Of a stretch of DNA of 64,000 bases, positions 1-64,000 are shown piece by piece. The DNA is taken from NCBI GenBank assembly GCA_002372315.1, contig DFFU01000012.1, positions 28,755 to 92,754 of the forward strand, written 5' to 3'. The translations under genes and the position numbers were made by a program. The notes below the pieces were generated by a model that saw only the letters and a list, made by a program, of their open reading frames with translations, made no database searches and was not told where the DNA came from. Numbering within the stretch: the stretch's first letter is position 1; every line of letters begins with the position of its first letter. Source of the DNA: Alphaproteobacteria bacterium UBA3768 (GTDB lineage: Bacteria; Pseudomonadota; Alphaproteobacteria; CAAHEQ01; UBA3637).

Positions 1-97
1 CGATATGCTTATATCCCCATATCCCCACAACAGACAATATACCCACTATAGCCAATGTCCCCAACATTTCCGTTAAACTGCGCCCACGCTCTGTCAT
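1..97 (-). CDS. N-terminal part of a prepilin/pseudopilin-like protein (gene runs off the window start)
   Basis: Minus-strand ATG at 97..95 reads MTERG/RSLTEMLGTLAIVGILSVVGIWGYKHI. It has a short basic leader ending in Gly, Glu at +5, then a hydrophobic helix, which is the class III (type IV pilin) signal pattern. Truncated, so absent from the ORF track. Confidence 0.4.
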   Translation of the reverse strand, partial: MTERGRSLTEMLGTLAIVGILSVVGIWGYKHI

Positions 98-190
98 CTT
101 ATACATCCTTTTGTTGTATAGAAAATATCCTATTTTGGGATATATCCTAACAAAGAATATTCTAATCGTCAAGTCCAAAAAGGAGTTGGC

Positions 191-439
191 ATGACAAAAT
201 CTGTTTTTACGCAAGCGTATAGGACCTTTTTACAACAGTTGATACAGATACGAAAAGATCGCAAAATAACCCAAGTTCAAATGGCTCAGTTTTTAAAAAA
301 ACCCCAATCATATGTGTCCAAGTATGAAAGTGGGGAACGACGTTTAGATGTTATTGAAACAATGGCTATTTTAAAAGTATTAAACACTTCGCCGTCTGAA
401 TTTATGGGGTACTTGGAAAGTTTATCTGATTTTCAATAA
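191..439 (+). CDS. XRE-family helix-turn-helix transcriptional regulator
   Basis: 82-aa ORF. The segment ITQVQMAQFLKKPQSYVSKYESGERRLD is a canonical Cro/C1-type HTH. Confidence 0.8.
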   Translation: MTKSVFTQAYRTFLQQLIQIRKDRKITQVQMAQFLKKPQSYVSKYESGERRLDVIETMAILKVLNTSPSEFMGYLESLSDFQ

Positions 440-548
440 AAAAGACAAAATATTACACTTTTATGAAATTTTTGTGTTTATGAACACTTTTGTATGACAG
501 GTAAAATAAAATTGTTTATGATGCCTTTGCTTTAACAAAGGAGAATTT

Positions 549-1823
549 ATGCGCAAAGCACTACTTTTATCATTGGCTTTATTGGCAACAACTTCTGCCC
601 ATGCGGCCGGTTATCAATTACAAGAATACTCTGTTACAGGATTGGGGCGTGCCTTTGCAGGCGCTGGTGTAATGGGGGATGATTATTCGGCTATCGCTTT
701 TAACCCAGCGGGGATGAGCTTAGTGGAAAAATCAGGTTTGCAAATGGGTGTTATTGCCACAGATGTGCGTGGTAAAGTATGGGGAGAGTCAGAACCAGCG
801 ATTGGTGGTCGAGGACAAGGATTTTTGGGAACGAAATCAGGAAAGACGGGCAGTCGTATTTTTCGTGTAATGCCTAACTTTTTTGCTCAATATAAAGTTA
901 ACGATCGGACTGATTTGGGATTGGGTTTATATGTACCATTTGGTTTGGCGAATGATTATAAAAATGATTGGTTTGGTGCCGAACATGGCCAATATTCAGG
1001 CATTACTGTTGTCAATTTTACCCCGAGTGTTTCCTATAAAATTTTGGATTCAGTTTCAATGGGCTTAGGCATAAATTTACAATATGCTGAAGCGCATTTG
1101 ACGGGGGCAATTCCTGGTGGTGGTTCCACAAATATGCGTGATGCCAATGATGTGGGAGTGGGTTATACATGGGGTTTGACCTATAAGCCCACAAAGGATA
1201 CCCGCTTTGGTCTATCCTATCGCAGCAAGGTAACCCATAAATTAGAGGGCAAAAATGATGGTAGCGCTAGTCGTTCCTCAATTTTTGGTGGGGCATTTGC
1301 GGTGGGAACAGCCTTTTTAAATGGTACGCATAAGGTTCATGCCAAAATTACAACACCTGAAACGGTTATCTTTTCGGCAGCACATGATTTGAATGAAAAG
1401 TGGACTTTATCGGGAATCGTGCGCTGGACACGTTGGAGCCAATTCAAACGTTTAAATATTTATCAAGAAAATAAGGGGCTTTTGAGTTCCACCAATGAGA
1501 ATTGGAAAAACACATGGTTGTTTGGATTAGGGGCTGACTACAAATATTGTAAGAACTTGACTTTCCGTTTTGGAACGGCTTGGGATACAGCGGCGGTGAA
1601 AGCTCCTGAATATCGTACAGCGCGTATTCCGGATCAACGGCGTATTTGGGCTTCATTGGGGGCTAGTTATACCAAAAATAATTGGCAAGTCGATTTGGGT
1701 TATTCCCACATTTTTGTCCATAAAGCGCAAGCCTATGGTGCCAATGATGGCGCGGGATACTTTCATGGAAAATATCGTATTCAATCGGATATTTTTGGTT
1801 TAGGTTTACAATATAAATTTTAA
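549..1823 (+). CDS. FadL/OmpP1/TodX-family outer-membrane hydrophobic-compound channel
   Basis: Signal peptide ending SAHA, N-terminal AGYQLQEYSVTGLGRAFAGAGV and C-terminal GLGLQYKF. A clear paralog lies at 43377..44591. Confidence 0.85.
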   Translation: MRKALLLSLALLATTSAHAAGYQLQEYSVTGLGRAFAGAGVMGDDYSAIAFNPAGMSLVEKSGLQMGVIATDVRGKVWGESEPAIGGRGQGFLGTKSGKTGSRIFRVMPNFFAQYKVNDRTDLGLGLYVPFGLANDYKNDWFGAEHGQYSGITVVNFTPSVSYKILDSVSMGLGINLQYAEAHLTGAIPGGGSTNMRDANDVGVGYTWGLTYKPTKDTRFGLSYRSKVTHKLEGKNDGSASRSSIFGGAFAVGTAFLNGTHKVHAKITTPETVIFSAAHDLNEKWTLSGIVRWTRWSQFKRLNIYQENKGLLSSTNENWKNTWLFGLGADYKYCKNLTFRFGTAWDTAAVKAPEYRTARIPDQRRIWASLGASYTKNNWQVDLGYSHIFVHKAQAYGANDGAGYFHGKYRIQSDIFGLGLQYKF

Positions 1824-1828
1824 TAAAA

Positions 1829-1858
1829 GGGGTCAACTAATGACCCCAATTTTTTTTT
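1829..1858 (+). terminator. Rho-independent terminator after the FadL-like gene
   Basis: GGGGTCA-actaa-TGACCCC hairpin followed by a T9 run. Confidence 0.75.
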
Positions 1859-1932
1859 ATTTTTCCTCTTGCATTTGGGAAAAATATATGCTAAAAAAAG
1901 AATGTCGTTTTAACACTTATAAGGAGAATCAA

Positions 1933-2772
1933 ATGAAAAAAACAAAAAAGAAAGTTGCCCCCGTTGAGGCAAAAAAAGAATGTGCCTGTGGCCCTGACTG
2001 CAAGTGCGGTTGTGGCTGTGGATGTGGTTGCGGTGTTGCAAAAGCCGCTGTTTTGGGTATTAGTTTGGTGGCTTTGGTACTGGCGGGTGTAGCGTATTGG
2101 AAGGCTGGTTGCACAAAGGGTATGGATGAAGCCATGAAAGCTTATATCCAAAAGAATCCGACTGTTATTATTGATTCTGTGAATGAATATTATAAGGCTC
2201 AAGAGGAAGAACGCCAAAAGCCGACCCCCAAGGTTGCTCCAGCTGAATTAGTGGCTGAAATTGTGAACGATAAAGCCAACTATTCTTTGGGAAATCCAAA
2301 GGGTAAATTTGTCATCATTGAATTCTTTGATCATCAATGTGGTTGGTGCAAACGGACCAATAAAGAAATGCGTGAAGCAGTGAAATCTGCCGAGGGTAAA
2401 AATATTCGTTGGATTCCTATTGATACACCTATCTTTGGTGAAGCAAGTGAAACCATTGCTCGTTTCGTATTAGCCGCTGGTAAACAGGGCAAATACGAAC
2501 AAATGCACGAAGCCGTTGGCGAAGCCAAAGAAAGATTGGATGAAGTTGCTTTGATAGCTTTGGGTAAAAAATTAGGATTGGATACCAAAAAGTTGAAAGC
2601 AGATGCCGATGGTAAGGAAATCCGTGGTAAATTGGCGGCCAATAAAGAATATGCCAAAAAGTTGAATATCAATGGTGTACCTATGTTGATTGTGGATGGT
2701 CAAATCAACCCAGGTGCTTTGTTGGGTGATAAATTGCAAGAAGCAGTGAAAGCTTCTCAAGCCAAGAAATAA
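1933..2772 (+). CDS. Membrane-anchored DsbA-family thiol:disulfide oxidoreductase with Cys-Gly-rich N-terminal tail
   Basis: In-frame ATG at 1933 follows AAGGAG (1921..1926). The ORF-track start at 1840 lies inside the upstream terminator. A TM anchor is followed by a thioredoxin fold with FFDHQCGWCK (CxxC). Confidence 0.8.
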   Translation: MKKTKKKVAPVEAKKECACGPDCKCGCGCGCGCGVAKAAVLGISLVALVLAGVAYWKAGCTKGMDEAMKAYIQKNPTVIIDSVNEYYKAQEEERQKPTPKVAPAELVAEIVNDKANYSLGNPKGKFVIIEFFDHQCGWCKRTNKEMREAVKSAEGKNIRWIPIDTPIFGEASETIARFVLAAGKQGKYEQMHEAVGEAKERLDEVALIALGKKLGLDTKKLKADADGKEIRGKLAANKEYAKKLNINGVPMLIVDGQINPGALLGDKLQEAVKASQAKK

Positions 2773-2792
2773 ACTTTAAATAAGTTATTTTA

Positions 2793-2821
2793 AAGCCGAT
2801 GTGTACACATCGGCTTTTTTC
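2793..2821 (+). terminator. Rho-independent terminator
   Basis: AAGCCGATGTG-ta-CACATCGGCTT hairpin followed by a T-run. Confidence 0.8.
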
Positions 2822-2856
2822 TTGTTTTTTAATTGAATTTGTGATAAATAGAATAT

Positions 2857-3684
2857 ATGTATCGGATATTTTTAATCTTTCTGTTTTTTTTATTATCGGG
2901 TTGCGCCCAAACAGTTCGTGTGCGAAAAGGCGATACGCTTTACTCTATATCCCGTAGGTATAATGTTCCTGTAAGGGGGCTAATTCAAGAAAATAAGATT
3001 TTAGCACCCTATATTATAAAGGTGGGGCAGACATTGAAAATGCCAACACAGAAAACGTATACCGTGCGTAAAGGGGATACCCTGTATTCCATTGCACGCA
3101 AACACAACTTATCGGTGAATCAAGTGGCACGCCAAAATAAATTATCTGCCCCCTATACATTAAAACCAGGACAAAAATTGATTTTACAATCATGGGATGA
3201 GGGGGGGACAACATCTAAAACAAATCAAACAGCTCCCAAAAAAACAAATCAAAAAACGACAGCAACAAGTGTGCGTAAAAAAGATATAAAGGTTCCCAAT
3301 TCTGCGAAAAATAAAAAATTTAATCGTCCCGTTCAAGGGAAAGTAATTCAAAAATTTGGGATGACATCCAATGGTACCTACAATGATGGTATTAATATCT
3401 CAGCACCAAAAGGTACCCCTATTTTGTCGGCCGAAAAAGGGACTGTGGCCTATGCAGGTAGTGATTTAAAAGGTTACGGGAATTTGGTATTGGTTCGTCA
3501 TGATGGGGGATGGTTTACGGCTTACGCCCATGCAGATAAGATTCTTGTCAAAAAAGGGGATGTTATTCGGTTACGTCAAAAAATTGCGACTGTTGGCCAA
3601 TCTGGTGGTGTTAAACAACCCCAGTTGCATTTTGAGGTTCGATATAAATCCAAACCATTGGATCCAGCCCTTTATTTGCGTTAA
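2857..3684 (+). CDS. Lipoprotein with two LysM domains and an M23 peptidase domain (NlpD-like)
   Basis: Lipobox LLSGC. The LysM motif (V/Y)RKGDTLYSI(S/A)R occurs twice. C-terminal M23 signature PQLHFEVRY. Confidence 0.85.
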   Translation: MYRIFLIFLFFLLSGCAQTVRVRKGDTLYSISRRYNVPVRGLIQENKILAPYIIKVGQTLKMPTQKTYTVRKGDTLYSIARKHNLSVNQVARQNKLSAPYTLKPGQKLILQSWDEGGTTSKTNQTAPKKTNQKTTATSVRKKDIKVPNSAKNKKFNRPVQGKVIQKFGMTSNGTYNDGINISAPKGTPILSAEKGTVAYAGSDLKGYGNLVLVRHDGGWFTAYAHADKILVKKGDVIRLRQKIATVGQSGGVKQPQLHFEVRYKSKPLDPALYLR

Positions 3685-3744
3685 AAAAACTTGTGTTTTT
3701 AGATAATGTGTGCTATATCCGTATTATCAACGGGAAGGTATTAA

Positions 3745-5133
3745 ATGAAAAAAACAGTTTTGGCATTATTGTGTGGCACTTTTTTGTCTTTTCAGGTGCG
3801 GGCAGGTTTATCGGATGCTATTTTGTCCTATAACTACCAACAATATCCTGCAGCATTGGCTGAATTTAGCTATTTACAAGAAGAGGGCAATCCTGTGGCC
3901 GCTTATTATTTGGGGCGTATGTACCAATTAGGGCAGGGTGTTCCTGTTGATTTAAGGTATGCAATGCGATTTTATAAGATGGCAGATGCGGCCTATTATT
4001 TCCCTGCTTCGGCTGAATTGGGAAAGTTGTTGATGGATGCTGGTGATGTATCCAATGGGTTGGCATTACTGAAAAAATCTGCTTTAACGGGTGATGCTTT
4101 TGCGATAAATGAGCTTGCAAATGCTTATGCAGAAGGTAAAGGTGTTGAGCAAAATCCTCGTTTAGCATTTGAGTTTTTTAGGCTTGCAGCTACTTCAGGT
4201 AACATGAAAGCGCAGTATCAAATTGCTAAAATGTACTTTGATGGTCGGGGGGTTCCCCAAGATTATACTCAGGCCAAAAAATGGTTGACACGTGCAGCGG
4301 ATCAAGGTTATGTGCTGGCACAAATAGATTTGGCTGAATTGTACACGAATGATAATCTACTCAAAAATATTCCGTTGGCCTATAAATGGTACAGTATAAT
4401 TGCGGCCTATAATTCCGATTCTATTGGGCAAAAGGCTGCAGAAAAGCGTGATATTTTACTGCGTGGAAAAAATAAAAAAGGTCTCAATAAAAAAAATTTA
4501 GCAGAAATTCAATCCGAAGTTGGACGTTGGAAACCTCAAAAAGCGGAAAATTCTATATCCATAGAAGAGTTGGCACAGATTCAAAAATCACAAATTGATG
4601 GTTTTAATGATCCTAAGACGTTGCAACAAATTATACTGGACATGGGCTTCTTACCCAGAGATGGAAGGCTTTTCGGTGTTACAATTCAGATGGTAGATGA
4701 TGTTTTCTCAACACAAAATGTTCAGCCTCTAATTGATGAAATTGAAAGGGCCGCTAAAGATGGGAAAGTTGAGGCTTATGGATATTTGGCGGATTTGTTT
4801 AGTACGCGATTGGATAATCCTGTGGAAGCCTTTTTATGGTATCAAAAAGGGGCTGATGCAGGGGACGCTTATGCTCAGTATCAACTGGCCCAAATGTATT
4901 GTGAAGGAATAGGTATCAGCCAGCCTGATGCGGCCGCCTGTTATGCGTGGCTGTTGAATGTTCAAAATGCTAAGGATCCTGTGTTAAATGTATTAGCTCA
5001 ACAAGCTATTGCTATTGTTCAATCCAGTGCGACCCAAGATGAATTAACACGCGGCTTAGCCCTAAGTGAGGAACACAAAAAATCATTCAAAGAAGGTAAA
5101 ATATCACAAAAGAGTAGTGGTGGTTTTTTATAA
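3745..5133 (+). CDS. Secreted Sel1-like repeat (SLR) protein
   Basis: Signal peptide, then repeated A.YYLG.MY..G.GV..D...A..W(F)-type Sel1 units such as AQYQIAKMYFDGRGVPQDYTQAKKWLTRAADQG. Confidence 0.8.
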   Translation: MKKTVLALLCGTFLSFQVRAGLSDAILSYNYQQYPAALAEFSYLQEEGNPVAAYYLGRMYQLGQGVPVDLRYAMRFYKMADAAYYFPASAELGKLLMDAGDVSNGLALLKKSALTGDAFAINELANAYAEGKGVEQNPRLAFEFFRLAATSGNMKAQYQIAKMYFDGRGVPQDYTQAKKWLTRAADQGYVLAQIDLAELYTNDNLLKNIPLAYKWYSIIAAYNSDSIGQKAAEKRDILLRGKNKKGLNKKNLAEIQSEVGRWKPQKAENSISIEELAQIQKSQIDGFNDPKTLQQIILDMGFLPRDGRLFGVTIQMVDDVFSTQNVQPLIDEIERAAKDGKVEAYGYLADLFSTRLDNPVEAFLWYQKGADAGDAYAQYQLAQMYCEGIGISQPDAAACYAWLLNVQNAKDPVLNVLAQQAIAIVQSSATQDELTRGLALSEEHKKSFKEGKISQKSSGGFL

Positions 5134-6813
5134 CGCGGATAACTGTTCTATTTTTTTGTGAAGTTGTTCTTCCATTTCTGGTGTCAAATCATCCTTCAAA
5201 TCCAAAGCTTTTTTGTATTGAAAGCCCGCTTCTCTGGTACGTCCAATGGCTTGATAAATGTCCCCTAAGTGCATATTGATGAGGGAACTTTTGGGTAATA
5301 AATTGATGGCTTTTTCCGCAAATGGTAAAGCTGTTTGGGGATGATTTTTTTTGTAATATGCAAATGCAAGGCTATCCAAAATATACGGATCTTGTGGACG
5401 ATTATGGTACGCTTTTTGGATTAACTCAAATCCTTCGTCAATGCGATCCATTTCCAAATAATTATAACCTATATTATTTTGTAATATAGCGTCATCAGGC
5501 ATCAAAATTTGCGCCCGTTGAAAATCAGATAACATTTTTTCCGCTTGATCATTTTTTTGGTATAAATTTGCACGAGTCGCATAGGCTTCTGCTAAAGGTT
5601 TATTTTGGGGATTTTGTTCCAATAAAGGGATTAAGTGATCATATATTTTTAATGCTTTTTGATTTTGTTTTGTGGCCACATAATTTTGCCCCATTAAAGT
5701 CAATAACGGAATATGATTGGGATTTGTTTTTTGTAGATCCTCCATTATCTGTTCAGCTTCCTGATACCGATCAGCCAATAATAGGACTGCAGCTTCTTTA
5801 AATAATAAGGTAGCTGATTTTGATGGAATTCTGTTATAATAATCCAATGAAATATGGGGGAGGTCAAAAGCTTGATTCAACTCAGCGCCCCATATTAATG
5901 ATAAATTTTTATCGGGTTGTAAGAACAGTGCAATACTGTTGAGTATAATGAGTTCCTCTTTTGAAAAAAGGCCCATTGCTCCTTCGGCAGATAAAAAGTA
6001 AAAACTTTCCGCTAATCCAGTTTCTGGTGTAATTTTACTTTGTCCAAATTGTTGAATTAAATCCGCTGTTGCAGGGTATAGCTTTTCCATTTTTTGAAAT
6101 TGTTTATAAAATTGTGTTTTTTCCCATATTTGATTCTTTTGGGCATATTTTTTTAACAGTGGGAAAAAGGAAATAGCGGGTAATTTTTTGTCTTGAATTT
6201 TTTGCCAACCCTTATTTTGTAATTCTTCATCATTAAAATATTGTCCCAATAAAAATTCATGATAGCCTTGAATGTAGTTCAAGCGGTTATCCTTTAATAA
6301 TTTTAAACTAGCTGTGGCAGATTCTTTATTATTTTCCTTAGCAAAGTACCAGGTTTGTATCAATGGAATGATAACGGTATCTGCTTGTTGATGAGGTTTT
6401 TTTTGAAGATATTGTAAAAGCAGATAGGGATCATCTTTGAATAATTGGGCAGCCTTTAGGTAATCGGAAAATAAACTGTCGCGAATGGCCTCTTTATCCA
6501 GATAAGGTAAAAGCATTTGTGGTTTACCTTGAAACATAGCAAGTACGTAAAATTCTTTTAAGAGTCTTGTTTGATCAGGATCAGCCTTTAAAACTTTTTC
6601 ATAGGCATCTAAGGCCAAAGGGATATGGTGACTCTTTTTTGCATAATTGCCTGCTAGGTAAGCGTTTAATGCCAAATTGGATGGTAATTTGCGATGTGTT
6701 TTCCATATGTCTTCATAATTTTCTTCAAAACGTATTGTTTGATACCAATGGTAAGAAACAACAGAGCTCAGCACTATAAGTACAAATAAAATAAAACAAA
6801 ACCACTTTTTCAT
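5128..6813 (-). CDS. TPR-repeat protein with N-terminal membrane anchor
   Basis: 561-aa ORF with an N-terminal hydrophobic helix. Multiple TPR-like units in the C-terminal half, e.g. AEAYATRANLYQKNDQAEKMLSDFQRAQILMPDD. Confidence 0.7.
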   Translation of the reverse strand: MKKWFCFILFVLIVLSSVVSYHWYQTIRFEENYEDIWKTHRKLPSNLALNAYLAGNYAKKSHHIPLALDAYEKVLKADPDQTRLLKEFYVLAMFQGKPQMLLPYLDKEAIRDSLFSDYLKAAQLFKDDPYLLLQYLQKKPHQQADTVIIPLIQTWYFAKENNKESATASLKLLKDNRLNYIQGYHEFLLGQYFNDEELQNKGWQKIQDKKLPAISFFPLLKKYAQKNQIWEKTQFYKQFQKMEKLYPATADLIQQFGQSKITPETGLAESFYFLSAEGAMGLFSKEELIILNSIALFLQPDKNLSLIWGAELNQAFDLPHISLDYYNRIPSKSATLLFKEAAVLLLADRYQEAEQIMEDLQKTNPNHIPLLTLMGQNYVATKQNQKALKIYDHLIPLLEQNPQNKPLAEAYATRANLYQKNDQAEKMLSDFQRAQILMPDDAILQNNIGYNYLEMDRIDEGFELIQKAYHNRPQDPYILDSLAFAYYKKNHPQTALPFAEKAINLLPKSSLINMHLGDIYQAIGRTREAGFQYKKALDLKDDLTPEMEEQLHKKIEQLSAL

Positions 6814-6874
6814 AAAAACCTTTCTTTTTATCTTAAAATATGGTATTCTTATTTAGAAGAAAGAGCAAGCAAAA

Positions 6875-7513
6875 ATGACACCTTTTCAAAAATTATTTTG
6901 GTTATTTCAAATGGGCGTATACTCTTTTTGTGGTGATAGGCCTCAAAATAAACTAAAACAGGTTATAGATTCTGCTGGTTTAATAAAATCAGAAAAGGGA
7001 AAAAACGAAATAGCGTTGATGAAAACGGCGTTGCATACCATGGTGGGAACAGGTTGTGTGTCGCCCCAAGTTATGTGTATTATGGAAGCACCATCTGCAT
7101 CAGAGGACAAAACAGGACTCTATTTGACAGGGCCAGAAGGGGAGTTGGCACAGAAAATGTTATCAGCTATTGGATTGGATTTAAGGCAAAATACTTATTT
7201 AACCTATTTGAGTCCTTGGCGTCCACCTGGCAATCGTTTGCTGACGAATGTGGAGGTCAATTATTGTCGAACATTATTGAAACAGCGGATTGATTCTTTA
7301 AAGCCCCAATTTATCCTCATACTGGGTGTTCCTGTTATCAAGGCATTGTTGGATGATAAAACACTTTCAGTGGTACGCTCAGGCCATGAAAAATACATGA
7401 ACATTCCTGTTTTGGGAACATTTGCGCCATCTTGGCTGATGAAAAATCCTGATTACCGTCGACCAGTTTGGGAAGATTTAAAAAAGTTTAAACAGATGAT
7501 AGAAAAGGAATAA
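6875..7513 (+). CDS. Uracil-DNA glycosylase superfamily protein (family 4-like)
   Basis: Contains VMCIMEAPSASEDKTGLYLTGPEGELAQKMLSAIGL and the following FILILG segment, which resemble the family 4 UDG / phage-polymerase-related UDG core. Confidence 0.65.
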   Translation: MTPFQKLFWLFQMGVYSFCGDRPQNKLKQVIDSAGLIKSEKGKNEIALMKTALHTMVGTGCVSPQVMCIMEAPSASEDKTGLYLTGPEGELAQKMLSAIGLDLRQNTYLTYLSPWRPPGNRLLTNVEVNYCRTLLKQRIDSLKPQFILILGVPVIKALLDDKTLSVVRSGHEKYMNIPVLGTFAPSWLMKNPDYRRPVWEDLKKFKQMIEKE

Positions 7514-7526
7514 CAGATTTTTTTTC

Positions 7527-7555
7527 TTGACTTTTGTGATTAAATACAATAAAAT
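7527..7555 (+). promoter_or_regulatory. sigma70-type promoter for rpmG
   Basis: TTGACT, 17-nt spacer, TAAAAT, about 30 nt upstream of the rpmG start. Confidence 0.5.
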
Positions 7556-7587
7556 AGGCGACATCATTTTTATGAAAGGCAAAAACA

Positions 7588-7749
7588 ATGGCAAAGAAAA
7601 TCGCAATTAAAATTAAATTAGAAGGTCCAGAAGGGTACTTTTATACGGCAAAAAAGAATCCACGGACACATACCGAAAAAATTAAACGTCGTAAGTATAA
7701 TCCCAAGACGCGTAAGCATGAAGAGTTTGTTGAAAAGAAAATCAAATAA
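7588..7749 (+). CDS. rpmG: 50S ribosomal protein L33
   Basis: 53-aa ORF, too short for the ORF track: MAKKIAIKIKLEGPEGYFYTAKKNPRTHTEKIKRRKYNPKTRKHEEFVEKKIK. This matches the L33 pattern (Y.T.KN.R...EK...RKY.P..RKH..F.E.KIK). Confidence 0.9.
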   Translation: MAKKIAIKIKLEGPEGYFYTAKKNPRTHTEKIKRRKYNPKTRKHEEFVEKKIK

Positions 7750-7755
7750 AAACAA

Positions 7756-7784
7756 AGCCCCTGAAAATCAGGGGCTACTTTTTT
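7756..7784 (+). terminator. Rho-independent terminator of rpmG
   Basis: AGCCCCTGA-aaa-TCAGGGGCT hairpin followed by acTTTTTT. Confidence 0.8.
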
Positions 7785-7785
7785 C

Positions 7786-7814
7786 TTGACAAAGGGAAAT
7801 AGGGCGTATAAAGT
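7786..7814 (+). promoter_or_regulatory. Orphan sigma70-like promoter facing a ~200-nt non-coding stretch
   Basis: Perfect TTGACA, 17-nt spacer, TAAAGT. No plus-strand ORF follows before the convergent RND gene at 8027. Confidence 0.35.
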
Positions 7815-8026
7815 GAAACCAGAGGAAGAGAGAAACGGGATTATCATGGTACTGAATATCGAAATCCTATAGCAGCAACGATGAAAATTATTCGTTCAAC
7901 AAATAATGTAGCGGGTTATTGTAATTCTAATATTTGATAGTATTGGATGATGGAGTACCTACTTTAATAGTGGTTCATGCTTTATGTGACAAGGTGTTAT
8001 ACCCGTCTGTGAATCACTTTTTTGTG

Positions 8027-11000
8027 TTATTTCTTTTTGTAAATCTTATCTACAATTGTTTGGATTAAAATGTAAAACAATGGAATAAAGAAAAGTCCCA
8101 AAATTGTGCCGATAGTCATACCAAAGAACACAGGTGTGCCCAATGATCGGCGAGAAGCACTTGCAGCCCCAGTGGCCCAAATCATGGGTAATACTCCCAA
8201 AATAAAGGTAAATGCAGTCATCAATACGGCGCGAAAACGTTGTACCAATCCTTGAACCCCAGATTGCACAATATCCGTTCCTTTACTGTGTTCATCTTTG
8301 GCAAATTCCACGATCAAAATAGCGTTTTTACTGGCCAATCCAATCAACAAAACTAATCCTAATTGGGCATAGATGGACATCGGTAATCCCATAATCCATA
8401 AGCCCAGTAATCCCCCGGAAACTGCAAAAATGACACTCATCAAGACGGGCATAGGTACAGACCAGCTTTCATATTGAGCCACTAAGAATAAATAAGCAAA
8501 AAGAACAGCCAATAAAACCAGATAACCTACTTGACCTTCATTTTGTTTTTCCTGATAACTCATGCCTGACCATTCAAAAGCATAATCAGCGGGAAGAACC
8601 TTTTGCGCTAATTCTTCCAAATGCTCCATGGCCGCACCAGAACTAACTTTGTCCGATTGAATGATTGTTAATCCTGCTGCAGGATATTGGTTATAGCGTG
8701 AAATTTGACGTGGAGAGAGCATTGAATGTACGGACACCAAAGTTTTTAAAGGTACCATTTTCCCCGTAGCGCTGGGAACATAAAGTTTGTCCATACTTTG
8801 TAAATTACGCCGGTATTTCCAATCTGATTGGATAATTACCTTATTTACTTGTGTTCCAAAGTTCACATCGTTGACATAGCCAGAGCCTAAATAATTTTCC
8901 AACGCATTAAAGACGTTTGCCATAGGTACATTCATGCTTTCGGCCTTCACACGATCTATTTCCAAAAATAAATTAGGGGTCTTGGATGTAAAGCTGGAAT
9001 AACCATATTGATAATTAAAATCGCCTTGAATAGCATCCAAAACACTGTTTGCGCTAGCTTCCAATCTATTATAGTCCAAATCATTTAAGGATTGAACCTT
9101 AAAATCTAAACCACCCGACATACCCAAACCAGGAATAGCGGGCATTTCAAATAATTGGAACTCTGCCTCTGGAATTTGTGCAAATTTTTGACGTAAAGAA
9201 TTTAAGATGGCTGTAGAATACAGATTTTTATCATTGCGCTTGTCCCATGGTTCCAACCCAATAACGCCCATTGCAACATTTTCACCAGCCCCCATCATCA
9301 TTGAAAAGCCTTCAATCACAATAAAATTTTTCACGCCTTTTTCTTTATCCAAAATAGGCATCATCTTTTGAACTACCTCGTCTGTACGCCCCATGGCAGC
9401 ACCTTCTGGTAAATTAATACTGACCAAGATCATGCCTTGATCTTCACTGGGTAAAAATGAAGTGGTCATTTGTTTGAACATCAGGGTAGAAATAGCGGTA
9501 AAAGCCAAAAATACAATCGCAATTAAAATAACTTTACGAGCAATAAGTAAAACCATTTTACGGGTTGCGTTGGTTGATTTTTCAATCATTTTGTTAAACC
9601 ATGCTAAGGGACCATGGTGTGCCATTGATGTTTTTTTAAAAAAGTGTGAGGCGATAGCTGGAGCCAATGTTAAAGCGCATAAAGTGGAAAAGCATACTGC
9701 AGAACAAATAGTAACCGAAAATTGTTGATAGATTTTACCTGTGATACCACTTAAAAATCCAATGGGAACGAATATGGCCAACAACACGAGCGTTGTGGCA
9801 ATCAGAGCACCTGAAATTTCACGCATTGTTTGTTCGGTGGCGGGCATCGATTGCATGTTTTCATTATTCATTAAATAGGCTACTCGTTCGGTAACGCAGA
9901 TGGCATCGTCCACCACGACACCAATGGCCAATAGCAGACCAAACAAAGTAAACATATTGATAGAATATCCCAAAATAGCCATGACCATAAAAGATGCCAA
10001 TAACGACACTGGAATTGTAATGGTTGGTACCAATGTGGCACGCCAGTCTTGTAGAAAAATATATACGACCAAAATCACCAATAAAAATGTTGCAATCAAG
10101 GTCCACGCAACTTCCTTGACAGAAGCGCTGATGTAATCGGTTGAATCCATGTTGATATTATACTCTAATCCTTTTGGAAAGAATTTAGAGAGTCGTTGCA
10201 ATTCCTTTCTGACCCGATCCATGGTGGATAGTGCATTGGCTCCAGAGGATAAGTTTATAAGCATAACTACTGATGGTGAATGATTATAATAGGCCTCATG
10301 TGAATAATCTTCAGATCCGATTTCAATACGTGCGACATCCTTTAAGCGCAATAACCCACCCTCATCATTTGTTCGGATAATAATGTTGCCGAATTCTTCG
10401 GGGGTTGATAAGCGTCCAGTTGTTTGTAGATTGTAAATCAAACCTTCAGAGTTATCATTGGGCCGAGCCCCTAATTTACCCAATGAGGGTTGATAGTTTT
10501 GACTTTGTATGGCCGAACGGACCACATTGGCGGATAGGTTAAGAGAGGCTAATTTGTCTGCATCTAACCATATACGCATACTTTTTTTGGCACCATAAAC
10601 GGTGACTTCTCCTGTTCCATCCAATTTAGAAAGAGGTTTTACGACATTGTTTTGCAAATAATCGTTGATGTCGCGTGGTGTCATACTGTTATCGGGTGAA
10701 TAAAAACTGATAAAAGCCAGCATATTACTGGATGATTTCATCACGCGCATACCATAACGTTGAACTTCTGCGGGCAATAATGATTGAACTTGTTGGATTC
10801 GGTTTTGTACTTTAACAGTTGCCATGTCAGGATCAGTGTCTGGTTTAAAGGTAATTGTCAGCATATAAGACCCATCCATGCTGTTGGATGACATATAAAT
10901 CATGTCATCCACACCATTGACGCCATCTTCCAATGGAATACCAACCGTTTTGGCAATTGTATCAGCGCTTGCCCCAGGGTAACTGGCACGAACACGTACT

Positions 11001-11128
11001 TCTGGAGGCGTGACATCAGGATACAAATCTACGGGTAAATTAAACAAACAAATAAAGCCTGCCAATGACAAAATGATGGCTAAAACAGCAGCAAAACGTG
11101 GACGCTTAATAAAAAATGATGAAAACAT
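8027..11128 (-). CDS. RND-family multidrug efflux transporter, inner-membrane permease (AcrB-like)
   Basis: 1033 aa with 12-TM architecture and two large periplasmic loops. N-terminus MFSSFFIKRPRFAAVLAIILSLAG is typical of the HAE1 family. Confidence 0.95.
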   Translation of the reverse strand: MFSSFFIKRPRFAAVLAIILSLAGFICLFNLPVDLYPDVTPPEVRVRASYPGASADTIAKTVGIPLEDGVNGVDDMIYMSSNSMDGSYMLTITFKPDTDPDMATVKVQNRIQQVQSLLPAEVQRYGMRVMKSSSNMLAFISFYSPDNSMTPRDINDYLQNNVVKPLSKLDGTGEVTVYGAKKSMRIWLDADKLASLNLSANVVRSAIQSQNYQPSLGKLGARPNDNSEGLIYNLQTTGRLSTPEEFGNIIIRTNDEGGLLRLKDVARIEIGSEDYSHEAYYNHSPSVVMLINLSSGANALSTMDRVRKELQRLSKFFPKGLEYNINMDSTDYISASVKEVAWTLIATFLLVILVVYIFLQDWRATLVPTITIPVSLLASFMVMAILGYSINMFTLFGLLLAIGVVVDDAICVTERVAYLMNNENMQSMPATEQTMREISGALIATTLVLLAIFVPIGFLSGITGKIYQQFSVTICSAVCFSTLCALTLAPAIASHFFKKTSMAHHGPLAWFNKMIEKSTNATRKMVLLIARKVILIAIVFLAFTAISTLMFKQMTTSFLPSEDQGMILVSINLPEGAAMGRTDEVVQKMMPILDKEKGVKNFIVIEGFSMMMGAGENVAMGVIGLEPWDKRNDKNLYSTAILNSLRQKFAQIPEAEFQLFEMPAIPGLGMSGGLDFKVQSLNDLDYNRLEASANSVLDAIQGDFNYQYGYSSFTSKTPNLFLEIDRVKAESMNVPMANVFNALENYLGSGYVNDVNFGTQVNKVIIQSDWKYRRNLQSMDKLYVPSATGKMVPLKTLVSVHSMLSPRQISRYNQYPAAGLTIIQSDKVSSGAAMEHLEELAQKVLPADYAFEWSGMSYQEKQNEGQVGYLVLLAVLFAYLFLVAQYESWSVPMPVLMSVIFAVSGGLLGLWIMGLPMSIYAQLGLVLLIGLASKNAILIVEFAKDEHSKGTDIVQSGVQGLVQRFRAVLMTAFTFILGVLPMIWATGAASASRRSLGTPVFFGMTIGTILGLFFIPLFYILIQTIVDKIYKKK

Positions 11129-12255
11129 TATTGCACCTCTGTTTGAATGGGGAAAATGGCTTGACCACTACGTAATTTTTGACCACCTGATAAAACGATT
11201 TTTTCATCCAATCCCAATCCTTCTACGATGATTTGACCATTTTGGGTTTCACCTTGAGTTACGTATTGTTGTACCACAGTATTGTCTTCATTGAGTTTCA
11301 TAACGTAACTGCCTGTTGCATCGTTATACAGAGCCGTTTGTGGAACCGTGATAACCTTTTGTGGTTTGCTATTTTGCCATAGTACATTCACATGATCATT
11401 GGGGATCAAGAAATCATTTGAATTTTCATATTCGGCGTATAGATTTATCGTTGCCGTTTGAATATCCATTTCATTATCTGCAAAAACTTTGCGTACAGGC
11501 AAAGGTAACACAGACCTATCATTGAGTTCGATTTGTAAATCCGGTAAATCAGCTATGCCTTTTTCTTGTAACATTTTTTTCATTTGTAAATGTTCTTTGT
11601 CAGTAATGGAAAAACTGATTTTAACAGGTGCTGTTTGAACAATGCGAGCCAATGCCACGTTTGCGGGGGTAACATAGTTTCCTTTGGTAATAAGTGCTTG
11701 CCCAATACGTCCAGAAATTGGGGCTTTAACAGAAGTGTGTTCCATATCAATTTGTGCTAAGTTGAGATTGGCTTTGGCCTGTTCTACAGCGGCTTGGGCC
11801 TGAGATAACCGACTTTCTGATTTTTCTAAATCAGCTGTTGAAACAAATTTGTCTTTATACAGTTCTGTTTGACGTTTATAATCACTTTTAAGTTGTTTGA
11901 GATCCGCTTCTGCTTTTGTTAAAGTCGCTTTGGCAACAGCTAAGTTTGCTTGATACTTATCAGGATCAATTAAAAATAAAACATCACCTTCTTGGACCAT
12001 TTGCCCGTCTTTAAATAAAACTTCTTTAATTTCTCCTGCAACTTGAGGTTTTATATCCACTGCATTGAGTGGTTTGACCAAGGCAATAAAACGTGTTTTG
12101 TCTTGAATTTCTTGTGAAGAGGCCGTTCCCACAGGAACATATGGCTTCGCCCCCATTGGCATAGTAGGTGTAGATGCTTTTTGATGGATGGCAAAATAAT
12201 AACCACCCCCAAAACCCAATGCAATAAAAACAGAAGCCAATAAAAATCTCCTCAT
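11128..12255 (-). CDS. RND efflux periplasmic adaptor (membrane fusion protein, AcrA-like)
   Basis: Its stop shares 1 nt with the permease start. Contains a lipoyl/hairpin/beta-barrel pattern (VKPQVAGEIKEVLFKDGQMVQEGDVLFLIDP, then a coiled-coil region, then APISGRIG). Confidence 0.9.
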   Translation of the reverse strand: MRRFLLASVFIALGFGGGYYFAIHQKASTPTMPMGAKPYVPVGTASSQEIQDKTRFIALVKPLNAVDIKPQVAGEIKEVLFKDGQMVQEGDVLFLIDPDKYQANLAVAKATLTKAEADLKQLKSDYKRQTELYKDKFVSTADLEKSESRLSQAQAAVEQAKANLNLAQIDMEHTSVKAPISGRIGQALITKGNYVTPANVALARIVQTAPVKISFSITDKEHLQMKKMLQEKGIADLPDLQIELNDRSVLPLPVRKVFADNEMDIQTATINLYAEYENSNDFLIPNDHVNVLWQNSKPQKVITVPQTALYNDATGSYVMKLNEDNTVVQQYVTQGETQNGQIIVEGLGLDEKIVLSGGQKLRSGQAIFPIQTEVQ

Positions 12256-12318
12256 TTATCCCCCTTTGTATATACAAGAAAATTTACACTATTTTTGGAA
12301 AAAAATCAAGCCCCCCTA

Positions 12319-13752
12319 CTAAAAGGGTTTAGGCCGTGGCACAGGTGGTATTTTACCAGCAAGATGTTGTTTGAAATCTGGATGGACAGTTTCAGCCCAA
12401 AATTGAAATTGCTCTAAATCAAAATCTTTGAGTTGTTTGGCCGAAATGACGTTCTTTCCAAAAGGATTGACTACTTTTTTATTTTTTAATACTTCAAAAT
12501 GCAGATGAGGTCCAGTTGACCGCCCCGTTGAACCCACATAGCCAATGACATCTCCCCGTTTAACTTTTGATTTGACCTTTAAATCAGCGCGGTAGCCATT
12601 GAGGTGAGCATAAGCGGTCTGATAACCATCTGCATGCTTTATACTGATGTATTTGCCATAAGAGCCTTTTCGTCCAATAGATTCAATAATACCATCTGCG
12701 GCTGCTTTAATGGGTGTATTTTTGGGGCATGCTAAATCCACTCCTTTATGAAAAATTTCATATTTTAAGATGGGATGTATACGGCGTCCATAAGGAGAGG
12801 AAAGACGCGCTTTCCCATCTATGGGGCGTTTTAATAATTGTTTGCCTGCACTTTTCCCACGTGCATCATAAAAGCTGGTTGTGCCATCTTTGGCGGTATA
12901 AGCATAGCGGTTAATCTGCAATGAACTACTTTTTAATCCAATAAAAAGCAATTGTTTTCCACCAATTTCTAATCCACCTTCGGTTTGCTTAAATTCTGCA
13001 ATAATGTCAAATTTTGTTCCTATTTGGATATCGGTTGAAAAGTCCACTTCACCATCGAGGGCGTTGATGACTTGGGTAATGAGTGATTTTGGAACATTTG
13101 CTTTTTGTGCTGATTTTGTAAAATTGGATTCAACCGTTCCCTGCCAACGATCTGTTTTTGTTTCTACACGGCCTGTGTGCGAAAAAGGAGTCCACGATCC
13201 ATCGGCTTCACGCAATACGGCCAAAGTTTCACCTTGTCCTGTCATCAATGAAATACCTACAACATCGGGTCCATCTTTAAAGAACATAAACTGCATACCA
13301 GGTTTTAAAGTTTTAAGGTTGATTAGTAATTCTAATCCATCCACGATTTGCACACGATCGGCAGTTGGAATACTTTCTTGGCTGAGAAGTGTCAACAGGC
13401 TTTCGCCTTTGTCCAATTGAACCATTTTAACCTTTAATTCACCCAGTTGAACACGTTGTTCTAACTCATTTAACGTTACATGCTCTTCTTTGAGAACGGG
13501 GGCATCTCCCAAATCCTCATGAACCACTTCTTCTGGTAGATCAGAAGTCTTTTCTGTTTCTGTGGTAGCAACGGGTTCTGGCTCTGATTTTTGTTGAGAA
13601 GGTGAGCAACGCATCAAAAATGGAAAGGTGGCAATACACAGCACCAACATCAATAACAGAGCAATACTGGATTGCTTGTTACGCATACTCTCATGCACCT
13701 GCACCAAACGCAAATTACGTGATGCTTTTTGAACGGTTTCTTTGAAATTCAT
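12319..13752 (-). CDS. M23-family metallopeptidase with N-terminal membrane anchor
   Basis: Contains HKGVDLACPKNTPIKAAADG, YAHL and GYVGSTGRSTGPHLHFEV, the HxxxD / HxH M23 signatures. Start choice is uncertain. Confidence 0.85.
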   Translation of the reverse strand: MNFKETVQKASRNLRLVQVHESMRNKQSSIALLLMLVLCIATFPFLMRCSPSQQKSEPEPVATTETEKTSDLPEEVVHEDLGDAPVLKEEHVTLNELEQRVQLGELKVKMVQLDKGESLLTLLSQESIPTADRVQIVDGLELLINLKTLKPGMQFMFFKDGPDVVGISLMTGQGETLAVLREADGSWTPFSHTGRVETKTDRWQGTVESNFTKSAQKANVPKSLITQVINALDGEVDFSTDIQIGTKFDIIAEFKQTEGGLEIGGKQLLFIGLKSSSLQINRYAYTAKDGTTSFYDARGKSAGKQLLKRPIDGKARLSSPYGRRIHPILKYEIFHKGVDLACPKNTPIKAAADGIIESIGRKGSYGKYISIKHADGYQTAYAHLNGYRADLKVKSKVKRGDVIGYVGSTGRSTGPHLHFEVLKNKKVVNPFGKNVISAKQLKDFDLEQFQFWAETVHPDFKQHLAGKIPPVPRPKPF

Positions 13753-13788
13753 GATTCTATCATAAAAAAATATTTATTTAATGTCAAA

Positions 13789-14736
13789 TTATTTTTTGAT
13801 TAAACTGTCAATAATGTGGATAGTATTGAGTGTCATACCCGTTTGGATATCATCACCAACTACCCAAAAATTTAAAGCATTCTCATGATAGTTGATATCC
13901 ATAATAAAGACTTTTGTTTCACTTAATGTAGCGGCACAAGAAAGAATAAATCCTTTTTCCTTGGTACCCATAACATGGATAAATGGATTATTTTGCCATA
14001 ATAAATCTAGGTGGGGAATTTTATGTTTAAGCTGACATGATACAAATAAACAAAATCCACGAAATACAGGAACAAAGCAATAATGAAAATCTATGGATAA
14101 ATCCAAAATATTTTGGATTTGACAGGGGCAGGTAAGAGGTTGAGGAACTTGAATTTGTGGAATTAAATTAAAGGCCAAAGGAGGATAATCTGATGTTGAT
14201 TCAACAGGAATTTGTGTGTACACGCTGCGTGTTTGTTCGCGCAACATTTTTGATGCTTCTTCATCCAAAAATGAAGTGCCAATAAGGGCAACTGATTCTA
14301 CTTTTATCAGCTGGTAAGGAATCAAATCAGATATAACATGACTTAAAATAACACTCATAGAAGTAGGGGCGCATAAAATGTGGTTTTTAACACTGGAAAT
14401 TTTATTTTCATTAAATGCAGGAACTATACAGGGTGCTTCGGATAAATATCCCGTACAATCAATTAACCAAGTATGTTTATGCAATTTTTTGCGGGGACAA
14501 AAACGAAGCATTTTTTTATCACATAATACAATGATGCAGGGTTGTTTCCAATCAAAAACTTTTAATGAAGTGATTCTTTTTTCTTCGCCTTTATAAAATT
14601 GTTTTTTTAATACTTTAGTGTGTTGATCCAATAAAAAGACCTGTTCTGACGGATAACCATGAATAGCCAATTGTTCCATAATGGCTTGTGCGGTGGGGCA
14701 TTGAACACCCAAGATAATTATTTTTACTGGTTGCAT
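13789..14736 (-). CDS. Aspartate-semialdehyde dehydrogenase / USG-1-like protein, apparently degenerate
   Basis: Length and layout resemble Asd/USG-1, but the N-terminus reads IIILGVQCPTAQAI instead of a GxxGxxG dinucleotide loop. Confidence 0.5.
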   Translation of the reverse strand: MQPVKIIILGVQCPTAQAIMEQLAIHGYPSEQVFLLDQHTKVLKKQFYKGEEKRITSLKVFDWKQPCIIVLCDKKMLRFCPRKKLHKHTWLIDCTGYLSEAPCIVPAFNENKISSVKNHILCAPTSMSVILSHVISDLIPYQLIKVESVALIGTSFLDEEASKMLREQTRSVYTQIPVESTSDYPPLAFNLIPQIQVPQPLTCPCQIQNILDLSIDFHYCFVPVFRGFCLFVSCQLKHKIPHLDLLWQNNPFIHVMGTKEKGFILSCAATLSETKVFIMDINYHENALNFWVVGDDIQTGMTLNTIHIIDSLIKK

Positions 14737-14848
14737 ATCATTTAGATAGAAAAAAATCCCCTAAAATAAAGCTGTTCTTTTGGGGGTAGGTTAATAAAAC
14801 TTGATTTATTTTTGAATTTGGAGCATAATGAAATAAAAAGGAGTTAAA

Positions 14849-15754
14849 ATGTCTGAAACAACGCAAAATTATACTTATCCTGAAAAGACATTAAAAATGG
14901 AAATGCCCTGTGTGGGCGTGTGCCTACACTGTGGTTTGCCTGTGCATATGAAATTGATCCCAGCCCAAAAAGGAACAGGCATACAATTTGTACGCATGGA
15001 TATTACCGATAAGAATAATGTTGTACCTGCCACTTATTTAAATGTAGCGGATGCGCGTTTGTGTACCAGCTTAGCCAACAAAGCGGGGGTAACTGTTTCC
15101 ATGATTGAACATTTGATGGGAGCATTACATGCTTTTGGTATTTCCAACTTGCGTGTGGAATTGGATGCACCTGAGGTTGCTTTGATGGATGGTTCAGCAC
15201 AAGATTACATTACTTTGATTGAATGTGCTGGGATTGTGGCACAAGATGCCCCTCAAAAAGCCATTAAAATTTTGAAAAAAGTAGAAGTTCAGGACGGGGA
15301 TGTATCTGTTTCTTTGTCGCCACATGATGGTGGTTTAGTTTTGGATACAATGATTGATTTTCCACAAAGTTCTGTTATTGGCCATCAAGAATACCATCTC
15401 GATTTGAATTTAGATAACTTTAAAGAATTGGTGGGACGTGCGCGCACTTTTGGTTTCGTGTCCGAAGTGGAACAATTGCGTGCTATGGGCTTGGCCAAGG
15501 GGGCCAGTTTGGAAAATGTGATTGCGGTGGAAAAAGATGGGGTCATGAACCCCGAAGGTTTGCGTAATCCCAAAGAATTTATTGCGCATAAAACATTGGA
15601 TGCAGTGGGTGATTTATATCAGCTCAATATGCCCGTCTTAGGGGCATTTAAGGGTGAGAAGTTTGGTCACCGTCACGTCAATCAATTATGGCGTAAATTG
15701 ATGGCGGACCATGAAGCTTATGAAATAGTTTTGTTGGATGAGGTCAATAAATAA
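14849..15754 (+). CDS. lpxC: UDP-3-O-acyl-N-acetylglucosamine deacetylase
   Basis: RBS AAGGAG upstream. Contains VGVCLHCGLPVHMKL, TVSMIEHLMGALHAFGISN and HKTLDAVGDL, the conserved LpxC blocks. Confidence 0.9.
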   Translation: MSETTQNYTYPEKTLKMEMPCVGVCLHCGLPVHMKLIPAQKGTGIQFVRMDITDKNNVVPATYLNVADARLCTSLANKAGVTVSMIEHLMGALHAFGISNLRVELDAPEVALMDGSAQDYITLIECAGIVAQDAPQKAIKILKKVEVQDGDVSVSLSPHDGGLVLDTMIDFPQSSVIGHQEYHLDLNLDNFKELVGRARTFGFVSEVEQLRAMGLAKGASLENVIAVEKDGVMNPEGLRNPKEFIAHKTLDAVGDLYQLNMPVLGAFKGEKFGHRHVNQLWRKLMADHEAYEIVLLDEVNK

Positions 15755-16464
15755 TCCAATGCCACTTGGGCGCAGGTTAATCCAAAGATTCCTGTAATGG
15801 TGGGCAGGGATCCCATTTGATGGCGTGCACGTCCCTTTTCGGGGAGTGAATCAGGTAGGGCTAGTTTGCTTTTATCTTGTGCTAATTCGGGTGAATAAAC
15901 AACAGGGAAATTTAAATCCACATTGCGCCTGCGCAAATACTTTCGAATGAAAGCCGCCAAAGGGTCGTTTTTTGTCTTTTTCATTTTTTCCACTTGAATT
16001 AGGTTTGTTTTTGTTTTAAGGGCAGCCCCCATACATGACACAAATGGAATTTTATTTTGAACCAGTGTTTCAATCAGGCATACTTTCGGATTTAAACTGT
16101 CAATCGCATCCACAACAAAATCAGGTTTTATTTTCAAAATTTCAGATACTGTTTTTTGATTGATGAGGATTTCATAAGTATCCACCTTGATTTCAGGGGC
16201 AATATCCAGTACACGCGCTTTAGCGACATCCACTTTTTTTTGTCCCAAAGTCGAATGAAGGGCAATCAGTTGGCGATTGATATTGCTAATACTGACTACA
16301 TCAAAATCAATCAAAGAAATATGACCAACGCCACCACGTGCCAAAGCCTCTAATGCGTAACTGCCAACAGCTCCACAGCCCACCACACAGATATGACTTT
16401 TTTGTAAGGTTTTTAATCCTTTTTCCCCCACCATTAAACGCATCCGAGAAAGTCTATCTTCCAT
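15718..16464 (-). CDS. tcdA: tRNA threonylcarbamoyladenosine dehydratase (ThiF/MoeB-fold, TcdA/CsdL)
   Basis: Contains VVGCGAVGSYALEALARGGVGHISLIDFDVVSISNINRQ, an E1-like Rossmann motif. Size (~250 aa) is typical of TcdA. Confidence 0.75.
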   Translation of the reverse strand: MEDRLSRMRLMVGEKGLKTLQKSHICVVGCGAVGSYALEALARGGVGHISLIDFDVVSISNINRQLIALHSTLGQKKVDVAKARVLDIAPEIKVDTYEILINQKTVSEILKIKPDFVVDAIDSLNPKVCLIETLVQNKIPFVSCMGAALKTKTNLIQVEKMKKTKNDPLAAFIRKYLRRRNVDLNFPVVYSPELAQDKSKLALPDSLPEKGRARHQMGSLPTITGIFGLTCAQVALDYLLTSSNKTIS

Positions 16465-17110
16465 TTAAAAACCTTTGAAAATTTTGATTGATTTGTTCGG
16501 CATTAACGCCCAATTGCATATATAAAAAGGGTAAATTGGCAGGACTGGGAAGTCCATCAGGTGCATCGCTTTCAATCAATAATCTATCCGTGGGGATTAA
16601 GGGAATTTTGCTAGTGCGATTTACTGAAAAATAAGCATTATAATCCGATAAAAAATGGATTATATTTTTGTCGCCCGAAAAGCCATGAAACAGATATTTT
16701 AAATCTTTGTGTCCTTTTAAAATGGGCAACATTTCACCCCAAGCACGTACACAATGCACATGTACAGGGCGCTTTAATTTTTCGGCAAGTTCCAGTTGCA
16801 GAATAAAAAGTTCTTCTTGCTTATAAAAATCATTTTTACATTTATCTAAACCAATTTCACCGATATGTACATCAATGTTTGATACCAATAAATTTTCCAA
16901 ATCAGAAATGACATTTTCTGGTAAATCTGATACATACCATGGATGAATACCAATGGCGTGAATGACATTTTTAACGGCCAATACATTCTGCCAATCTTTG
17001 GGGTTCGTTGCATTGCAAATAATTTGATTGATTCCAGCTGTTTTAGCCATATCAAATTCATTTTTATCCAATAAATGGCAATGCGCATCAGTGTAGGTCA
17101 TTACAGCCAT
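16454..17110 (-). CDS. TatD-family metal-dependent hydrolase
   Basis: N-terminal TDAHCHL motif, later HVHCV and ESDAPD motifs of the TatD amidohydrolase fold. Confidence 0.8.
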   Translation of the reverse strand: MAVMTYTDAHCHLLDKNEFDMAKTAGINQIICNATNPKDWQNVLAVKNVIHAIGIHPWYVSDLPENVISDLENLLVSNIDVHIGEIGLDKCKNDFYKQEELFILQLELAEKLKRPVHVHCVRAWGEMLPILKGHKDLKYLFHGFSGDKNIIHFLSDYNAYFSVNRTSKIPLIPTDRLLIESDAPDGLPSPANLPFLYMQLGVNAEQINQNFQRFLNGR

Positions 17111-18291
17111 CCGTCATCATTGTCTGATTTTGAATTGTTTTGTTCATTTTCTGGAGGTAATACTGTTTCTTCTGCACTTAATTGTGTCAGAGTACTATTG
17201 GGTATTTGGGGTTGTTTATCTACACTTGGTTCAAAGGTCTTATGCACTTGAAATGCGCCTTGAACCATTAAATGAATCATTCCTGTGGGCAAAATAATAC
17301 TTGTCATTACGAATATTATGCAAAACAGATAGAAAAAGATATAAAGATAGATTATAGGTACAATAGAAATTGACATTACAAAATGGAATCCGATTTGTTT
17401 AATGACAATCCTCACAAGCCCATAAATTATAAAAAAAAGTAACGTAAATAACAAAGTGAGTATGCGTCCAGTTGTTGTTTTAAAGCAGAATGTGACGATG
17501 GGGATACCAAAAATGAACGCAAAAATTATAAGTGGAATAATGGGTAAACCCGAACCGGCAGATGTCAATATAAAAGATGAAGCAATATCATTGCGGAATT
17601 CTTGTAAAATCCAATAAACCACAAAAGCAGGAATATAGGTTAAAATTAAAAACAAAAGACCAAGACCTACAATTTGTAAATAAACTAAGGGGTGTTTTAA
17701 TACTTGGAAAAGTTTATAGCCGAATCTTTGAAAATTAAAGTGCATAATATAGGCCATATAAAATGATGACCACAGATACCCCACAATAAGTGCAACACTA
17801 AGCATAGGTAACCCAGTCTTTAATATCAGTTGTAACCATGGAAATTTTGGTGAATTAGGGTGGGATAGGATAACAGGTAAAAAGGAATTTAATGTGTAGT
17901 TTTTGATATACGGACTGGCAAAATAAAGCCCAAGACTGGTAATGATACTCATGCAAAAAAAGGTCAAAAAGACCCGAATAAAAAATTCACTAGAAAATCT
18001 TGGGGGAAGGTTATATATACTTTGCTTTGCCCGAATATACAAATAGGAAAATAAAATGCTATATCCGATTGTTTGTCCTATATAAAGGGTAACCGCAATC
18101 TTTTCAAAATCTTTTGGGGTAGGTTCAATGTTGTTTTGAATCATGTACCAAATGGTTTCACCTATTCCAAAACTGCTCAAAATAATAATGAACAACAAAA
18201 TTGTTCCCAAAAAGAAACTGCGTTTGCAAAATGAAAAAGAGAGAGTATCAGCTAATGAAAGCATATAAAATCCTTTTGTTGATAAGGGCAT
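17101..18291 (-). CDS. Polytopic inner-membrane protein of unknown function
   Basis: 396-aa ORF dominated by about 9-10 hydrophobic helices with an acidic/polar C-terminal tail. No recognisable motif. Confidence 0.5.
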   Translation of the reverse strand: MPLSTKGFYMLSLADTLSFSFCKRSFFLGTILLFIIILSSFGIGETIWYMIQNNIEPTPKDFEKIAVTLYIGQTIGYSILFSYLYIRAKQSIYNLPPRFSSEFFIRVFLTFFCMSIITSLGLYFASPYIKNYTLNSFLPVILSHPNSPKFPWLQLILKTGLPMLSVALIVGYLWSSFYMAYIMHFNFQRFGYKLFQVLKHPLVYLQIVGLGLLFLILTYIPAFVVYWILQEFRNDIASSFILTSAGSGLPIIPLIIFAFIFGIPIVTFCFKTTTGRILTLLFTLLFFIIYGLVRIVIKQIGFHFVMSISIVPIIYLYIFFYLFCIIFVMTSIILPTGMIHLMVQGAFQVHKTFEPSVDKQPQIPNSTLTQLSAEETVLPPENEQNNSKSDNDDGWL

Positions 18292-18367
18292 TTTAGAAAG
18301 GATTTAATGAAAAATCAAGCAAAATCTTTTCTTGCAAAAAATCGTGAAATTGTGTATGTTTCAAACT

Positions 18368-20497
18368 ATGGCAGATATTATTGATTTTCTATCAGAATTG
18401 AATCCTGAACAATATCAGGCGGTAACCACAACCGAAGGGCCTTTATTGGTGCTTTCAGGGGCTGGGACAGGCAAAACGCGTGTGCTGACAACCCGCGTGG
18501 GATATATTTTGGCGCAACATTTGGCGCTCCCTTGGCAAATTTTGGCAGTTACTTTTACCAATAAAGCGGCCAAAGAAATGGGGGTGCGTTTGGAACAAAT
18601 GGTGGGGCAGGCTGCTTTGGGCACGTGGCTTGGTACTTTCCACAAAATTGGGGTCAAAATTTTACGCCGTTATGGTGGCTATGTAGGGCTTCAACAAAAC
18701 TTTGCTGTTTTGGACTCAGATGATCAAGAAAGGCTCCTTAAAAATTTAATGCAACAATATGGTGTGGATGTCAAAAAATATCCACCAAAGATGATGTTGG
18801 ATGTCATTCAACATTGGAAAGATCGGGGACTGACTCCCGACAAAGTGACGCATGCTGAATCCAATGATTTTTGTGAGGGGCGTAGTTTGGATTTTTATAA
18901 GCTCTATCAACAAAAACTGAGTGAGATGAATGCGGTGGATTTTGGGGATTTACTCTTATTACCACTTAAACTTTTTCAAGAAAATGCGACAATTTTAGCA
19001 GAATACCAAGAACAATTTCACTATATTTTGGTGGATGAGTATCAAGATACCAATGTGGCGCAGTATATGCTCTTGCGAATGCTCGCCAAAAAACACAATA
19101 ACATTTGTTGTGTGGGGGATGATGATCAATCTATTTATTCTTGGCGCGGGGCAGATGTCGATAATATATTAAACTTTGGTAAAATTTTCCCATCAGCAAA
19201 AATTATTCGTTTGGAAAGGAACTATCGTTCTACGGCACATATTTTGGGGGCTGCTTCAGCACTGATTGCCAACAATACAGGTCGTTTGGGAAAAACATTA
19301 TATGTGGCGGATGAAACAAAAGATATGGGGTCTTTGGTCTGTGTTCAAGGCTATTGGAATGGGGCTCAGGAGGCCGAAAAAGTAGTGGAACAAATAGAGG
19401 ATGATTTACATCGTGGAACGAAACTTTCCCAAATGGCTATTTTAGTACGGGCGGGTTTTCAAACACGTGAATTTGAAGATAAACTGATCCAAGCAGGTAT
19501 TCCCTATAAAATTATTGGTGGTTTTAAGTTTTATGAACGTGAAGAAATTCGTGATGCGCTGGCTTATTTACGACTAGTCCTAAATCCCAATGATGATTTG
19601 GCCTTTATTCGCATTGTGAATAAGCCACGTCGTGGAATAGGAGAAGTTGTGATGCAATCTTTACAGGTAACCGCCCAACAAAATCACATCAGTTTGTTTG
19701 AAGCGATTGATAAAGCAGAACTCAAAACGGCACCCAAAAAATCCTTGGATAGTTTTAAGACTTTGGTTTTGGCCTGGCAAGAACATAGTAAAAATCTATC
19801 ACCTGTGGATTTGGCCAAAGAGGTTATGGATCAATCAGGATATATGATGATGTGGCGTTTGGACAAATCGCCTGAAGCCCCAGGGCGCGTGGAAAACTTG
19901 CAAGAACTTTATAACGTTTTGGGTGATTTTGAAAGTATTGAACAATTTATTGAATATGCGAGTTTATTGACTGAAAATGATGAAGTGGCAACATCCGAAC
20001 AATTGGTTGTGATGACTTTGCATGCCAGTAAAGGTTTGGAATTTGATACGGTTTTTTTGCCCGGTTGGGAAGAAGGGCTTTTCCCCCATCAGCGTGCATT
20101 GGACGAAGCAGGGGATTTGGGATTAGAAGAAGAACGTCGTTTGGCCTATGTAGGACTCACGCGTGCCAAAAAAAACGCCCATATTTCCTATGCCAGTAAT
20201 CGTCGTGTTTATGGGCAATGGCAAAATTCTTTGCCCAGTCGATTTATCAAGGAATTGCCCGAAGAACATATTGATATGCGGGGGAATAACCGCATGGGGT
20301 ATGGGGCGAGCTTTGCGGATGTGCGTATGCCTTGGGCACGTGAAAATTTGGTGCCGAAATCCCGTAAAGGCAAACAAGTGATGCATGAAACTTTTGGTAA
20401 GGGGGTCGTGCTTCGTGAAAATGGTCAAATGTTAGAGGTTGCCTTTGAAAATGGCGGTATCCGTAAAATTGTGGCTCAATATCTGACCGAAATTTAA
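18368..20497 (+). CDS. uvrD: UvrD/Rep-family ATP-dependent DNA helicase (DNA helicase II)
   Basis: ATG at 18368 gives MADIIDFLSELNPEQYQAV. Contains SGAGTGKTRV (Walker A), VDEYQDTN, and the VMTLHASKGLEFD and VGLTRAK helicase motifs. Confidence 0.9.
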   Translation: MADIIDFLSELNPEQYQAVTTTEGPLLVLSGAGTGKTRVLTTRVGYILAQHLALPWQILAVTFTNKAAKEMGVRLEQMVGQAALGTWLGTFHKIGVKILRRYGGYVGLQQNFAVLDSDDQERLLKNLMQQYGVDVKKYPPKMMLDVIQHWKDRGLTPDKVTHAESNDFCEGRSLDFYKLYQQKLSEMNAVDFGDLLLLPLKLFQENATILAEYQEQFHYILVDEYQDTNVAQYMLLRMLAKKHNNICCVGDDDQSIYSWRGADVDNILNFGKIFPSAKIIRLERNYRSTAHILGAASALIANNTGRLGKTLYVADETKDMGSLVCVQGYWNGAQEAEKVVEQIEDDLHRGTKLSQMAILVRAGFQTREFEDKLIQAGIPYKIIGGFKFYEREEIRDALAYLRLVLNPNDDLAFIRIVNKPRRGIGEVVMQSLQVTAQQNHISLFEAIDKAELKTAPKKSLDSFKTLVLAWQEHSKNLSPVDLAKEVMDQSGYMMMWRLDKSPEAPGRVENLQELYNVLGDFESIEQFIEYASLLTENDEVATSEQLVVMTLHASKGLEFDTVFLPGWEEGLFPHQRALDEAGDLGLEEERRLAYVGLTRAKKNAHISYASNRRVYGQWQNSLPSRFIKELPEEHIDMRGNNRMGYGASFADVRMPWARENLVPKSRKGKQVMHETFGKGVVLRENGQMLEVAFENGGIRKIVAQYLTEI

Positions 20498-20733
20498 TCT
20501 CGCTCTTTCCCTTTTTGTAAACGAGAATGCGCTTCTCTTTTTGCGTGAACATGAGTGAAAACACTGCCAGAGGCCATTACCCCTGTTCCAAAAAGAAAAC
20601 GACCTACATTTTCTTTGTCATATTTGATTGTGTAGGCCATCATCACGGCCATTAATGCTGTACTGCCATAAAGAAAGGAAAGAATCAGTTTGTTTTCGGA
20701 TGAAAAATCTTTAAATTTTGCTTTTTTTCTCAT
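20494..20733 (-). CDS. Small two-helix membrane protein, tandem family member G1
   Basis: 79 aa: basic N-terminus (KAKFKDF), helix, turn KYDKEN, Gly-rich helix, basic tail ending KERD. Paralogous to G2-G4 and G6. Confidence 0.55.
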   Translation of the reverse strand: MRKKAKFKDFSSENKLILSFLYGSTALMAVMMAYTIKYDKENVGRFLFGTGVMASGSVFTHVHAKREAHSRLQKGKERD

Positions 20734-20747
20734 GTTTTTTTACTTTT

Positions 20748-20981
20748 TTAATCACGTTGTCTTTGTTTTTTTTCGCGCGCATCTGCGATTGCGTTAATAT
20801 GATATAGAGGAGCTACAAGGCCTGCGGTGATCGTTCCCAAAATGGGTTCTATGAGATTTTTTTTATGCTTGATATTATAGGTTGTTATTACAGCACCAAA
20901 GGCAATCATTCCATAAAGTGTGGGTATAAATATCTTGTGAATCAAGCGCCAATCTTTATAACGAATTTTTTCTTCTGTCAT
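20748..20981 (-). CDS. Small two-helix membrane protein, tandem family member G2
   Basis: 77 aa: KIRYKDW, helix, KHKKN turn, helix, tail REKKQRQRD. Confidence 0.55.
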   Translation of the reverse strand: MTEEKIRYKDWRLIHKIFIPTLYGMIAFGAVITTYNIKHKKNLIEPILGTITAGLVAPLYHINAIADAREKKQRQRD

Positions 20982-20996
20982 ATTACTTTTCCTTTG

Positions 20997-21251
20997 TTAA
21001 TAGTATTGAGATTCTTGTCTTTTTCTTTCAGAACGAATGCAATTGCGTTCGGCTCGGGCTGTGAGTAAAGCCGTTGATGCCATCACAGCTGATCCGATGG
21101 CAGAATCCTTAATTTTTTTTGTATTACCTGTTTTGACGGCGTAAATTGTATAGCAAGCTCCCAGTGCGGCCAAAAAACCAAACACAGTTACACCGATTTT
21201 GGCGGATTTTGAAAAATCTTTAAAACAAATTTTTTCTTCTTTCTTTTTCAT
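20997..21251 (-). CDS. Small two-helix membrane protein, tandem family member G3
   Basis: The internal ATG at 21251 (MKKKEEKICFKDF...) overlaps the G4 stop as ATGA. Same helix-turn-helix plan. Confidence 0.5.
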   Translation of the reverse strand: MKKKEEKICFKDFSKSAKIGVTVFGFLAALGACYTIYAVKTGNTKKIKDSAIGSAVMASTALLTARAERNCIRSERKRQESQYY

Positions 21252-21460
21252 CTGACTCTCTTTCGTGCATTGTGCATAATTTTTGAAGCGGATAAGGCGT
21301 TGATTGCACAGCATCCTGCTTGAACCGCAGCCCATTTTTTGCGATTGGTTTTATAATCTGCTACACTCAACAATGCACAAAAAACCATAAAAGCAATAGC
21401 ACTTGAAAAACAGGCTTTGTCAACAAGGTGCCATTTTTTTAAAGGAACTTTTTTATCCAT
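21248..21460 (-). CDS. Small two-helix membrane protein, tandem family member G4
   Basis: 70 aa: PLKKWHLVDK, helix, YKTNRKK turn, helix, basic tail ARKRVR. Confidence 0.5.
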   Translation of the reverse strand: MDKKVPLKKWHLVDKACFSSAIAFMVFCALLSVADYKTNRKKWAAVQAGCCAINALSASKIMHNARKRVR

Positions 21461-21473
21461 AATCTACCCCTTT

Positions 21474-21704
21474 TTAATCCCTGCAAATAACCTTAATAAA
21501 TTTAGGATCAATTTTTCGCTCTCCGTCTTCTTTATCTTCAAGTTTTGGCGACTTTGGGGGTAATAAATCTTTGGGGTTCATTGGTGGTAACTGCTTCTTT
21601 CTTTGATGAGATAACCAACAAGCGTAAGCAAAGGCAAAGATGCTTAAAGCGAAACCTAAACCGGTGGCGGTACATTGTATACAGGTGGTGGTTTTTTCAT
21701 TCAT
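21474..21704 (-). CDS. Small single-helix membrane protein G5 in the same operon
   Basis: 76 aa: one helix (GLGFALSIFAFAYACWL), then a Pro/Lys/Asp-rich tail ending in RD. Confidence 0.45.
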   Translation of the reverse strand: MNEKTTTCIQCTATGLGFALSIFAFAYACWLSHQRKKQLPPMNPKDLLPPKSPKLEDKEDGERKIDPKFIKVICRD

Positions 21705-21707
21705 AAC

Positions 21708-22031
21708 TTATGCCTTTTCTAATTCATTTAAGATTTCTTTATAGCGCTGGCGTTTTGTTTCGTGCTTTGCCAGTGTGGAACAAGAAGCAGTTACACAAGG
21801 GGCTAATACCAAGGGTACAACAATGCTTCTTTTTTGACCAGCATAAATGCCACCTGCCACACATAAAAAAGACACAATACTTTGCAGGATTACATTTTTT
21901 GTATGAAATTCAATTTTATCACGACAATGGGCCTTTTGATGTTCAATAATCCGTCTTCTTTTCCAATCTATAGAGGTGATTGGATTTAAAGGGGCTTGTT
22001 CAGACTTGTAAAAATCTTTTTTCTTTTTCAT
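21708..22031 (-). CDS. Small two-helix membrane protein, tandem family member G6 (first gene of the operon)
   Basis: 107 aa with a longer basic N-terminus, then helix, GQKRS turn, helix and a basic tail. Confidence 0.5.
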   Translation of the reverse strand: MKKKKDFYKSEQAPLNPITSIDWKRRRIIEHQKAHCRDKIEFHTKNVILQSIVSFLCVAGGIYAGQKRSIVVPLVLAPCVTASCSTLAKHETKRQRYKEILNELEKA

Positions 22032-22039
22032 GGCGCGAA

Positions 22040-22068
22040 ATTATAGCATATTTTGAAAAGATAATCAA
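22040..22068 (-). promoter_or_regulatory. sigma70 promoter for the small-membrane-protein operon; predicts a leaderless mRNA
   Basis: Minus strand reads TTGATT, 17-nt spacer, TATAAT. Only 8 nt (ttcgcgcc) separate the -10 from the G6 ATG at 22031, and there is no SD sequence. Confidence 0.5.
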
Positions 22069-22079
22069 GAAAATAAAAG

Positions 22080-22379
22080 GTGCTCAACGCAAGGGATAAA
22101 ATGTTAGAAGGTACACACATAAATCTAACTGAAAGGAAAAGCACTATGTGGGGAATGTATGGTGAAGAAAGTGATGATGAGCCTATGACTCGTCAAGATA
22201 GGGATATAGGAGAAGGTATTCTTGTTTCAGAGGACAAAATATCTTGGGAAAAGCGTCGTGAAATCGCGGAAGAAATTCGGGGTAGGGCTGTTGCAGTTCA
22301 AACTTCTTATCGCAGATTAGTGAGTAGAAACAAGCGTTTTCAAGAAGAATTGGAATATCAAGAACGTGCGGGAGAATAA
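22080..22379 (+). CDS. Hypothetical charged protein (start uncertain; frame stays open past a single TAA)
   Basis: 99-aa ORF rich in E/R/K. After the TAA at 22377..22379 the same frame continues for 37 more sense codons to the TAA at 22491..22493. Confidence 0.3.
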   Translation: MLNARDKMLEGTHINLTERKSTMWGMYGEESDDEPMTRQDRDIGEGILVSEDKISWEKRREIAEEIRGRAVAVQTSYRRLVSRNKRFQEELEYQERAGE

Positions 22380-22562
22380 CTGGAAAAGCATAAACGAAAT
22401 AACAAAACCGATGAATTGAAACAGGCAATGCGTGAACGTGATGCTAAAGGCAGTAAGAAAACGTTGAGAACTTTTTTGGTGGAAAAAACATAAGACAGCT
22501 TCCCCAAAGGCATTATCCAAATCGGTTATATGTAAAAAGCAAAAAGAAAACGAATAAAATGT

Positions 22563-22587
22563 TCCCCGTCCAAACGGGGATTTTTTT
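22563..22587 (+). terminator. Rho-independent terminator
   Basis: TCCCCGT-ccaa-ACGGGGA hairpin followed by T7. Confidence 0.75.
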
Positions 22588-22638
22588 AACGTTTTTAAAA
22601 ATCTTGCTTTTTTTTCAAACTTACGCTACACTGCTTCC

Positions 22639-23883
22639 ATGTTTAATAAAACAGAAAGATTATTAGCATTTCGCTATTTAAGGTCTCGTAAAAGAACGGG
22701 CTTTGTGTCCGTGATTGCAGGTTTTTCATTTTTGGGAATTATGCTGGGGGTTGCGACTTTAATCATTGTGATGAGTGTCATGAATGGATTTAAAGCCGAA
22801 TTGATGGGGCGTATTTTGGGGCTCAATGGACATTTGGGGGTGTATCCCAATTTTGGCCCTACCTTGACAGAATATACTGATTTAAAAGACAGAGTTTTAA
22901 GTATAGAGGGTGTTCAAGCTGTTGTTCCTGTGATTGATGGTCAGGTCATGCTGTCCACAGAATCGGGGCAGGCGGGTGTGATGGTGCGTGGTATATCACG
23001 TGAAGATTTTGAAAGTCGTGTGCTACTAAGGCAAAATTATCATGGTGAAAATCTGATTTATTTTGAAAAAAATCAAGTGATTTTGGGGTGGCGTTTAGCC
23101 TCCAAATTGGGGGTAAGAGCTGGGGATAAGATGACATTGATTTCCCCTAAAGCAAATCTGACTGCTTTTGGTTCTATGCCAAAAATGAAAAGCTATACTG
23201 TTTTGGGAACATTTGACAGTGGTATGAGTGAATATGATGGTAACTTTGTTTTTATGCCGATTACAGAAGCACAAAAGTTTTTTGGTATGAAAGGATCTGT
23301 ATCGCATTTGGAAGTTTTTGCCAACGATTTATCTCAGGTTCCTCAAGTTTTGAATGATACTTTTGATGCATTAGATGGTCAGGCTTCTGTTTACGATTGG
23401 CGTCATACAAATCAAGCTTTTTTTAATGCCGTAGAAGTAGAACGTAATGTCATGTTTTTGATTTTGACGTTGATTATTATCGTGGCGGCATTTAATATGA
23501 TTTCTGGTCTCATTATGTTGGTGCAAGATAAATCCAAAGATATTGCTGTTTTGCGTACAATGGGAATGGCAAAAAGGGCGGTTCAGAGGGTGTTTTTATT
23601 GGCTGGTCTTACTGTTGGAGCTGTTGGAACGATGGCTGGTGTTTTGTTGGGACTGGTTTTTTGTTATAATATTGACCGTATTAAAAATTGGTTGGAAAGT
23701 TTATCGGGGCACGAGCTGTTTTCCGCCGAAATTTACTTTCTGTCGCATTTGCCGGCCAAAGTAGAATTGACAGAAGTTCTTTGGGTCGCGGGTATGAGTT
23801 TAGCGTTGGCTTTTTTGGCGACTTTGTATCCCAGTTGGAAGGCATCTAAAACGGATCCGGTGGAGGCACTCAGATATGAATAG
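22639..23883 (+). CDS. Lipoprotein-release ABC transporter permease (LolC/LolE family)
   Basis: N-terminus LAFRYLRSRKRTGFVSVIAGFSFLGIMLGVATLIIVMSVMNGF, a large periplasmic loop and a C-terminal FtsX-type 3-TM bundle. It overlaps lolD by 8 nt. Confidence 0.9.
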   Translation: MFNKTERLLAFRYLRSRKRTGFVSVIAGFSFLGIMLGVATLIIVMSVMNGFKAELMGRILGLNGHLGVYPNFGPTLTEYTDLKDRVLSIEGVQAVVPVIDGQVMLSTESGQAGVMVRGISREDFESRVLLRQNYHGENLIYFEKNQVILGWRLASKLGVRAGDKMTLISPKANLTAFGSMPKMKSYTVLGTFDSGMSEYDGNFVFMPITEAQKFFGMKGSVSHLEVFANDLSQVPQVLNDTFDALDGQASVYDWRHTNQAFFNAVEVERNVMFLILTLIIIVAAFNMISGLIMLVQDKSKDIAVLRTMGMAKRAVQRVFLLAGLTVGAVGTMAGVLLGLVFCYNIDRIKNWLESLSGHELFSAEIYFLSHLPAKVELTEVLWVAGMSLALAFLATLYPSWKASKTDPVEALRYE

Positions 23884-24556
23884 TACCTTGAAACTGATAC
23901 ATATTGCGCGGACTTTTGGTAAAGGGAGTACAAAATTACAGGTACTCAAAGATATCAACTTGGATATTCATGCTGGCGAAATTGTGGCATTAGTTGGGCC
24001 TTCTGGTTCGGGTAAATCAACTTTATTGCATATTGCAGGTTTGTTGGATACACCAACTTCAGGTGCTATTGAAATTGCGGGACAAAATGCCAGTCAAATG
24101 AATGATACAGGGCGCACGAAATTGCGCATGAATACCATAGGTTTTGTATATCAATCGCATTTATTATTGCCTGATTTTAATGCGCTGGAAAACGTTATGA
24201 TGCCTCAGCTGATAGCGGGGGTTAAAGAAAAACAAGCTGAAGTGCATGCCAAAGACCTGTTAAAAGAAGTGGGGTTATCACACCGCCTGACTCACAGGGC
24301 AGGGCAGTTGTCTGGTGGTGAACAACAGAGGGTGGCGATTGCACGAGCCTTGGCAAATAGTCCTGCCCTTTTATTAGCGGATGAGCCAACGGGTAATTTG
24401 GATCCCAAAACAGCCGATGAAGTTTTTGATGTTTTTATGCAAATTGTGCGCCAAACGGGGTTGTCGGCATTGTTGGCAACGCATAATCCAGAATTGGCCC
24501 AAAAAATGGATCGTCGTATTTGTGTTGTTGATGGCAAAATTCAGGAATTAAAATAA
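23876..24556 (+). CDS. lolD: Lipoprotein-release ABC transporter ATP-binding protein
   Basis: Walker A GPSGSGKST, signature LSGGEQQRVAIARAL, Walker B LLLADEPTGNLD. Coupled to the Lol permease. Confidence 0.9.
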   Translation: MNSTLKLIHIARTFGKGSTKLQVLKDINLDIHAGEIVALVGPSGSGKSTLLHIAGLLDTPTSGAIEIAGQNASQMNDTGRTKLRMNTIGFVYQSHLLLPDFNALENVMMPQLIAGVKEKQAEVHAKDLLKEVGLSHRLTHRAGQLSGGEQQRVAIARALANSPALLLADEPTGNLDPKTADEVFDVFMQIVRQTGLSALLATHNPELAQKMDRRICVVDGKIQELK

Positions 24557-24607
24557 ATTATTTGACTTTTTATTTCGTCCTTTATATAGTAAAGGGCATA
24601 AGGGGGT

Positions 24608-24805
24608 ATGATGAATATTTTATTATTGAGACTTTTGATTTTATTTTATATTGCAGGTCTAGTATTTTTGTTGGTGAAACTGGCTTCATCTGATATGGCG
24701 AAAAATAATCGTCGCTTTTGGGCAATTTTACTGTTTCCTATTTGTTTGGCAACAGCAGAAGGGCGTCAATTTTTGAAAAAAATTTTAAATGGAAAGGAAA
24801 AATAA
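24608..24805 (+). CDS. Small two-helix membrane protein upstream of the SPFH gene
   Basis: 65 aa with two hydrophobic helices. It ends 1 nt before the SPFH start. Function unknown. Confidence 0.4.
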   Translation: MMNILLLRLLILFYIAGLVFLLVKLASSDMAKNNRRFWAILLFPICLATAEGRQFLKKILNGKEK

Positions 24806-24806
24806 T

Positions 24807-25697
24807 ATGTCTATGACAAAAAATATAGCTTTAATTTCTGGATTGGGTGTTTTGATTGTAGCAGCCTCAATTTCGTTTTTGGGATTCAGCCAAATTGATG
24901 CAGGTTTTCGTGGTGTAAAACTTACGTGGGGAAAAGTTGTTTCGGATTCTTTGCCTGAGGGACTTTATTTTTATAATCCCATCAGTACCTCTATGGTGTC
25001 AATTGATACACGTCTGCAACGTGCTAAAATTAAATTAGAAACATATACCAAAGATATTCAACAAGCAACAATGAGTTTGACGGTTAACTATAACATTGAT
25101 CCCACAAAGGCACATGAACTTTATCAAAGAATAGGCTTAGCCTATCAAAATACATTGATTGAGCCTAATGTTTTAAGTTCTGTGAAAGATGTTGTGGGTA
25201 AAGTGGAGGCTGATAAGTTCGTGAATAATCGTGAAATTGTAACGCAGGAAATTAAAGAAAAAATTTCCTCTATTTTGGCACCTTCCCATATCCTTGTTCA
25301 GGAAGTAGCGATTGAAGATATTGCTTTTTCTGGGGCTTTTGAAAATGCGATTGAAGCCAAACAAATTGCGACACAAGATGCTATTAAAGCACAAAATGAA
25401 ACAGTGCGTGTTGCGGAAGAAGGAAAACAGCAGGTGATTAAAGCCAAAGCTGAAGCTGATTCTAAAAAAGCGGCATCTGATGCTTCTGCCTATGCTATTA
25501 AGGTAGAATCTGAGGCGAAAGCGGAAGCGATAAAACAAATTGGTTTGGCAGAAGCGGCAGCTATCCGTGAAAAATCAAAGGCCCTATCTGAAAATTCACG
25601 CTTGGTCGAACTTACAAAGGCTGAGAAATGGAATGGTGCTTTACCGCAAAATATGTATGGTTCTGCACCGCTTCCACTGATAAATTTGAGTAAGTAA
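24807..25697 (+). CDS. SPFH/band 7 (prohibitin-like) membrane protein
   Basis: ATG at 24807 (MSMTKN...). An N-terminal anchor is followed by GFRGVKLTWGKV, an SPFH core and an Ala/Glu/Lys-rich coiled coil. Confidence 0.85.
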   Translation: MSMTKNIALISGLGVLIVAASISFLGFSQIDAGFRGVKLTWGKVVSDSLPEGLYFYNPISTSMVSIDTRLQRAKIKLETYTKDIQQATMSLTVNYNIDPTKAHELYQRIGLAYQNTLIEPNVLSSVKDVVGKVEADKFVNNREIVTQEIKEKISSILAPSHILVQEVAIEDIAFSGAFENAIEAKQIATQDAIKAQNETVRVAEEGKQQVIKAKAEADSKKAASDASAYAIKVESEAKAEAIKQIGLAEAAAIREKSKALSENSRLVELTKAEKWNGALPQNMYGSAPLPLINLSK

Positions 25698-25703
25698 AAC
25701 AAA

Positions 25704-25726
25704 AGCCCCACATTGAAGGTGGGGCT
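25704..25726 (+). terminator. Hairpin after the SPFH gene (weak T-run)
   Basis: AGCCCCAC-attgaag-GTGGGGCT followed by taatcttt. Confidence 0.45.
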
Positions 25727-25771
25727 TAATCTTTCCTTGATTTTTTGGGTAAAATTTGCTATGATGCTGTT

Positions 25772-28700
25772 ATGACACCAAAGTTTATACATCTGCATGT
25801 TCACACGGCCTATTCTTTGCTGGAAGGGGCTATTAAAATGCCCAAACTTGCCAAGTGGGCTGCAGAAAATAAAATGCCCGCTATAGCGGTTACAGATTCT
25901 AATAATATTTGTGGGGCAATGGCTATGATGCATGAAATGCCCCCTTTGGGTGTCCAGCCCATTTTGGGTACTCAATTATTGGTTAAATCCCCTAAACAAA
26001 ATGTGGGTCCTTTGGACATCAGTGAGGATACTTTTGATAAGGTCGTTTTGTTGGTACAAAATGAAACGGGCTATAAGCATTTATTGAAACTTTTTTCTGC
26101 CTACTATATGGGGGCAGATAAACAAATTCAACCTCATATTACCTTTGAAGAACTATCAGCTCACACAGATGGTTTAATTTGTTTAACAGGTGGATGGGAA
26201 GGTTTGATTGGTCGTCCTCTTTTAATGGGTAAGTATGACTATGCAAAAAAAATTACCCAAAAATTAAAGGATGCCTTTGGGGATCGTTTATATATTGAAT
26301 TGATGCGCCATGGCATGAGTCAAGAAGAACAAACTGAAGAAGCCTTTTTGCAGTTAGCGTTGGATTTAAATATTCCCATTGTGGCCACAAATGATGCATA
26401 TTTTTTGACGCCTGACATGTATGAAGCACAAGATGCGTTGATGTGTATTGCCGAAAAGAAAGTTTTATCCGATGAAGATCGGCGACGTTTAACGCCTGAA
26501 CATTATTTGAAATCAGAAACTGAAATGTGTGAATTGTTTTCGGATTTACCTGAGGCTTTGTCTAACACTGTTTTAATTGCTAAGCGCTGTGCTTTTATGG
26601 CGGAAAAGAAAAAGCCGGCTTTCCCAAATTATGATTGTAAAGGAAAAACGGAAGATGAAGTGTTGGCGGATATGGCCGAAGAGGGCTTTAAAATTCGTAT
26701 GAAAGGTAGATCAGAAGAGGAACAGAAAAAATATCATGACCAAATGTTGTTTGAGTTGGGTGTCATTAAACAGATGGGGTTTCCTGGCTACTTTTTGATT
26801 GTGGCGGATTTTATTCAGTGGTCCAAAAAAAATGGGGTACCTGTGGGACCTGGTCGTGGGTCGGGTGCTGGATCTGTGGTCGCTTGGTGTTTGATGATTA
26901 CCGACATTGACCCCATGCGCTTTGACTTGGTGTTTGAACGCTTTTTAAACCCAGAACGTGTGAACATGCCTGATATTGACGTGGACTTTTGTCAGGAAAA
27001 ACGTGAAAAAACGATTGAGTATGTGCAAAATCATTATGGCTTTGACCACGTGGCGCAAATTATTACCTTTGGTAAGTTGCAAGCCAAAGCGGTTATTCGG
27101 GATGTAGGACGTGTAATGCAGGTACCATTTCCTGTGGTAGATCGCTTAAGTAAAATGATTCCCAATGACCCTAAGATGACTTTGGAATTGGCCTTTGAAC
27201 AGGAACCGCGACTGAAAGAAGAAATTGACGCTGATGAACAGGTGAAGGAATTGTTTGCGATTGCGGTGAAATTGGAAGGGCTTTTTCGTAATACTTCTAC
27301 CCATGCTGCTGGCGTTGTGATCGGGAATAAGCCTTTAGATGAAATTGTCCCGATTTATAAAGATCCTTCGTCCGATATGCCGGTTACTCAATATGATATG
27401 AAGTATGTGGAAGAAGCAAGTTTGATTAAATTTGACTTTTTGGGACTTAAAACCTTAACCACGATAAAAAAGACTTTAGAACTTATCCAAAAACGAGGGA
27501 TAGAGGTGGATATTGACCATATTCCTTTGGATGATGAAGAAACCTTTAAATTGTTGCGTGCGGCCGATACTACGGGGGTATTCCAATTGGAATCGACGGG
27601 GATGAAAAAAATTCTGCATGATATGCAACCTGATAAAATTGAAGATATTGTCGCTTTGGTGTCGCTTTATCGTCCAGGGCCAATGGATTCTATTCCGACC
27701 TATATTGCGGTTAAAAAAGGTTTGGAAAAACCCGATTATATGCATCCGATGTTAGAACCGATTTTAAAAGAAACCTATGGTATTATGATCTATCAAGAAC
27801 AGGTGATGCAGATTTCACGTGAAATGGCGGGCTTTACCTTGGGTGGTGCTGATTTACTGCGTCGTATTATGGGTAAGAAGAAAGCGGAACTTTTGCCTGA
27901 ACAAAAGGTTAAATTTTTGGCTGGTGCCAAAGAAAAAGGTGTTGATCCCAAAATTGCTGAACTTGTTTTTGATAAAATGGCGAAATTTGCGTCCTATGGT
28001 TTTAATAAAGCACATGCGGCAGCCTATGCTTTTATTGCCTATCAAACGGCTTATTTGAAAGCACATTTTCCGGCTGAATTCATGGCGGCCACGATGACGT
28101 TGGATAAAATCAATACAGATAAACTTGCCATTTTTAAAGACGATATTTTGGCCCATAAGATAGAGGTGCTTTCACCTGATATCAATCAATCGGAAGTCAA
28201 TTTTACCGTTCAGGACGGCAAAGTACGATATGCTTTATCAGCGGTTAAAAATGTGGGTGAGGCGGGAATGCAACAGGTAGTGGCTGAACGAAATAAAAAT
28301 GGTCCGTTTAAATCACTTCAAGATTTTGCATCCCGTGTGGATGTGGCAGCATTAAACAAACGTTATGTGGAAAATTTGGCTAAAGCGGGTGCCTTTGAAT
28401 GTTTGGAAAAAAATCGAGCTTTAGTTTTTAACAATGTGGAAAATATTGTGTCCTATGCCAGTCAATCAACTCAAGCGCGTAATAGTGCTCAGATGGGGCT
28501 TTTCGGAGCGGATACTTCGGCTAATGCGTTAAAATTGACACGTTGCCCTGAATGGCCACAAATGGAAAAATTGGAACATGAAAAGGAAGCTTTAGGATTT
28601 TATTTGTCGGCACATCCATTGGATTCATTTTCAACTGTTTTGGAGCGTTTGCGTGCAGTAGATTATGCTGATATTGCCCCGATGGTGGCCGCCAGTGGTG

Positions 28701-29188
28701 CTGTCAGAACCTGTATAGCAGCAATTGTTTCTGATGTGCGTGAACGTATCAGCCAAAAAGGTAATCGCTTTGCTTTTGTTTCGGCTAGTGATAAATCGGG
28801 CTCTTTTGACATTATGTGTTTTTCGGATATATTGGAACAGCATAGGGATAAACTGAAATCTGGTCAGCCTTTGCTTTTGACTATCAGCGCGATTAAACGT
28901 GAAGGTGAAGAACAGATTCGGGTGAACATCCAAGACGTGGCTTATTTGGCGGATGCGATGGCCAAAACGCAAACAACCTTGATTGTGCGCTTAGAAAAAT
29001 CTGAGGCTGTGGATGAGGTGAAAAAAGTGTTGGAAAAAGTACCATCTGGTAAAAGTAAAATTTTCTTGCTTATCAAGACAAATGAATATGATGTAGAATT
29101 TGAATTGCCTAATCATTATACAATTGTGCCAGATGTTATTGATAGTCTATCCCGTATCTTAGGGGTTGCTGAGGTTAAGCAGGTTTAA
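25772..29188 (+). CDS. dnaE: DNA polymerase III alpha subunit
   Basis: ATG at 25772 gives MTPKFIHLHVHTAYSLLEGA (PHP domain). Conserved GRGSGAGSVVAWCL and PDIDVDF blocks. About 1140 aa. Confidence 0.95.
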   Translation: MTPKFIHLHVHTAYSLLEGAIKMPKLAKWAAENKMPAIAVTDSNNICGAMAMMHEMPPLGVQPILGTQLLVKSPKQNVGPLDISEDTFDKVVLLVQNETGYKHLLKLFSAYYMGADKQIQPHITFEELSAHTDGLICLTGGWEGLIGRPLLMGKYDYAKKITQKLKDAFGDRLYIELMRHGMSQEEQTEEAFLQLALDLNIPIVATNDAYFLTPDMYEAQDALMCIAEKKVLSDEDRRRLTPEHYLKSETEMCELFSDLPEALSNTVLIAKRCAFMAEKKKPAFPNYDCKGKTEDEVLADMAEEGFKIRMKGRSEEEQKKYHDQMLFELGVIKQMGFPGYFLIVADFIQWSKKNGVPVGPGRGSGAGSVVAWCLMITDIDPMRFDLVFERFLNPERVNMPDIDVDFCQEKREKTIEYVQNHYGFDHVAQIITFGKLQAKAVIRDVGRVMQVPFPVVDRLSKMIPNDPKMTLELAFEQEPRLKEEIDADEQVKELFAIAVKLEGLFRNTSTHAAGVVIGNKPLDEIVPIYKDPSSDMPVTQYDMKYVEEASLIKFDFLGLKTLTTIKKTLELIQKRGIEVDIDHIPLDDEETFKLLRAADTTGVFQLESTGMKKILHDMQPDKIEDIVALVSLYRPGPMDSIPTYIAVKKGLEKPDYMHPMLEPILKETYGIMIYQEQVMQISREMAGFTLGGADLLRRIMGKKKAELLPEQKVKFLAGAKEKGVDPKIAELVFDKMAKFASYGFNKAHAAAYAFIAYQTAYLKAHFPAEFMAATMTLDKINTDKLAIFKDDILAHKIEVLSPDINQSEVNFTVQDGKVRYALSAVKNVGEAGMQQVVAERNKNGPFKSLQDFASRVDVAALNKRYVENLAKAGAFECLEKNRALVFNNVENIVSYASQSTQARNSAQMGLFGADTSANALKLTRCPEWPQMEKLEHEKEALGFYLSAHPLDSFSTVLERLRAVDYADIAPMVAASGAVRTCIAAIVSDVRERISQKGNRFAFVSASDKSGSFDIMCFSDILEQHRDKLKSGQPLLLTISAIKREGEEQIRVNIQDVAYLADAMAKTQTTLIVRLEKSEAVDEVKKVLEKVPSGKSKIFLLIKTNEYDVEFELPNHYTIVPDVIDSLSRILGVAEVKQV

Positions 29189-29268
29189 TTGAAATTCAAA
29201 TGGTTTTGATTATTGACTTTTTAGGTGCTTTGTGGTAGTATGAATCATAAATATAAAAGGTGTAAAAA

Positions 29269-29457
29269 ATGTCACGTATTTATAAATATCCAAGAGTGTC
29301 TTTAGATGATTCAATTGAACGGGATGAAGTTGATGCTAGCTTAAGATTGAAAAAGAAATTAGAAAAGCGCAAACAACAAAGAAAGAAAAGCACAAAAGTA
29401 AGTCGCTCATTTAGAAAACTTATGAGTTTTAGGGATAAAAATAAGATTAGGTCTTAG
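29269..29457 (+). CDS. Hypothetical small basic protein
   Basis: 62-aa ORF preceded by a TTGACT...TAGTAT promoter-like sequence and AAAGG. No recognisable motif. Confidence 0.35.
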   Translation: MSRIYKYPRVSLDDSIERDEVDASLRLKKKLEKRKQQRKKSTKVSRSFRKLMSFRDKNKIRS

Positions 29458-29518
29458 CCAAAATAATTGACGCAGATTTTTGATACCTATATTTACCTTT
29501 TGGTACAGAGGGGTGGCG

Positions 29519-29547
29519 TTGACATATTTTTTTATATCCTATATAAT
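29519..29547 (+). promoter_or_regulatory. Consensus sigma70 promoter
   Basis: TTGACA, 17-nt spacer, TATAAT (both hexamers perfect), followed by GGAGG and the GTG start at 29568. Confidence 0.6.
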
Positions 29548-29567
29548 GAAAAAAATGGAGGTAAAAA

Positions 29568-30185
29568 GTGAAGCATACGCTTGTTCATCTCAAAGCTGAA
29601 CAACTTGTTAAAGAATTTAAGAAGAACCAAGAAAAAGGTGAGTTTAGAAATAGGTTAGGTCGTTTGTGGTGGCCCATTTGGAATAGGTTTATTATTCCGG
29701 GGGCTGCTTTGTGTGGCATTTTAAGTTTGAATCCTGTGGGGATTATTGGTGGCGTTGCACTATGGTCATTGGGGCATCAGGTTACAAAAGGTTTTGCAAT
29801 AAATGTTCAAAATATCGCGATTAAGAATGCGGGGATATTTGGAAAAAGTATGAAGAAAAAGAATATCTCTGAGGAAGTTCGTAAACAGGCTATAGTTGAA
29901 TATTTGCATCAAAGTGGATCAATATTTTTCAACCACAACTATGTTAAAAATAACCCACAGGAAATAAATAGAATGGCCAATGGGTTATCCGCAGATGGTA
30001 TCAATAATTTGGTGGCTTTGGCCGAATATAATTTAACTAGACAATGTAATCATAGAAAAAGACAGGGACGTCCTCTTTCTATGTCAGAAAGGTTAAAAAT
30101 ATATCGACAATCATATACCTCATATGCAGCCAAAAAATGCGTTCATCAAAACACATTGCGATCCATTCATGGTTATGAACGATAA
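29568..30185 (+). CDS. Hypothetical membrane protein
   Basis: 205-aa ORF with two hydrophobic helices near residues 40-75. No recognisable motif. Confidence 0.45.
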   Translation: MKHTLVHLKAEQLVKEFKKNQEKGEFRNRLGRLWWPIWNRFIIPGAALCGILSLNPVGIIGGVALWSLGHQVTKGFAINVQNIAIKNAGIFGKSMKKKNISEEVRKQAIVEYLHQSGSIFFNHNYVKNNPQEINRMANGLSADGINNLVALAEYNLTRQCNHRKRQGRPLSMSERLKIYRQSYTSYAAKKCVHQNTLRSIHGYER

Positions 30186-30243
30186 GTATGCATGATTGTG
30201 TAATCCTAGCACTTATATCAATATTTTAATATAAAAAGGGTTA

Positions 30244-30693
30244 TTAAAATTTTCTAAATGAAAAATATTTATGTAATAAAAATATAAGAGTCGTTGCAAA
30301 TATTAAATAAACGCCTTGTGCCAACCAAATAGCCCAACCTAATTTTATAATCAAAAAGCTTAGAATGGGGGCGTTAATAAAATACATAAAAAGGTAAACA
30401 CTCAGTGATTTTATCCATTCTTTACGCCAATTATTGCGACTTTGGAAAACGTAATAACGCATACTATAAAAAGACCAATTGATACAAATAATGTATTGTA
30501 AGAATAATGCGCCATTGGCAATTATTATTTCAGATGCCTCTTTAAAAAATTCTTTAAAAATATAATTTAGAAAATTTAACAATGCGTAAGAAAAAACAGT
30601 GTTAAACCCACCTACTAATAAAAATCTGATTTTTTGTGGAAATTTAAACCATATTTTTTCTAAAAAAACATAAAATTTAAAGAAATTTTTCAT
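30244..30693 (-). CDS. GtrA-family membrane protein (polysaccharide/glycan translocation-associated)
   Basis: 149 aa, 4 TM. N-terminal FLLVGGFNTVFSYALLNFL matches the GtrA-like motif. Confidence 0.75.
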   Translation of the reverse strand: MKNFFKFYVFLEKIWFKFPQKIRFLLVGGFNTVFSYALLNFLNYIFKEFFKEASEIIIANGALFLQYIICINWSFYSMRYYVFQSRNNWRKEWIKSLSVYLFMYFINAPILSFLIIKLGWAIWLAQGVYLIFATTLIFLLHKYFSFRKF

Positions 30694-30732
30694 AAAATTT
30701 TCCTAGTCGTAAAGTTGATGTGATTATTGTTT

Positions 30733-31995
30733 TTAACAAAGATTTTTTGATTCGTTTATTTGTAATGACTTTTGCGAAACCTTTCTGAGTGGATATGAGG
30801 CAATAATAAAAATGATAAAACAAACAGTCAAAGATTTTTGTATTGATACGCCATCCAATAAAATTTTCATCAAAATAAAAAAGAATCCCGCATATAAACG
30901 TCCGATCATAGTGCTAATGGAAGAGGCAGTGGCCCTTATTTTTGAAGGAATAAACATATGGAGTCTGCACACATGTCGCAAATAAAAGATAAGTTGTCCT
31001 CCAATCACAAGGGAAATAAATATAAAGTATAACAAAGTGATTGGTACAGGTATTGATGTTGCATGCAAAATGCTAAATGTCAATATAAAGCAGAGAATAA
31101 ATCCAACAAAAACAGAAATTGCCATTTTGGGTAGAGTAATAATTTGGCTGATTTTATCCGAATATAGAGAGCCAAGGGCACGAAAAATATGATTAATAAA
31201 GTAAACTACACCATATAATGAAACAGGTAATAATAGCAATTTCATGATGGGTTGAAAACTCCATACAAAAACAAGTGTTGCGGCAGCTAATAGACCTGAA
31301 TAAAGGATATGATACTTGATATTTTGGTTTTTGATAACCCAAACAATTGTTTTAAACAGATCCATATAGATGTTTTTTAACGTTGTTTTAGGAGGTAATG
31401 GTTGAGGAATTTTAGGTAATTGAAATAGAAAAACAATTGCAATTAAATTTAAAATTAACTCTAAAACAATTAATACTATGAATCCGTAATTATAATTATA
31501 TTTTGACAGTGTATATTGAGAAGTACAAGCATAAATGCTGGCCCCAATTAAAGAGGAAAATGCAGTCCCACACGACATGAAAAAATTCATTTTTCCATAA
31601 CGTTTATTCATTTTTTGGGGAATGTTGTTGAACTTTAAATATTCATAAATATAACTATCTGCTACGCCCGTAAAAGATGCTTTTTGGGCAGCATATAAAA
31701 CCTCTCCAATAAAAAAAATCCAATAGCCATACTTTGCAAAAAACAGCCATAGTATCAATCTTAGAACATAAAGCATATACGAAAAAATCAAGATAGTTCT
31801 TTTGGCAAAAATATCTGCTAAATATCCCATGGGAATTTCCAAAAAAAGAGCAGACAATGAAAAAACACCTTGCAACAAAAAGAAATCACCTGTACTCAAG
31901 CCATACTGTTGATAGAACAAAAATAACACAGGTAACATAAAAATCTGTGTCTGTAAAAAAACAGATATGTTTAAATAACGAAGTTTATTTTTCAT
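30733..31995 (-). CDS. MFS-type transporter
   Basis: 420 aa, about 12 TM. MGYLADIFAKRTIL resembles the MFS loop 2-3 motif. Confidence 0.65.
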   Translation of the reverse strand: MKNKLRYLNISVFLQTQIFMLPVLFLFYQQYGLSTGDFFLLQGVFSLSALFLEIPMGYLADIFAKRTILIFSYMLYVLRLILWLFFAKYGYWIFFIGEVLYAAQKASFTGVADSYIYEYLKFNNIPQKMNKRYGKMNFFMSCGTAFSSLIGASIYACTSQYTLSKYNYNYGFIVLIVLELILNLIAIVFLFQLPKIPQPLPPKTTLKNIYMDLFKTIVWVIKNQNIKYHILYSGLLAAATLVFVWSFQPIMKLLLLPVSLYGVVYFINHIFRALGSLYSDKISQIITLPKMAISVFVGFILCFILTFSILHATSIPVPITLLYFIFISLVIGGQLIFYLRHVCRLHMFIPSKIRATASSISTMIGRLYAGFFFILMKILLDGVSIQKSLTVCFIIFIIASYPLRKVSQKSLQINESKNLC

Positions 31996-32022
31996 TCACT
32001 ATCCCTTCAAGTACAGATTGGG

Positions 32023-33144
32023 CTATTTGCCTTTCACTGGTTTTTGAAGTTTCCATGTATCTGCTTTACGGATAAATGTTTCAACTCCCCAATGATCCCA
32101 TTTAATTGTGAATGAATCTTTACCGTGGAATCGGACAATGCCACATTCTGATGGCTGTCCCATACGACAGGCCCTATTTTCCTTAAAAATCAAATTATCC
32201 TTCCAATAGGGATGATCAACCGGATTAGTGGGGCATTTTTCCTCAACCGCCTCTTCCAGAGCCTCTTGTGGCAAAAGCATTTTTGTTTTATTGATTTCAA
32301 TCATTCTACGGAATAAGTCACATGGTGGACGTGTGGTAACTTTATCATGCATGTCAAATCGGGGCAAAATTTCATTCTGAATAAATAAATTTGTATTGTT
32401 CCATCGATCCTCATACCATTGTTGAGGGTTGTCTTGGTGCATTCGGTATAAAACCAAAATTTCAGGAACTTTTCCGATAACAGCACCAGCATCATACAGG
32501 TCTAAATAAAACTTACCATCTTCTGCTGCCTCGTACTTATCATTGTATCGGATTTGATTTTTAGTCAAAAAATCGCGCCGTATAAATAATGATGGGTGTG
32601 ATACTGGAATCGTTCCCAAAAATAAATCTGTTTTCATTTCATCGGAATCGGTTTTTCGCTGAAATGGCCATGGCATTGCGTTTTCTGGTTGACCAACAAA
32701 AGAAGAAGTGGCCGTTATGGTTGGGTTGGATCGCATAAAGTTATACTGCTTTTCAAAGCGTAGTGGTAAAGAAATATCATCGTCATCCATACGGGCAATA
32801 AATTCCCCACGGGCAGCATCTAAACCTCGATTGAGAGAATAAATTAACCCCTTGTTTTCAGTATTGGTTAAAACCCGAATACGATGATCTTGATCGGCAT
32901 ATTTTTTGAGTATATCTGCTGTTGCATCTGAAGAGCCATCATCAATGATAATAAATTCGAAATCTTGAAAAGTTTGCTTTAAAATGGAATCAATGGCCTT
33001 TGGTACCATATGGGCTCTGTTATAGGTTGACATGACAACCGAAATTTTGGGTTTTGAATAACAATAACTAGCAATTGTTCCAATGAACAAAATTACCGCA
33101 CAAACACAAATAATTGAAATTTTTTTCTTCATTTTATTTTCCAT
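32023..33144 (-). CDS. Family 2 glycosyltransferase with one C-terminal HPYWKD...KWD module
   Basis: TM anchor, then ISVVMSTYNRAHMVPKAIDSILKQTFQDFEFIIIDDGSSD (GT-A/GT2) and a DDD motif. The C-terminal ~70 aa are paralogous to modules in the next gene. Confidence 0.85.
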   Translation of the reverse strand: MENKMKKKISIICVCAVILFIGTIASYCYSKPKISVVMSTYNRAHMVPKAIDSILKQTFQDFEFIIIDDGSSDATADILKKYADQDHRIRVLTNTENKGLIYSLNRGLDAARGEFIARMDDDDISLPLRFEKQYNFMRSNPTITATSSFVGQPENAMPWPFQRKTDSDEMKTDLFLGTIPVSHPSLFIRRDFLTKNQIRYNDKYEAAEDGKFYLDLYDAGAVIGKVPEILVLYRMHQDNPQQWYEDRWNNTNLFIQNEILPRFDMHDKVTTRPPCDLFRRMIEINKTKMLLPQEALEEAVEEKCPTNPVDHPYWKDNLIFKENRACRMGQPSECGIVRFHGKDSFTIKWDHWGVETFIRKADTWKLQKPVKGK

Positions 33145-33154
33145 TCTTTTTTGA

Positions 33155-34543
33155 TTAAGTGGCCTGAGATTGAGTTTTGCTCTTTGTTTTTAATTTTTTT
33201 GTATAGACCCATTCTCCTTGTTCATTCTTTCGGAATTTTTCTACACCATATGCTGGGTTATCCCACTTCAGATGAACAATATTATCCGATATTTTTCTTA
33301 GAACGGCGCAATCAGCTACATTCATACGGCACGCTTTGTGCGTTTTGGAATTTAACGCCATCCAATCCTTCCAATATGGGTGTTGCACATGAAATACGTT
33401 GGGATTGGAAACATTGATATATTTATAGGAACCATCAGGTTGTTTTTCAAATACCTCTGGATCATATTTATCCCACTTAATCGTCACACGATTATCAATA
33501 TAAAATATACTACCTGTGTCACCAGTTGTATAACGAGATATTCTATTATTATCAGAAAGGACAATAAAGTCTGACCAGTAAGGATGGGATAGCTGTAGGG
33601 CATTGTTCATGTTTGGTGGGCAAATTTTGGCATAATAGGTATCCAAAACTTCTTGCGGTACTTGATGATTTTCCCTGTTGGCAGTTGCCATTTTATCCAA
33701 TAAAAAGCACTTTTCCAACAAAGAGGGATATGAAATTCGAACTGAATTGGGATCAAAAAAACGGGACAATAATTTTCGGCGGACATTAATAGCGTTCTCG
33801 GTCATCTTGATATAATAAGTTTCTGAATTTGTGTGATGTTTACGCACATAAGTTAAAATATTCCTTATAGACGCTAATCGGGCATCTGCCAATATCATTT
33901 GGGCATAAAAATCATAGTCTTCAGCGGATATAAAATCCAAATTGTAACGGATGTTATGTTGCCTGACAAAGTCTCGACGGAACATAGAAGCAACATTGGG
34001 GAAAAAATTGGCAAAACTCATCTCAATCGTATAAAAATTGGGTCCCTTGTCAAACGTGTATGACGAATTGTCGGGATTAACTTTATCAAAAGTATTTTCT
34101 TCAAAGAAAAATACTCGCCCTGACATGGCATCTATATCTGGGGTATCACGCATGAAAGCAACAGATTTTTCCAAACGATCCGGCACAGACCAATCATCAG
34201 AATCCATAATGGCAACATAGGTTCCTTTTGCTGCATCCAAACCGCGTTGACGAGAATAGGATATGCCCTTGTTTTGGGGATTTGTCAAAATCTTAATACG
34301 AGAATCCTGATTGGCGTAAGATTTTAAGATTAAAGGCGTTGCATCCGTTGAACCATCATCGACAATGATAAATTCAAAATTCTTAAATGTTTGATTCAAA
34401 ATTGATTCAATGGCACGACTCACCAGTTCTTGGCGATTAAAAACAGGCATGACAACCGATACTGTTGGGGAACGAGTGCAAAGCCATACGCTTCCCCCTA
34501 TCAAACAGATACAAAAGACAATGAATAAAAATAATCGTTTCAT
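33155..34543 (-). CDS. Family 2 glycosyltransferase with two C-terminal HPYW(K/S)D...KWD modules
   Basis: ATG at 34543 (MKRLFLFIVF...). Contains VSVVMPVFNRQELVSRAIESILNQTFKNFEFIIVDDGSTD. Paralog of 32023..33144. Confidence 0.85.
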   Translation of the reverse strand: MKRLFLFIVFCICLIGGSVWLCTRSPTVSVVMPVFNRQELVSRAIESILNQTFKNFEFIIVDDGSTDATPLILKSYANQDSRIKILTNPQNKGISYSRQRGLDAAKGTYVAIMDSDDWSVPDRLEKSVAFMRDTPDIDAMSGRVFFFEENTFDKVNPDNSSYTFDKGPNFYTIEMSFANFFPNVASMFRRDFVRQHNIRYNLDFISAEDYDFYAQMILADARLASIRNILTYVRKHHTNSETYYIKMTENAINVRRKLLSRFFDPNSVRISYPSLLEKCFLLDKMATANRENHQVPQEVLDTYYAKICPPNMNNALQLSHPYWSDFIVLSDNNRISRYTTGDTGSIFYIDNRVTIKWDKYDPEVFEKQPDGSYKYINVSNPNVFHVQHPYWKDWMALNSKTHKACRMNVADCAVLRKISDNIVHLKWDNPAYGVEKFRKNEQGEWVYTKKLKTKSKTQSQAT

Positions 34544-34634
34544 CTGTATTTTTTCCAATAAGATTATATCAGCATAAATTAAATCAAAAATCAAGAATTA
34601 TCTGTGATGACAAATGAAAAATTTTATTTTAGGG

Positions 34635-34671
34635 GCACGATTTGGCTGGGCTCGTCGTGCATTTCCGAGCT
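34635..34671. repeat. Junction repeat R1 (truncated: inverted-repeat core plus right arm)
   Basis: GCACGAtTTGGCTGGgctcgTCGTGCatTTCCGAGCt. The left terminator-like arm is absent. Confidence 0.75.
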
Positions 34672-34680
34672 AAATTTAAG

Positions 34681-34709
34681 TTGAAATAAACTATTATCCG
34701 TGCTATAAT
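34681..34709 (+). promoter_or_regulatory. Promoter of cassette 1
   Basis: TTGAAA, 17-nt spacer, TATAAT, upstream of AAGGAAAGG and the ATG at 34736. Confidence 0.5.
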
Positions 34710-34735
34710 GAGACGAATAAAGGAAAGGATAAAAA

Positions 34736-35002
34736 ATGAGCAAACCAATTATTGTCGTGTGTTCCAATCATTGTATTACATCAGATACACAGAAAGCCAT
34801 TGATGAATTTAATGCAAAACAAAAAAGGTTAAGTGATCCTGCTTATTTACGTACACCAGAGGGGAAAAAGGAACTTGCTCTTGAAAAGAAACGAGATGCA
34901 AGATTTAAAAAAGAGATGGAAGAATATGACAGATTTATTAGCCGTCGTTTACATTTTTTTCCTCCTTTTGATGAATACTGCTGTTCTAAAGTAAAAGATT
35001 AG
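34736..35002 (+). CDS. Cassette 1: hypothetical 88-aa protein
   Basis: ORF with its own promoter and RBS, bounded by R1 and R2. No recognisable motif. Confidence 0.45.
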   Translation: MSKPIIVVCSNHCITSDTQKAIDEFNAKQKRLSDPAYLRTPEGKKELALEKKRDARFKKEMEEYDRFISRRLHFFPPFDEYCCSKVKD

Positions 35003-35104
35003 TGGTTTGAATTTCAAAATATTTCCAATAGATGAATATTAAAAATAAAAAAAAATTGTCCTATTAGTTTGAAATAAGGTATTTTTAAGCATTTTCCAAA
35101 AGCT

Positions 35105-35203
35105 CTGTTCCGAGCCGCAATAAGCGCTTGGAAATAAAAGAAAAAGTCGCCATATTTGACGACTTGCACAATTTGGCTGGGGGCATCTTGTTATACACGG
35201 ACT
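35105..35203. repeat. Junction repeat R2
   Basis: 35105..35182 matches the genuine tRNA-Gln 3' flank (41237..41314) at 75 of 78 positions, including the AAGTCG/CGACTT hairpin and TTGGCTGGGG. It then diverges and ends in ACACGGACT. Confidence 0.85.
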
Positions 35204-35222
35204 TACTGCGATATTTATATCA

Positions 35223-36173
35223 TCAATCTTTACACATTTTTTCTTTCAAGATTCTGAAAAATAACTGTGTTTTAGAGAAGTTTTTTTTCTTTTCTAACTC
35301 CGGCTTTTGAGTTTTTTTTACACTTTTAATAATCGGCTGAATATGACTGGACATATACTTTCGTAAATGTCGAGACATCCAAAATCGAAATATCAATAGT
35401 GTCAATAAATCGGGATTAAGGTAAGTAGAAAATATCAATTGATGCATTTCTGGTTTTTGTTTAAAAGTTTTATCAACCTCTTTTAATACTTTACAAAAAT
35501 CATTGATTTTTTGCTCTGTATTATTACTGCGCATAATAGAATTATTACCAGTTCGATATAAATAAGTCACATCAGGAGTCAATGCACAGGAGCGTGCGTT
35601 CGAAAAAATTTCCAAAGTAAAAGCTGTATCTTCATAATACACCCTCGGTAAAAAACGACTTTTCCCTATAACATCTCTCTTAAACAACTTATTCCAAACC
35701 GTAATTGGCGTCTTTGGGGGTCTTTGTGCAAAACAACTAATTGGATCTTTTTCCAAGAAAAAAACACCCGTAAGTTTTCTTTCATCTTTAACACTTGGAT
35801 TTTTTAACTTTTTATATTTTCCACCGATAATATCTGCATTCGTTTTTTTTGCGATATCTATAAATTTGGATAGCGCCTCTCTATGAAGTAAATCATCACT
35901 ATCCATAAAAAATACATATTTTCCTGTTGCTAAATCAATTCCTACATTTCGGGCATTTCCAACGCCATGACATTCTGTCGTTTTTATTTTTATGCGCATG
36001 TCCTTTTTGGCATACTCTTTTAGAATTTGGCCTGAGTTATCACAACTACCATCATTAATACAAATAATTTCAATGTTTTTATGGGATTGATTCAAAAGAG
36101 AATTTAAACACTCTCCTAAATATTTAGATGAGTTATGGACAGGAACAATAACCGAAATATCAGGAGCAAGCAT
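35223..36173 (-). CDS. Cassette 2: family 2 glycosyltransferase
   Basis: ISVIVPVHNSSKYLGECLNSLLNQSHKNIEIICINDGSCD plus a DSDD motif, which indicate the GT-A fold. Confidence 0.85.
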   Translation of the reverse strand: MLAPDISVIVPVHNSSKYLGECLNSLLNQSHKNIEIICINDGSCDNSGQILKEYAKKDMRIKIKTTECHGVGNARNVGIDLATGKYVFFMDSDDLLHREALSKFIDIAKKTNADIIGGKYKKLKNPSVKDERKLTGVFFLEKDPISCFAQRPPKTPITVWNKLFKRDVIGKSRFLPRVYYEDTAFTLEIFSNARSCALTPDVTYLYRTGNNSIMRSNNTEQKINDFCKVLKEVDKTFKQKPEMHQLIFSTYLNPDLLTLLIFRFWMSRHLRKYMSSHIQPIIKSVKKTQKPELEKKKNFSKTQLFFRILKEKMCKD

Positions 36174-36255
36174 AATATTACATTTACCTTTTAACAGAAA
36201 GAGAAATTTGTTATACCATTTTTGTATGAAAAGTCAAGAATTTTTCTGATTTATG

Positions 36256-36392
36256 AGTCCGTGTAAGTGCTATTTTTAGCCTATTTTGATAGGGGCAACA
36301 CGGACTCGTATAAGTGATTTATTTTAAAAGAAAAAGTGCCAATTTTTGGCACCCTTCAAGACTTGCTGGAGTCATCTTGCATGGTACGGACT
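36256..36392. repeat. Junction repeat R3 (divergent copy)
   Basis: AGTCCGTGT, 33 nt, ACACGGACT; then an A-rich tract, a GTGCCAA/TTGGCAC hairpin, CAAGA-cTTGCTGG-agtca-TCTTG, and a terminal GTACGGACT. Confidence 0.75.
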
Positions 36393-36396
36393 AGTT

Positions 36397-37377
36397 TTAT
36401 TCATGAGTATTAATACGTTCTAATTGCTGCACAGGTGCACCTACTTTAATCCGCCGAAATGATGGAACTGTTTTTTTATGAATTATTTGTAAAGGTTGAT
36501 TTGGATTAACCACTTTTACTTCTGGAATTTCAAAATAAGTGCGTTGTTCAGAGGGTAAAATCGGAATTGTCCATCCAACCCCTCTAATTGGTTTAGTTGG
36601 ATCAAATAAAGTATAAATTGCTTTTCCTAAGGAATTCTGTTGTCGTGCAAAATCATAAGATTTTTGAACAGCCCCAAACAATTGATGAAAATGGCGTGGA
36701 TATTTTTCCCGAAATCCATATATTCCATTTAATAATTCAAATGAACCTGTGCATACTGAGGTTCCGCCCAAATGTGTCCCACCCACTGTATGGATACCAT
36801 CTCCAGCGTCCTTCCCTTCCTTTTCCTGAAAATTTACAATATCATCATTTTCATGCCAACGAACATCAATAAAATCGTTTTCATCCACCTTAGCATTTTT
36901 ATGTAATGGCCACAATAAAAGAGCATATTCAATTTTGTCAGCATAAATTGTTGGGCGGTTTAGATTATTTCCCAATAATTTTTGCTTCATTACTTGTGGT
37001 GTTTGAATAGATTCTTTTGGCCATTCAATATACATCAAACGAGTCATTGCTGCTCGATACTTAATTCCGTTATCCATGGATACTAGGGCTACAAAGGGTT
37101 TGCCTTCCATAGCAAGCGTATATTGTGTCGGATTAGCAAGAGGATATTTGATAAAATCACCTATTAGTTTTTCTTCTAACTCCAGATTAGGTTTTAAGCG
37201 AAAAATGCTTTTTACTTGAGCAGGTTGTGCTACTTTTATAGCAAAAAAATATTCTTCGGCACGTTTTGCCCGTTCGGCATCAGCCTGTTTTTTCTTTTCC
37301 TTTTGTTCTTTTTGAAAATCGCTGATATTTTGTTTTAAGGATTTTTCAACAGACTTAAATAAATCATCATCATTCAT
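36397..37377 (-). CDS. Cassette 3: hypothetical 326-aa protein (Lys/Glu-rich N-terminus, unknown globular domain)
   Basis: Long ORF with the promoter TTGACA-17-TAAAAT on the minus strand at 37405..37433. No recognisable motif. Confidence 0.6.
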   Translation of the reverse strand: MNDDDLFKSVEKSLKQNISDFQKEQKEKKKQADAERAKRAEEYFFAIKVAQPAQVKSIFRLKPNLELEEKLIGDFIKYPLANPTQYTLAMEGKPFVALVSMDNGIKYRAAMTRLMYIEWPKESIQTPQVMKQKLLGNNLNRPTIYADKIEYALLLWPLHKNAKVDENDFIDVRWHENDDIVNFQEKEGKDAGDGIHTVGGTHLGGTSVCTGSFELLNGIYGFREKYPRHFHQLFGAVQKSYDFARQQNSLGKAIYTLFDPTKPIRGVGWTIPILPSEQRTYFEIPEVKVVNPNQPLQIIHKKTVPSFRRIKVGAPVQQLERINTHE

Positions 37378-37502
37378 GTTTATAAACCCTTCATAATTGA
37401 ATTTATTTTACATACTTTTACAGCAAATGTCAAATAATCTAGGATGATTTTTGTATTTTCCAAGATACAGATATTGAAAACAAAGGAAATTTCAATATAA
37501 CT

Positions 37503-37640
37503 AGTCCGTGTAAGTGGAAAATGTGGCCTTTTTTATATCCTCTCACACGGACTTTTATAACAGCATGAAAATAAAAGAAAAAGTCGCCACTTTTGACGAC
37601 TCTCACAACTTGGCTGGACTCGTCGTGCTATACACGGACT
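37503..37640. repeat. Junction repeat R4
   Basis: 37502..37628 is identical to 38537..38663 (127 nt). Ends in tatACACGGACT. Confidence 0.9.
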
Positions 37641-37699
37641 AAAAATTGTTGCAATCAATGAATAAATAGTTTAATATCCGTCTATGGAGGTAGTAGGAG

Positions 37700-38491
37700 A
37701 TGACCACTAATAAATATAAAGACATCATTTTGAATAAGTACGCTGATTGTGATGAAGATTCACGCTTAATAAAAGATCGTGCACATAATATTGAATATCT
37801 AACAACAATGCATTATATTCAAAAATTCTTAAAACCTGGGGCGAAGATATTGGAAGTTGGTGCAGGAACAGGGCGTTATTCTATTGCCTTAGCTAAAATG
37901 GGATATAACGTCACTGCTGTTGATTTAACTCCTAGATATGTTGAAATAATGAAACGTAAAAGTCGTAGACTTAAAAATTTTCAATGTATGGTAGCTGATG
38001 CGTTGGATTTAAGTATGTTTAAAAATAATTCTTTTGATATTGTCCTTAATCTTGGACCGATGTATCATCTGTTTACCCTAAAAGATAAAAAACAAGCAAT
38101 TAAGGAAACGTTGCGTGTGGCTAAGAAAAATGCTGTTTGCATGTTTGCTTACCTTTCTCACAGTTCAATAATGCTCAGTTATGGTCTAATCAAAAATCAT
38201 GTTTCTGAGGTAGTTTCTTGTGTAGATAAAACTGGTCGAATCAAAGATATTCCAGAAAAAGTTTTTGCAGCTTTTTATGTGGAAGATTTTAAAAAATTAT
38301 TTTTACAAACAAATACGAAATATATTGTAAATGTCGCCACAGATGGTATTGCTCCAGCAATGAGTGAAAAGATTGAGCAATTATCAAAGAAGGACTATCA
38401 AGCATTTTTAAATTGGCGTTTTATGACATGTGAACGTTTAGATCAACAGGGACTTAGTTCACATTTGCTTTATGTTTGTAAGAAAAACTAA
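37700..38491 (+). CDS. Cassette 4: class I SAM-dependent methyltransferase
   Basis: ILEVGAGTGRYSIALAKMGYNVTAVDLTP (motif I / post I) and FDIVLNLGPMYHL. Promoter TTGCAA-17-TAATAT at 37649..37677. Confidence 0.85.
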   Translation: MTTNKYKDIILNKYADCDEDSRLIKDRAHNIEYLTTMHYIQKFLKPGAKILEVGAGTGRYSIALAKMGYNVTAVDLTPRYVEIMKRKSRRLKNFQCMVADALDLSMFKNNSFDIVLNLGPMYHLFTLKDKKQAIKETLRVAKKNAVCMFAYLSHSSIMLSYGLIKNHVSEVVSCVDKTGRIKDIPEKVFAAFYVEDFKKLFLQTNTKYIVNVATDGIAPAMSEKIEQLSKKDYQAFLNWRFMTCERLDQQGLSSHLLYVCKKN

Positions 38492-38537
38492 TACAAAAAG
38501 ACATAATTATTAAAATCAAAGGATTATTTCAAATTTT

Positions 38538-38675
38538 AGTCCGTGTAAGTGGAAAATGTGGCCTTTTTTATATCCTCTCACACGGACTTTTATAACAGCA
38601 TGAAAATAAAAGAAAAAGTCGCCACTTTTGACGACTCTCACAACTTGGCTGGACTCGTCGTGCAATTTCCGAGCC
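38538..38675. repeat. Junction repeat R5
   Basis: Identical to R4 for 127 nt, then ends aatTTCCGAGCC instead of tatACACGGACT. Confidence 0.9.
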
Positions 38676-38738
38676 GATTTCATACTATATTGACATCTGA
38701 AATAATTACTGATAAAGTATTTTTGAAAGGTTTCTATA

Positions 38739-39197
38739 ATGCCAAAAGAAATAAGATTTTGTACTCCAAAAGGGGAATATTGGTTTTTATCGCCACTGGC
38801 TGCTTTTCCAATAAAAATGACAGTGGATGATGCAGATTATATTTTTCCAAGCGTTGAACATTACTATCAAGCGATGAAATTTTATGCCTCAGATAAAAGA
38901 TTTGATGTTATTTTAAAATTAAAAAATCCTGATGAAGCTCGATTGCTTACCAAAACAGTAGAATATAAAATAAATCGCAGGAAAGATTTTGATATCAACA
39001 AATTTAATATTATGGAAAAAGCTTTATATGCTAAATTTATTCAAAATCCTGATGCAGCAGAATTGTTAAAATCCACGGGTGATGCAATATTGATTAAATC
39101 ATGCCCTGTATGTTATAAATGTGGATTTGGTGAAGGAAGTGGCATGAATCGCATGGGCAAAGTTTTGATGAAAATCAGGTCAGAAATTCAAAAATAA
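38739..39197 (+). CDS. Cassette 5: NADAR (YbiA/DUF1768) family protein
   Basis: FLSPLAAFPI...YIFPSVEHYYQAMKF, then LYAKFIQNPDAAELLKSTGDAILI, then GFGEGSGMNRMGKVLMKIR, matching the NADAR signature blocks. Promoter TTGACA-17-TAAAGT at 38690..38718. Confidence 0.75.
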   Translation: MPKEIRFCTPKGEYWFLSPLAAFPIKMTVDDADYIFPSVEHYYQAMKFYASDKRFDVILKLKNPDEARLLTKTVEYKINRRKDFDINKFNIMEKALYAKFIQNPDAAELLKSTGDAILIKSCPVCYKCGFGEGSGMNRMGKVLMKIRSEIQK

Positions 39198-39204
39198 AAT
39201 GTAC

Positions 39205-39440
39205 TCATGGTTCGAGCCAAATCAAAAAATGAGCTATTTTTAAATTTTGTGTTCGAACTAGAATAAATGCTTACGAATAAAAGAAAAAACGTCCATAAAG
39301 GACGTTTGTGCCAATTCCGACATCAATTCGCCTACATTTCCATTTGGCTCATTGTGTCTCATTGCTTTGCGCACAAAAATAATTCACTGGATTATTTTTG
39401 TTTTGCTCAGTGGCTGGAGTCGTCGTGCAATGTATGAGCT
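39205..39440. repeat. Junction repeat R6 (degenerate, with ~110-nt internal insertion)
   Basis: Order: GTTCGAGCC, AATGAGCTATTTTTA, GAATAAAAGAAAAA, ACGTCC/GGACGT hairpin, insertion, gTGGCTGGagtcgtcgtgcaatgtatGAGCT. It is collinear with R8. Confidence 0.65.
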
Positions 39441-39484
39441 AACTATTCAGGTGAGCAACAGAAAACGAAAAAATTATTCTAAAA

Positions 39485-40459
39485 CTAACGAGAATTGTTT
39501 CCAGCATCATTGGCACGTCTACTGGCACCTTTACGCGACTCTTGTAAGATGGTTACTGCTTTTCGAACATCAAAACGGTCTTCTTTGTGCAAATAACCCG
39601 TACAATAACCTTTGCGAGGTACTTGCGTTGGCCATTTTGCATTTGGACTCTTGATGTTTTCAATATTCTTCTTAGAAACTGCCTTGTATGATTTTAACAA
39701 TGTTTCTTTCATTGATTTTCTTTCAGCTGTTGGTTTTAATGACTTAGGACCTTTCATGAGAGCTTCAATCCTTTCATTAAACTCTCTCCTTATCAAATCT
39801 TGTAACTTATATTCTCCTCTGCCAGCAGTAAATTTATAACCTTCATCCAAAAGCGATGTATTACCCCCAGTAAGCGATCCATCCCAAGTATAATCAAAAG
39901 GAGTACTTTTATGCCCGTACTCACTGACCCAAAGACCTTTTCGCTTTAATTTTCCACCTTCTGTAAATTCTTCGTAGATATTAGTAGGGCAATGATGTCG
40001 TTGTTTAACTAAACCATTCGAATGATACGTTGTTTCCGTTTGTGTTTCCGGATCATATCTGTATTCAAAAATCGGTCGCCCTTCAGCGTCCCATTTGGAT
40101 ATATGTCTACCATAGTTGTCCGTATTACGTACAGACAAACTTGCAATTTTACCATTTGGATGGTATTCCGCATATTCTTCTCTTCCCGGTTGTGATAAGC
40201 TAGAACGTTCTAAAGAGCCATCTTTACGGTAATACGCATATTCATCTCTTTCCCGTTGTACTAGTTTAGAAGCTTTCAAAGATCCATCTTCACGGTAATT
40301 TAATTCATAACTATCACCATTCTCATAAAAGAAATGAATGGCTTGAGGTACTTTCTTTTCAAAAAATGCCAAAAACGACTTTTTAGGGTAATACTGAACC
40401 CTTACTTTCACCTTACCCGATAATGTTTGTGTAATGGTTGTATCAAAATATTTTTTCAT
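39485..40459 (-). CDS. Cassette 6: MORN-variant (YwqK-like) repeat protein
   Basis: Repeated Y..(D/N)G(S/K)L units, e.g. FYENGDSYELNYREDGSLKAS, YYRKDGSLERS, EYHPNGKIASL, TYHSNGLVKQ. Basic C-terminal third. Confidence 0.65.
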   Translation of the reverse strand: MKKYFDTTITQTLSGKVKVRVQYYPKKSFLAFFEKKVPQAIHFFYENGDSYELNYREDGSLKASKLVQRERDEYAYYRKDGSLERSSLSQPGREEYAEYHPNGKIASLSVRNTDNYGRHISKWDAEGRPIFEYRYDPETQTETTYHSNGLVKQRHHCPTNIYEEFTEGGKLKRKGLWVSEYGHKSTPFDYTWDGSLTGGNTSLLDEGYKFTAGRGEYKLQDLIRREFNERIEALMKGPKSLKPTAERKSMKETLLKSYKAVSKKNIENIKSPNAKWPTQVPRKGYCTGYLHKEDRFDVRKAVTILQESRKGASRRANDAGNNSR

Positions 40460-40488
40460 AAATACCTCCTATCATATTAGATACTAAT

Positions 40489-40517
40489 ATTATATATGAA
40501 TGCATATTTCCTGTCAA
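40489..40517 (-). promoter_or_regulatory. Consensus sigma70 promoter of cassette 6
   Basis: Minus strand reads TTGACA, 17-nt spacer, TATAAT (both perfect), followed by AGGAGG and the ATG at 40459. Confidence 0.6.
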
Positions 40518-40587
40518 GTTTTTTTTATCCCAGATATTGGGAAATAAGATTTTTTGACTTTTTAGCTCAGAGCGGGTCGTTTTTGGG

Positions 40588-40857
40588 CGTTTTCTAAAAT
40601 CTTTGTTCCGAGCCACGATAAGCGCTTAGAAACAAAAGAAAAAAGGTCCTTTATGGACGCTTGCACGATTTGGCTGGGGTGGCTGATTGCTCACTTCGCT
40701 CGTCCTCACGATATTCGGACCGCCTTTGGCGTCGTTCGCTACGCTCACCGAACCAACTCTTTCGTTGGGCCGATTCCAACGTACCCTTAGCCATCAAAAA
40801 ACCGCCCACATGGGCGGATTTTTTTACTGGCTGGACTCGTCGTGCAATTTCCGAGCT
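40588..40857. repeat. Junction repeat R7 (compound: two cores with a 150-nt insert)
   Basis: Flank-like arm, then TTGGCTGG followed by a 15-nt exact tRNA-Gln 3' fragment (40671..40685 = 41306..41320). Next come a relatively GC-rich segment, a terminator, and a second core cTGGCTGGactcgtcgtgcaatTTCCGAGCt. Confidence 0.8.
40795..40825. terminator. Bidirectional rho-independent terminator inside R7
   Basis: AAAAAA-CCGCCC-acat-GGGCGG-aTTTTTTT. Confidence 0.7.
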
Positions 40858-40922
40858 GAAATTTGTTATTGCTATTTGTTTTTTGATAAGATATAATCGC
40901 TTTGCAATGAAAGGTTTGTGAA

Positions 40923-41165
40923 ATGACTACAACTATCCAGAAAGAAGATAAAATCTCTACCTTTGATGATAAATCCGTGGTAAAAGTTGCTACTCATAAG
41001 GGTAGAAAATCATCACAAACAAAAGTTCCGCTTGTTCCTCTGAAAAGATCAAAATTTGTCCTTGATAACCCAGATAAAGCTTTTGCACACTCCGACCGAT
41101 TTGCAAAAATAATGGATGAAGCATCTCGTTGGGCAGTAATTAGGAATTACGACTTTGAGAGATAA
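40923..41165 (+). CDS. Cassette 7: hypothetical 80-aa protein
   Basis: ORF with the promoter TTGCTA-17-TATAAT (40869..40897), bounded by R7 and R8. No recognisable motif. Confidence 0.45.
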   Translation: MTTTIQKEDKISTFDDKSVVKVATHKGRKSSQTKVPLVPLKRSKFVLDNPDKAFAHSDRFAKIMDEASRWAVIRNYDFER

Positions 41166-41194
41166 TATATTTATTTTAAAAGAAATTTTTAACT

Positions 41195-41312
41195 GTTGGT
41201 TCGGAATGAGCTATTTTTAGAGATTTTCTAGAAGGTCTGTTCCGAGCCACAATAAGCGCTTAGAAATAAAAGAAAAAGTCGCCATATTTGACGACTTGCA
41301 CGATTTGGCTGG
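41195..41312. repeat. Junction repeat R8 = native 3' flank of tRNA-Gln
   Basis: Order: GGTTCGGAATGAGCTATTTTTAG, CTGTTCCGAGCC, terminator hairpin, GCACGATTTGGCTGG, running directly into the tRNA body. Confidence 0.85.
41264..41297 (-). terminator. Terminator of tRNA-Gln
   Basis: On the minus strand, an AAGTCG-tcaaatatgg-CGACTT hairpin is followed by TTTTTCTTTTATTT. This same module recurs in R2-R7. Confidence 0.6.
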
Positions 41313-41381
41313 GGTGGCTGGATTCGAACCAACGAAATGGCGGAATCAGAATCCGCTGCCTTACCACTTGGCGACACCCCA
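41306..41381 (-). tRNA. tRNA-Gln (anticodon CUG)
   Basis: Minus strand: TGGGGTG TC GCCAAGTGGTAAGGC A GCGGA TTCTGAT TCCGC CATTTC GTTGG TTCGAAT CCAGC CACCCCA G CCA. This gives a 7-bp acceptor stem, TTCGAAT T-loop, anticodon loop TT-CTG-AT and an encoded CCA. Confidence 0.9.
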
Positions 41382-41393
41382 ATGATAATTTGT

Positions 41394-41422
41394 ATTATAA
41401 CAAACTTGCTTTAAAATTGCAA
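41394..41422 (-). promoter_or_regulatory. Promoter of tRNA-Gln
   Basis: Minus strand reads TTGCAA, 17-nt spacer, TATAAT, 12 nt upstream of the mature 5' end. Confidence 0.55.
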
Positions 41423-41432
41423 GAGGATAAAT

Positions 41433-41459
41433 AAAAAAGGCGACCAAAATCGCCTTTTT
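41433..41459 (-). terminator. Terminator of rpmE (hairpin is symmetric, A-run/T-run on both sides)
   Basis: AAAAAA-GGCGA-ccaaaa-TCGCC-TTTTT, immediately downstream of the rpmE stop. Confidence 0.7.
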
Positions 41460-41466
41460 GAAAATC

Positions 41467-41694
41467 TTAAGCAGGTTTTTTCTTAAAGGTTGCAAAACGC
41501 TTATTAAATTTTGCCAATTGACCACCACTGTCAATTAAACGATATACGCCTGTCCACGCTGGATGCGATAAAGGGTCAATGTCCAAACGCACAACATCAC
41601 CTTCTTTACCAATGGTTGAACGTGTTTTAAATTCGGTACCGTCTGTCATTACAACAGTAATTTCGTGATAATCAGGATGTATATCTTTTTTCAT
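41467..41694 (-). CDS. rpmE: 50S ribosomal protein L31 (Cys-free type)
   Basis: [27 protein letters not shown]...[13 protein letters not shown] matches L31. It lacks the CxxC zinc ribbon. Confidence 0.9.
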
Positions 41695-41762
41695 GCTAAC
41701 TCCATTTTTTGATTGTTTGCGAAATTATACAACTATTTTTTTAAAAAAGCAAGTATTTTTTT

Positions 41763-42410
41763 TTATTTTCTTTTTTTGATGGTTTCCCTTGATGACTTTC
41801 GAACAAGAGTTATGTAAAATTCAATGCTTGATAAAAACAAAAGAATATATCCTAAATATTCAACAGATTCTTCAAATAAACGGCGCACCAAACGAGGGTC
41901 AGTAATGGGCCCCAAAGCATCCACAAAAAAAGTTTTATGACCGACACATTGGGCAATAGGTAAAATGGTAATAGCGACAGTATACATCATGAAAAAAGAG
42001 GCTGAAGAACAAAATGCTACCAGACTTTTTCGAAATTCTAATTGGTGATGTATTGCATAACCCAATGTGATAATGGGAAAAATTAATGCAAATTTCCAAC
42101 TGAACAACCATAGCTCATCAAACCAAGAATCTAGCTCACGACAAAAGGCAGTGAGGCAAAGTGATCCCAAGAACAGGGCCAATGCGCGATAAGGCGTTTT
42201 AAAAAAACTTTGCACAAAAAAGGAGAGTGCACAAAAAAGTAATATGAATAATTGGAAATTTTCCACAATACCATATTCTTCAAAGGTATTTTCCTTAAAG
42301 TACTCAGCAAAGTGCCACATACTGAAAACACCCCCCATTAAAATGCAAAAATAAATCGTCCATCTCATCAAAGAAATGGCCAGTTTTTTTTCATCTATAC
42401 TGGGTTGCAC
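41763..42410 (-). CDS. Hypothetical polytopic membrane protein
   Basis: 215 aa with about 6 hydrophobic helices. No recognisable motif. Confidence 0.45.
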   Translation of the reverse strand: MQPSIDEKKLAISLMRWTIYFCILMGGVFSMWHFAEYFKENTFEEYGIVENFQLFILLFCALSFFVQSFFKTPYRALALFLGSLCLTAFCRELDSWFDELWLFSWKFALIFPIITLGYAIHHQLEFRKSLVAFCSSASFFMMYTVAITILPIAQCVGHKTFFVDALGPITDPRLVRRLFEESVEYLGYILLFLSSIEFYITLVRKSSRETIKKRK

Positions 42411-42481
42411 GCAATAACCTCCTCATAACATAAATTGTTATGCAGTTATTATAATTAGCCCGCCAAAAAAGTCAAGGAGAA

Positions 42482-43273
42482 TCATTTCCAATAATCGGCC
42501 ACCCATGGCGTGGGGCGTACAACTTTATATAGTTTTTTAATTCCTTTTGGGCATTTGGGATCATTGTCTTCCATACACCATTTCCCTTTTAATGCTTCAT
42601 CCAGCCCCGGTAGCCCATGAAAGGCAATCATCTTTAGTTTCGGGTTTTTGGGCATTTTAGGTGTTAAAAATAGGCGTAAAGGCCACACAGGGATACAGTG
42701 AAAACGAAATGAGCAAAACCATTCTTTTGGCCAAAAATTCAAATGACCAAATTGTTCAATAACCTTTGCGGATAGATATTCTTGAGAGGCAGTATAGTAT
42801 TTTGCAATGACCTCTTTTGGATGTGCTTCAAAATAAGATTTTACAAATCCTAAAGTTCCCACAACAAATGAATAGCAACTGGCTTGACCAACAGTATTAC
42901 CTTTTGTATGCCAATCGTTGATGATATAAAATTTGTCGCCTTCTGGATAACGGAAAAAGTCATCCAAATTACCAACAATAAGTGAATCTAAATCAAAAAA
43001 GAAAACACGCTGACCATTCAATCCACCTAAGTTATCATCACATAAGGCGGCTTCCTTACGATACGAATATTTATCGTCTTCAGGGGCGACATTTAATTTG
43101 GGTAAAGGTTTGGCGATAATGTCTGATCTTAAACCATCTGTGCGATCTGTAAAACAATAAAAGTCAATATCAAAAGAAGTGTTGCGCTTTATCATAGAAC
43201 ACAACTTATTGACATCATCAGCGGGATACCATGCTCCCCATTTGATACAAATGACATTATATTTTTCACTCAT
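42482..43273 (-). CDS. Putative GT-A-fold glycosyltransferase-like protein
   Basis: N-terminal VICIKWGAWYPADDVNKL and an FFFDLDSLIV (DxD-like) segment. The call is tentative. Confidence 0.35.
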   Translation of the reverse strand: MSEKYNVICIKWGAWYPADDVNKLCSMIKRNTSFDIDFYCFTDRTDGLRSDIIAKPLPKLNVAPEDDKYSYRKEAALCDDNLGGLNGQRVFFFDLDSLIVGNLDDFFRYPEGDKFYIINDWHTKGNTVGQASCYSFVVGTLGFVKSYFEAHPKEVIAKYYTASQEYLSAKVIEQFGHLNFWPKEWFCSFRFHCIPVWPLRLFLTPKMPKNPKLKMIAFHGLPGLDEALKGKWCMEDNDPKCPKGIKKLYKVVRPTPWVADYWK

Positions 43274-43333
43274 GAATACCTCCTTTTAAATTATTCATAT
43301 CAAATTATATAATATTTTGCAAGTTGAATAATA

Positions 43334-43360
43334 AAATCCCCCAGTCAAATGGGGGATTTT
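43334..43360. terminator. Bidirectional terminator downstream of the FadL paralog
   Basis: AAAATCCCCCA-gtcaaa-TGGGGGATTTTA. Confidence 0.7.
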
Positions 43361-43376
43361 ATCTGTGAGGCTGTAA

Positions 43377-44591
43377 TTAGAAATTGTATTGTAAAGATAC
43401 ACCAAACAAATCTAATCCAGTATGGTATTTACCATTTAAAGTCGTTCCATTGGAACTGGATTTATTATTGGTTCGTGCATTTTTCCAAAACATATGACCA
43501 TAGGACATATCCAATTGCCAATTACCTTTTTGATAACTTGCGCCGATAGTGCCTAACCATCTGTCAGAATCAGGGACGCGGGCTGTACGTGTGCGTGGGC
43601 GTTTGACAGCGCCTTCATCATGGGCAATACCTGCACGGAATGTCAAATTTTTACAATAATAATAATCCACACCAGCCCCGATCATCCATGCATTCTTCCA
43701 ATCTTCATCTACGGTAGGTGTGTTATAACTAGATGAGGCTCCATTCATAATTCTGTATGTGTTATACGCTGTAGATTGAATGTTTAATTTATCAAAACGA
43801 CTCCAACGTGTCCAACGGGCCATGGCGGATAGACCAAACTTACCCATTTTATGATAGGCAGACAATAACACGTGTTCAGGCAGAATCAATTTCGTGCTGT
43901 CCATTCCATTGATTCCCTGTAAATAGTGAGGACCACTGATTTTATGAATCGTGCGTGAACGATAGGCTACACCAAAACGAGTATCTTCAAATGGTTTATA
44001 CATGACACCCAAAATATATCCAGGTGCAGTGTTGTCGTGGGCATTCATATCGCTACCTGTATTGGTTAAACGTGCCTCTAAGTATTCTGCAAAAACGCTG
44101 GCTCCTACCACTAAATTATCCATTATTTTATAGGAGCTAGATACTGCAAAATCCATTGCCGTAATTTCTGTGTTGATAGCGTGGCTTGCCCCAAACCAAT
44201 TTTTGTTTTTGTAATAGGTTGCCATACCAAATGGGACGTAGTAGCCAGCCCCTAATGTCCAACGTTCATTAATGCGTTTTTGACCAAAAAAATGTGGAAT
44301 GATCTTGTTTGTACGGATTTCGCTTTGTCCCGATTTTGCGGGATTGTTGTCTAAATTCCCTGTCAAAACAGAACGCATACTCAACCAGCTGGTACCGATT
44401 TGCAGACCATCATTTTTTAAATCCATGCCAGCAGGGTTAAATGCAATAGCCGAATAATCATCCCCCACAACACCAGCACCTGCGAAGGCGCGCCCCATAT
44501 TGGTGGTAGAATATTCTTGTAACTGATAACCACCGGCGTTGGCCAAAGAAGCAGTTAATAAAAAAGCAGTAAAAGTTAAAAGTTTTTTCAT
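43377..44591 (-). CDS. FadL/OmpP1/TodX-family outer-membrane channel (paralog of 549..1823)
   Basis: Signal peptide ending ANA, GGYQLQEYSTTNMGRAFAGAGVVGDDYSAIAFNPAGM, and C-terminal LFGVSLQYNF. Confidence 0.85.
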   Translation of the reverse strand: MKKLLTFTAFLLTASLANAGGYQLQEYSTTNMGRAFAGAGVVGDDYSAIAFNPAGMDLKNDGLQIGTSWLSMRSVLTGNLDNNPAKSGQSEIRTNKIIPHFFGQKRINERWTLGAGYYVPFGMATYYKNKNWFGASHAINTEITAMDFAVSSSYKIMDNLVVGASVFAEYLEARLTNTGSDMNAHDNTAPGYILGVMYKPFEDTRFGVAYRSRTIHKISGPHYLQGINGMDSTKLILPEHVLLSAYHKMGKFGLSAMARWTRWSRFDKLNIQSTAYNTYRIMNGASSSYNTPTVDEDWKNAWMIGAGVDYYYCKNLTFRAGIAHDEGAVKRPRTRTARVPDSDRWLGTIGASYQKGNWQLDMSYGHMFWKNARTNNKSSSNGTTLNGKYHTGLDLFGVSLQYNF

Positions 44592-44712
44592 ATTTATCCT
44601 TTCGTTGGTATGATCTCAAGATAGTATAATAATATGCTGTGAGCATTTAACTTTTTTAATGCTAAATAACTTATTGTAAAAAAAAGAATATATAAATAAT
44701 ATTTTAAAAACA

Positions 44713-45840
44713 TTAGATATATTTCTTATAAAAATCGCGTACGGCTTCGGCAATGAGTGTGTGTCCTTTTAAATTGGGATGAACGCCATCATCACATAGA
44801 AAATCACGATAATTTTTTTGTTTAAAAAAATAAGTTGTAATATCAATGACGGGGACATTGCATTCCAAAGCGATTTTGAAAATTTCCAAGTTGTACATCA
44901 TGTGGAAAGTATGGGCTCTTTCTGTTGTGCCATCCATTACTTTTAAAATACACTTTTTGTTACGTCCTTGTGAAATATATTCAAAAAAACGTTCGGCATC
45001 AATGGGGGGCATGGATAAAAGCAGGGGGACTTTCCCTTGTTTTTGTGTCAGCTGAATCAAATGAATATAACGTGTATGAAATTCGGATAAAGACAAGTGA
45101 GGGCCGTGTTTTTTATGCGGATATTGACAAACAGCATCCCAATCGTGGTTGCACTCGTTTGATCCAAAAGAAAAGACAATGTAATCACAATTTTTAACAT
45201 AGGATAAATGTGATAAGAATGCTTTTTCCCCTTCAACAACAGTGGAACCATGTCGGGCAAAATTTTTCCATATAATGTTCAATTCTTGCTTGGATAGATT
45301 GACGAAACTGTCTTTTAAAATTTGATATTTATTTGTCTGAGCATCATGTATGATGCCTTCTAAAATAGAATCCCCAAAACCGCATAGTATTAGATTTTTC
45401 TTTAATTTTTCTGGATCAGGCTTACGATTTTTAATTAAAACATCCACTTCGTAGCCATTGGTAAAATTATTGACGGAAACACCAAAATTTCCGCGGTTTT
45501 CAATATAAAGTTTGCGGATGTATGAACGAATAGTTGTTTCGTCTACCTGTTGCATTTTGGGAATAGCGGTAAAGGTATAAGGGATATTTTTGGGAAAATT
45601 TTTAATCCAACGTGCCATAGTAGTAGGTGTTACAGATAAAATTTTGGCCACTTGATTTTGGGAAATACCCAATTGGCAAAGTGCCAATGCTGTGGCCTTA
45701 TCTTTGCTATCTCTGCCATGGGGGGTCATCTTGGTAAATTGATGCCCACACCTTTTGCATTGGTAGCGTTGTACCCCAAAAACAAATCCGTTTTTTTTAA
45801 TTTCACAAGCCCCACAATTTTTACAAACAATTCTTTCCAT
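44713..45840 (-). CDS. Fusion protein: IS1 InsA-like zinc ribbon + HTH, joined to an SGNH/GDSL hydrolase domain
   Basis: ATG at 45840. The N-terminus reads CKNCGACEIKKNGFVFGVQRYQCKRCGHQF, then LGISQNQVAKILSVTPTTMARWIKNF. The C-terminal domain has CGFGDSILEG (block I) and DDGVHPNLKGH (block V). Confidence 0.65.
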   Translation of the reverse strand: MERIVCKNCGACEIKKNGFVFGVQRYQCKRCGHQFTKMTPHGRDSKDKATALALCQLGISQNQVAKILSVTPTTMARWIKNFPKNIPYTFTAIPKMQQVDETTIRSYIRKLYIENRGNFGVSVNNFTNGYEVDVLIKNRKPDPEKLKKNLILCGFGDSILEGIIHDAQTNKYQILKDSFVNLSKQELNIIWKNFARHGSTVVEGEKAFLSHLSYVKNCDYIVFSFGSNECNHDWDAVCQYPHKKHGPHLSLSEFHTRYIHLIQLTQKQGKVPLLLSMPPIDAERFFEYISQGRNKKCILKVMDGTTERAHTFHMMYNLEIFKIALECNVPVIDITTYFFKQKNYRDFLCDDGVHPNLKGHTLIAEAVRDFYKKYI

Positions 45841-45914
45841 ATCTTCATCATAAATGAAATTTGCTAGAATTGCAAGAAACATTGACTTTTTTTGTTTTTT
45901 TTGATATGATGTAG

Positions 45915-46901
<987 letters not shown>

Positions 46902-46910
46902 GGAGGGAAA

Positions 46911-47114
46911 ATGGAAAAAGATTTAGTAGATTTGAGTAAATATTTAGTTGTTGATGATTGGTCCCAAAAGGCTAAAGTTTTAGATGGCCCTGAGGATATT
47001 GCCGAAGCCGAAGCGATAAATAAAGGAATGAGGAAGGTTGTTCAGGAATATAGAAGCAGAGCTACGCTATCGTGGCACAAAGCGCGTCGTATGATTTTGG
47101 ACAGATCCTGTTAA
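46911..47114 (+). CDS. Hypothetical small protein
   Basis: 67-aa ORF starting 10 nt after obg, with AGGAGG upstream. No recognisable motif. Confidence 0.35.
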   Translation: MEKDLVDLSKYLVVDDWSQKAKVLDGPEDIAEAEAINKGMRKVVQEYRSRATLSWHKARRMILDRSC

Positions 47115-47443
47115 ATCCTTTTGATTTCTATTCCAACAACGCCATATTTTTGCTGACTTTCGGGGGTGTAAAACTCTTGCAGGCAATCAATCAGTGCTTC
47201 TTTTGTGCTAAAACCTGCTTGAGTTGGTTGAATAGTCTTGCACAATTCATCAAAGCTGTTGGCGTGATACAATGCCAAAACTTGGGCCACAAAAGTGTCG
47301 TTTAAATTTGATAAATCTGAAAAAGTAATTTGATCACCCACTTTGATTTGTTGCCGTTTTTCATCCCACAGGCGTAATTCTATGGTTTTAATACCTGATT
47401 TCAAAAGTTGGTAGTATTTTGTTTGTACTTTCATTGTATGCAT
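47111..47443 (-). CDS. ASCH-domain protein
   Basis: Internal ATG at 47443. The longer ORF-track version would overlap the divergent GNAT gene. MKVQTKYYQLLKSGIKTIELRLWDEKRQQIKVGDQITF has the ASCH beta-barrel pattern. Confidence 0.6.
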   Translation of the reverse strand: MHTMKVQTKYYQLLKSGIKTIELRLWDEKRQQIKVGDQITFSDLSNLNDTFVAQVLALYHANSFDELCKTIQPTQAGFSTKEALIDCLQEFYTPESQQKYGVVGIEIKRI

Positions 47444-47499
47444 GATGTATCCTTGATAAAAAAACAAACTTATGGTATAATAAGGTAGAAAGAAAAATA

Positions 47500-48021
47500 A
47501 TGCAAATAAAAATTGAACGACATTTTGTAAGATCTCATCTGCCGTTGTATCGCAACGTTTATTCCTTAACACAATCTGTTGAAAAAACTTATCCCAATTA
47601 TAAAAATTGGTATGAAAATGTTTTCTTATCGGGACTAAAACAAGGCGATCGTAGTATGATTTTAGCATTTGAAAAAGAGCAACTGGTTGGTTGTGCTTTG
47701 ATTAAAAATGTACCTCAAGAAAAAAAGTTGTGTACATTGTTTGTTCGTCCTGATTCTAGAGGGCAAGGCATAGGGGAAAAATTATTACGTATTGCCATTG
47801 ATGAACTGGGGCAGCCCCCTTTAACTTCTGTGTCGGAAAAGAACATTTCTTTTATAAAAGGCTTATTTAATAAATTTCATTTTCGCTTATCAGCTCTTAA
47901 AAAAGATTTCTATCAGTCAGGTGTGAATGAGTATTTTTTTAATGACGAACGAGCCGAAACAATACAAAATAAACTTATTCCTGTACTTATTCAGCGTCAA
48001 AAACACTTGAAAAGAGATTGA
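47500..48021 (+). CDS. GNAT-family N-acetyltransferase
   Basis: LVGCALIKNVPQEKKLCTLFVRPDSRGQGIGEKLLRIAIDEL matches acetyl-CoA-binding motif A (R/Q-x-x-G-x-G/A). Confidence 0.7.
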   Translation: MQIKIERHFVRSHLPLYRNVYSLTQSVEKTYPNYKNWYENVFLSGLKQGDRSMILAFEKEQLVGCALIKNVPQEKKLCTLFVRPDSRGQGIGEKLLRIAIDELGQPPLTSVSEKNISFIKGLFNKFHFRLSALKKDFYQSGVNEYFFNDERAETIQNKLIPVLIQRQKHLKRD

Positions 48022-48022
48022 T

Positions 48023-48493
48023 TTAAAGACAATGACGTGTGGGGGCGTTCAATGTTTCCAGCAACACAGTGCCACTGGTTTGACGAATTTTTGTGTATTG
48101 GTTACGCAACGTGTCGCGAATATAGTAAGGATTTGGAATTTTGTGCATGATGATTTGTCCTGTAAAATCACTGGAATTAACCACAATATCGCCAATATCT
48201 GCCCATGTGTCAATCAAAGATTGGTTTGTAACACTATCGGTAATACGAAATAACTCCACCTCATCCACTGTTTTTGAAAATATACCAGATATAATCAACA
48301 AACGCTTATCAGTTAAAGCATAGGACGTATAAACGCGTTTATAGTACAAACAAGGAATAAATATGCCCAATGTAATAATAGTTAAAAACCAATACAGTGG
48401 ATTATATTTCATATCTATAATAGAGCCTGTCACATGCCAAAAAAAGTGTTCATCAGAACGCAAAACTTTTCTTAAAACATTTAAATCTGACAT
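48023..48493 (-). CDS. Membrane protein with bacterial PH (bPH_2 / YdbT-like) domain
   Basis: Two N-terminal TM helices, then YALTDKRLLIISGIFSKTVDEVELFRITDS, typical of the bPH_2 fold. Confidence 0.6.
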   Translation of the reverse strand: MSDLNVLRKVLRSDEHFFWHVTGSIIDMKYNPLYWFLTIITLGIFIPCLYYKRVYTSYALTDKRLLIISGIFSKTVDEVELFRITDSVTNQSLIDTWADIGDIVVNSSDFTGQIIMHKIPNPYYIRDTLRNQYTKIRQTSGTVLLETLNAPTRHCL

Positions 48494-48696
48494 TTTTTAT
48501 TCCTTTTGTTACGGTTCAGTTTAATGGTTTATGATAAAAAAATCAAGCATTATTTTTATTCTGTTTCATAAACAAATATGTGTTTGATATATCAGGATAT
48601 TTATTTTTATGAAAAGATGAAAAAATACTAGATTTTTGTTTTTTACAACACCAATGTAATCAGTGCTTCAACTGATAAAAAGAAAGGAGAAATCAA

Positions 48697-49281
48697 ATGA
48701 AGAAATTATTGTTATCCGGATTGGCTGTGATGGGATTGTTGTCAACAACAGTGGCAGCTCGAGCCGAAGAAGATTATTGGAATATGAGTGATGGTTATGC
48801 CGTAATGCAAGCCGGCTATGGTTTTGGTCATAAAGATTATAAAGAATCGGGTGTGTTTGCGTTGGGTGGTGGTTATCACTTTAACCCTTACATACGTGGG
48901 GATATCACAGTCGGTATGCGCGCGTGGGGGGAAGTGAAACATGATGACACAAAAGTGGACACATGGTCTGTCCCAGCGTTGGCAAATATATACGTCAATG
49001 TGCCTTGGCAAAAAATGGGTTTATATGTGATGGGTGGATTAGGTGCTAGCTATAATAAAACAGATGGTTCATCCTATACCAGCGGGGACAGTAAAGTCAG
49101 TTTTGCTTGGACAGCCGGTGCAGGTATTGATTATCGTTTAAATAAATGTTGGAGCATGGACTTAGGCTATCGCTATGTTGATTTAGGCGAAGGCCGTTCC
49201 AAATTGAAAGTAGATGGGGTACACGTTAAAAAAGACATTCGTTCCCATGATATTTTGTTGTCCGCACGTTATTATTTTTAA
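48697..49281 (+). CDS. Small outer-membrane beta-barrel protein (OmpW/opacity-type)
   Basis: Signal peptide ending ARA, alternating beta-strand pattern, FAWTAGAGIDYRL, and C-terminal LLSARYYF. Confidence 0.75.
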   Translation: MKKLLLSGLAVMGLLSTTVAARAEEDYWNMSDGYAVMQAGYGFGHKDYKESGVFALGGGYHFNPYIRGDITVGMRAWGEVKHDDTKVDTWSVPALANIYVNVPWQKMGLYVMGGLGASYNKTDGSSYTSGDSKVSFAWTAGAGIDYRLNKCWSMDLGYRYVDLGEGRSKLKVDGVHVKKDIRSHDILLSARYYF

Positions 49282-49293
49282 TAACATATGGAA

Positions 49294-49326
49294 TAAAAAA
49301 ACGGACGCTTTCAAGCGTCCGTTTTG
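49294..49326. terminator. Bidirectional terminator between two convergent OMP genes
   Basis: AAAAAAA-CGGACGC-tttcaa-GCGTCCG-TTTT. Confidence 0.75.
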
Positions 49327-49328
49327 TG

Positions 49329-50252
49329 TTATTTGGTGGCCGAATAGTTGCCGACATATTGCAGACCAATCACGGCTTGGGTTTTGTGCTCGCCACCGAT
49401 ACCTTGCTGGATACCTGCTACTGCTGTAAATCCTTTGCCGATATTATAGCTGATACCTGCTTCGGCAATGCCACCGATTTTACCCGAGCTGGGCTTGCAT
49501 ACTTCCGCGTTGGCAAACAGGGCCAGTTTATCGGTGATGTTGTGTTTGGCGGATAAAACCCCAGTTGTTTTATGGTTTTTATACATGATTTCGCCGACTA
49601 CAGCATTGTTTTTATCGGGGGTCCAAGCTACGGTTGCACCACCATAAGTCAAGGGTCTAGCACCGCCGGCGGCTTGGAATTGTACGCCCCAAGCATTATT
49701 GAACTGCTTTTTATAACCGACCAAAGCATTGTCCCAGTGATGTGGGCCCGCTTTACAACCTGTGGCCAAAGTACCGATTTCTACACCCCAAGGTTTATAG
49801 TTCAAGCTGCTGCCGGTGAATCCTCGGCTCGTTCCATTCAAACGTACATCATTAGAAAAGAAAGTTGTAGCAGGAACATTTTTGTATCCAGCAGTTTGGA
49901 AAGGTGTACATTCACGTCCAATCATAGCTTCCCAGTCTTCGGTGTGAAGGACAAGTTTGCTCATAAGGGTCATCCAATCTGTCTTTCCACCATCCAATTC
50001 ACCCCATCTGTAAAAAGAGCCTTCATAATAAACTCCTTTCTGGTCGGCTTCAACCCCGATATGCGGTTTGATGGTAATATCACCGAATCCTTTTTGATCA
50101 GAAGATTTTTCGCCGTTCACAAATAAAGTCACATTGGCATCTGTTTTTAAATCACGTTGTTGATCATCGGCACCTTCCGCATTTGCTTTTGGTGTTGTAC
50201 CCAACAAAGCGCCCATTACGGCCAACATTTTTAAAAGTTTATTTTTCATCAT
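49329..50252 (-). CDS. Secreted beta-rich protein, candidate porin/outer-membrane protein
   Basis: ATG at 50252 follows AGGAGG. Signal peptide MMKNKLLKMLAVMGALLGTTPKANA, Gly/aromatic-rich alternating sequence. No family motif recognised. Confidence 0.45.
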   Translation of the reverse strand: MMKNKLLKMLAVMGALLGTTPKANAEGADDQQRDLKTDANVTLFVNGEKSSDQKGFGDITIKPHIGVEADQKGVYYEGSFYRWGELDGGKTDWMTLMSKLVLHTEDWEAMIGRECTPFQTAGYKNVPATTFFSNDVRLNGTSRGFTGSSLNYKPWGVEIGTLATGCKAGPHHWDNALVGYKKQFNNAWGVQFQAAGGARPLTYGGATVAWTPDKNNAVVGEIMYKNHKTTGVLSAKHNITDKLALFANAEVCKPSSGKIGGIAEAGISYNIGKGFTAVAGIQQGIGGEHKTQAVIGLQYVGNYSATK

Positions 50253-50451
50253 GGTGTCCTCCTTTCTTTTTTGGACAAGCATATTTTAACCTTAATAGGC
50301 GAATAAACATAGGATAATCAGTTGAAAATCAATAAGGCTATGTTTTTTATATAGCCTAAAAGTTGAAGTTATATAAAAAGCATATTTTGACTTATTTTGG
50401 ATGTGTAAAAAACAGGTTGAATTTTGAAAGATTTTATGGTATAATCTAGTC

Positions 50452-50658
50452 ATGGAAAAGGAAACTATTTACATTAAGGGTGATGATATTTCTACAGAAG
50501 AGCTAACGCGCAGGCTTAATCGTGAACGCAGAAGTTTTTTAGAATTTGAAAAAGAAAAAATTAGAGTAAATGATCAGTTGGATAAATTGCAAAAATCCTC
50601 TAGAATGTCTCATATTGATTGGCGTTTAGAAGAATTAAAAAGGGAGATGGGCAGATGA
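50452..50658 (+). CDS. Hypothetical small coiled-coil protein translationally coupled to hisS
   Basis: 68-aa charged ORF. Its TGA overlaps the hisS ATG as ATGA at 50655..50658. Confidence 0.4.
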   Translation: MEKETIYIKGDDISTEELTRRLNRERRSFLEFEKEKIRVNDQLDKLQKSSRMSHIDWRLEELKREMGR

Positions 50659-51953
50659 AAGAAACGATTGATACTCAACCTTTGCGTGGTATGCGCGATT
50701 TTTTACCGAAGGATTGGATTTTTCGCAAACAATTGATGCAAATTTGGTCAGAGGTGGCCGAACAAAATGGCTTTGTGCGTTATGAAACGCCGATTGTAGA
50801 ATCTCTTTCTTTGTTGGAACGTAAAGCAGGCGAGGAAATCTCGGATCAAATTTATAATTTTGAAGATAAATCAGGTCGTGCCATTGCTTTGCGCCCAGAA
50901 ATTACGCCATCTATGGTGCGTATTGTATCAGCCAATCGTGATCATTTTCCATCAACGGGTAAAGTGTATTCCATTGGTCAATGTTTCCGCTATGAAAGAG
51001 CCTCATTGGGGCGTAAACGTGAACACTTTCAGTGGAACATTGATATCGTGGGTGAAACAGGTGTGATTTGTGAGGCCTATTTAATTCAGACGGCGATTCA
51101 GGTGATGGCACGTTTGGGGTTTGTCAACGGTGAATATCGTGTGCGTGTGAATAATCGTGTGTTAGTGTCAGACTTTTTAAATACTTTGGATATTGCGGGT
51201 GAAAAAGCATTGGCTGTGATGGGTGTGATGGATAAAAAGGAAAAAGTTTCTCCCGAAGCATTCGATGAAATGTTGGGTGAAATTGGTATCAATAAGGCTC
51301 AGATTGAAAAAATCAATGCTTTTATGCAATCCAAAGACCTTAAAACAATTGAAAAGTTTGTGCCATCAGATTGTCAAGGATTGAAAGATTTGCAACAATT
51401 TTGGTCCTATTGCCAAGCACTTGATATTACAGATTTTGTACAGATTGATACAGCGATTGTGCGTGGGCTTGCTTATTACACAGGTATTGTATTTGAATGT
51501 TTTGACACAAAAGGTAAGTTCCGTGCGATTTTCGGTGGTGGACGCTATGATCATTTGTTTGAACGATTGACAGGACGCCCCTGTGCTGCGGTCGGTATGG
51601 GCTTTGGTGATGTTGTGGTGGAAGAACTTTATAAGGATAAATTTGGTGCTCATGACAAATATGAAGGCGTGGATATTATGTTGGGTGGCTTTGGTGCGGG
51701 TGCAGAACCTGTATTATTAAAACTTGTCAGTCAATTAGATCAAACGCCTTATACTTTGGATTATGATTTTAAGGCGTCCGCCCCTGGTAAATTTTTGGGG
51801 CGTGCGGATAAACGTGGCGCAAAGGTGGCCATTTATATCGGTGAAAATGAATTGAATGAAGGCATGGTAATGGTGAAAAATTTACAGACCAAAGAACAAG
51901 TCATGCTGTCCCCCGATGAAGTGGTGCAAAACTTGGAAAAAGTTTTGAAATAG
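50655..51953 (+). CDS. hisS: Histidine--tRNA ligase
   Basis: ATG at 50655 gives MKETIDTQPLRGMRDFLP. Class II motifs: ALRPEITPSMVR, CFRYERASLGRKREHFQWNIDIVG, GGGRYD. Confidence 0.9.
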   Translation: MKETIDTQPLRGMRDFLPKDWIFRKQLMQIWSEVAEQNGFVRYETPIVESLSLLERKAGEEISDQIYNFEDKSGRAIALRPEITPSMVRIVSANRDHFPSTGKVYSIGQCFRYERASLGRKREHFQWNIDIVGETGVICEAYLIQTAIQVMARLGFVNGEYRVRVNNRVLVSDFLNTLDIAGEKALAVMGVMDKKEKVSPEAFDEMLGEIGINKAQIEKINAFMQSKDLKTIEKFVPSDCQGLKDLQQFWSYCQALDITDFVQIDTAIVRGLAYYTGIVFECFDTKGKFRAIFGGGRYDHLFERLTGRPCAAVGMGFGDVVVEELYKDKFGAHDKYEGVDIMLGGFGAGAEPVLLKLVSQLDQTPYTLDYDFKASAPGKFLGRADKRGAKVAIYIGENELNEGMVMVKNLQTKEQVMLSPDEVVQNLEKVLK

Positions 51954-51976
51954 TTTTTCGTTCAAAGGGGGGAAAG

Positions 51977-52789
51977 ATGAAAAAATGGATTTTTGTATTA
52001 TTGTTGGGAATTTCGTTGCCTTGCTGGGCAATAGAATGTTCCTCAAACAAACCTTTAATAATAACTAAAACTATTTGTTCTGATCCGGGTAGATGCCAAG
52101 AAATAGAAGAATGTAGGGACTGTTCATTTTTAGGGCCAGCAAAGGCTATAAAAGAGAATTGTATACAATGCGATAGAGAATATGTAGATGGTTGGTGTTT
52201 GCCAAAAAAATGCCCCAAGGGATATTTTATGAGTAAATTTATAGAGTGTTTACCATGTGATGAAAAGGAAAATATTTGGGCATCTGCAGAACATTGTACA
52301 CACTGTCCCAATCGTAAATATTTCCATGAAAAATGCATTTTAGGATGTCCAAATGGGCAATTTTTAGGACAAGATGGAGTGTGTTATTCATGTTTCTCTA
52401 AAGATGGTATTAAGTCATCAGATAATGAGGAATGCAGAAAATGTGCTAATCGTATTGAAGAAAATGGTATTTGTATTTTAAGAGATGGCCCAAAAGTTCT
52501 TCCCAAAAAGAATGAACAATCTTCAATAGGAATATCAAAAAGAGTGGTGATTAATCCAGATAAAAATCAAAATTATTCTTTTTGTGGGAGTGTTCAACCA
52601 TCAAAACCTTGTCTTTTTTATGTACAAAATTATAAAACATATGATATGCTGGGAGATGATTTTTTAAAGGAAGTAGCTTCTAAAATAAATCGAGGAATTT
52701 TTGAAATACAAAAGAGTAATCCTTCGTACCAAAAGATGCTTGTGAAGCCAGGGTATTTTGCTGAAATTATTGTGCCTGCACTGAGATAA
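51977..52789 (+). CDS. Secreted cysteine-rich repeat protein (CxxC / furin-like modules), paralog of 58175..59539
   Basis: Signal peptide LPCWA. Modules include CIQCDREYVDGWCLPKKCPKGYF, CTHCPNRKYFHEKCILGCPNGQF and CRKCANRIEENGIC. Confidence 0.7.
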   Translation: MKKWIFVLLLGISLPCWAIECSSNKPLIITKTICSDPGRCQEIEECRDCSFLGPAKAIKENCIQCDREYVDGWCLPKKCPKGYFMSKFIECLPCDEKENIWASAEHCTHCPNRKYFHEKCILGCPNGQFLGQDGVCYSCFSKDGIKSSDNEECRKCANRIEENGICILRDGPKVLPKKNEQSSIGISKRVVINPDKNQNYSFCGSVQPSKPCLFYVQNYKTYDMLGDDFLKEVASKINRGIFEIQKSNPSYQKMLVKPGYFAEIIVPALR

Positions 52790-52792
52790 AAA

Positions 52793-52816
52793 ATCCCCCG
52801 ATTTTGGGGGATTTTT
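52793..52816. terminator. Bidirectional terminator
   Basis: AAAATCCCCC-gatttt-GGGGGATTTTT between convergent genes. Confidence 0.75.
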
Positions 52817-52831
52817 GATATCTATTCAATT

Positions 52832-53185
52832 TTAAATCTGATCTGTCGGTAAGACTTCGCCACCCAAGATGTGGGCGTGGAAGTGTGGAACTTCCTGACC
52901 GGCATTTTTGCCTGTGTTCATTACGATGCGATAGCCGCCTTCTTTTAATCCTAATAAATTTGTTACATGAACCACTGCACGGAAAAAGTCGGTCAGTTCT
53001 TTATCGGATGAATGTTCCAAAAAATCTTGGAAATTGACATACATACTTTTGGGAATCACTAAAGCGTGAATTTTAGCTTTAGGGTTGATATCGTAAAACG
53101 ATAAAACTTTGTCGTCTTCATAGATTTTATTGCAAGGAATTTCACCTCTTAAAATTTTAGCAAAGACATTATTTGCATCATACAT
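52832..53185 (-). CDS. HIT-family (histidine triad) nucleotide hydrolase
   Basis: ATG at 53185 follows GGAGAA. IFAKILRGEIPC-type N-terminus and the HFHAHILGG histidine triad. Confidence 0.85.
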   Translation of the reverse strand: MYDANNVFAKILRGEIPCNKIYEDDKVLSFYDINPKAKIHALVIPKSMYVNFQDFLEHSSDKELTDFFRAVVHVTNLLGLKEGGYRIVMNTGKNAGQEVPHFHAHILGGEVLPTDQI

Positions 53186-53267
53186 GATTTTTTCTCCTTT
53201 TTTCAGTTGCGTTTTTATCAAATTTTATGCTACAATAGCTTTATTCCAAAAAAAGGGCAACAAAAAA

Positions 53268-54320
53268 ATGATAAAAAAAATTTTATTGGTTTTATTTTTA
53301 ATTTTTATGGTTGGTACTGTATGGGCGGATATGTATCTGGCTGATCCCATTGCTGTTCAAGCTGATGGTGACAATCCTGTTCAGGCTAAACAGTTGGCTT
53401 TAGAACATGCTCAACGCCAATCTTTTGCTCAAGTTTTACGTCGCTTAATGGGGCGCGATTTGTTCACTCAAGAAATGCCCATTTCGGATATTGTCAACTT
53501 GGTTCAGGATGTATCAATCCAAAATGAAAAAAATACGGCTCAAACTTATTGGGCAACAGTTCGGGTACGTTTTCAACCAGATGCAGTACGCAATTTCTTA
53601 AACGCACACAATCAATCCTATTTAAAATCGGATCCCCCTTCATTTTTGGTGATTCCTGTTCAGATACAGGGTACAGAAATCGTTGGATTAGAGGACGAAA
53701 ATAGTTTTTATCAATTGTTGCGTTCCAAAGAAAATTTATCTGATTTTTATCAAATGGTTTTGCCTGTGGGTGATTTGGATGAAATGGTTATGGTAAATCG
53801 TGCGTTACGTTCAAAACAATATGATGATTTGTTGCCTTTAACAAATCGCTATGGGACGGAGGCTGTGTTAATTGTTTTTGCTAGTGCTAAGGGGAATAAC
53901 GATTGGCGGTTTTCATCAATTGTGATTCCTGAGGATAAAAAATCTTCAAATGTGGAAATTGATGATTGGTACAATGTGCTTTCTTTGAATGATGGATGGG
54001 AAAGATTGTTGAGTCGTATGGAGGAAGATTGGCGATTAAATGATGTTGTCAGTGAAAATCAAAATGACACATATTATGCCCGCTTAAATGAAAATTCTTT
54101 GATGATGTGGGCACAAGACGAAAAAGCTTTCCGTAAAATGGAGTTTTTAAAAGATTTTATGTTGCGTGGTGTATATCAACATCAGATGTTATTTTCTTTT
54201 TCCTTTACGGGTACACGCTCGGAGTTGATTGAAAATTGGGATCAAGCAGGTTGGGTATGGCATCCAGACATGACTGGTCCCAGTGGCACTTTAACCAGAA
54301 AAGAGGTATATTATGAATAA
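53268..54320 (+). CDS. Conserved secreted protein of unknown function (possibly DUF2066-type)
   Basis: ATG at 53268 with signal peptide MIKKILLVLFLIFMVGTVWA. It sits directly upstream of the perM-like and hda genes. The family assignment is from memory only. Confidence 0.4.
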   Translation: MIKKILLVLFLIFMVGTVWADMYLADPIAVQADGDNPVQAKQLALEHAQRQSFAQVLRRLMGRDLFTQEMPISDIVNLVQDVSIQNEKNTAQTYWATVRVRFQPDAVRNFLNAHNQSYLKSDPPSFLVIPVQIQGTEIVGLEDENSFYQLLRSKENLSDFYQMVLPVGDLDEMVMVNRALRSKQYDDLLPLTNRYGTEAVLIVFASAKGNNDWRFSSIVIPEDKKSSNVEIDDWYNVLSLNDGWERLLSRMEEDWRLNDVVSENQNDTYYARLNENSLMMWAQDEKAFRKMEFLKDFMLRGVYQHQMLFSFSFTGTRSELIENWDQAGWVWHPDMTGPSGTLTRKEVYYE

Positions 54321-55359
54321 AAAGTGGATACTACCCGCACTTGTCATAGTTTTATTGCTTTGTTTTTTTAATGCTATTCAAGGAATCTTATTACCTTTTG
54401 TTATAGCGTTCGTTTTGGCTTATTTGCTGAATCCATTTGTTGCGTGGTTTAGTAAGAAAATAGGCCGTACATTGGCCTCTGTTTTTGCGGTCAGTTTTGT
54501 ATTGGTTATATGCGTTTTATTGTCGTTTTTATTGTTGCCTATTTTACAAACACAAATCAGTTTGTTTATCGGTCGTGTTCCTTTGATGGCTGATCAATTG
54601 GTTGGTTATTTGAAAAAGTTTGTTTTGTGGAGTCGTCCCGAGATGTCCTATCAGCAAATATATCATTTGTCTGAGGCAACAACGCAAACAGCGGTGAGTG
54701 TTCTAAAAGCAATGGGTGTAGGACTTAATCAGGTCGTTTCGGGAAGTTTGGCTGTTGTCAATATTTTGGCGTTGTTGTTTATCAGTCCTATTATTTTGTT
54801 CTATGTATTGAAGGATTTACCAAAAATGAAAAAGAAAGCACAAGAAGCGTTACCGAAGGCATATCGCGGTCAGATTCAGTCTTTGGCACAAGAATTGGAT
54901 AAAACATTGGCTGGTTTTTTGCGTGGACAATCATCTGTGTGTGTACTATTGGCTATTTACTATGCTTGTGCGCTCACTTTAATTGGATTAGATTTAGGGG
55001 TTGTTATTGGTATTACAACTGGTATTTTATCCTTTATCCCTTATGTTGGCTTCTTGATTGGATTGGTTGTATCGTTGATTTTGGCCTTAGTGCAAGCACC
55101 AGGTTGGTCCTTGCTTTTATGGGTGCTTGGTATTTTTATTGTGGGCAATATTTTGGAAGGGTATATTTTGACACCCAATCTCGTGGGGAAAAAGGTGGGG
55201 CTTCATCCAGTATGGATATTGTTTGCTTTATTGGCAGGAGGTTCTTTATTTGGATTTTTGGGTGTGCTAGTGGCTGTGCCTGTGGCCGCTGTTATCGGGG
55301 TTTTGGTTCGCCATTTGTACGCTTTGTACCAACATACGCGTTTTTATAAAGGTGAGTGA
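54313..55359 (+). CDS. AI-2E family transporter (PerM/YhhT-like permease)
   Basis: 348 aa, about 8 TM. The C-terminal segments IPYVGFLIGLV and LTPNLVGKKVGLHPVWILFALLAGG are typical of the AI-2E family. Confidence 0.8.
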   Translation: MNKKWILPALVIVLLLCFFNAIQGILLPFVIAFVLAYLLNPFVAWFSKKIGRTLASVFAVSFVLVICVLLSFLLLPILQTQISLFIGRVPLMADQLVGYLKKFVLWSRPEMSYQQIYHLSEATTQTAVSVLKAMGVGLNQVVSGSLAVVNILALLFISPIILFYVLKDLPKMKKKAQEALPKAYRGQIQSLAQELDKTLAGFLRGQSSVCVLLAIYYACALTLIGLDLGVVIGITTGILSFIPYVGFLIGLVVSLILALVQAPGWSLLLWVLGIFIVGNILEGYILTPNLVGKKVGLHPVWILFALLAGGSLFGFLGVLVAVPVAAVIGVLVRHLYALYQHTRFYKGE

Positions 55360-56009
55360 TGAGCGAACAGTTAGCATTTGATTTACCCTATCGAACAGCT
55401 TATGGACGTGAAAGGTTCTGGGTTGCTCCATGTAATCAAGAAGCCATCACTTGGATTGATCGTTATCCAAATTGGCCAGCACATGCGTTGTTGATTTATG
55501 GTCCATCGGGTTCTGGGAAGACACATTTGGCAACCCTGTTTTCAAATATTATTATTCAGGCTCAGGATTTATTGCGTGATTTTCGGCCTGATTTTCAAAA
55601 GAAAATGGTAATTGAAAATGTGCAAAATTTGGCTGATGAAGAGGCTCTTTTACACCTGTTTAATTTTATGCAAGAAATGGGTGGAGATTTATTGTTAACA
55701 GCGCAAAGAATTCCACATTTTCAATTACCTGATTTGCAATCTCGATTAAATATGATTCCCAAGGCCGAAATTGTCATGCCTGATGAATCGGTTATGCGTG
55801 CGGTTGCACACAAGGCTTTTGAAGACAGGCATATTTTGGTAGATGATGCTGTTTTGGATTATTTATCTGTTCACTTAACGCGTTCTTTTTCGCTCTTACA
55901 ACAAGTTATTGAACGGGCGGATAAATTGTCTTTGGAGGTGGGACGTAAAATCACGATACCCATTTTAAAGCAAGTTATGCAGGAGTTAAAGGGAGTAATG
56001 GATGTTTAA
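55356..56009 (+). CDS. hdaA: DnaA-regulatory inactivator Hda/HdaA
   Basis: QLAFDLPYR N-terminus, LLIYGPSGSGKTHLA Walker A, about 217 aa (short AAA+ DnaA paralog). Confidence 0.8.
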   Translation: MMSEQLAFDLPYRTAYGRERFWVAPCNQEAITWIDRYPNWPAHALLIYGPSGSGKTHLATLFSNIIIQAQDLLRDFRPDFQKKMVIENVQNLADEEALLHLFNFMQEMGGDLLLTAQRIPHFQLPDLQSRLNMIPKAEIVMPDESVMRAVAHKAFEDRHILVDDAVLDYLSVHLTRSFSLLQQVIERADKLSLEVGRKITIPILKQVMQELKGVMDV

Positions 56010-58173
56010 AAAATTTTTTTCACACCCTAAAGTGCGGTCTGTTTTTTGGCTTTTTTTAGCCCTCTTTATTTTGGTGAGTCTGGCGGGATATCACGATCAA
56101 GATAATTCATGGAATACGTTCAGCAATAGTGTTCAAAATTATTTGGGGATAGTGGGGGCATGGACGGCTGATATTTTGTTGCAAATGCTGGGGGTAATGG
56201 CCTTTTCTTTACCTGTTATTTTCTTTATTTTTTCTGTTTTTTTATGGCGACAAGAAAAATGGTTAAAATTACGTTTTATATCGCTTGTATTGGGAATTTT
56301 ATGGGTTGATTGGTTGTTAGCAAAGGTACCCATTGAAACGACAAAGGGATGGTTTAAAGCGGATGCAGGAGGATTTGTTGGCTTTTTTCTGAATCAGCTA
56401 TGGGTGCTTCCCAAAGGATATTGGCTTATTTTATGGGTAGGGGGGAGTGTGCTCTTGTTTGCGTGGGCGCTGAAATTACATCTTCTTCAAGTTACAAAAA
56501 TGTTGGGTAAAGGTTTTATGTGGTTATTGAAAAAAATACCAGTTAGGTTGCCTTCAAAAATTGTTTCATTATTTAAAAAATTACATGTTCATCATCAAGT
56601 GGAAAAAATTAGAAAATCCGTTCCAAAGGTTAAGGTTAAAGCAGTTAAAAGTACACCACAAACATTGGTGCCAAAACCTGAAACTGGTATGCAATTACCA
56701 TCCACAGATTTGTTGGCGCCTGTAAAAGAAAGTTCTGGTACACATTTAACAAAAGAACAGATGAGTCAAATTTCACATTCTTTGGAAAGTGTATTGTTGC
56801 AATTTAAAGTACAAGGTCAGGTTGTGGGGGCGCGTCCCGGTCCTGTTGTAACTTTGTATGAATTTGAACCGGCCAGTGGTATTAAAATTTCGCGTGTGAT
56901 TACATTGGCTGATGATGTGGCTCGCGAAATGAAAGTTGTCTCTGTGCGTATGGCCGTTGTACCGGGGAGTAATGTAATTGGTATTGAAATGCCCAACCAA
57001 AATCGTGAGACGGTTTATATTCGTGAAATGATAGAAGACGATGACTTTAAAAATCACAAAGGTGCTTTACCGATTGTGTTGGGTAAAAATATCGGTGGTA
57101 AGCCCGTTTTTGCAGACTTGGCTAAAATGCCACATTTATTGGTGGCAGGGACAACGGGTTCGGGTAAATCCGTGGGGATTAACACAATGATTTTATCGCT
57201 GTTATATCGCTTTACGCCCGAACAATGTCGTTTGATTATGGTGGATCCGAAAATGGTGGAATTATCTGTTTATAATGGGATACCGCATTTATTGACACCT
57301 GTTGTAACAGAGCCCAGTAAATCTTTGATGGCGTTGAAATGGGCGGTGCACGAAATGGAAGATCGCTATCGTAATATGAGCCAATTAGGTGTACGTAATA
57401 TAGAAGGGTTTAACGCTAAATTAAAAGAGGCGAAAGAAAAGAATTTAACATTGAAGCGCCGTGTGCAAACAGGTTTTGATCCTGCAACAGGCGAGCCGAT
57501 TATGGAAGATCAAGCCTTTGATTTAACGCCATTGCCTTATATTGTGTTTATTATTGATGAAATGGCGGATTTAATGGGGCAGTGTGGTAAAGAAGCAGAT
57601 CCCCTTATTCAACGTTTGGCGCAAATGGCGCGTGCTGTGGGAATTCATTTGATTTTGGCGACTCAGCGGCCTTCTGTGGATGTTGTAACCGGTACAATTA
57701 AATCCAACTTTCCATCGCGTATTTCTTTCCAAGTACGTAATAAAATTGACTCGCGTACGATTTTGGATGAACAGGGTGCTGAACAATTATTGGGTCGTGG
57801 AGATATGCTTTATATGCCAGCAGGTAATAAACCCACACGTGTACATGGGCCTTTTGTGTCGGATGAAGATGTGGCGAATGTCGTGAAACACTGGACAGCG
57901 CAAGGTGAGCCCAAGTATGTGGATGCGGTGGTGGAAGAATCCGCACAAATGGCTGCGGGTGGTGCCAGTGGTGGCGCGGGTGGAAGTGGCAGCCTGTATG
58001 ACCAAGCGGTGGCGATTGTTTTGCGCGATAAGAAGCCAACGACCAGTTATATCCAACGCCGTTTGTCTATCGGTTATAATAAAGCGGCCGATTTGATTGA
58101 CCAAATGGAAGCCAATGGTGTGATTTCTCCGCCCAACGCTGCCGGCAAACGCGAAATTTTAAAGGGGGAATAG
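56002..58173 (+). CDS. ftsK: DNA translocase FtsK
   Basis: N-terminal 4-5 TM helices, a motor domain with LLVAGTTGSGKSVGINTMI and IVFIIDEMADLM, and a C-terminal gamma domain (SYIQRRLSIGYNKAADLIDQME). Confidence 0.95.
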   Translation: MFKKFFSHPKVRSVFWLFLALFILVSLAGYHDQDNSWNTFSNSVQNYLGIVGAWTADILLQMLGVMAFSLPVIFFIFSVFLWRQEKWLKLRFISLVLGILWVDWLLAKVPIETTKGWFKADAGGFVGFFLNQLWVLPKGYWLILWVGGSVLLFAWALKLHLLQVTKMLGKGFMWLLKKIPVRLPSKIVSLFKKLHVHHQVEKIRKSVPKVKVKAVKSTPQTLVPKPETGMQLPSTDLLAPVKESSGTHLTKEQMSQISHSLESVLLQFKVQGQVVGARPGPVVTLYEFEPASGIKISRVITLADDVAREMKVVSVRMAVVPGSNVIGIEMPNQNRETVYIREMIEDDDFKNHKGALPIVLGKNIGGKPVFADLAKMPHLLVAGTTGSGKSVGINTMILSLLYRFTPEQCRLIMVDPKMVELSVYNGIPHLLTPVVTEPSKSLMALKWAVHEMEDRYRNMSQLGVRNIEGFNAKLKEAKEKNLTLKRRVQTGFDPATGEPIMEDQAFDLTPLPYIVFIIDEMADLMGQCGKEADPLIQRLAQMARAVGIHLILATQRPSVDVVTGTIKSNFPSRISFQVRNKIDSRTILDEQGAEQLLGRGDMLYMPAGNKPTRVHGPFVSDEDVANVVKHWTAQGEPKYVDAVVEESAQMAAGGASGGAGGSGSLYDQAVAIVLRDKKPTTSYIQRRLSIGYNKAADLIDQMEANGVISPPNAAGKREILKGE

Positions 58174-58174
58174 G

Positions 58175-59539
58175 ATGAAAAAAACGTTAAAAATTTTTTT
58201 AATCATGCTTTGTTTGTTTTCAGTGAAACTTGTTTACGCTGTACCGATGCCTCCACGTCATTATATGAAGTCTGATGATTGTCCCAAAGAAGCTCCATTT
58301 TTGTCTAGTTGGGCAAAAAAAGAATGTGTTGGTTGTGATTATCTTGGTGAAATTGAAATTGCAAAAGGTCACGAAAAAGATTTTGATATTTGTCCCAATC
58401 GAGAAACTAAAAGTACATCACGTTTTGAAGGAGAATTAATAAGTGTTTTAAAAAAATGTCCTCCAGAAGCACCTTTAAGAACAAAATATGGTTGCAAATC
58501 ATGTGATTCTTGGGTTGATTATTTTGCTATACCTGTTTTTGAACAATCAGATTGTCAGTCTTGCCCCGGATTAACTTTCAATAAAAGTAATTTAATCTTA
58601 GGAGAATGGTCTTGGGATAATTTTTGTATTAAACAATGTCCCCAGGATAAGCCAATGCAGGGTAAGCATGGTTATTGTGATTCGTGTGATTCCTTATCAT
58701 TAGAGATTAAACAAAAAGAATGTGCCAAATGTCCTAACCGTGTTTATGAAGATCATCTTTGCCTTTTTAAAGAAATTAAGGGTAAGGATGGAAATCCCTT
58801 ACTAATGGCTAGAGCTTTTGGAACAGATGGAATTGGATGGACAGCAGATTTGTATAGTTGTGGTTATCCTTATGGAATACAGACAACGAAGAGTAGTTGT
58901 GATCAATGTCCTAATCGTTATTATAAAGAGAATTTATGCATATTAAAAACAAACTGTCAAAAAGAAGAGTACGCAACTTTGGATGGGAAATGTATACCTT
59001 GTAATGAAAATGATGTAGAGATACATGATGTTTTGGAGACGGAGTGTCGGAAATGTCCTCAACGCTTATATAAGGACCACAAATGTGCTAAATGTTCAAA
59101 AGGGAAAATAGCTAATTCTAATGGTGGTTGTGAACCATGTGATACCCCTTACGTAATTTATTTATTAGACAAGGATAACAAGTCATGTCCCAATCGTATA
59201 ACCCAAAAAATTAGAGATGATGTGTATATCAGTTCTTTAAAAGAATGTCCGAAAAATTATCCTATAAAAAATGGTTTTGGTAGCTGTGTTGCTTGCGAGG
59301 TATTGGGTGATCTCACACATTCAGTTGGTGTGTCAAAAGAGGACTGTAAAAAATGTGGAGGGTTATACCAGGGAAATCTTTGTTTGCCTAAGAACAGGCC
59401 TCTGGTAATGAAATTATACAGTTTTTCTCTTTCTTGCGATGAAAAAGAAGAATTGGCAACCACTCCCGAAAATTGTGCGCTTTGTCCTAACCGCGAATAT
59501 GTGGATAGCAAATGCGTTTTAAAAAAGGAAATAAAATGA
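58175..59539 (+). CDS. Secreted cysteine-rich repeat protein (CxxCPNR / furin-like modules) inserted between ftsK and lolA
   Basis: Starts 2 nt after the ftsK stop, and its stop overlaps the lolA ATG (ATGA). Signal peptide ends LVYA. At least 6 modules, e.g. CAKCPNRVYEDHLC, CDQCPNRYYKENLC, CALCPNREYVDSKC. Confidence 0.7.
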   Translation: MKKTLKIFLIMLCLFSVKLVYAVPMPPRHYMKSDDCPKEAPFLSSWAKKECVGCDYLGEIEIAKGHEKDFDICPNRETKSTSRFEGELISVLKKCPPEAPLRTKYGCKSCDSWVDYFAIPVFEQSDCQSCPGLTFNKSNLILGEWSWDNFCIKQCPQDKPMQGKHGYCDSCDSLSLEIKQKECAKCPNRVYEDHLCLFKEIKGKDGNPLLMARAFGTDGIGWTADLYSCGYPYGIQTTKSSCDQCPNRYYKENLCILKTNCQKEEYATLDGKCIPCNENDVEIHDVLETECRKCPQRLYKDHKCAKCSKGKIANSNGGCEPCDTPYVIYLLDKDNKSCPNRITQKIRDDVYISSLKECPKNYPIKNGFGSCVACEVLGDLTHSVGVSKEDCKKCGGLYQGNLCLPKNRPLVMKLYSFSLSCDEKEELATTPENCALCPNREYVDSKCVLKKEIK

Positions 59540-60153
59540 AAAAATTAATTTTACTTTTGTTTTTAAGTTTTACTTTGCCGACCTATGCATTGGTGGATAA
59601 AAAAATTGATACACCAGCTAATCGGGCGATTTTGAATAAGGTGGAAAAAGCCTATAATAAAATGCGCACTTTGCAAGCTAAATTTGCTCAATTTAATTCC
59701 AAAATGAAAGACGATTTACAAACGGGAATCATCTATATTTCTCGCCCTGGTCAGATGCGTTTGGCCTATGAAAAAGGTTCGCCTTTGGAATTTGTGGCCA
59801 CCAATGGTGCTTTTATTTATCACGATAAAGATTTGGAAGAGGTGAATTATTTCGATTTAAATTCCACCCCTGTGGAATGGATTTTGCGTGATAAGTTGGT
59901 CTTTGATGATGCTGGCTTTGTGGTAACAGACGTTCAAGATGTTTTGGATGAATACTATATTACAGCCCATAAAAAGGATGCCAAAGAATTGGGTGAATTG
60001 ACTCTTATCATTGATAAAGATACAATGGAGTTGAAACAATGGGATGTGTTGGATATGCAGGGTATTAAATCCACAGTTTCTCTTTTTGATATAAAACAAA
60101 ATATACCTATTGACAAAAAGATTTTTTTGTTTCATAATCCTTACAAGAATTAA
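59536..60153 (+). CDS. lolA: Outer-membrane lipoprotein carrier protein LolA
   Basis: ATG at 59536 with signal peptide MKKLILLLFLSFTLPTYA. LQAKFAQ...GIIYISRPGQMRLAY matches the LolA fold. Position downstream of ftsK is conserved. Confidence 0.8.
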   Translation: MKKLILLLFLSFTLPTYALVDKKIDTPANRAILNKVEKAYNKMRTLQAKFAQFNSKMKDDLQTGIIYISRPGQMRLAYEKGSPLEFVATNGAFIYHDKDLEEVNYFDLNSTPVEWILRDKLVFDDAGFVVTDVQDVLDEYYITAHKKDAKELGELTLIIDKDTMELKQWDVLDMQGIKSTVSLFDIKQNIPIDKKIFLFHNPYKN

Positions 60154-60174
60154 AAAAAAACGGGGAGGTTTTTC

Positions 60175-60888
60175 ATGAAAAAGTTCTTAACGGCATGTGC
60201 TTTGGTAACTTTAATGGCTGCGTCTGTAAGTGCTGCACCTCAGCAATCTGAGTGTGCTTATTCGCCACGTCAAACGTTAATACGTGATGCAAAGGACGCA
60301 ATTCAGATTGCAAAGTTGATTGAGCAAGGTGTTGTATTTGACGAAACACCTCGGTGCGGTGGTTCATTGATGCAATTGGCTGTCAGACGTGGTAATACGG
60401 ATGTATTGGTTGCCCTTTTGAATCAAGATTTAAAGCGTGCGTCTCAAATTGTTTCTTTGGATGAATTTCCCATTCCTGGTGCTCCTAAAAAGGTACCTTT
60501 GTGGCTTTTTGCAGCATACTATGCTCCCAATGAAAACGTAATGATTTTATTACAAAAGGCCTTGCAACAGTCTAATCAAAATTTGGCTGTTACAGATGAA
60601 CTTGGTCGTAATGTCTTGTGGTATATGGATAAAAATCCTGTGTTGCGTAAGACAGATTTATATGATACGTTAAACAGTGAATTATTGACGTCTTTGACAA
60701 TGTCCACTCAAGATTTATTGTTAAATACAGCACTAGGTGGAGGACATGCTCCACTGAATGCGGGGGCATTGACGGGGCAATCAACAGGAAGTGGGCAGCC
60801 TATGGTGGGACAATTGACGACGCCTACAACAACGGCAACGCCAGCACCACAGGCGAGTCAAAAGGAAATTGTTGAACCCACTAAATAA
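60175..60888 (+). CDS. Secreted ankyrin-repeat-like protein with Thr/Pro-rich tail
   Basis: Signal peptide ending VSAA. GGSLMQLAVRRGNTDVLVALLNQ resembles an ankyrin unit. The C-terminus is low-complexity (TTPTTTATPAPQ). Confidence 0.4.
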   Translation: MKKFLTACALVTLMAASVSAAPQQSECAYSPRQTLIRDAKDAIQIAKLIEQGVVFDETPRCGGSLMQLAVRRGNTDVLVALLNQDLKRASQIVSLDEFPIPGAPKKVPLWLFAAYYAPNENVMILLQKALQQSNQNLAVTDELGRNVLWYMDKNPVLRKTDLYDTLNSELLTSLTMSTQDLLLNTALGGGHAPLNAGALTGQSTGSGQPMVGQLTTPTTTATPAPQASQKEIVEPTK

Positions 60889-61393
60889 GCTTGTATTTAC
60901 CACTTTCTAAGATAATGAGTTTATCGTCGTAGGGGGATAGTTTTTGTCGTAAGGTGTAAATGTGGCTTTCCAAAGTATGTGTATGTACATCTTGTTGATA
61001 ATGCCAAACGGTATCTAAAATTTCCCCTTTGGTTGCTTGATGGTCGTATTTTTTTGCTAAAAATCCAATGATGGCAGATTCCTTCTCTGTCAACTGAATG
61101 ATTTTGAGAGAGGCTTTTTGAATCAACTGCCGGGTACGTGGCTCCCATTTAAAGTATTGATTTTCAAAATTTCCTAAACTCATTTGAATCAACTTTTCCT
61201 TTAGTTTTTTGGCACTACAAGGCAAATCTATATCCTTCCCCAAAATCAATATTGGTACATTAAATGTGTCCATTTGATTATCTGTGAGCAGGGCCGCATA
61301 AGTATGTGTAGGAACAAATTTTTCAGCATTGCCTTTCAATAAATCTAACAAAGCCTTCTGCCAAATTAAATTTTGTACTTTTATACCAATCAT
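60881..61393 (-). CDS. OmpR/PhoB-type winged-helix DNA-binding protein with short, degenerate receiver-like N-terminus
   Basis: The C-terminus LTEKESAIIGFLAKK...ATKGEILDTVWHYQQDVHTHTLESHIYTLRQKL...GKYKL matches Trans_reg_C. The N-terminal ~75 aa lack the acidic pocket residues. Confidence 0.55.
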   Translation of the reverse strand: MIGIKVQNLIWQKALLDLLKGNAEKFVPTHTYAALLTDNQMDTFNVPILILGKDIDLPCSAKKLKEKLIQMSLGNFENQYFKWEPRTRQLIQKASLKIIQLTEKESAIIGFLAKKYDHQATKGEILDTVWHYQQDVHTHTLESHIYTLRQKLSPYDDKLIILESGKYKLI

Positions 61394-61460
61394 CTCTTGC
61401 CTTTTTTGTTAAAAAAAGATATACATATTGATAATGTAATATAGCAAAAAGTCAAAAAAA

Positions 61461-62726
61461 ATGATAGGATTATTTTTATATCAGTTGTTATTTGTTCTAT
61501 GTCTGCCGATTTGGTGTGTGTTTTTTTTGCTGCGTTTAGCAAAAGGCAGGGAAGATAAGCATCGGTGGAAAGAGCGTTGGGGAATACCAGGTTGTGTTAG
61601 ACCTGATGGAAAATTAATATGGATGCATGGTGCAAGTGTGGGGGAATGCTTATCTATGTTGCCTTTGATTCAGCGTTTGTTGGAGCGGGATAAAAATTTA
61701 CATATTATGGTTACCAGTGGGACTGTCACTTCAGCCAATTTAATGGCAACCCGTTTGCCACAGAGAGCTTTTCATCATTATTTGCCACTGGATATGCCTT
61801 GGGCTTGTGCACGATTGATTCGACATTTTCAACCGCAAGCTGCTTACTGGTTTGAATCAGAATTTTGGCCGACAACAGTGTATGCATTTAAGCAGGCGGG
61901 CATTCCTTTGGTATTATTAAATGGTCGCATTTCTGATCGCTCTTTTGGACGTTGGCAAAAATGTCCGTCTGTTATTCGTTTTATTTTATCTTGTTTTACT
62001 TTAACATTGGGGCAGTCACAAGAGGATCGTCGTCGTTTGGAGGTATTGGGCGGTCCCAATACAGCGTGTGTCGGAAACATTAAATGTGCGGCACCAGCCA
62101 GTCCTTTTGATCCATCTGAATTGGAAAAATTAATGTCCCAAATTGGAAATCGGCCTTGCTTTTGTGGTGCTTCTACGCATCATAATGAGGAAGAACAATT
62201 GGCTGATGTTGTCTTAAATTTAAAGGGTGATTTTCAAAATTTATTGATGATTTCAGTTCCACGTCATCCCAATCGTGCAGACGAAATTCAAAAGATGTTT
62301 GAAGGTAAGGGCTTAAAGGTAGCTCGTCGTTCTAAAGGGGAAGAAATTTCTGATAATATTCAGGTTTATTTGGCTGATACCATTGGGGAAATGGGACTTC
62401 TATATCAATTGGCGCCTCTTGTCTTTGTGGGGGGAAGTTTAATTGATTTTGGTGGGCAAAATATGTTGGAACCGATGTATTGGTCGCGGGTTGTTTTTGT
62501 GGGGCCGTATACACAAAATTTCCGTGCTTTTATGGCTTCTGGTAAAAAGTGTCATGCTTTGATTGAGATTCAAAATAAAGATGAATTGGCCGAAAAAATA
62601 CGTTTTTATTTCATGCATCCTGATGCACAAGTTGAAATTAAAAAGCGGGCACATCAAATGGCTATTTCTGAAATGGCAGTGTTGGATCGGTTATATGATT
62701 TATTAAAAGAAAGGAATCTTGTTTAA
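61461..62726 (+). CDS. waaA: 3-deoxy-D-manno-octulosonic acid (Kdo) transferase
   Basis: LIWMHGASVGECLSMLPLIQRL and a later GGSL...GGQNMLEP segment, which are conserved KdtA/WaaA blocks. Confidence 0.9.
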   Translation: MIGLFLYQLLFVLCLPIWCVFFLLRLAKGREDKHRWKERWGIPGCVRPDGKLIWMHGASVGECLSMLPLIQRLLERDKNLHIMVTSGTVTSANLMATRLPQRAFHHYLPLDMPWACARLIRHFQPQAAYWFESEFWPTTVYAFKQAGIPLVLLNGRISDRSFGRWQKCPSVIRFILSCFTLTLGQSQEDRRRLEVLGGPNTACVGNIKCAAPASPFDPSELEKLMSQIGNRPCFCGASTHHNEEEQLADVVLNLKGDFQNLLMISVPRHPNRADEIQKMFEGKGLKVARRSKGEEISDNIQVYLADTIGEMGLLYQLAPLVFVGGSLIDFGGQNMLEPMYWSRVVFVGPYTQNFRAFMASGKKCHALIEIQNKDELAEKIRFYFMHPDAQVEIKKRAHQMAISEMAVLDRLYDLLKERNLV

Positions 62727-62727
62727 A

Positions 62728-63702
62728 ATGCATGCACCTAAATTTTGGCAAAAAAAAGATTCAAAATTGGCCCGATTATTAAATCCCTTGGGACACATTT
62801 ATTCTTTTTTTGTCAGACGTCGTTTGCATAAATCCCATCCCTATCAATCCAAAATGCCAGTCATTTGTGTGGGTAATTTATCAGTGGGTGGTGTTGGCAA
62901 AACCCCCGTGTGTTTGGCATTGGGGAATTACCTGCGTCAAAAGGGGAAAAAATTTTATTTTTTAAATCATGGTTATAAAGCACGACAGCAAAGTGTATTG
63001 GTTGATGTGCACGCTCATTCAGCACTGGATGTAGGTGATGAAGCGCTTTTGTTGGCTTTGACGGCACCCACTATTGTTGACAGTGCACGTGCGAGGGGGG
63101 CACAGTTGGCCGAAAAATTAAAGGCGGATTTATTGATTATGGATGATGGTTTTCAAAATCCTTCTTTGGTTAAGACACTTTCTTTTATTGTGGTGGATGG
63201 AACGTTAGGCTTTGGGAATGGTCGTGTTTTGCCAGCGGGACCTTTGCGTGAACCCGTTTTGATAGGACTAAAACGGGCTGATGCTTTAATCTTGGTGGGT
63301 AAAGATACATGGGGAGTGATGGATTATTTAAAGAAAAATGGGGTTGATTTGCCCGTTTTAACAGGTCATTTTGTTCAGGATAAATCTTTTATTCAAACGT
63401 TCAAAGGTAAGGTAATAGGTGCTTTTGCAGGAATTGGACATCCAGAAAAATTCTTTCAAATGCTTATTCAAAATGGGATTCAACTTAAAACAACAAAATC
63501 TTTTCCTGACCATTATTTTTACACACGTTTTGATATTGAAGATTTAAAAAAAGATAATACAGATTTGATGTGGGCGACAACCACAAAAGATTGGGTAAAA
63601 ATTCCGCCTGAAGTACGAAGCAATATTGTGGCGGTAACGGGCCATTTTGAATTTGATGATTTTGAAGAATTAGACCAACTCTTAAAAGAGGTGTATGAAT
63701 GA
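62728..63702 (+). CDS. lpxK: Tetraacyldisaccharide 4'-kinase
   Basis: ATG at 62728 lies 2 nt after the waaA stop (the ORF track uses TTG at 62719). MHAPKFW N-terminus and P-loop VICVGNLSVGGVGKTP. Confidence 0.9.
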   Translation: MHAPKFWQKKDSKLARLLNPLGHIYSFFVRRRLHKSHPYQSKMPVICVGNLSVGGVGKTPVCLALGNYLRQKGKKFYFLNHGYKARQQSVLVDVHAHSALDVGDEALLLALTAPTIVDSARARGAQLAEKLKADLLIMDDGFQNPSLVKTLSFIVVDGTLGFGNGRVLPAGPLREPVLIGLKRADALILVGKDTWGVMDYLKKNGVDLPVLTGHFVQDKSFIQTFKGKVIGAFAGIGHPEKFFQMLIQNGIQLKTTKSFPDHYFYTRFDIEDLKKDNTDLMWATTTKDWVKIPPEVRSNIVAVTGHFEFDDFEELDQLLKEVYE

Positions 63703-64000
63703 ATGGTATTGCCATTGGAAGAAGAACCTTTGTTCAAAAATATATCTCTGACCCATTGGTTGGATTTTGGGCTGCTTTTTTTATACTGATTTTCAAAATT
63801 TTACCTTTATCTGTGGCACGCTTTTTAGGGGAGAATTTGGGAGCCCTATTGGGGCATATAATGCTTAGACGCAATCGGATTGCATTGGTGAATTTAAAAA
63901 TAGCTTTTCCTGAAAAAACGTTGGCCGAGCACCAAAAAATTTTGCGTGGCATGTGGCGTCATTTTGGACGTGTTGCAGGTGAGATTTTTCATGTCAATCA
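63699..64000 (+). CDS. lpxL: Lipid A biosynthesis lauroyl/acyl-transferase (LpxL/HtrB family), 5' part; runs off the window end
   Basis: The ATG at 63699 overlaps the lpxK stop (ATGA). MNGIAIGRRTFVQKYISDPLVGFWAAFF...RNRIALVNLKIAFPEKT...MWRHFGR matches the LpxL N-terminal pattern. No stop codon, so absent from the ORF track. Confidence 0.7.
   Translation, partial: MNGIAIGRRTFVQKYISDPLVGFWAAFFILIFKILPLSVARFLGENLGALLGHIMLRRNRIALVNLKIAFPEKTLAEHQKILRGMWRHFGRVAGEIFHVN

Follow-up and report, generated by a model that had tools for sequence, protein, structure and literature searches.

Three orphan families of small, predicted inner-membrane proteins in a recombination-prone uvrD–lolC gap of gut Alphaproteobacteria

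Introduction

What are the six tiny, tightly packed genes that separate uvrD from lolC in an uncultured gut alphaproteobacterium, how are they related to one another, and what might their products do? The question concerns small membrane proteins, the least annotated part of bacterial genomes, in uncultured gut Alphaproteobacteria, which are almost unstudied. We analysed the genes within the window, the whole stretch of 64,000 nucleotides that was presented, and compared the uvrD–lolC interval among related genomes.

Results

Six genes between uvrD and lolC

The original prediction had placed a six-gene minus-strand array at positions 20494–22031, with spacings of 14, 15, −4, 13 and 3 nt. An ORF check of the window confirmed both, and the coordinates of the flanking genes agree with the claimed position of the array between uvrD and the lol genes (Table 1). 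The stop codon of G1 overlaps that of the convergent uvrD by 4 nt, and G4 and G3 likewise share 4 nt (ATGA). A longer form of G3, starting with an ATG at 21335, is possible; the protein collection records the short form, upstream of whose start lies the Shine-Dalgarno-like sequence GAAAGAGAG. Shine-Dalgarno-like sequences are present among these closely spaced genes.

Table 1 Features of the uvrD–lolC interval, in window positions
Feature	Position	Strand	Description
uvrD	18332–20497	+	flanking gene
G1	20494–20733	-	79 aa hairpin protein, subtype 'B'; last gene of the operon
G2	20748–20981	-	77 aa hairpin protein, subtype 'B'
G3	20997–21251	-	84 aa hairpin protein, subtype 'B'
G4	21248–21460	-	70 aa hairpin protein, subtype 'C', G1–G4 superfamily
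G5	21474–21704	-	76 aa; single N-terminal membrane helix and Pro/Lys/Asp/Glu-rich tail
G6	21708–22031	-	107 aa; head gene
Operon promoter	22040–22068	-	TTGATT, 17 nt spacer, TG-n-TATAAT
Window-specific insertion	22069–22600	+	~530 bp, between operon promoter and lolC promoter
Insertion ORF	22101–22379	+	92 aa; small, charged
Insertion hairpin terminator	22563–22580		
lolC	22639–23883	+	flanking gene

All six products are basic (pI 9.0–10.1, net charge +4 to +11) and have a strongly hydrophobic helix 1 (Kyte-Doolittle 1.8–2.3 over 17 residues). The two-helix topology that had been proposed for most of them is clear from hydropathy in G6 and G2 (helix 2 at 1.84 and 1.62); on the same scale the second helix is marginal in G1, G3 and G4 (1.08–1.24), and G5 has none, nor does any alternative frame of it supply one. 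Second helices are rich in small residues, tails are basic, and the loop between the helices carries a charge of +2 to +3 in G2, G3, G4 and G6. A simple N-in/C-in hairpin topology is not secure, the loop charge and the marginal second helices counting against it. G1, G2 and G5 are the three products that end in -RD, as had been noticed, and a C-terminal -E-R/K-D/N ending is common to the G6, G5 and G1–G4 families.

The six ORFs are real genes and not chance reading frames, because all of them have protein-level relatives in other genomes, dN/dS is 0.05–0.37 and the promoter is kept in 14 loci.

A single conserved promoter

The genes form one operon running from G6 to G1. Its promoter is the best promoter-like site of the region, with 10 of 12 matches and an extended −10, and stands back to back with the lolC promoter. 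In each of the 14 loci compared, an element resembling TTGAC(a/t)-17-TATAAT stands before the head gene and before no other array gene; in nine of the 14 the head-gene ATG lies 7–9 nt after the −10 box. Since the −10 box in the window ends 8 nt before the ATG of G6, the operon mRNA probably has little or no leader. A distance of just 35–120 bp or so separates the head gene from lolC in relatives. The small ORF within the window-specific insertion has no tblastn match in the fetched loci, no Pfam family and no phage match, and the insertion is probably not part of the array.

Three families, one of them a conserved head

Compared by sequence, the array resolves into three unrelated families, namely G6, G5 and G1–G4. 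The original prediction had attributed one shared plan to G1–G4 and G6. This stands for the architecture, whereas by sequence G6 is separate (hhalign probability against G1–G4, 16%); a single family of five or six genes is not borne out, and G6 is a conserved head gene, not another copy.

The view of the copies as old and diversified does hold for G1–G4, which are diverged paralogues of one orphan superfamily: phmmer links the copies directly (9e-9 to 4e-3) and bridges them via relatives in other genomes, and the 5′ ends of G2 and G3 are 85% identical over 34 nt. G4 has the relatives L071_356 (7e-19), L001_597 (2e-15) and L086_304 (1e-7) and is scored at 4e-20 by the superfamily HMM; G2 is matched by L071_1600 (7e-29), L001_830 (4e-19) and the superfamily HMM (3e-25), and G1 by L071_537 (2e-28). 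AlphaFold2 predicts a helical hairpin for G1 (H12-38 and H40-78, pLDDT 71).

G5 is unmatched by the superfamily HMM and has five relatives of 56–72% identity, in which the charged tail LEDKEDGERKIDPKFIK is the most conserved part. One lies directly downstream of a G6-type gene (L088); another, frameshifted, is third in its array after two G6-type genes (L089); the other three are on short contigs, with lengths that match contigs carrying G6 relatives.

G6 consists of a basic N-terminal helix, two hydrophobic helices (hydropathy 1.98 for helix 1 and 1.84 for helix 2) with the loop GQKRS between them, and a C-terminal helix that is again basic, and is predicted by AlphaFold2 to form a helical hairpin (H17-66 and H71-106, pLDDT 72). 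Its relatives, about 40 in number and 86–125 aa long, are all unnamed and without Pfam domains, and a profile search of 1.84e9 representatives yielded 14 clusters at 50% identity. The residues K33, H43, Q50, P73, S83, H90 and R94 are invariant in the family.

G6 belongs to a well-conserved orphan family that weakly resembles SLATT_1. Sub-threshold matches to the NCBIfam model SLATT_1 were obtained for 20 of 39 family members (best E 9.8e-5), a count that amounts to roughly one observation, the 39 sequences being mutually related; Pfam PF18181 matched 12 of the 39 (best 0.0018). None of 39 shuffled controls (9-residue blocks) matched SLATT_1, so that the resemblance, among these related sequences, goes beyond local composition and hydropathy. 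All SLATT matches score about 12–22 bits against a curated cut-off of 41, which G6 of the window, at 12.1 bits, does not reach, and none of the 14 clusters is annotated or identified as SLATT. One family member matches the PADLOC '2TM effector' model at 0.015, and three hairpin proteins give weak matches to SLATT_4, SLATT_1 and SLATT_fungal. The predicted G6 architecture, from hydropathy and AlphaFold2, is that of SLATT proteins, a two-TM hairpin with flanking helices. Across the window and over 20 related loci, G6 and its relatives have no neighbours but lolC/lolD, uvrD and small hairpin genes; none is a SMODS, SLOG, reverse transcriptase, TIR or other conflict sensor or enzyme gene.

Database searches and gene neighbourhood

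No array product reaches threshold in Pfam, NCBIfam, PHROG, PADLOC or PDB; as predicted, profile and structure-database searches place the six products in no characterised family. They have no similarity to known immunity families and no relatives in viral contigs (IMG/VR), and no Rfam family matches at the array. One of 28 members matched a PHROG holin, at 0.14, with no consistent match, and single members weakly match Hol_Tox (0.031) and PepG1 (0.11).

The neighbours in the window encode LpxC, ThiF, TatD, UvrD, LolC, LolD, an SPFH protein and DnaE. This list bears out the earlier statement that no cognate toxin, lysis or secretion gene lies nearby; no sensor gene is near the array either, and no mobile-element gene adjoins it. 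A lysis cassette was rejected on this context of housekeeping genes, with no endolysin or spanin. No double-glycine precursor, C39-type ABC exporter or membrane-fusion protein was found at the locus. As to an integron-type cassette, there are no repeats between the genes, whose gaps are −4 to 15 nt, and no adjacent integrase. As to type I toxin–antitoxin features, the array is packed into one operon with a single strong promoter. The microcin-immunity-like trait, a small inner-membrane protein with TM helices, is present by prediction only, and the corresponding context, an adjoining cognate toxin and exporter, is absent at the locus.

A variable slot in related genomes

The array is confined to a narrow group of uncultured Alphaproteobacteria that live in the densely populated guts of human, ruminant and rabbit. 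The uvrD–lolC gap is empty (33–87 bp) in ten relatives and elsewhere holds 2–7 small array-type genes or other cargo; gene count varies between genomes, and most relatives in which uvrD and lolC have stayed neighbours lack the array. Over the whole window and about 1 Mb of related DNA, HMMs of all array families match only inside this gap. The unit seen most often pairs a head gene with one or more hairpin genes, whose number rises to as many as six and whose set is reshuffled between lineages; one locus (L007) has two head-type genes, one of G6 type and one of a variant head type, without a G1–G4-type hairpin gene.

GC3 is 0.27–0.35 in the array versus 0.36–0.38 in the flanks. Array similarity does not track flank similarity: in L001, UvrD is 92% and G6 57% identical to the window, and in L071 the values are 66% and 84%. 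Among close relatives, dN/dS of the array families (0.05–0.37) is about 3–5 times that of uvrD/lolC (0.02–0.14). All array genes are under purifying selection, and with gene-wide dN/dS below 1 no arms-race signature is shown. The uvrD–lolC gap is a recombination-prone hot spot holding an accessory operon. The hot-spot site, the variable copy number and the discordance between array and flanks point towards a role in conflict or an accessory one, but do not decide among the immunity, holin/antiholin and small-toxin readings of the original prediction.

Discussion

We hold with confidence to a structural and evolutionary description of the operon, as three orphan families of small cationic inner-membrane proteins in a hot spot. 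The novelty rests in the families, not in kind; they merit a family definition because none exists. The slot is a clean natural experiment, being either empty or filled with 2–7 diversified hairpin genes with one head gene and one strong promoter.

Several known systems invite comparison. The immunity proteins of pore-forming colicins and CDI ionophore toxins, to which the array may be likened, are small inner-membrane proteins. Orphan immunity arrays, such as the acquired interbacterial defence clusters of gut Bacteroidales and cdiI/rhsI arrays, hold several diverged small protective genes without cognate toxin, with strain-variable content; their genes confer immunity to known families of T6SS, CDI or Rhs effectors and are often accompanied by recombinases, whereas our array has no recombinase, inter-gene repeat or known immunity family. 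Class II holins and pinholins are about 70–80 aa long, with two helices, one of them rich in Gly/Ala/Ser, and a highly basic C-terminal tail. The array proteins resemble them in size, in their two helices with a Gly/Ala/Ser-rich one and in the basic tail; unlike holin–antiholin pairs, they come without endolysin, spanin or prophage, as six genes rather than one or two, and neither PHROG nor viral contigs connect them to holins. Validated class II microcin immunity proteins are small, with TM helices, and reside in the cytoplasmic membrane; like the array they are diverse and belong to a competitive gut habitat (PMC12219008), and expression is presumably constitutive in both. Unlike microcin, colicin and CDI immunity, the array lacks sequence similarity and an adjoining toxin or exporter, has a conserved head gene and lies on the chromosome of Alphaproteobacteria, not on plasmids or islands of Enterobacterales.

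As to function, we tentatively favour, as possible rather than probable, an accessory membrane module at the hot spot that shields the cell from attacks on its membrane. Both termini, which are basic, would face the cytoplasm, and the Gly/Ala/Ser-rich helices would associate within the inner membrane as homo- or hetero-oligomers. The module would act in conflict at the membrane, most likely as a constitutively expressed protective set of immunity or exclusion type, whose proteins may block membrane-inserting toxins or incoming phage functions in the manner of the small immunity proteins that reside in the inner membrane and belong to microcins and colicins; G6 could be the common scaffold or core subunit, with the variable hairpins supplying specificity. 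Selection, the single operon, the three families, the hot-spot site, the discordance, the elevated dN/dS relative to the flanks, the hairpin architecture and charge, the precedent of the microcin immunity proteins and the gut habitat speak for protection. Against it speak the lack of an adjoining cognate toxin, secretion system or mobile-element gene and of similarity to known immunity families, dN/dS below 1, the loop charges and marginal second helices, and the head gene, whose strong conservation and invariant polar residues are atypical of an immunity array. Should the module guard against membrane-active toxins or phages, it would be a new immunity or defence protein set from the gut microbiome and a minimal model for 2TM (SLATT-like) proteins that have no sensor attached; should it be no more than lineage-specific membrane 'filler', the result would be ordinary.

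It is rather unlikely that the operon encodes a self-contained SLATT- or holin-like pore, in which G6 would be a minimal 2TM pore-former and the downstream hairpins its inhibitors or co-subunits, akin to antiholins or antidotes, envelope or phage stress releasing the pore for abortive infection or programmed depolarisation. SLATT domain proteins (SLATT_1, PF18181, NF033634) are predicted to act as two-TM pore-forming effectors in CBASS, RADAR, DRT and further conflict systems. The literature describes them as predicted pore formers in conflict that have 2–3 TM helices and high mobility (PMC9226505, PMC7159879). G6 is like them in its predicted two-TM helical hairpin, short basic loop and flanking cytoplasmic helices, both are accessory genes, and the sub-threshold matches in half of the G6 family, missing from shuffled controls, join those of the three hairpins and the '2TM effector' model. 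The recurrent combination of a head gene and one or more hairpin genes also looks like a toxin–antidote pair, and the small-residue second helices and basic tails are as in class II holins. Yet G6 is shorter, every SLATT match falls far under the curated cut-off, the 14 clusters include none identified as SLATT, and G6 has a fixed place in the chromosome ahead of small hairpin genes that are unrelated to it, with neither a nucleotide-signal generator nor a reverse transcriptase or other sensor adjoining, no endolysin or phage context and no viral match. One would hardly expect a suicide pore to have a consensus promoter that appears constitutive, and L007 has its two head-type genes without a G1–G4-type partner. 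Also unlikely is a sensor-less two-component membrane conflict system found only in gut Alphaproteobacteria, in which G6, as a minimal SLATT-like hairpin, would form or nucleate a membrane pore or complex and an exchangeable, expanding set of unrelated hairpin partners of G1–G5 type would fix its activity or specificity, giving a compact abortive-infection switch or a new class of orphan immunity island directed at membrane-targeting toxins, with the shared -E-R/K-D/N ending as a recognition or turnover signal.

A non-conflict role, as lineage-specific modulators or stabilisers of envelope complexes or as membrane-stress proteins that evolve fast through weak constraint, we likewise regard as unlikely. 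It would accommodate purifying selection on all genes, the surrounding envelope genes (LpxC, LolC, LolD, SPFH protein), a strong promoter whose back-to-back arrangement with that of lolC suggests co-expression with envelope functions, and the invariant polar residues of G6, which suggest a fixed partner or activity. However, the array is missing from most relatives with adjacent uvrD–lolC and is therefore not needed for Lol function, and both its copy number of 2–7 and its discordance with the flanks, which points to exchange and not to vertical housekeeping, argue against it. Secreted antimicrobial peptides, microcin- or leaderless-bacteriocin-like, or a type I toxin array are very improbable: the products are small, cationic and helical, from tandem diverged genes with weak Hol_Tox and PepG1 matches, but no N-terminus has a double-glycine leader, no peptidase-type ABC exporter or membrane-fusion protein is present, and the adjacent ABC proteins are the conserved LolC/LolD, present with or without the array. 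For type I toxins in particular, the translationally packed operon seems to leave no room for per-gene antisense RNAs, Rfam gives no match, and 70–107 aa exceeds the typical size. Least credible, and largely refuted by conservation, is the reading as spurious or decaying functionless ORFs. The lack of annotation anywhere, the tiny family and the frameshift in L089 would suit it; against these stand dN/dS well below 1, reading frames kept in more than 20 loci, invariant residues of both G6 and the tail of G5, and the conserved promoter.

An accessory operon of small cationic membrane proteins

The array in the gap between uvrD and lolC is an accessory, variable, single-promoter operon encoding small cationic membrane proteins of three orphan families, led by a conserved head gene. 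The original prediction listed six minus-strand ORFs, G1 to G6, and these are present at exactly the coordinates and spacings (14, 15, -4, 13 and 3 nt) it described. The stop codons of G1 and the convergent uvrD (18332-20497) overlap, and lolC starts at position 22639. G5, G4, G3 and G2 are each preceded by a Shine-Dalgarno-like purine run, and a public protein collection gives the same start codons for the array genes, with G3 in its short form.

The products are strongly basic (pI 9.0-10.1, net charge +4 to +11). By hydropathy, each of the six contains one clearly hydrophobic helix. Only G6 and G2 have a clear second one; in G1, G3 and G4 the hydrophobicity of the second helix is marginal, and G5 lacks it. 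AlphaFold2 models built with family alignments predict helical hairpins both for the head gene product G6 (helices 17-66 and 71-106, pLDDT 72) and for G1 (helices 12-38 and 40-78, pLDDT 71). Array proteins of all three unrelated families tend toward a C-terminal -E-R/K-D/N/E, as in G1, G2 and G5, and the [RK][DNE] ending occurs in 29 of 52 locus-derived array proteins compared to 17 of 613 long ORFs of the same DNA. Since it is also found in the last genes of arrays, a Shine-Dalgarno sequence embedded for the next gene is an incomplete explanation, and the ending may be a common recognition or turnover signal.

Table. Coordinates of array genes, regulatory elements, neighbouring features and alternative cargo
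Feature	Locus	Position	Strand	Description
G1	window	20494-20733	-	79 aa
G2	window	20748-20981	-	77 aa
G3	window	20997-21251	-	84 aa
G4	window	21248-21460	-	70 aa
G5	window	21474-21704	-	76 aa
G6	window	21708-22031	-	107 aa
Array promoter	window	22068-22040	-	
lolC promoter	window	22604-22641 (with ATG)	+	
Insertion	window	22069-22600		~530 bp
Insertion ORF	window	22101-22379	+	92 aa, acidic/charged
Terminator-like hairpin	window	22563-22580		G+C-rich
ORF between lolD and SPFH/Band-7 gene	window	24608-24805	+	65 aa, two hydrophobic helices
Array with split G5 relative	L089	364-1277		frames 1039-1260 and 1068-1277
LemA-like and TPM-type genes	L041, L045, L028, L054	about 8200-9800		Gly-rich tails
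Pilin-like protein	L048, L070	8325-8843		172 aa
Two larger proteins	L058	8166-9558		308 aa with C-terminal hairpin; 148 aa, also ending -NRD
Two-helix protein	L013	8314-8592	opposite	92 aa
ORF downstream of uvrD	L012	8346-8957		203 aa, resembles site-specific recombinase by eye

Operon layout and promoters

The first-transcribed gene of every array, the one nearest lolC, is of the G6 type or, in L005 and L006, of an alternative head type, and it is followed by one to six hairpin (G1-G4 type) or G5-type genes. The smallest arrays consist of a head gene and one hairpin gene (L076, L009, L087). L007 carries two head-type genes, one G6-type and one alternative, and zero hairpin genes; L089 carries two tandem G6-type head genes.

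A near-consensus promoter, TTGAC(a/t)-17 nt-TATAAT and often with an extended -10 TG, is present 5' of the head gene at each of the 14 loci that were compared. No comparable promoter was found inside the array, which together with the tiny spacings supports a single operon. The head-gene ATG is located 7-9 nt past the -10 box at nine of these loci, the window among them; judging from this spacing, the array mRNA is probably leaderless. The lolC promoter, identified by eye and not found by the scan tool, comprises TTGCTT (22604-22609), a 17-nt spacer and TACACT (22627-22632), with the ATG 6 nt on, so that the head gene and the divergent lolC both look leaderless. The element GCTACACT is kept across loci. 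An Rfam scan in and beside the array returned no RNA, only two chance-level matches at the terminator.

Three unrelated families

The array had been predicted to represent one diversified family; our comparisons replace this by a conserved head gene, a diversifying hairpin set and a third small family. All-against-all phmmer searches join G1-G4 and 30 other gap proteins into one superfamily with three recognisable subtypes (G1-G2, 9e-9; G1-G3, 4e-5; G4 linked via the gap protein L086_304), and the 5' ends of G2 and G3 share 85% DNA identity across 34 nt. The G6 family is separate from G1-G4 and much better conserved. It comprises 40 proteins (E-values down to 7e-23), none named and none with Pfam domains, and its invariant residues are K33, H43, Q50, P73, S83, H90 and R94; the long N-terminal extension of G6 in the window is also present in one subclade. 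Homology of G6 to G1-G4 (hhalign probability 16%) or to the alternative head type of L005, L006 and L007 (0.2%) is unsupported.

G5 forms its own family: it has five relatives, which share 56-72% identity with it. One immediately follows a G6-type gene (L088), one is third in its array behind two G6-type genes (L089), and the other three are on short contigs of the same size as contigs bearing G6 relatives. The idea that G5 is a frameshifted copy of a hairpin gene was rejected: no frame has a second hydrophobic helix, and conservation is highest in the charged tail (LEDKEDGERKIDPKFIK). In L089 the G5 relative is split over two reading frames, which reflects either pseudogenisation by frameshift or an error of assembly.

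The families are very small, lineage-restricted and of very narrow taxonomic range: searched with the G6-family profile, 1.84 billion representatives yielded 14 clusters at 50% identity, and the hairpin-superfamily profile recovered 25 of 5.8 billion proteins.

Resemblance of the head gene to SLATT proteins

The original prediction placed the six genes in no known family, and this held in profile and structure searches; the genes are real and uncharacterised. Neither the six proteins nor the whole family alignments reached a curated threshold in Pfam, NCBIfam, PHROGs or PADLOC, a sequence-profile search of the PDB returned no relative, and Foldseek matched the G6 model to generic helical hairpins of the PDB (seryl-tRNA synthetase arm, CHMP3 and similar), none at an E-value <=0.001. 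The sole recurring match in the family scans was SLATT_1. Among 39 G6-family members, which are non-independent sequences, 20 matched the NCBIfam model (best 9.8e-5) and 12 the Pfam model (best 0.0018), all sub-threshold. After shuffling within 9-residue blocks, a control that preserves the hydropathy profile, the same sequences gave 0 matches among 39, and the resemblance therefore exceeds composition.

SLATT proteins, which occur in conflict systems including CBASS, RADAR and DRT, have 2-3 TM helices, are predicted to act as pore-forming effectors and are reported to be highly mobile (PMC9226505; PMC7159879; bioRxiv 10.64898/2026.04.29.721553). In SLATT systems, the defining neighbour is a sensor or enzyme gene, whereas no such gene lies beside the G6 arrays. 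The G6-family profile, searched over 1.84e9 representatives, gave no bridge to known families or to a recognisable SLATT protein. Given the non-independent sequences, the lack of a bridge and the missing sensor or enzyme association, membership is not established, and we refer to G6 as 'SLATT-like', a resemblance below the family threshold.

The uvrD-lolC gap is a hot spot for accessory genes

A UvrD protein search yielded 75 loci, nearly all from MAGs of uncultured Alphaproteobacteria in the guts of humans, ruminants and rabbits. We placed the uvrD end and lolC start in 38 sequences and read the gap content in each. The gap takes four forms: (i) a gene-free gap of 33-87 bp in ten lineages; (ii) a gap of 0.5-1.8 kb that carries between two and seven small genes of the G1-G6 kind on the minus strand (L001-L005, L007, L009, L071 and L076-L087, with contig-end fragments L006, L010 and L011); (iii) the gap of the window, ~2.1 kb with six genes and an insertion; and (iv) unrelated cargo, which is LemA together with TPM-domain genes, one pilin-like gene or a pair of larger proteins. 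The surrounding gene order is conserved (LpxC, ThiF, TatD, UvrD, [gap], LolC, LolD, SPFH protein, DnaE). These four forms identify the gap as an accessory-gene hot spot within a conserved housekeeping neighbourhood. Other cargo of this slot, or of the slot downstream of uvrD, is listed by lineage in the table.

The array-family HMMs had no match outside the gap across the whole 64-kb window and ~1 Mb of related loci. No member was found in IMG/VR, tblastn with G6 gave no match in a plasmid collection, and a JGI metagenome scan added one locus only. An integron-like cassette array or repeats were not found at the array.

Selection and exchange of arrays

In four closely related genomes (L002, L003, L004, L080), dN/dS was 0.05-0.37 for the head gene and two hairpin genes and 0.02-0.14 for uvrD and lolC. 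The small genes are thus protein-coding and under purifying selection, and they evolve at several times the rate of their flanks; no positive selection at the level of whole genes was seen in these genomes. The array has a lower GC3 (0.27-0.35) than the genes on either side (0.36-0.38).

Array similarity is out of step with flank similarity. Compared to the window, L001 has 92% identity in UvrD, just 57% in G6 and a different gene set, while L071 has 66% in UvrD and 84% in G6 and holds the closest relatives of G1 (55%), G2 (62%) and G4 (49%). This discordance suggests that lineages have exchanged arrays or that alternative alleles have persisted for a long time.

Possible functions of the array

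The array proteins would sit in the inner membrane with their basic termini in the cytoplasm and may associate via helix faces rich in small residues. A role in conflict at the membrane would fit best with hot-spot residence, copy-number variation, inter-lineage exchange, apparent constitutive expression and the lack of an enzyme. We tentatively rank first a possible protective role in immunity or exclusion: such a role requires no partner gene in cis and is compatible with constitutive expression, and validated microcin immunity proteins are of comparable size and (as predicted for the array) location (PMC12219008). Ranked second, and rather doubtful, is a G6-centred pore for which the hairpin proteins would act as antidotes or co-subunits: the SLATT lead and the recurring pairing of head gene and hairpin gene favour such a pore, the missing sensor and the strong promoter argue against it.

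Next comes an envelope role outside conflict, which we regard as unlikely. Secreted peptides or type I toxins are distinctly improbable, and spurious ORFs, given that the dN/dS values mark the small genes as protein-coding, are scarcely credible. Hot-spot arrays of small membrane proteins with variable content are a known kind of locus, and this one is possibly SLATT-related; the array families themselves and the sensor-less arrangement are new.

Insertion beside the array and variation downstream of lolD

The insertion in the window was found in no related locus and interrupts a region where the promoters of the head gene and lolC ancestrally stood back to back. Its plus-strand ORF has no Pfam family, no phage match by tblastn and no relative in related loci, and its G+C-rich hairpin reads as a terminator on both strands. 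Variation extends to the next intergenic region, 3' of lolD, which in some relatives (L083, 1-1735; L087, 1-1972) contains mobile or conflict genes (phage-type integrase, Zeta toxin, APH kinase, RNHCP and Imp-YgjV proteins). In the window, this region holds the 65-aa ORF, whose product may be a partner of the SPFH protein; genes of 60-66 aa are called at the same spot in L080, L083 and L086.

Follow-up and report, generated by a model that had tools for sequence, protein, structure and literature searches.

The 64,000-nucleotide stretch of DNA analyzed here (hereafter, the window) contains an array of short gene cassettes that starts at the 3' end of a tRNA-Gln(CTG) gene located on the minus strand (Table 1). 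The host is an uncultured rumen/gut alphaproteobacterium. The heptamer TGGCTGG, the complement of the tRNA 3' end CCAGCCA, occurs nine times (once as TTGCTGG) between positions 34643 and 41312, always in the same direction, and these nine cores delimit seven cassettes with one gene each and two non-coding mini-units. The 18-mer TGGCTGGRSTCGTCGTGC, with up to three mismatches, is represented by six occurrences, all on the plus strand within 34643-40845 (chance expectation from shuffles, 0.01), and has no copies in the remaining ~57 kb of the window.

Most of the initial annotation of this locus was reproduced, namely, the tRNA-Gln anchor; the repeats R1-R8, recovered here as families D1-D8 in the same orientation; the difference between R2 and R8 at exactly 3 of 78 positions; and the presence of a single ORF between successive junctions. 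The gene assignments stand as well, with the GT2, SAM methyltransferase, and NADAR proteins identified by Pfam, three orphans, and a MORN-like protein with a sub-threshold match. The number of cores and the extent of the invariant element had to be corrected. The eight junctions exist, but the cores number nine: R7 is a double junction around a 157-nt, G+C-rich unit without a gene, and R6 consists of a decayed core followed by a gene-less unit of ~100 nt. From the octamer reported at every copy, the heptamer is retained, but the eighth base varies, and R3 reads TTGCTGG.

Table 1. Coordinates of the array, its anchor tRNA gene, and their parts, left to right.
Feature	Position	Strand	Remarks
R1, distal boundary junction	34634-34671	+	truncated left half-site GGCACGATT; core TGGCTGG 34643-34649; right arm GCTCGTCGTGCATTTCCGAGC
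Cassette 1	34650-35180	+	
Cassette 1 promoter	34681-34709		11/12 match, TG-extended
Cassette 1 gene	34736-35002	+	88-aa orphan ORF
Cassette 1 module A	about 35062-35173		core 35174-35180
Cassette 2	35181-36369	-	right arm GGGCATCTTGTTATACACGGACT
Cassette 2 gene	35223-36173	-	GT2 glycosyltransferase ORF (Pfam)
Cassette 2 module A	about 36252-36362		core variant TTGCTGG (at R3) 36363-36369
Cassette 3	36370-37617	-	
Cassette 3 gene	36397-37377	-	326-aa orphan ORF
Cassette 3 promoter	37433-37405		11/12 match
Cassette 3 module A	37502-37610		core 37611-37617
Cassette 4	37618-38652	+	flanked by an 18-nt inverted repeat (37631-37648 / 38530-38547)
Cassette 4 gene	37700-38491	+	SAM methyltransferase ORF (Pfam)
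Cassette 4 module A	38537-38645		core 38646-38652
Cassette 5	38653-39320	+	
Cassette 5 promoter	38690-38718		TTGACA-17-TAAAGT
Cassette 5 gene	38739-39197	+	NADAR ORF (Pfam)
Cassette 5 module A	about 39205-39307		followed by decayed core TTGTGCCAATTCCGAC
R6-mini	39308-39417	+	no gene; ends with A+T-rich plus-strand hairpin, T-run, core 39411-39417
Cassette 6	39418-40677	-	
Cassette 6 gene	39485-40459	-	324-aa ORF; MORN_2 17.7 bits, cut-off 29.6 (Pfam)
Cassette 6 promoter	40517-40489		12/12 match, perfect consensus
Cassette 6 module A	about 40560-40670		core 40671-40677
G+C-rich unit	40678-40834	+	no gene; bidirectional terminator 40802-40817; core 40828-40834
Cassette 7	40835-41312	+	
Cassette 7 promoter	40869-40897		10/12 match
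Cassette 7 gene	40923-41165	+	80-aa orphan ORF
Cassette 7 module A	about 41194-41305		
Cassette 7 core	41306-41312		final 7 nt of tRNA-Gln
tRNA-Gln(CTG)	41306-41381	-	anchor of the array
tRNA-Gln(CTG) promoter-like site	41422-41394		
tRNA-Gln(CTG) terminator	41297-41276		supplied by module A of cassette 7
Nine cores	34643, 35174, 36363, 37611, 38646, 39411, 40671, 40828, 41306		preceding base, in order: T, T, C, T, T, G, T, C, T

The cassettes share a common layout, in which a conserved right arm with the consensus (A/G)(C/G)TC(G/A)TC(G/T)TGCAA is followed by an ORF in either orientation, a ~110-nt module (module A) that contains a covarying 10-bp hairpin and a terminator, and the core. A sigma-70-type promoter is recognizable in six of the seven cassettes. 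The cassettes look like insulated expression units: the six promoter matches of at least 10/12 in the interval are all located upstream of either the tRNA or a cassette gene, and the junctions carry minus-strand terminators. The core is surrounded by the inverted repeats TTGCACGA and TCGTGCAA, which are 14-15 nt apart. In 15 diverse junctions, TGGCTGG is unvarying and the 11 nt on each side are variable, as expected of an overlap region that is forced to match between recombination partners.

Across the window, each junction has on its right the motif type that the next junction has on its left. Thus, each cassette acts as a unit, and both R2 and R5 are hybrid junctions. R4 and R5, which flank unrelated genes, are identical over 127 of 127 nt (37502-37628 and 38537-38663), so gene conversion is required and clearly acts on the repeats as well. 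The left arm, previously taken for a copy of the tRNA flank, is better interpreted as cassette-borne sequence, given that successive junctions match in motif type and that the NADAR cassette, in all contexts examined, retains its own left arm over the distal ~80 nt.

Related metagenome contigs (L126, L125, L128, L089, L132-L141, and L154) hold arrays that share this junction anatomy and differ in their cassettes. Four different tRNA genes have an array that begins precisely at the CCA end, in each case with the cognate core; the parallel array at tRNA-Lys(CTT) has the core TGGTGGG, which corresponds to the 3' end of that tRNA, and an analogous module and arm. An identical NADAR protein (P0007) is encoded in at least six neighborhoods, next to tRNA-Gln(TTG), tRNA-Gln(CTG) of two sequence types, or tRNA-Gln remnants of 17 nt. 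In all of these contexts, the 0.67-kb NADAR cassette is bounded by the core and right arm at its start and by module A and the core at its end. Only about 6 of the 610 interior columns vary among these otherwise identical cassettes, and hypervariability is confined to positions +1 to +11 (about 5 of 11 columns) and the final ~30 nt before the core (about 15 of 30).

In four pairwise comparisons of near-identical blocks, homology stops at the core or no more than 10 nt away. L136 and L134 are 99.45% identical across 2923 bp, up to the core; for L136 and L137, the identity is 99.8% and extends to core +10; the 97% identity between the window and L135 begins 1 nt ahead of the core; and L089 and L136 share the right flank and carry different cassettes. 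Cassettes have demonstrably moved between sites and genomes. Outside the arrays, core-plus-right-arm sites were found neither in the remaining 57 kb of the window nor in non-array loci of related Alphaproteobacteria (about 350 kb, partly redundant). The initial annotation had proposed site-specific insertion into the tRNA end, and this reading is supported: the repeat is confined to arrays and so is no scattered REP or MITE, and the cassettes of relatives differ, although in the window's own strain the cassette order is unchanged wherever contigs overlap (three sample sets).

The explanation that we favor, with somewhat better than an even chance of being correct, is that cassettes without an integrase of their own accumulated in the array through site-specific recombination at the 3' end of the tRNA. 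Small single cassettes would be inserted one by one at the extreme 3' end of tRNA-Gln by a recombinase encoded elsewhere in the genome and working in trans, with the crossover in or beside TGGCTGG. The free cassette would be a circle, with a putative attachment site consisting of module A (the covarying M'/M hairpin, an A-run, the terminator hairpin, and TTGCACGATT), TGGCTGG, and the right arm (ACTCGTCGTGCAA and a third copy of motif M); the target would be either the tRNA end or any existing junction. Integration would place the right arm, promoter, and gene distally and module A against the tRNA, where it would become the new tRNA terminator, and with this polarity successive junctions would be hybrid. 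Gene conversion or homologous recombination between junctions would later remodel the array. Against accretion, neither an excised circle nor an empty site was observed, the order of cassettes is constant in the window's own strain, the R4/R5 identity calls for gene conversion, and the hypervariable segments on both sides of the core are not predicted by a recombinase with one fixed crossover point.

No integrase, resolvase, or transposase was detected by Pfam among all ORFs of at least 150 aa in the 64 kb, so at this level the initial annotation holds, and no recombinase gene was seen adjoining any array fetched. The clade possesses a family of ~500-aa tyrosine integrases whose own elements insert at tRNA CCA ends. 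Integrases of one family directly adjoin the CCA end of tRNA-Gln(TTG) and tRNA-Thr, and the integrase-bearing elements, of ~10 kb, have repeats of the tRNA end, 18-19 nt long, on both flanks. This DUF6538-type family is the best candidate for the trans-acting recombinase, but the link is circumstantial, and the tRNA identity of most cassettes, only 7 nt, speaks against it. A serine recombinase is a conceivable alternative; in the half-sites it is the outer positions that are conserved, a pattern no less compatible with serine than with tyrosine recombinases.

It appears unlikely that cassettes are shuffled without any dedicated recombinase, the conserved ~110-150-bp junctions serving as portable homology for RecA-type recombination, gene conversion, or transformation, as in the minimal mobile elements of Neisseria. 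Such shuffling would fit the R4/R5 identity, which halts exactly where junction homology halts, the mosaic junction center (-35 to +11) in NADAR cassettes that are identical elsewhere, and the lack of a detected recombinase; near-invariant stretches, such as GAATAAAAGAAAAA and TGCAATTTCCGAGC, could act as anchors. It does not explain, however, why four tRNA genes each have an array that starts right at the CCA end with a cognate core or why the 7-nt core is invariant within a hypervariable zone, and the breakpoints at or near the core also speak against it. Furthermore, left arms of types B and C have nothing in common with type A except a hairpin and the core, which is not enough for homologous recombination.

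A folded single-strand mechanism, in the style of integron attC or of HUH/Y1 enzymes, is quite unlikely. Here, M' would pair with the right-arm M, enclosing the inner hairpins and the core, and the enzyme would recognize this structure and recombine the folded site with the double-stranded tRNA end. The M'/M helix itself is strongly supported: 91.3% of cells are paired, falling to 49% or less when the partner is slid, and double-sided changes occur in 27 cells, compared with 12.3 in shuffles (0 of 500 reach 27). G.T wobbles favor the plus strand (19 versus 9), the non-hybrid junction R4 forms one long hairpin (z = -4.9 and -5.2 for the two strands), and each of the three left-arm types has a hairpin at a distance of 8-12 nt from the core. 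However, the folds of the hybrid junctions R2 and R8 are unexceptional (z between -1.5 and -2.2), the core is in a loop rather than a stem, RYYYAAC and GTTRRRY boxes are absent at the junctions, and neither an IntI-like nor an HUH gene was seen. Its role as the tRNA terminator accounts for the inner hairpin, and the M motifs might just as well be arm sites bound by a protein.

The array is very unlikely to be the residue of large tRNA-integrating islands, that is, of serial integrase-bearing insertions deleted to single genes, with cassettes that were never mobile. The clade does have the ~10-kb elements described above, the G+C-rich unit, with its 16-19 nt of tRNA identity, resembles a leftover element end, and tandem islands with partial tRNAs between them and degenerated remnants are described for tycheposons (bioRxiv 10.1101/2020.12.28.424599). 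Erosion, however, would not be expected to yield nine units in a single arm-promoter-ORF-module order or an identical core-bounded cassette in at least six contexts, and it would not maintain covariation of the 10-bp helix. A generic intergenic element (REP, MITE, or terminator/promoter module) with no tie to mobility would account for the terminators in the junctions and the adjoining promoters but is hardly credible, being contradicted by the array-only occurrence of the repeat, its constant association with tRNA 3' ends, the varied cassette content among genomes, and the breakpoints at the core.

Among known systems, integrons, sedentary chromosomal integrons and CALINs included, likewise form arrays of cassettes that mostly hold a single ORF and span about 0.5-1.3 kb; orphan genes dominate, structured repeats of roughly 100-150 bp with inverted repeats separate the cassettes, and the arrays have one fixed anchor site and hybrid junctions. 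CALINs also lack a neighboring integrase. The array works like an integron yet fails integron membership, and 'integron-like' holds as an analogy only. The defining features, when tested, proved absent: there is no IntI and no R''/L''-L'/R' boxes or GTTRRRY at the boundary, which is TGGCTGG instead; the following cassette owns at least 30 nt of the junction, compared with 6 nt in integrons; cassettes have their own promoters and occur in both orientations; and the anchor is a tRNA 3' end rather than attI. Among 243 genomes of Alphaproteobacteria, no integron, In0, or CALIN was reported (PMC4889954). Because the cassettes are tRNA-bounded and one of them recurs unchanged elsewhere in related gut bacteria, the locus seems to be an integron-like gene-capture site of an undescribed kind, in a class from which integrons are reported to be absent.

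Genomic islands and CIMEs at tRNA genes also integrate at the 3' end, leave the tRNA intact, generate direct repeats of the tRNA end at junctions, and build up in tandem, with integrase-less elements relying on an integrase in trans. The units described here, in contrast, are single genes of about 0.5-1.3 kb rather than many kb, most share just 7 nt with the tRNA, all have the ~110-nt module and right arm, and nine are packed into 6.7 kb. Small modules bounded by short recombination sites also lie side by side in SCC composite islands, at the 3' end of rlmH, and among the pdif modules of Acinetobacter plasmids, at 28-bp dif-like sites; the recombinases, Ccr and XerC/D, respectively, are encoded elsewhere. 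The accumulation of site-bounded modules is similar, whereas target sites and host groups differ, and the junctions of the array showed no dif-like XerD arm. Tycheposons of Prochlorococcus are cargo elements at few tRNA genes, with partial tRNAs between neighbors, degenerate remnants, and a proposed role in building variable islands. Unlike the cassettes, they have multi-gene cargo and no described common module, carry their own tyrosine or serine recombinase, and belong to a kind of element with attachment sites of typically around 40 nt (bioRxiv 10.1101/2020.12.28.424599).

The mini-unit R6-mini is 90% conserved in L128 and was found also in L132 and L154. The G+C-rich unit contains several conserved hairpins and starts with 16 nt common to the tRNA 3' end, core included (TGGCTGGGGTGGCTG); it comes with either this 16-nt tRNA-Gln end or a 19-nt tRNA-Gly end.

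The junction families R1-R8 of the initial annotation were all recovered by a repeat finder, and two of its further observations, a single gene per junction interval and the near identity of R2 and R8, also hold: seven intervals contain exactly one ORF each, and a comparison of R2 with R8 over 78 positions gives 3 mismatches. The only tRNA found in the window, tRNA-Gln(CTG), was called intact by both ARAGORN and Rfam, and its 3' end reads TGGCTGGGGTGGCTGGATTCGAACC on the plus strand; Rfam searches of the window at gathering and permissive thresholds yielded nothing else. Reading of the sequence located nine copies of the core, TGGCTGG, which is the complement of the tRNA 3' end CCAGCCA, the last copy being the tRNA end itself. 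At one junction of the array, 16 nt are shared with the tRNA. The 18-mer TGGCTGGRSTCGTCGTGC, with up to three mismatches allowed, is represented by six copies, all on the plus strand and all within 34643-40845 (0.01 expected by chance), with no copy in the rest of the 64-kb window. Four of the seven cassette ORFs lie on the plus strand and three on the minus strand.

Features of the tRNA-Gln array and of related loci (positions without a locus name refer to the window; L numbers denote loci or contigs fetched from related MAGs, metagenomes and same-strain assemblies)
Feature	Position	Spacing or length	Content
tRNA-Gln(CTG)	41306-41381 (-)
Cassette 1	cores at 34643 and 35174	531 bp	88-aa orphan
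Cassette 2	cores at 35174 and 36363 (variant TTGCTGG)	1189 bp	GT2 glycosyltransferase
Cassette 3	cores at 36363 and 37611	1248 bp	326-aa orphan
Cassette 4	cores at 37611 and 38646	1035 bp	SAM methyltransferase
Cassette 5	cores at 38646 and 39411	765 bp	NADAR protein
Gene-less unit 1 (R6-mini)	39308-39410, ahead of core at 39411; L128; L132:10560-10672; L132:7300-7400 (inverted); L154:8365-8470	~100 nt	no ORF
Cassette 6	cores at 39411 and 40671	1260 bp	324-aa ORF; sub-threshold MORN_2 match (17.7 bits, cut-off 29.6)
Gene-less unit 2 (G+C-rich)	40678-40834, between cores at 40671 and 40828; L125; L128; L132 (three copies, one context L132:7400-7526); L133; L154	157 nt, ~130 nt conserved	no ORF
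Cassette 7	cores at 40828 and 41306 (tRNA end)	478 bp	80-aa orphan
Predicted minus-strand terminators	35165, 37604, 38639, 39307, 41297
Predicted bidirectional terminator	40802-40817
M' resembling T-arm box	41194-41210 and other junctions
Perfect direct repeat R4/R5	37502-37628 and 38537-38663	127 nt	flanks methyltransferase segment
Inverted repeats	37631-37648 / 38530-38547	18 nt	flank methyltransferase segment
tRNA-Lys(CTT) array	L132:7553-9487; tRNA c9412-9487; cores TGGTGGG at 7553, 8309, 9412		140-aa ORF (weak DUF7768 match); 270-aa ORF
DUF6538-integrase elements	L142:2771-4490; L151:9790-20068; L148:9319-19484	~10 kb	integrase of ~500 aa
Reverse transcriptase locus	L133:1-3023		RVT_1 reverse transcriptase, 201-aa resolvase, SNF2 helicase
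Extra gene	L158:15449-16015		188 aa
Fusion protein	44713-45882 (-)	389 aa	N-terminal IS1595-type zinc ribbon and HTH_23, C-terminal GDSL lipase domain

Alignment of 15 diverse junctions, from the window and from related contigs, revealed a common plan. On the plus strand, the motif M' (for example, TGGTTCGGAA, AGTCCGTGT or GGTTCGAGCC) is followed by an A+T-rich loop of about 32 nt and by M, which is complementary to M'; then come AT-AAGCGCTT-nGAAATAAAAGAAAAA, an inner hairpin the stem sequence of which varies from junction to junction, CTTGCACGATT and the core TGGCTGG; after the core, the right arm (A/G)(C/G)TC(G/A)TC(G/T)TGCAA is followed, about 5 nt further on, by M once more. The half-sites TTGCACGA and TCGTGCAA form inverted repeats on either side of the core, 14-15 nt apart. 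That the 10-bp M'/M helix is a real covarying hairpin is well supported: 91.3% of it is paired across the alignment, both sides are changed in 27 cells, whereas shuffling gives 12.3 and none of 500 shuffles attains 27, and pairing falls to 49% or less when the partner is slid. Left arms of two further types have only a hairpin 8-12 nt from the core in common with this plan, a bidirectional G+C hairpin in type B and the A+T hairpin of the R6-mini unit in type C.

M' often reads (T)GGTTCG(A/G)A and resembles the T-arm box of tRNAs; GTTGGTTCGGAAT of M' and GTTGGTTCGAAT of tRNA-Gln are alike in opposite orientation, and the distance from the core to M in the right arm approximates that from the core to the T loop in the tRNA. 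This likeness may reflect mimicry of the target, or chance. Derivation of the right arm from a decayed tRNA T-arm is unproven, as CGAGTCCAGCCA and CGAATCCAGCCA agree at 11 of 12 positions and the likeness ends there, and pairing of the right arm with the terminator stem was rejected because the complementarity is consistent in some junctions only.

The inner hairpin, together with the preceding A-run, is a predicted rho-independent terminator on the minus strand, that is, for transcription from the tRNA side, and a terminator scan identified such terminators at several junctions, along with a bidirectional one. Promoter matches of at least 10/12 number six within 34.4-41.5 kb, every one upstream of a cassette ORF or of the tRNA; predicted promoters (10-12/12) precede five cassette ORFs. 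Because of this placement of promoters and terminators, the cassettes look like self-contained, insulated expression units.

A metagenome scan with one specific pattern retrieved three related yet different arrays, one of which (L126) encodes NADAR, APH, a 70-aa ORF, DUF6782 and PAP2 ahead of tRNA-Gln(CTG), whereas the others (L128 and L125) contain other genes and both gene-less units of the window. The NADAR protein has 367 close relatives, most on contigs of 1-3 kb, and one exact sequence, P0007, is found in at least six neighbourhoods, adjoining tRNA-Gln(TTG) and hisS, tRNA-Gln(CTG) and mutY, tRNA-Gln(CTG) of a second sequence type, or 17-nt tRNA-Gln remnants. At every P0007 site, the cassette opens with TGGCTGG and the right arm and closes with its own module A (the structured stretch of about 110 nt left of the core) and TGGCTGG. 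L136 and L134 are 99.45% identical over 2923 bp ending at the core, beyond which a tRNA remnant in one is set against another cassette in the other; between L136 and L137, 99.8% identity extends to core +10, and past that point an intact tRNA is set against a remnant adjoining an M20 peptidase gene. In the right flank shared with the latter comparison, L089 is 89.6% identical, with a different cassette, and the 97% identity between the window and L135 starts 1 nt ahead of the core. The breakpoints of these comparisons support putative recombination at the core. As with integrative elements of tRNA genes, one element is present at different sites and in different genomes, with breakpoints at the att core.

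The NADAR protein also has a non-cassette chromosomal homologue (79% amino acid identity), the gene after acrB in a MarR-OEP-AcrB-NADAR-HAD cluster (L142-L147, L151-L153), and the 326-aa orphan has a 70%-identical chromosomal homologue, flanked by genes for a CotH-domain protein and a hydrolase at a locus free of junction motifs (L171, L172); both homologues are from related MAGs. These homologues suggest that cassettes are recruited from resident genes. The GT2 protein of the left flank has no exact match on record. The rpmE loci reached via L31 cluster mates show different synteny, with no tRNA-Gln beside rpmE. In another alphaproteobacterial genus, one of three otherwise collinear contigs (L158, compared with L157 and L159) has an extra gene.

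Along the array of the window, each junction has on its right the motif class that the next junction has on its left: the CCGAGC type for cassette 1, the ACGGACT type for cassettes 2-4 and a CCGAGC-like type for cassettes 5-7. Because the classes match across each cassette, R2 and R5 are hybrid junctions, a pattern that would be expected if each cassette had a two-armed att site recombined at the core. When folded as single-stranded DNA, the non-hybrid junction R4 gives one long hairpin (z about -5), unlike the hybrid junctions. The identity of R4 and R5 extends from the start of M' to core +11; these are the limits of their mutual homology, which points to gene conversion, and the repeat could result from such conversion or from local cassette genesis. 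The methyltransferase segment also lies between inverted repeats.

Six otherwise near-identical NADAR cassettes were compared (loci L133, L134, L136, L137, L140, L141 and L154). About 5 of the 11 columns at +1 to +11 after the left core vary, as do about 15 of the last ~30 before the right core (hairpin and spacer), but only about 6 of 610 in the interior. Variable ends flanking a near-invariant interior are not predicted by one fixed crossover; on top of site-specific insertion, junctions probably also undergo homologous exchange with one another. That the 7-nt core stays invariant amid this hypervariable zone argues for a sequence that would need to match between partners.

A second array, in L132, ends at tRNA-Lys(CTT), and its cores are the complement of the CCCACCA end of that tRNA. 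It has its own M'/M hairpin (GTTCGAAA/TTTCGAAC), an A-run, the hairpin GCCACCG...GGTGGC and a right arm reading ...GCTATCTTCGAATAAA, and comprises two cassettes. Downstream of tRNA-Gly(CCC) in L132, R6-mini and G+C-rich units keep their orientation to the tRNA and terminate in 19 nt that repeat the 3' end of tRNA-Gly. The Lys and Gly cases indicate that the short core is cognate to the anchoring tRNA of each array.

The G+C-rich unit contains several hairpins and a conserved centre, GGACCGCCTnnGGCGTC, and always adjoins 16-19 nt from the 3' end of tRNA-Gln or tRNA-Gly. RNAalifold predicts a multi-stem fold on the plus strand, with a covariation term that is not supportive, and the unit matches nothing in Rfam; a small RNA and an 'empty', att-only cassette are both conceivable identities. 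Its identification as the distal end of a tRNA-Gln(TTG) integrase element was rejected, the distal end in L151 being unrelated. The R6-mini unit, which shows 90% identity between genomes, closes with the A+T hairpin CAAAAATAATTCACTGGATTATTTTTG and then a T-run and, in other loci, often directly precedes the G+C-rich unit.

The reported lack of an integrase or transposase in the 64 kb holds at the Pfam level for ORFs of at least 150 aa, among which no integrase, resolvase or transposase was detected; PF00589, the domain of IntI-type tyrosine recombinases, matched neither these ORFs nor the gene list of the same-strain assembly L120. A tyrosine integrase of 502 aa, in which an N-terminal DUF6538 accompanies PF00589, is encoded in related MAGs directly at the CCA end of tRNA-Gln(TTG), in an element of ~10 kb bounded by a 19-nt repeat of the tRNA end, and a 63%-identical homologue is likewise located at the CCA end of tRNA-Thr. 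Elements of this kind have their insertion point precisely at the CCA end of tRNA-Gln(TTG) or tRNA-Thr(CGT) and are flanked by 18-19-nt tRNA-end repeats, with a terminator after each; genes for a DUF5906 primase, a Rep-like protein and a resolvase are also present in the one in L148. At E < 1e-20, the integrase family numbers 249 members, those with a named source all labelled Alphaproteobacteria MAG, and no member adjoins any of the arrays fetched. Because its elements sit at tRNA CCA ends in the same clade, this family is a reasonable candidate for a recombinase acting on the cassettes in trans. Small resolvases are encoded near two of the loci, and the 30-bp dyad conserved at its outer positions would also suit a serine recombinase. 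The reverse transcriptase locus of L133 is 6-10 kb left of a tRNA-Gln array, with LemA/TPM genes between.

The nearest mechanistic parallels of the array appear to be integrase-less elements accreted in tandem at a tRNA gene (CIME-like) and tycheposon islands. As in tRNA-targeting elements, direct repeats of the tRNA 3' end are present at every junction and the tRNA is intact; the integrase of such elements is their own or acts in trans, and the cassettes here encode none. Single-gene units, the 7-nt core and the common structured module set the array apart from these systems. In function, the closest analogue appears to be the integron/CALIN, with which the array shares single-ORF cassettes separated by structured repeats. 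Three features set it outside the integrons: IntI is lacking, attC boxes are lacking, and the cassettes bear promoters and lie in either orientation. A search for the attC boxes, R''(RYYYAAC)...R'(GTTRRRY), within -20/+25 nt of each of the nine cores found neither box, and the sole paired match in the interval is inside the methyltransferase ORF. Integron cassettes are mostly promoterless, in one orientation and driven from Pc, whereas those of the array have their own promoters and occur in both orientations.

Tycheposons encode their own recombinase and have a replication module, and their partial-tRNA att sites are described as typically around 40 nt long (bioRxiv 10.1101/2020.12.28.424599); the array has no element recombinase, replication module or long att sites and does not belong among them. 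An Xer-dependent module (pdif/IMEX), which would have dif-like 11-6-11 sites with a conserved XerD arm at its borders, was rejected, with no XerD-arm-like match at any core in a loose search of this A+T-rich genome. A generic REP or MITE was rejected: no copies are dispersed through unrelated intergenic regions, as checked in the rest of the window and in ~350 kb from loci of this clade that lack an array, the latter showing no core-plus-arm site. The literature searched yielded no description of such tRNA-anchored arrays of single-gene cassettes. The observation made in the initial annotation is confirmed, and its reading as integron-like insertion is supported in substance; the array would represent a novel form of site-specific gene capture, related to kinds already known.

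To our knowledge, no system other than the integron is well understood among those that store single genes as exchangeable cassettes. A tRNA-anchored analogue in Alphaproteobacteria would mean that the cassette-array solution arose more than once; in a survey of 243 genomes, the complete absence of integrons from this class was called 'extremely puzzling' (PMC4889954). An overall reading that we advance tentatively, as somewhat short of probable, is that uncultured gut and rumen Alphaproteobacteria have a dedicated platform for capturing gene cassettes, with an evolutionary origin separate from that of integrons, in which tRNA 3' ends (Gln, Lys, perhaps Gly) would serve as attI, and the structured ~110-nt module with the conserved right arm as attC; the cassettes, self-promoted and terminator-insulated, would arise locally out of ordinary chromosomal genes, and a trans-acting recombinase would move them, its target set by a short core interchangeable between tRNAs. 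Short cores cognate to different tRNAs hint at a recombination site that is easily retargeted, and the array would provide a second system for studying cassette birth, given the chromosomal homologues of the NADAR protein and the 326-aa orphan.

The host is an uncultured rumen or gut alphaproteobacterium with 37.5% G+C. Obg and L31 of the window share 90%-identity clusters with proteins of Alphaproteobacteria MAGs, and identical short contigs were found in the sheep rumen metagenome AUXO01 (PMC4158751) and in two SRA runs. Short-read assemblies of the same strain (the end of L120; L121-L124, L127) break off at the repeats of the junctions and precisely at the CCA end of the tRNA, and the rpmE contig of SRR5322936 stops exactly at ...CCCCAGCC. 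Arrays of this kind would explain the recurrent assembly breaks in rumen and gut MAGs (contig ends at CCA, most cassette homologues on 1-3 kb contigs) and would be systematically missing or fragmented in MAGs; they are likely widespread in a poorly studied clade. A scan of genome contigs with TGGCTGGNNTCGTCGTGC gave at least 119 single chance matches in high-G+C genomes, and among the matches listed only L089, from a sheep-rumen Alphaproteobacteria MAG, was relevant. Five patterns (arm, module A, core junction, G+C-rich unit) gave nothing, or chance matches in contigs of 53-68% G+C, when run against viral contigs, and BLAST against phage and plasmid collections gave no match. A two-piece tmRNA adjoins a related array. 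Elsewhere in the window, the protein that combines a zinc ribbon, HTH_23 and a GDSL lipase domain is an unusual fusion, and its gene adjoins one of the FadL family.
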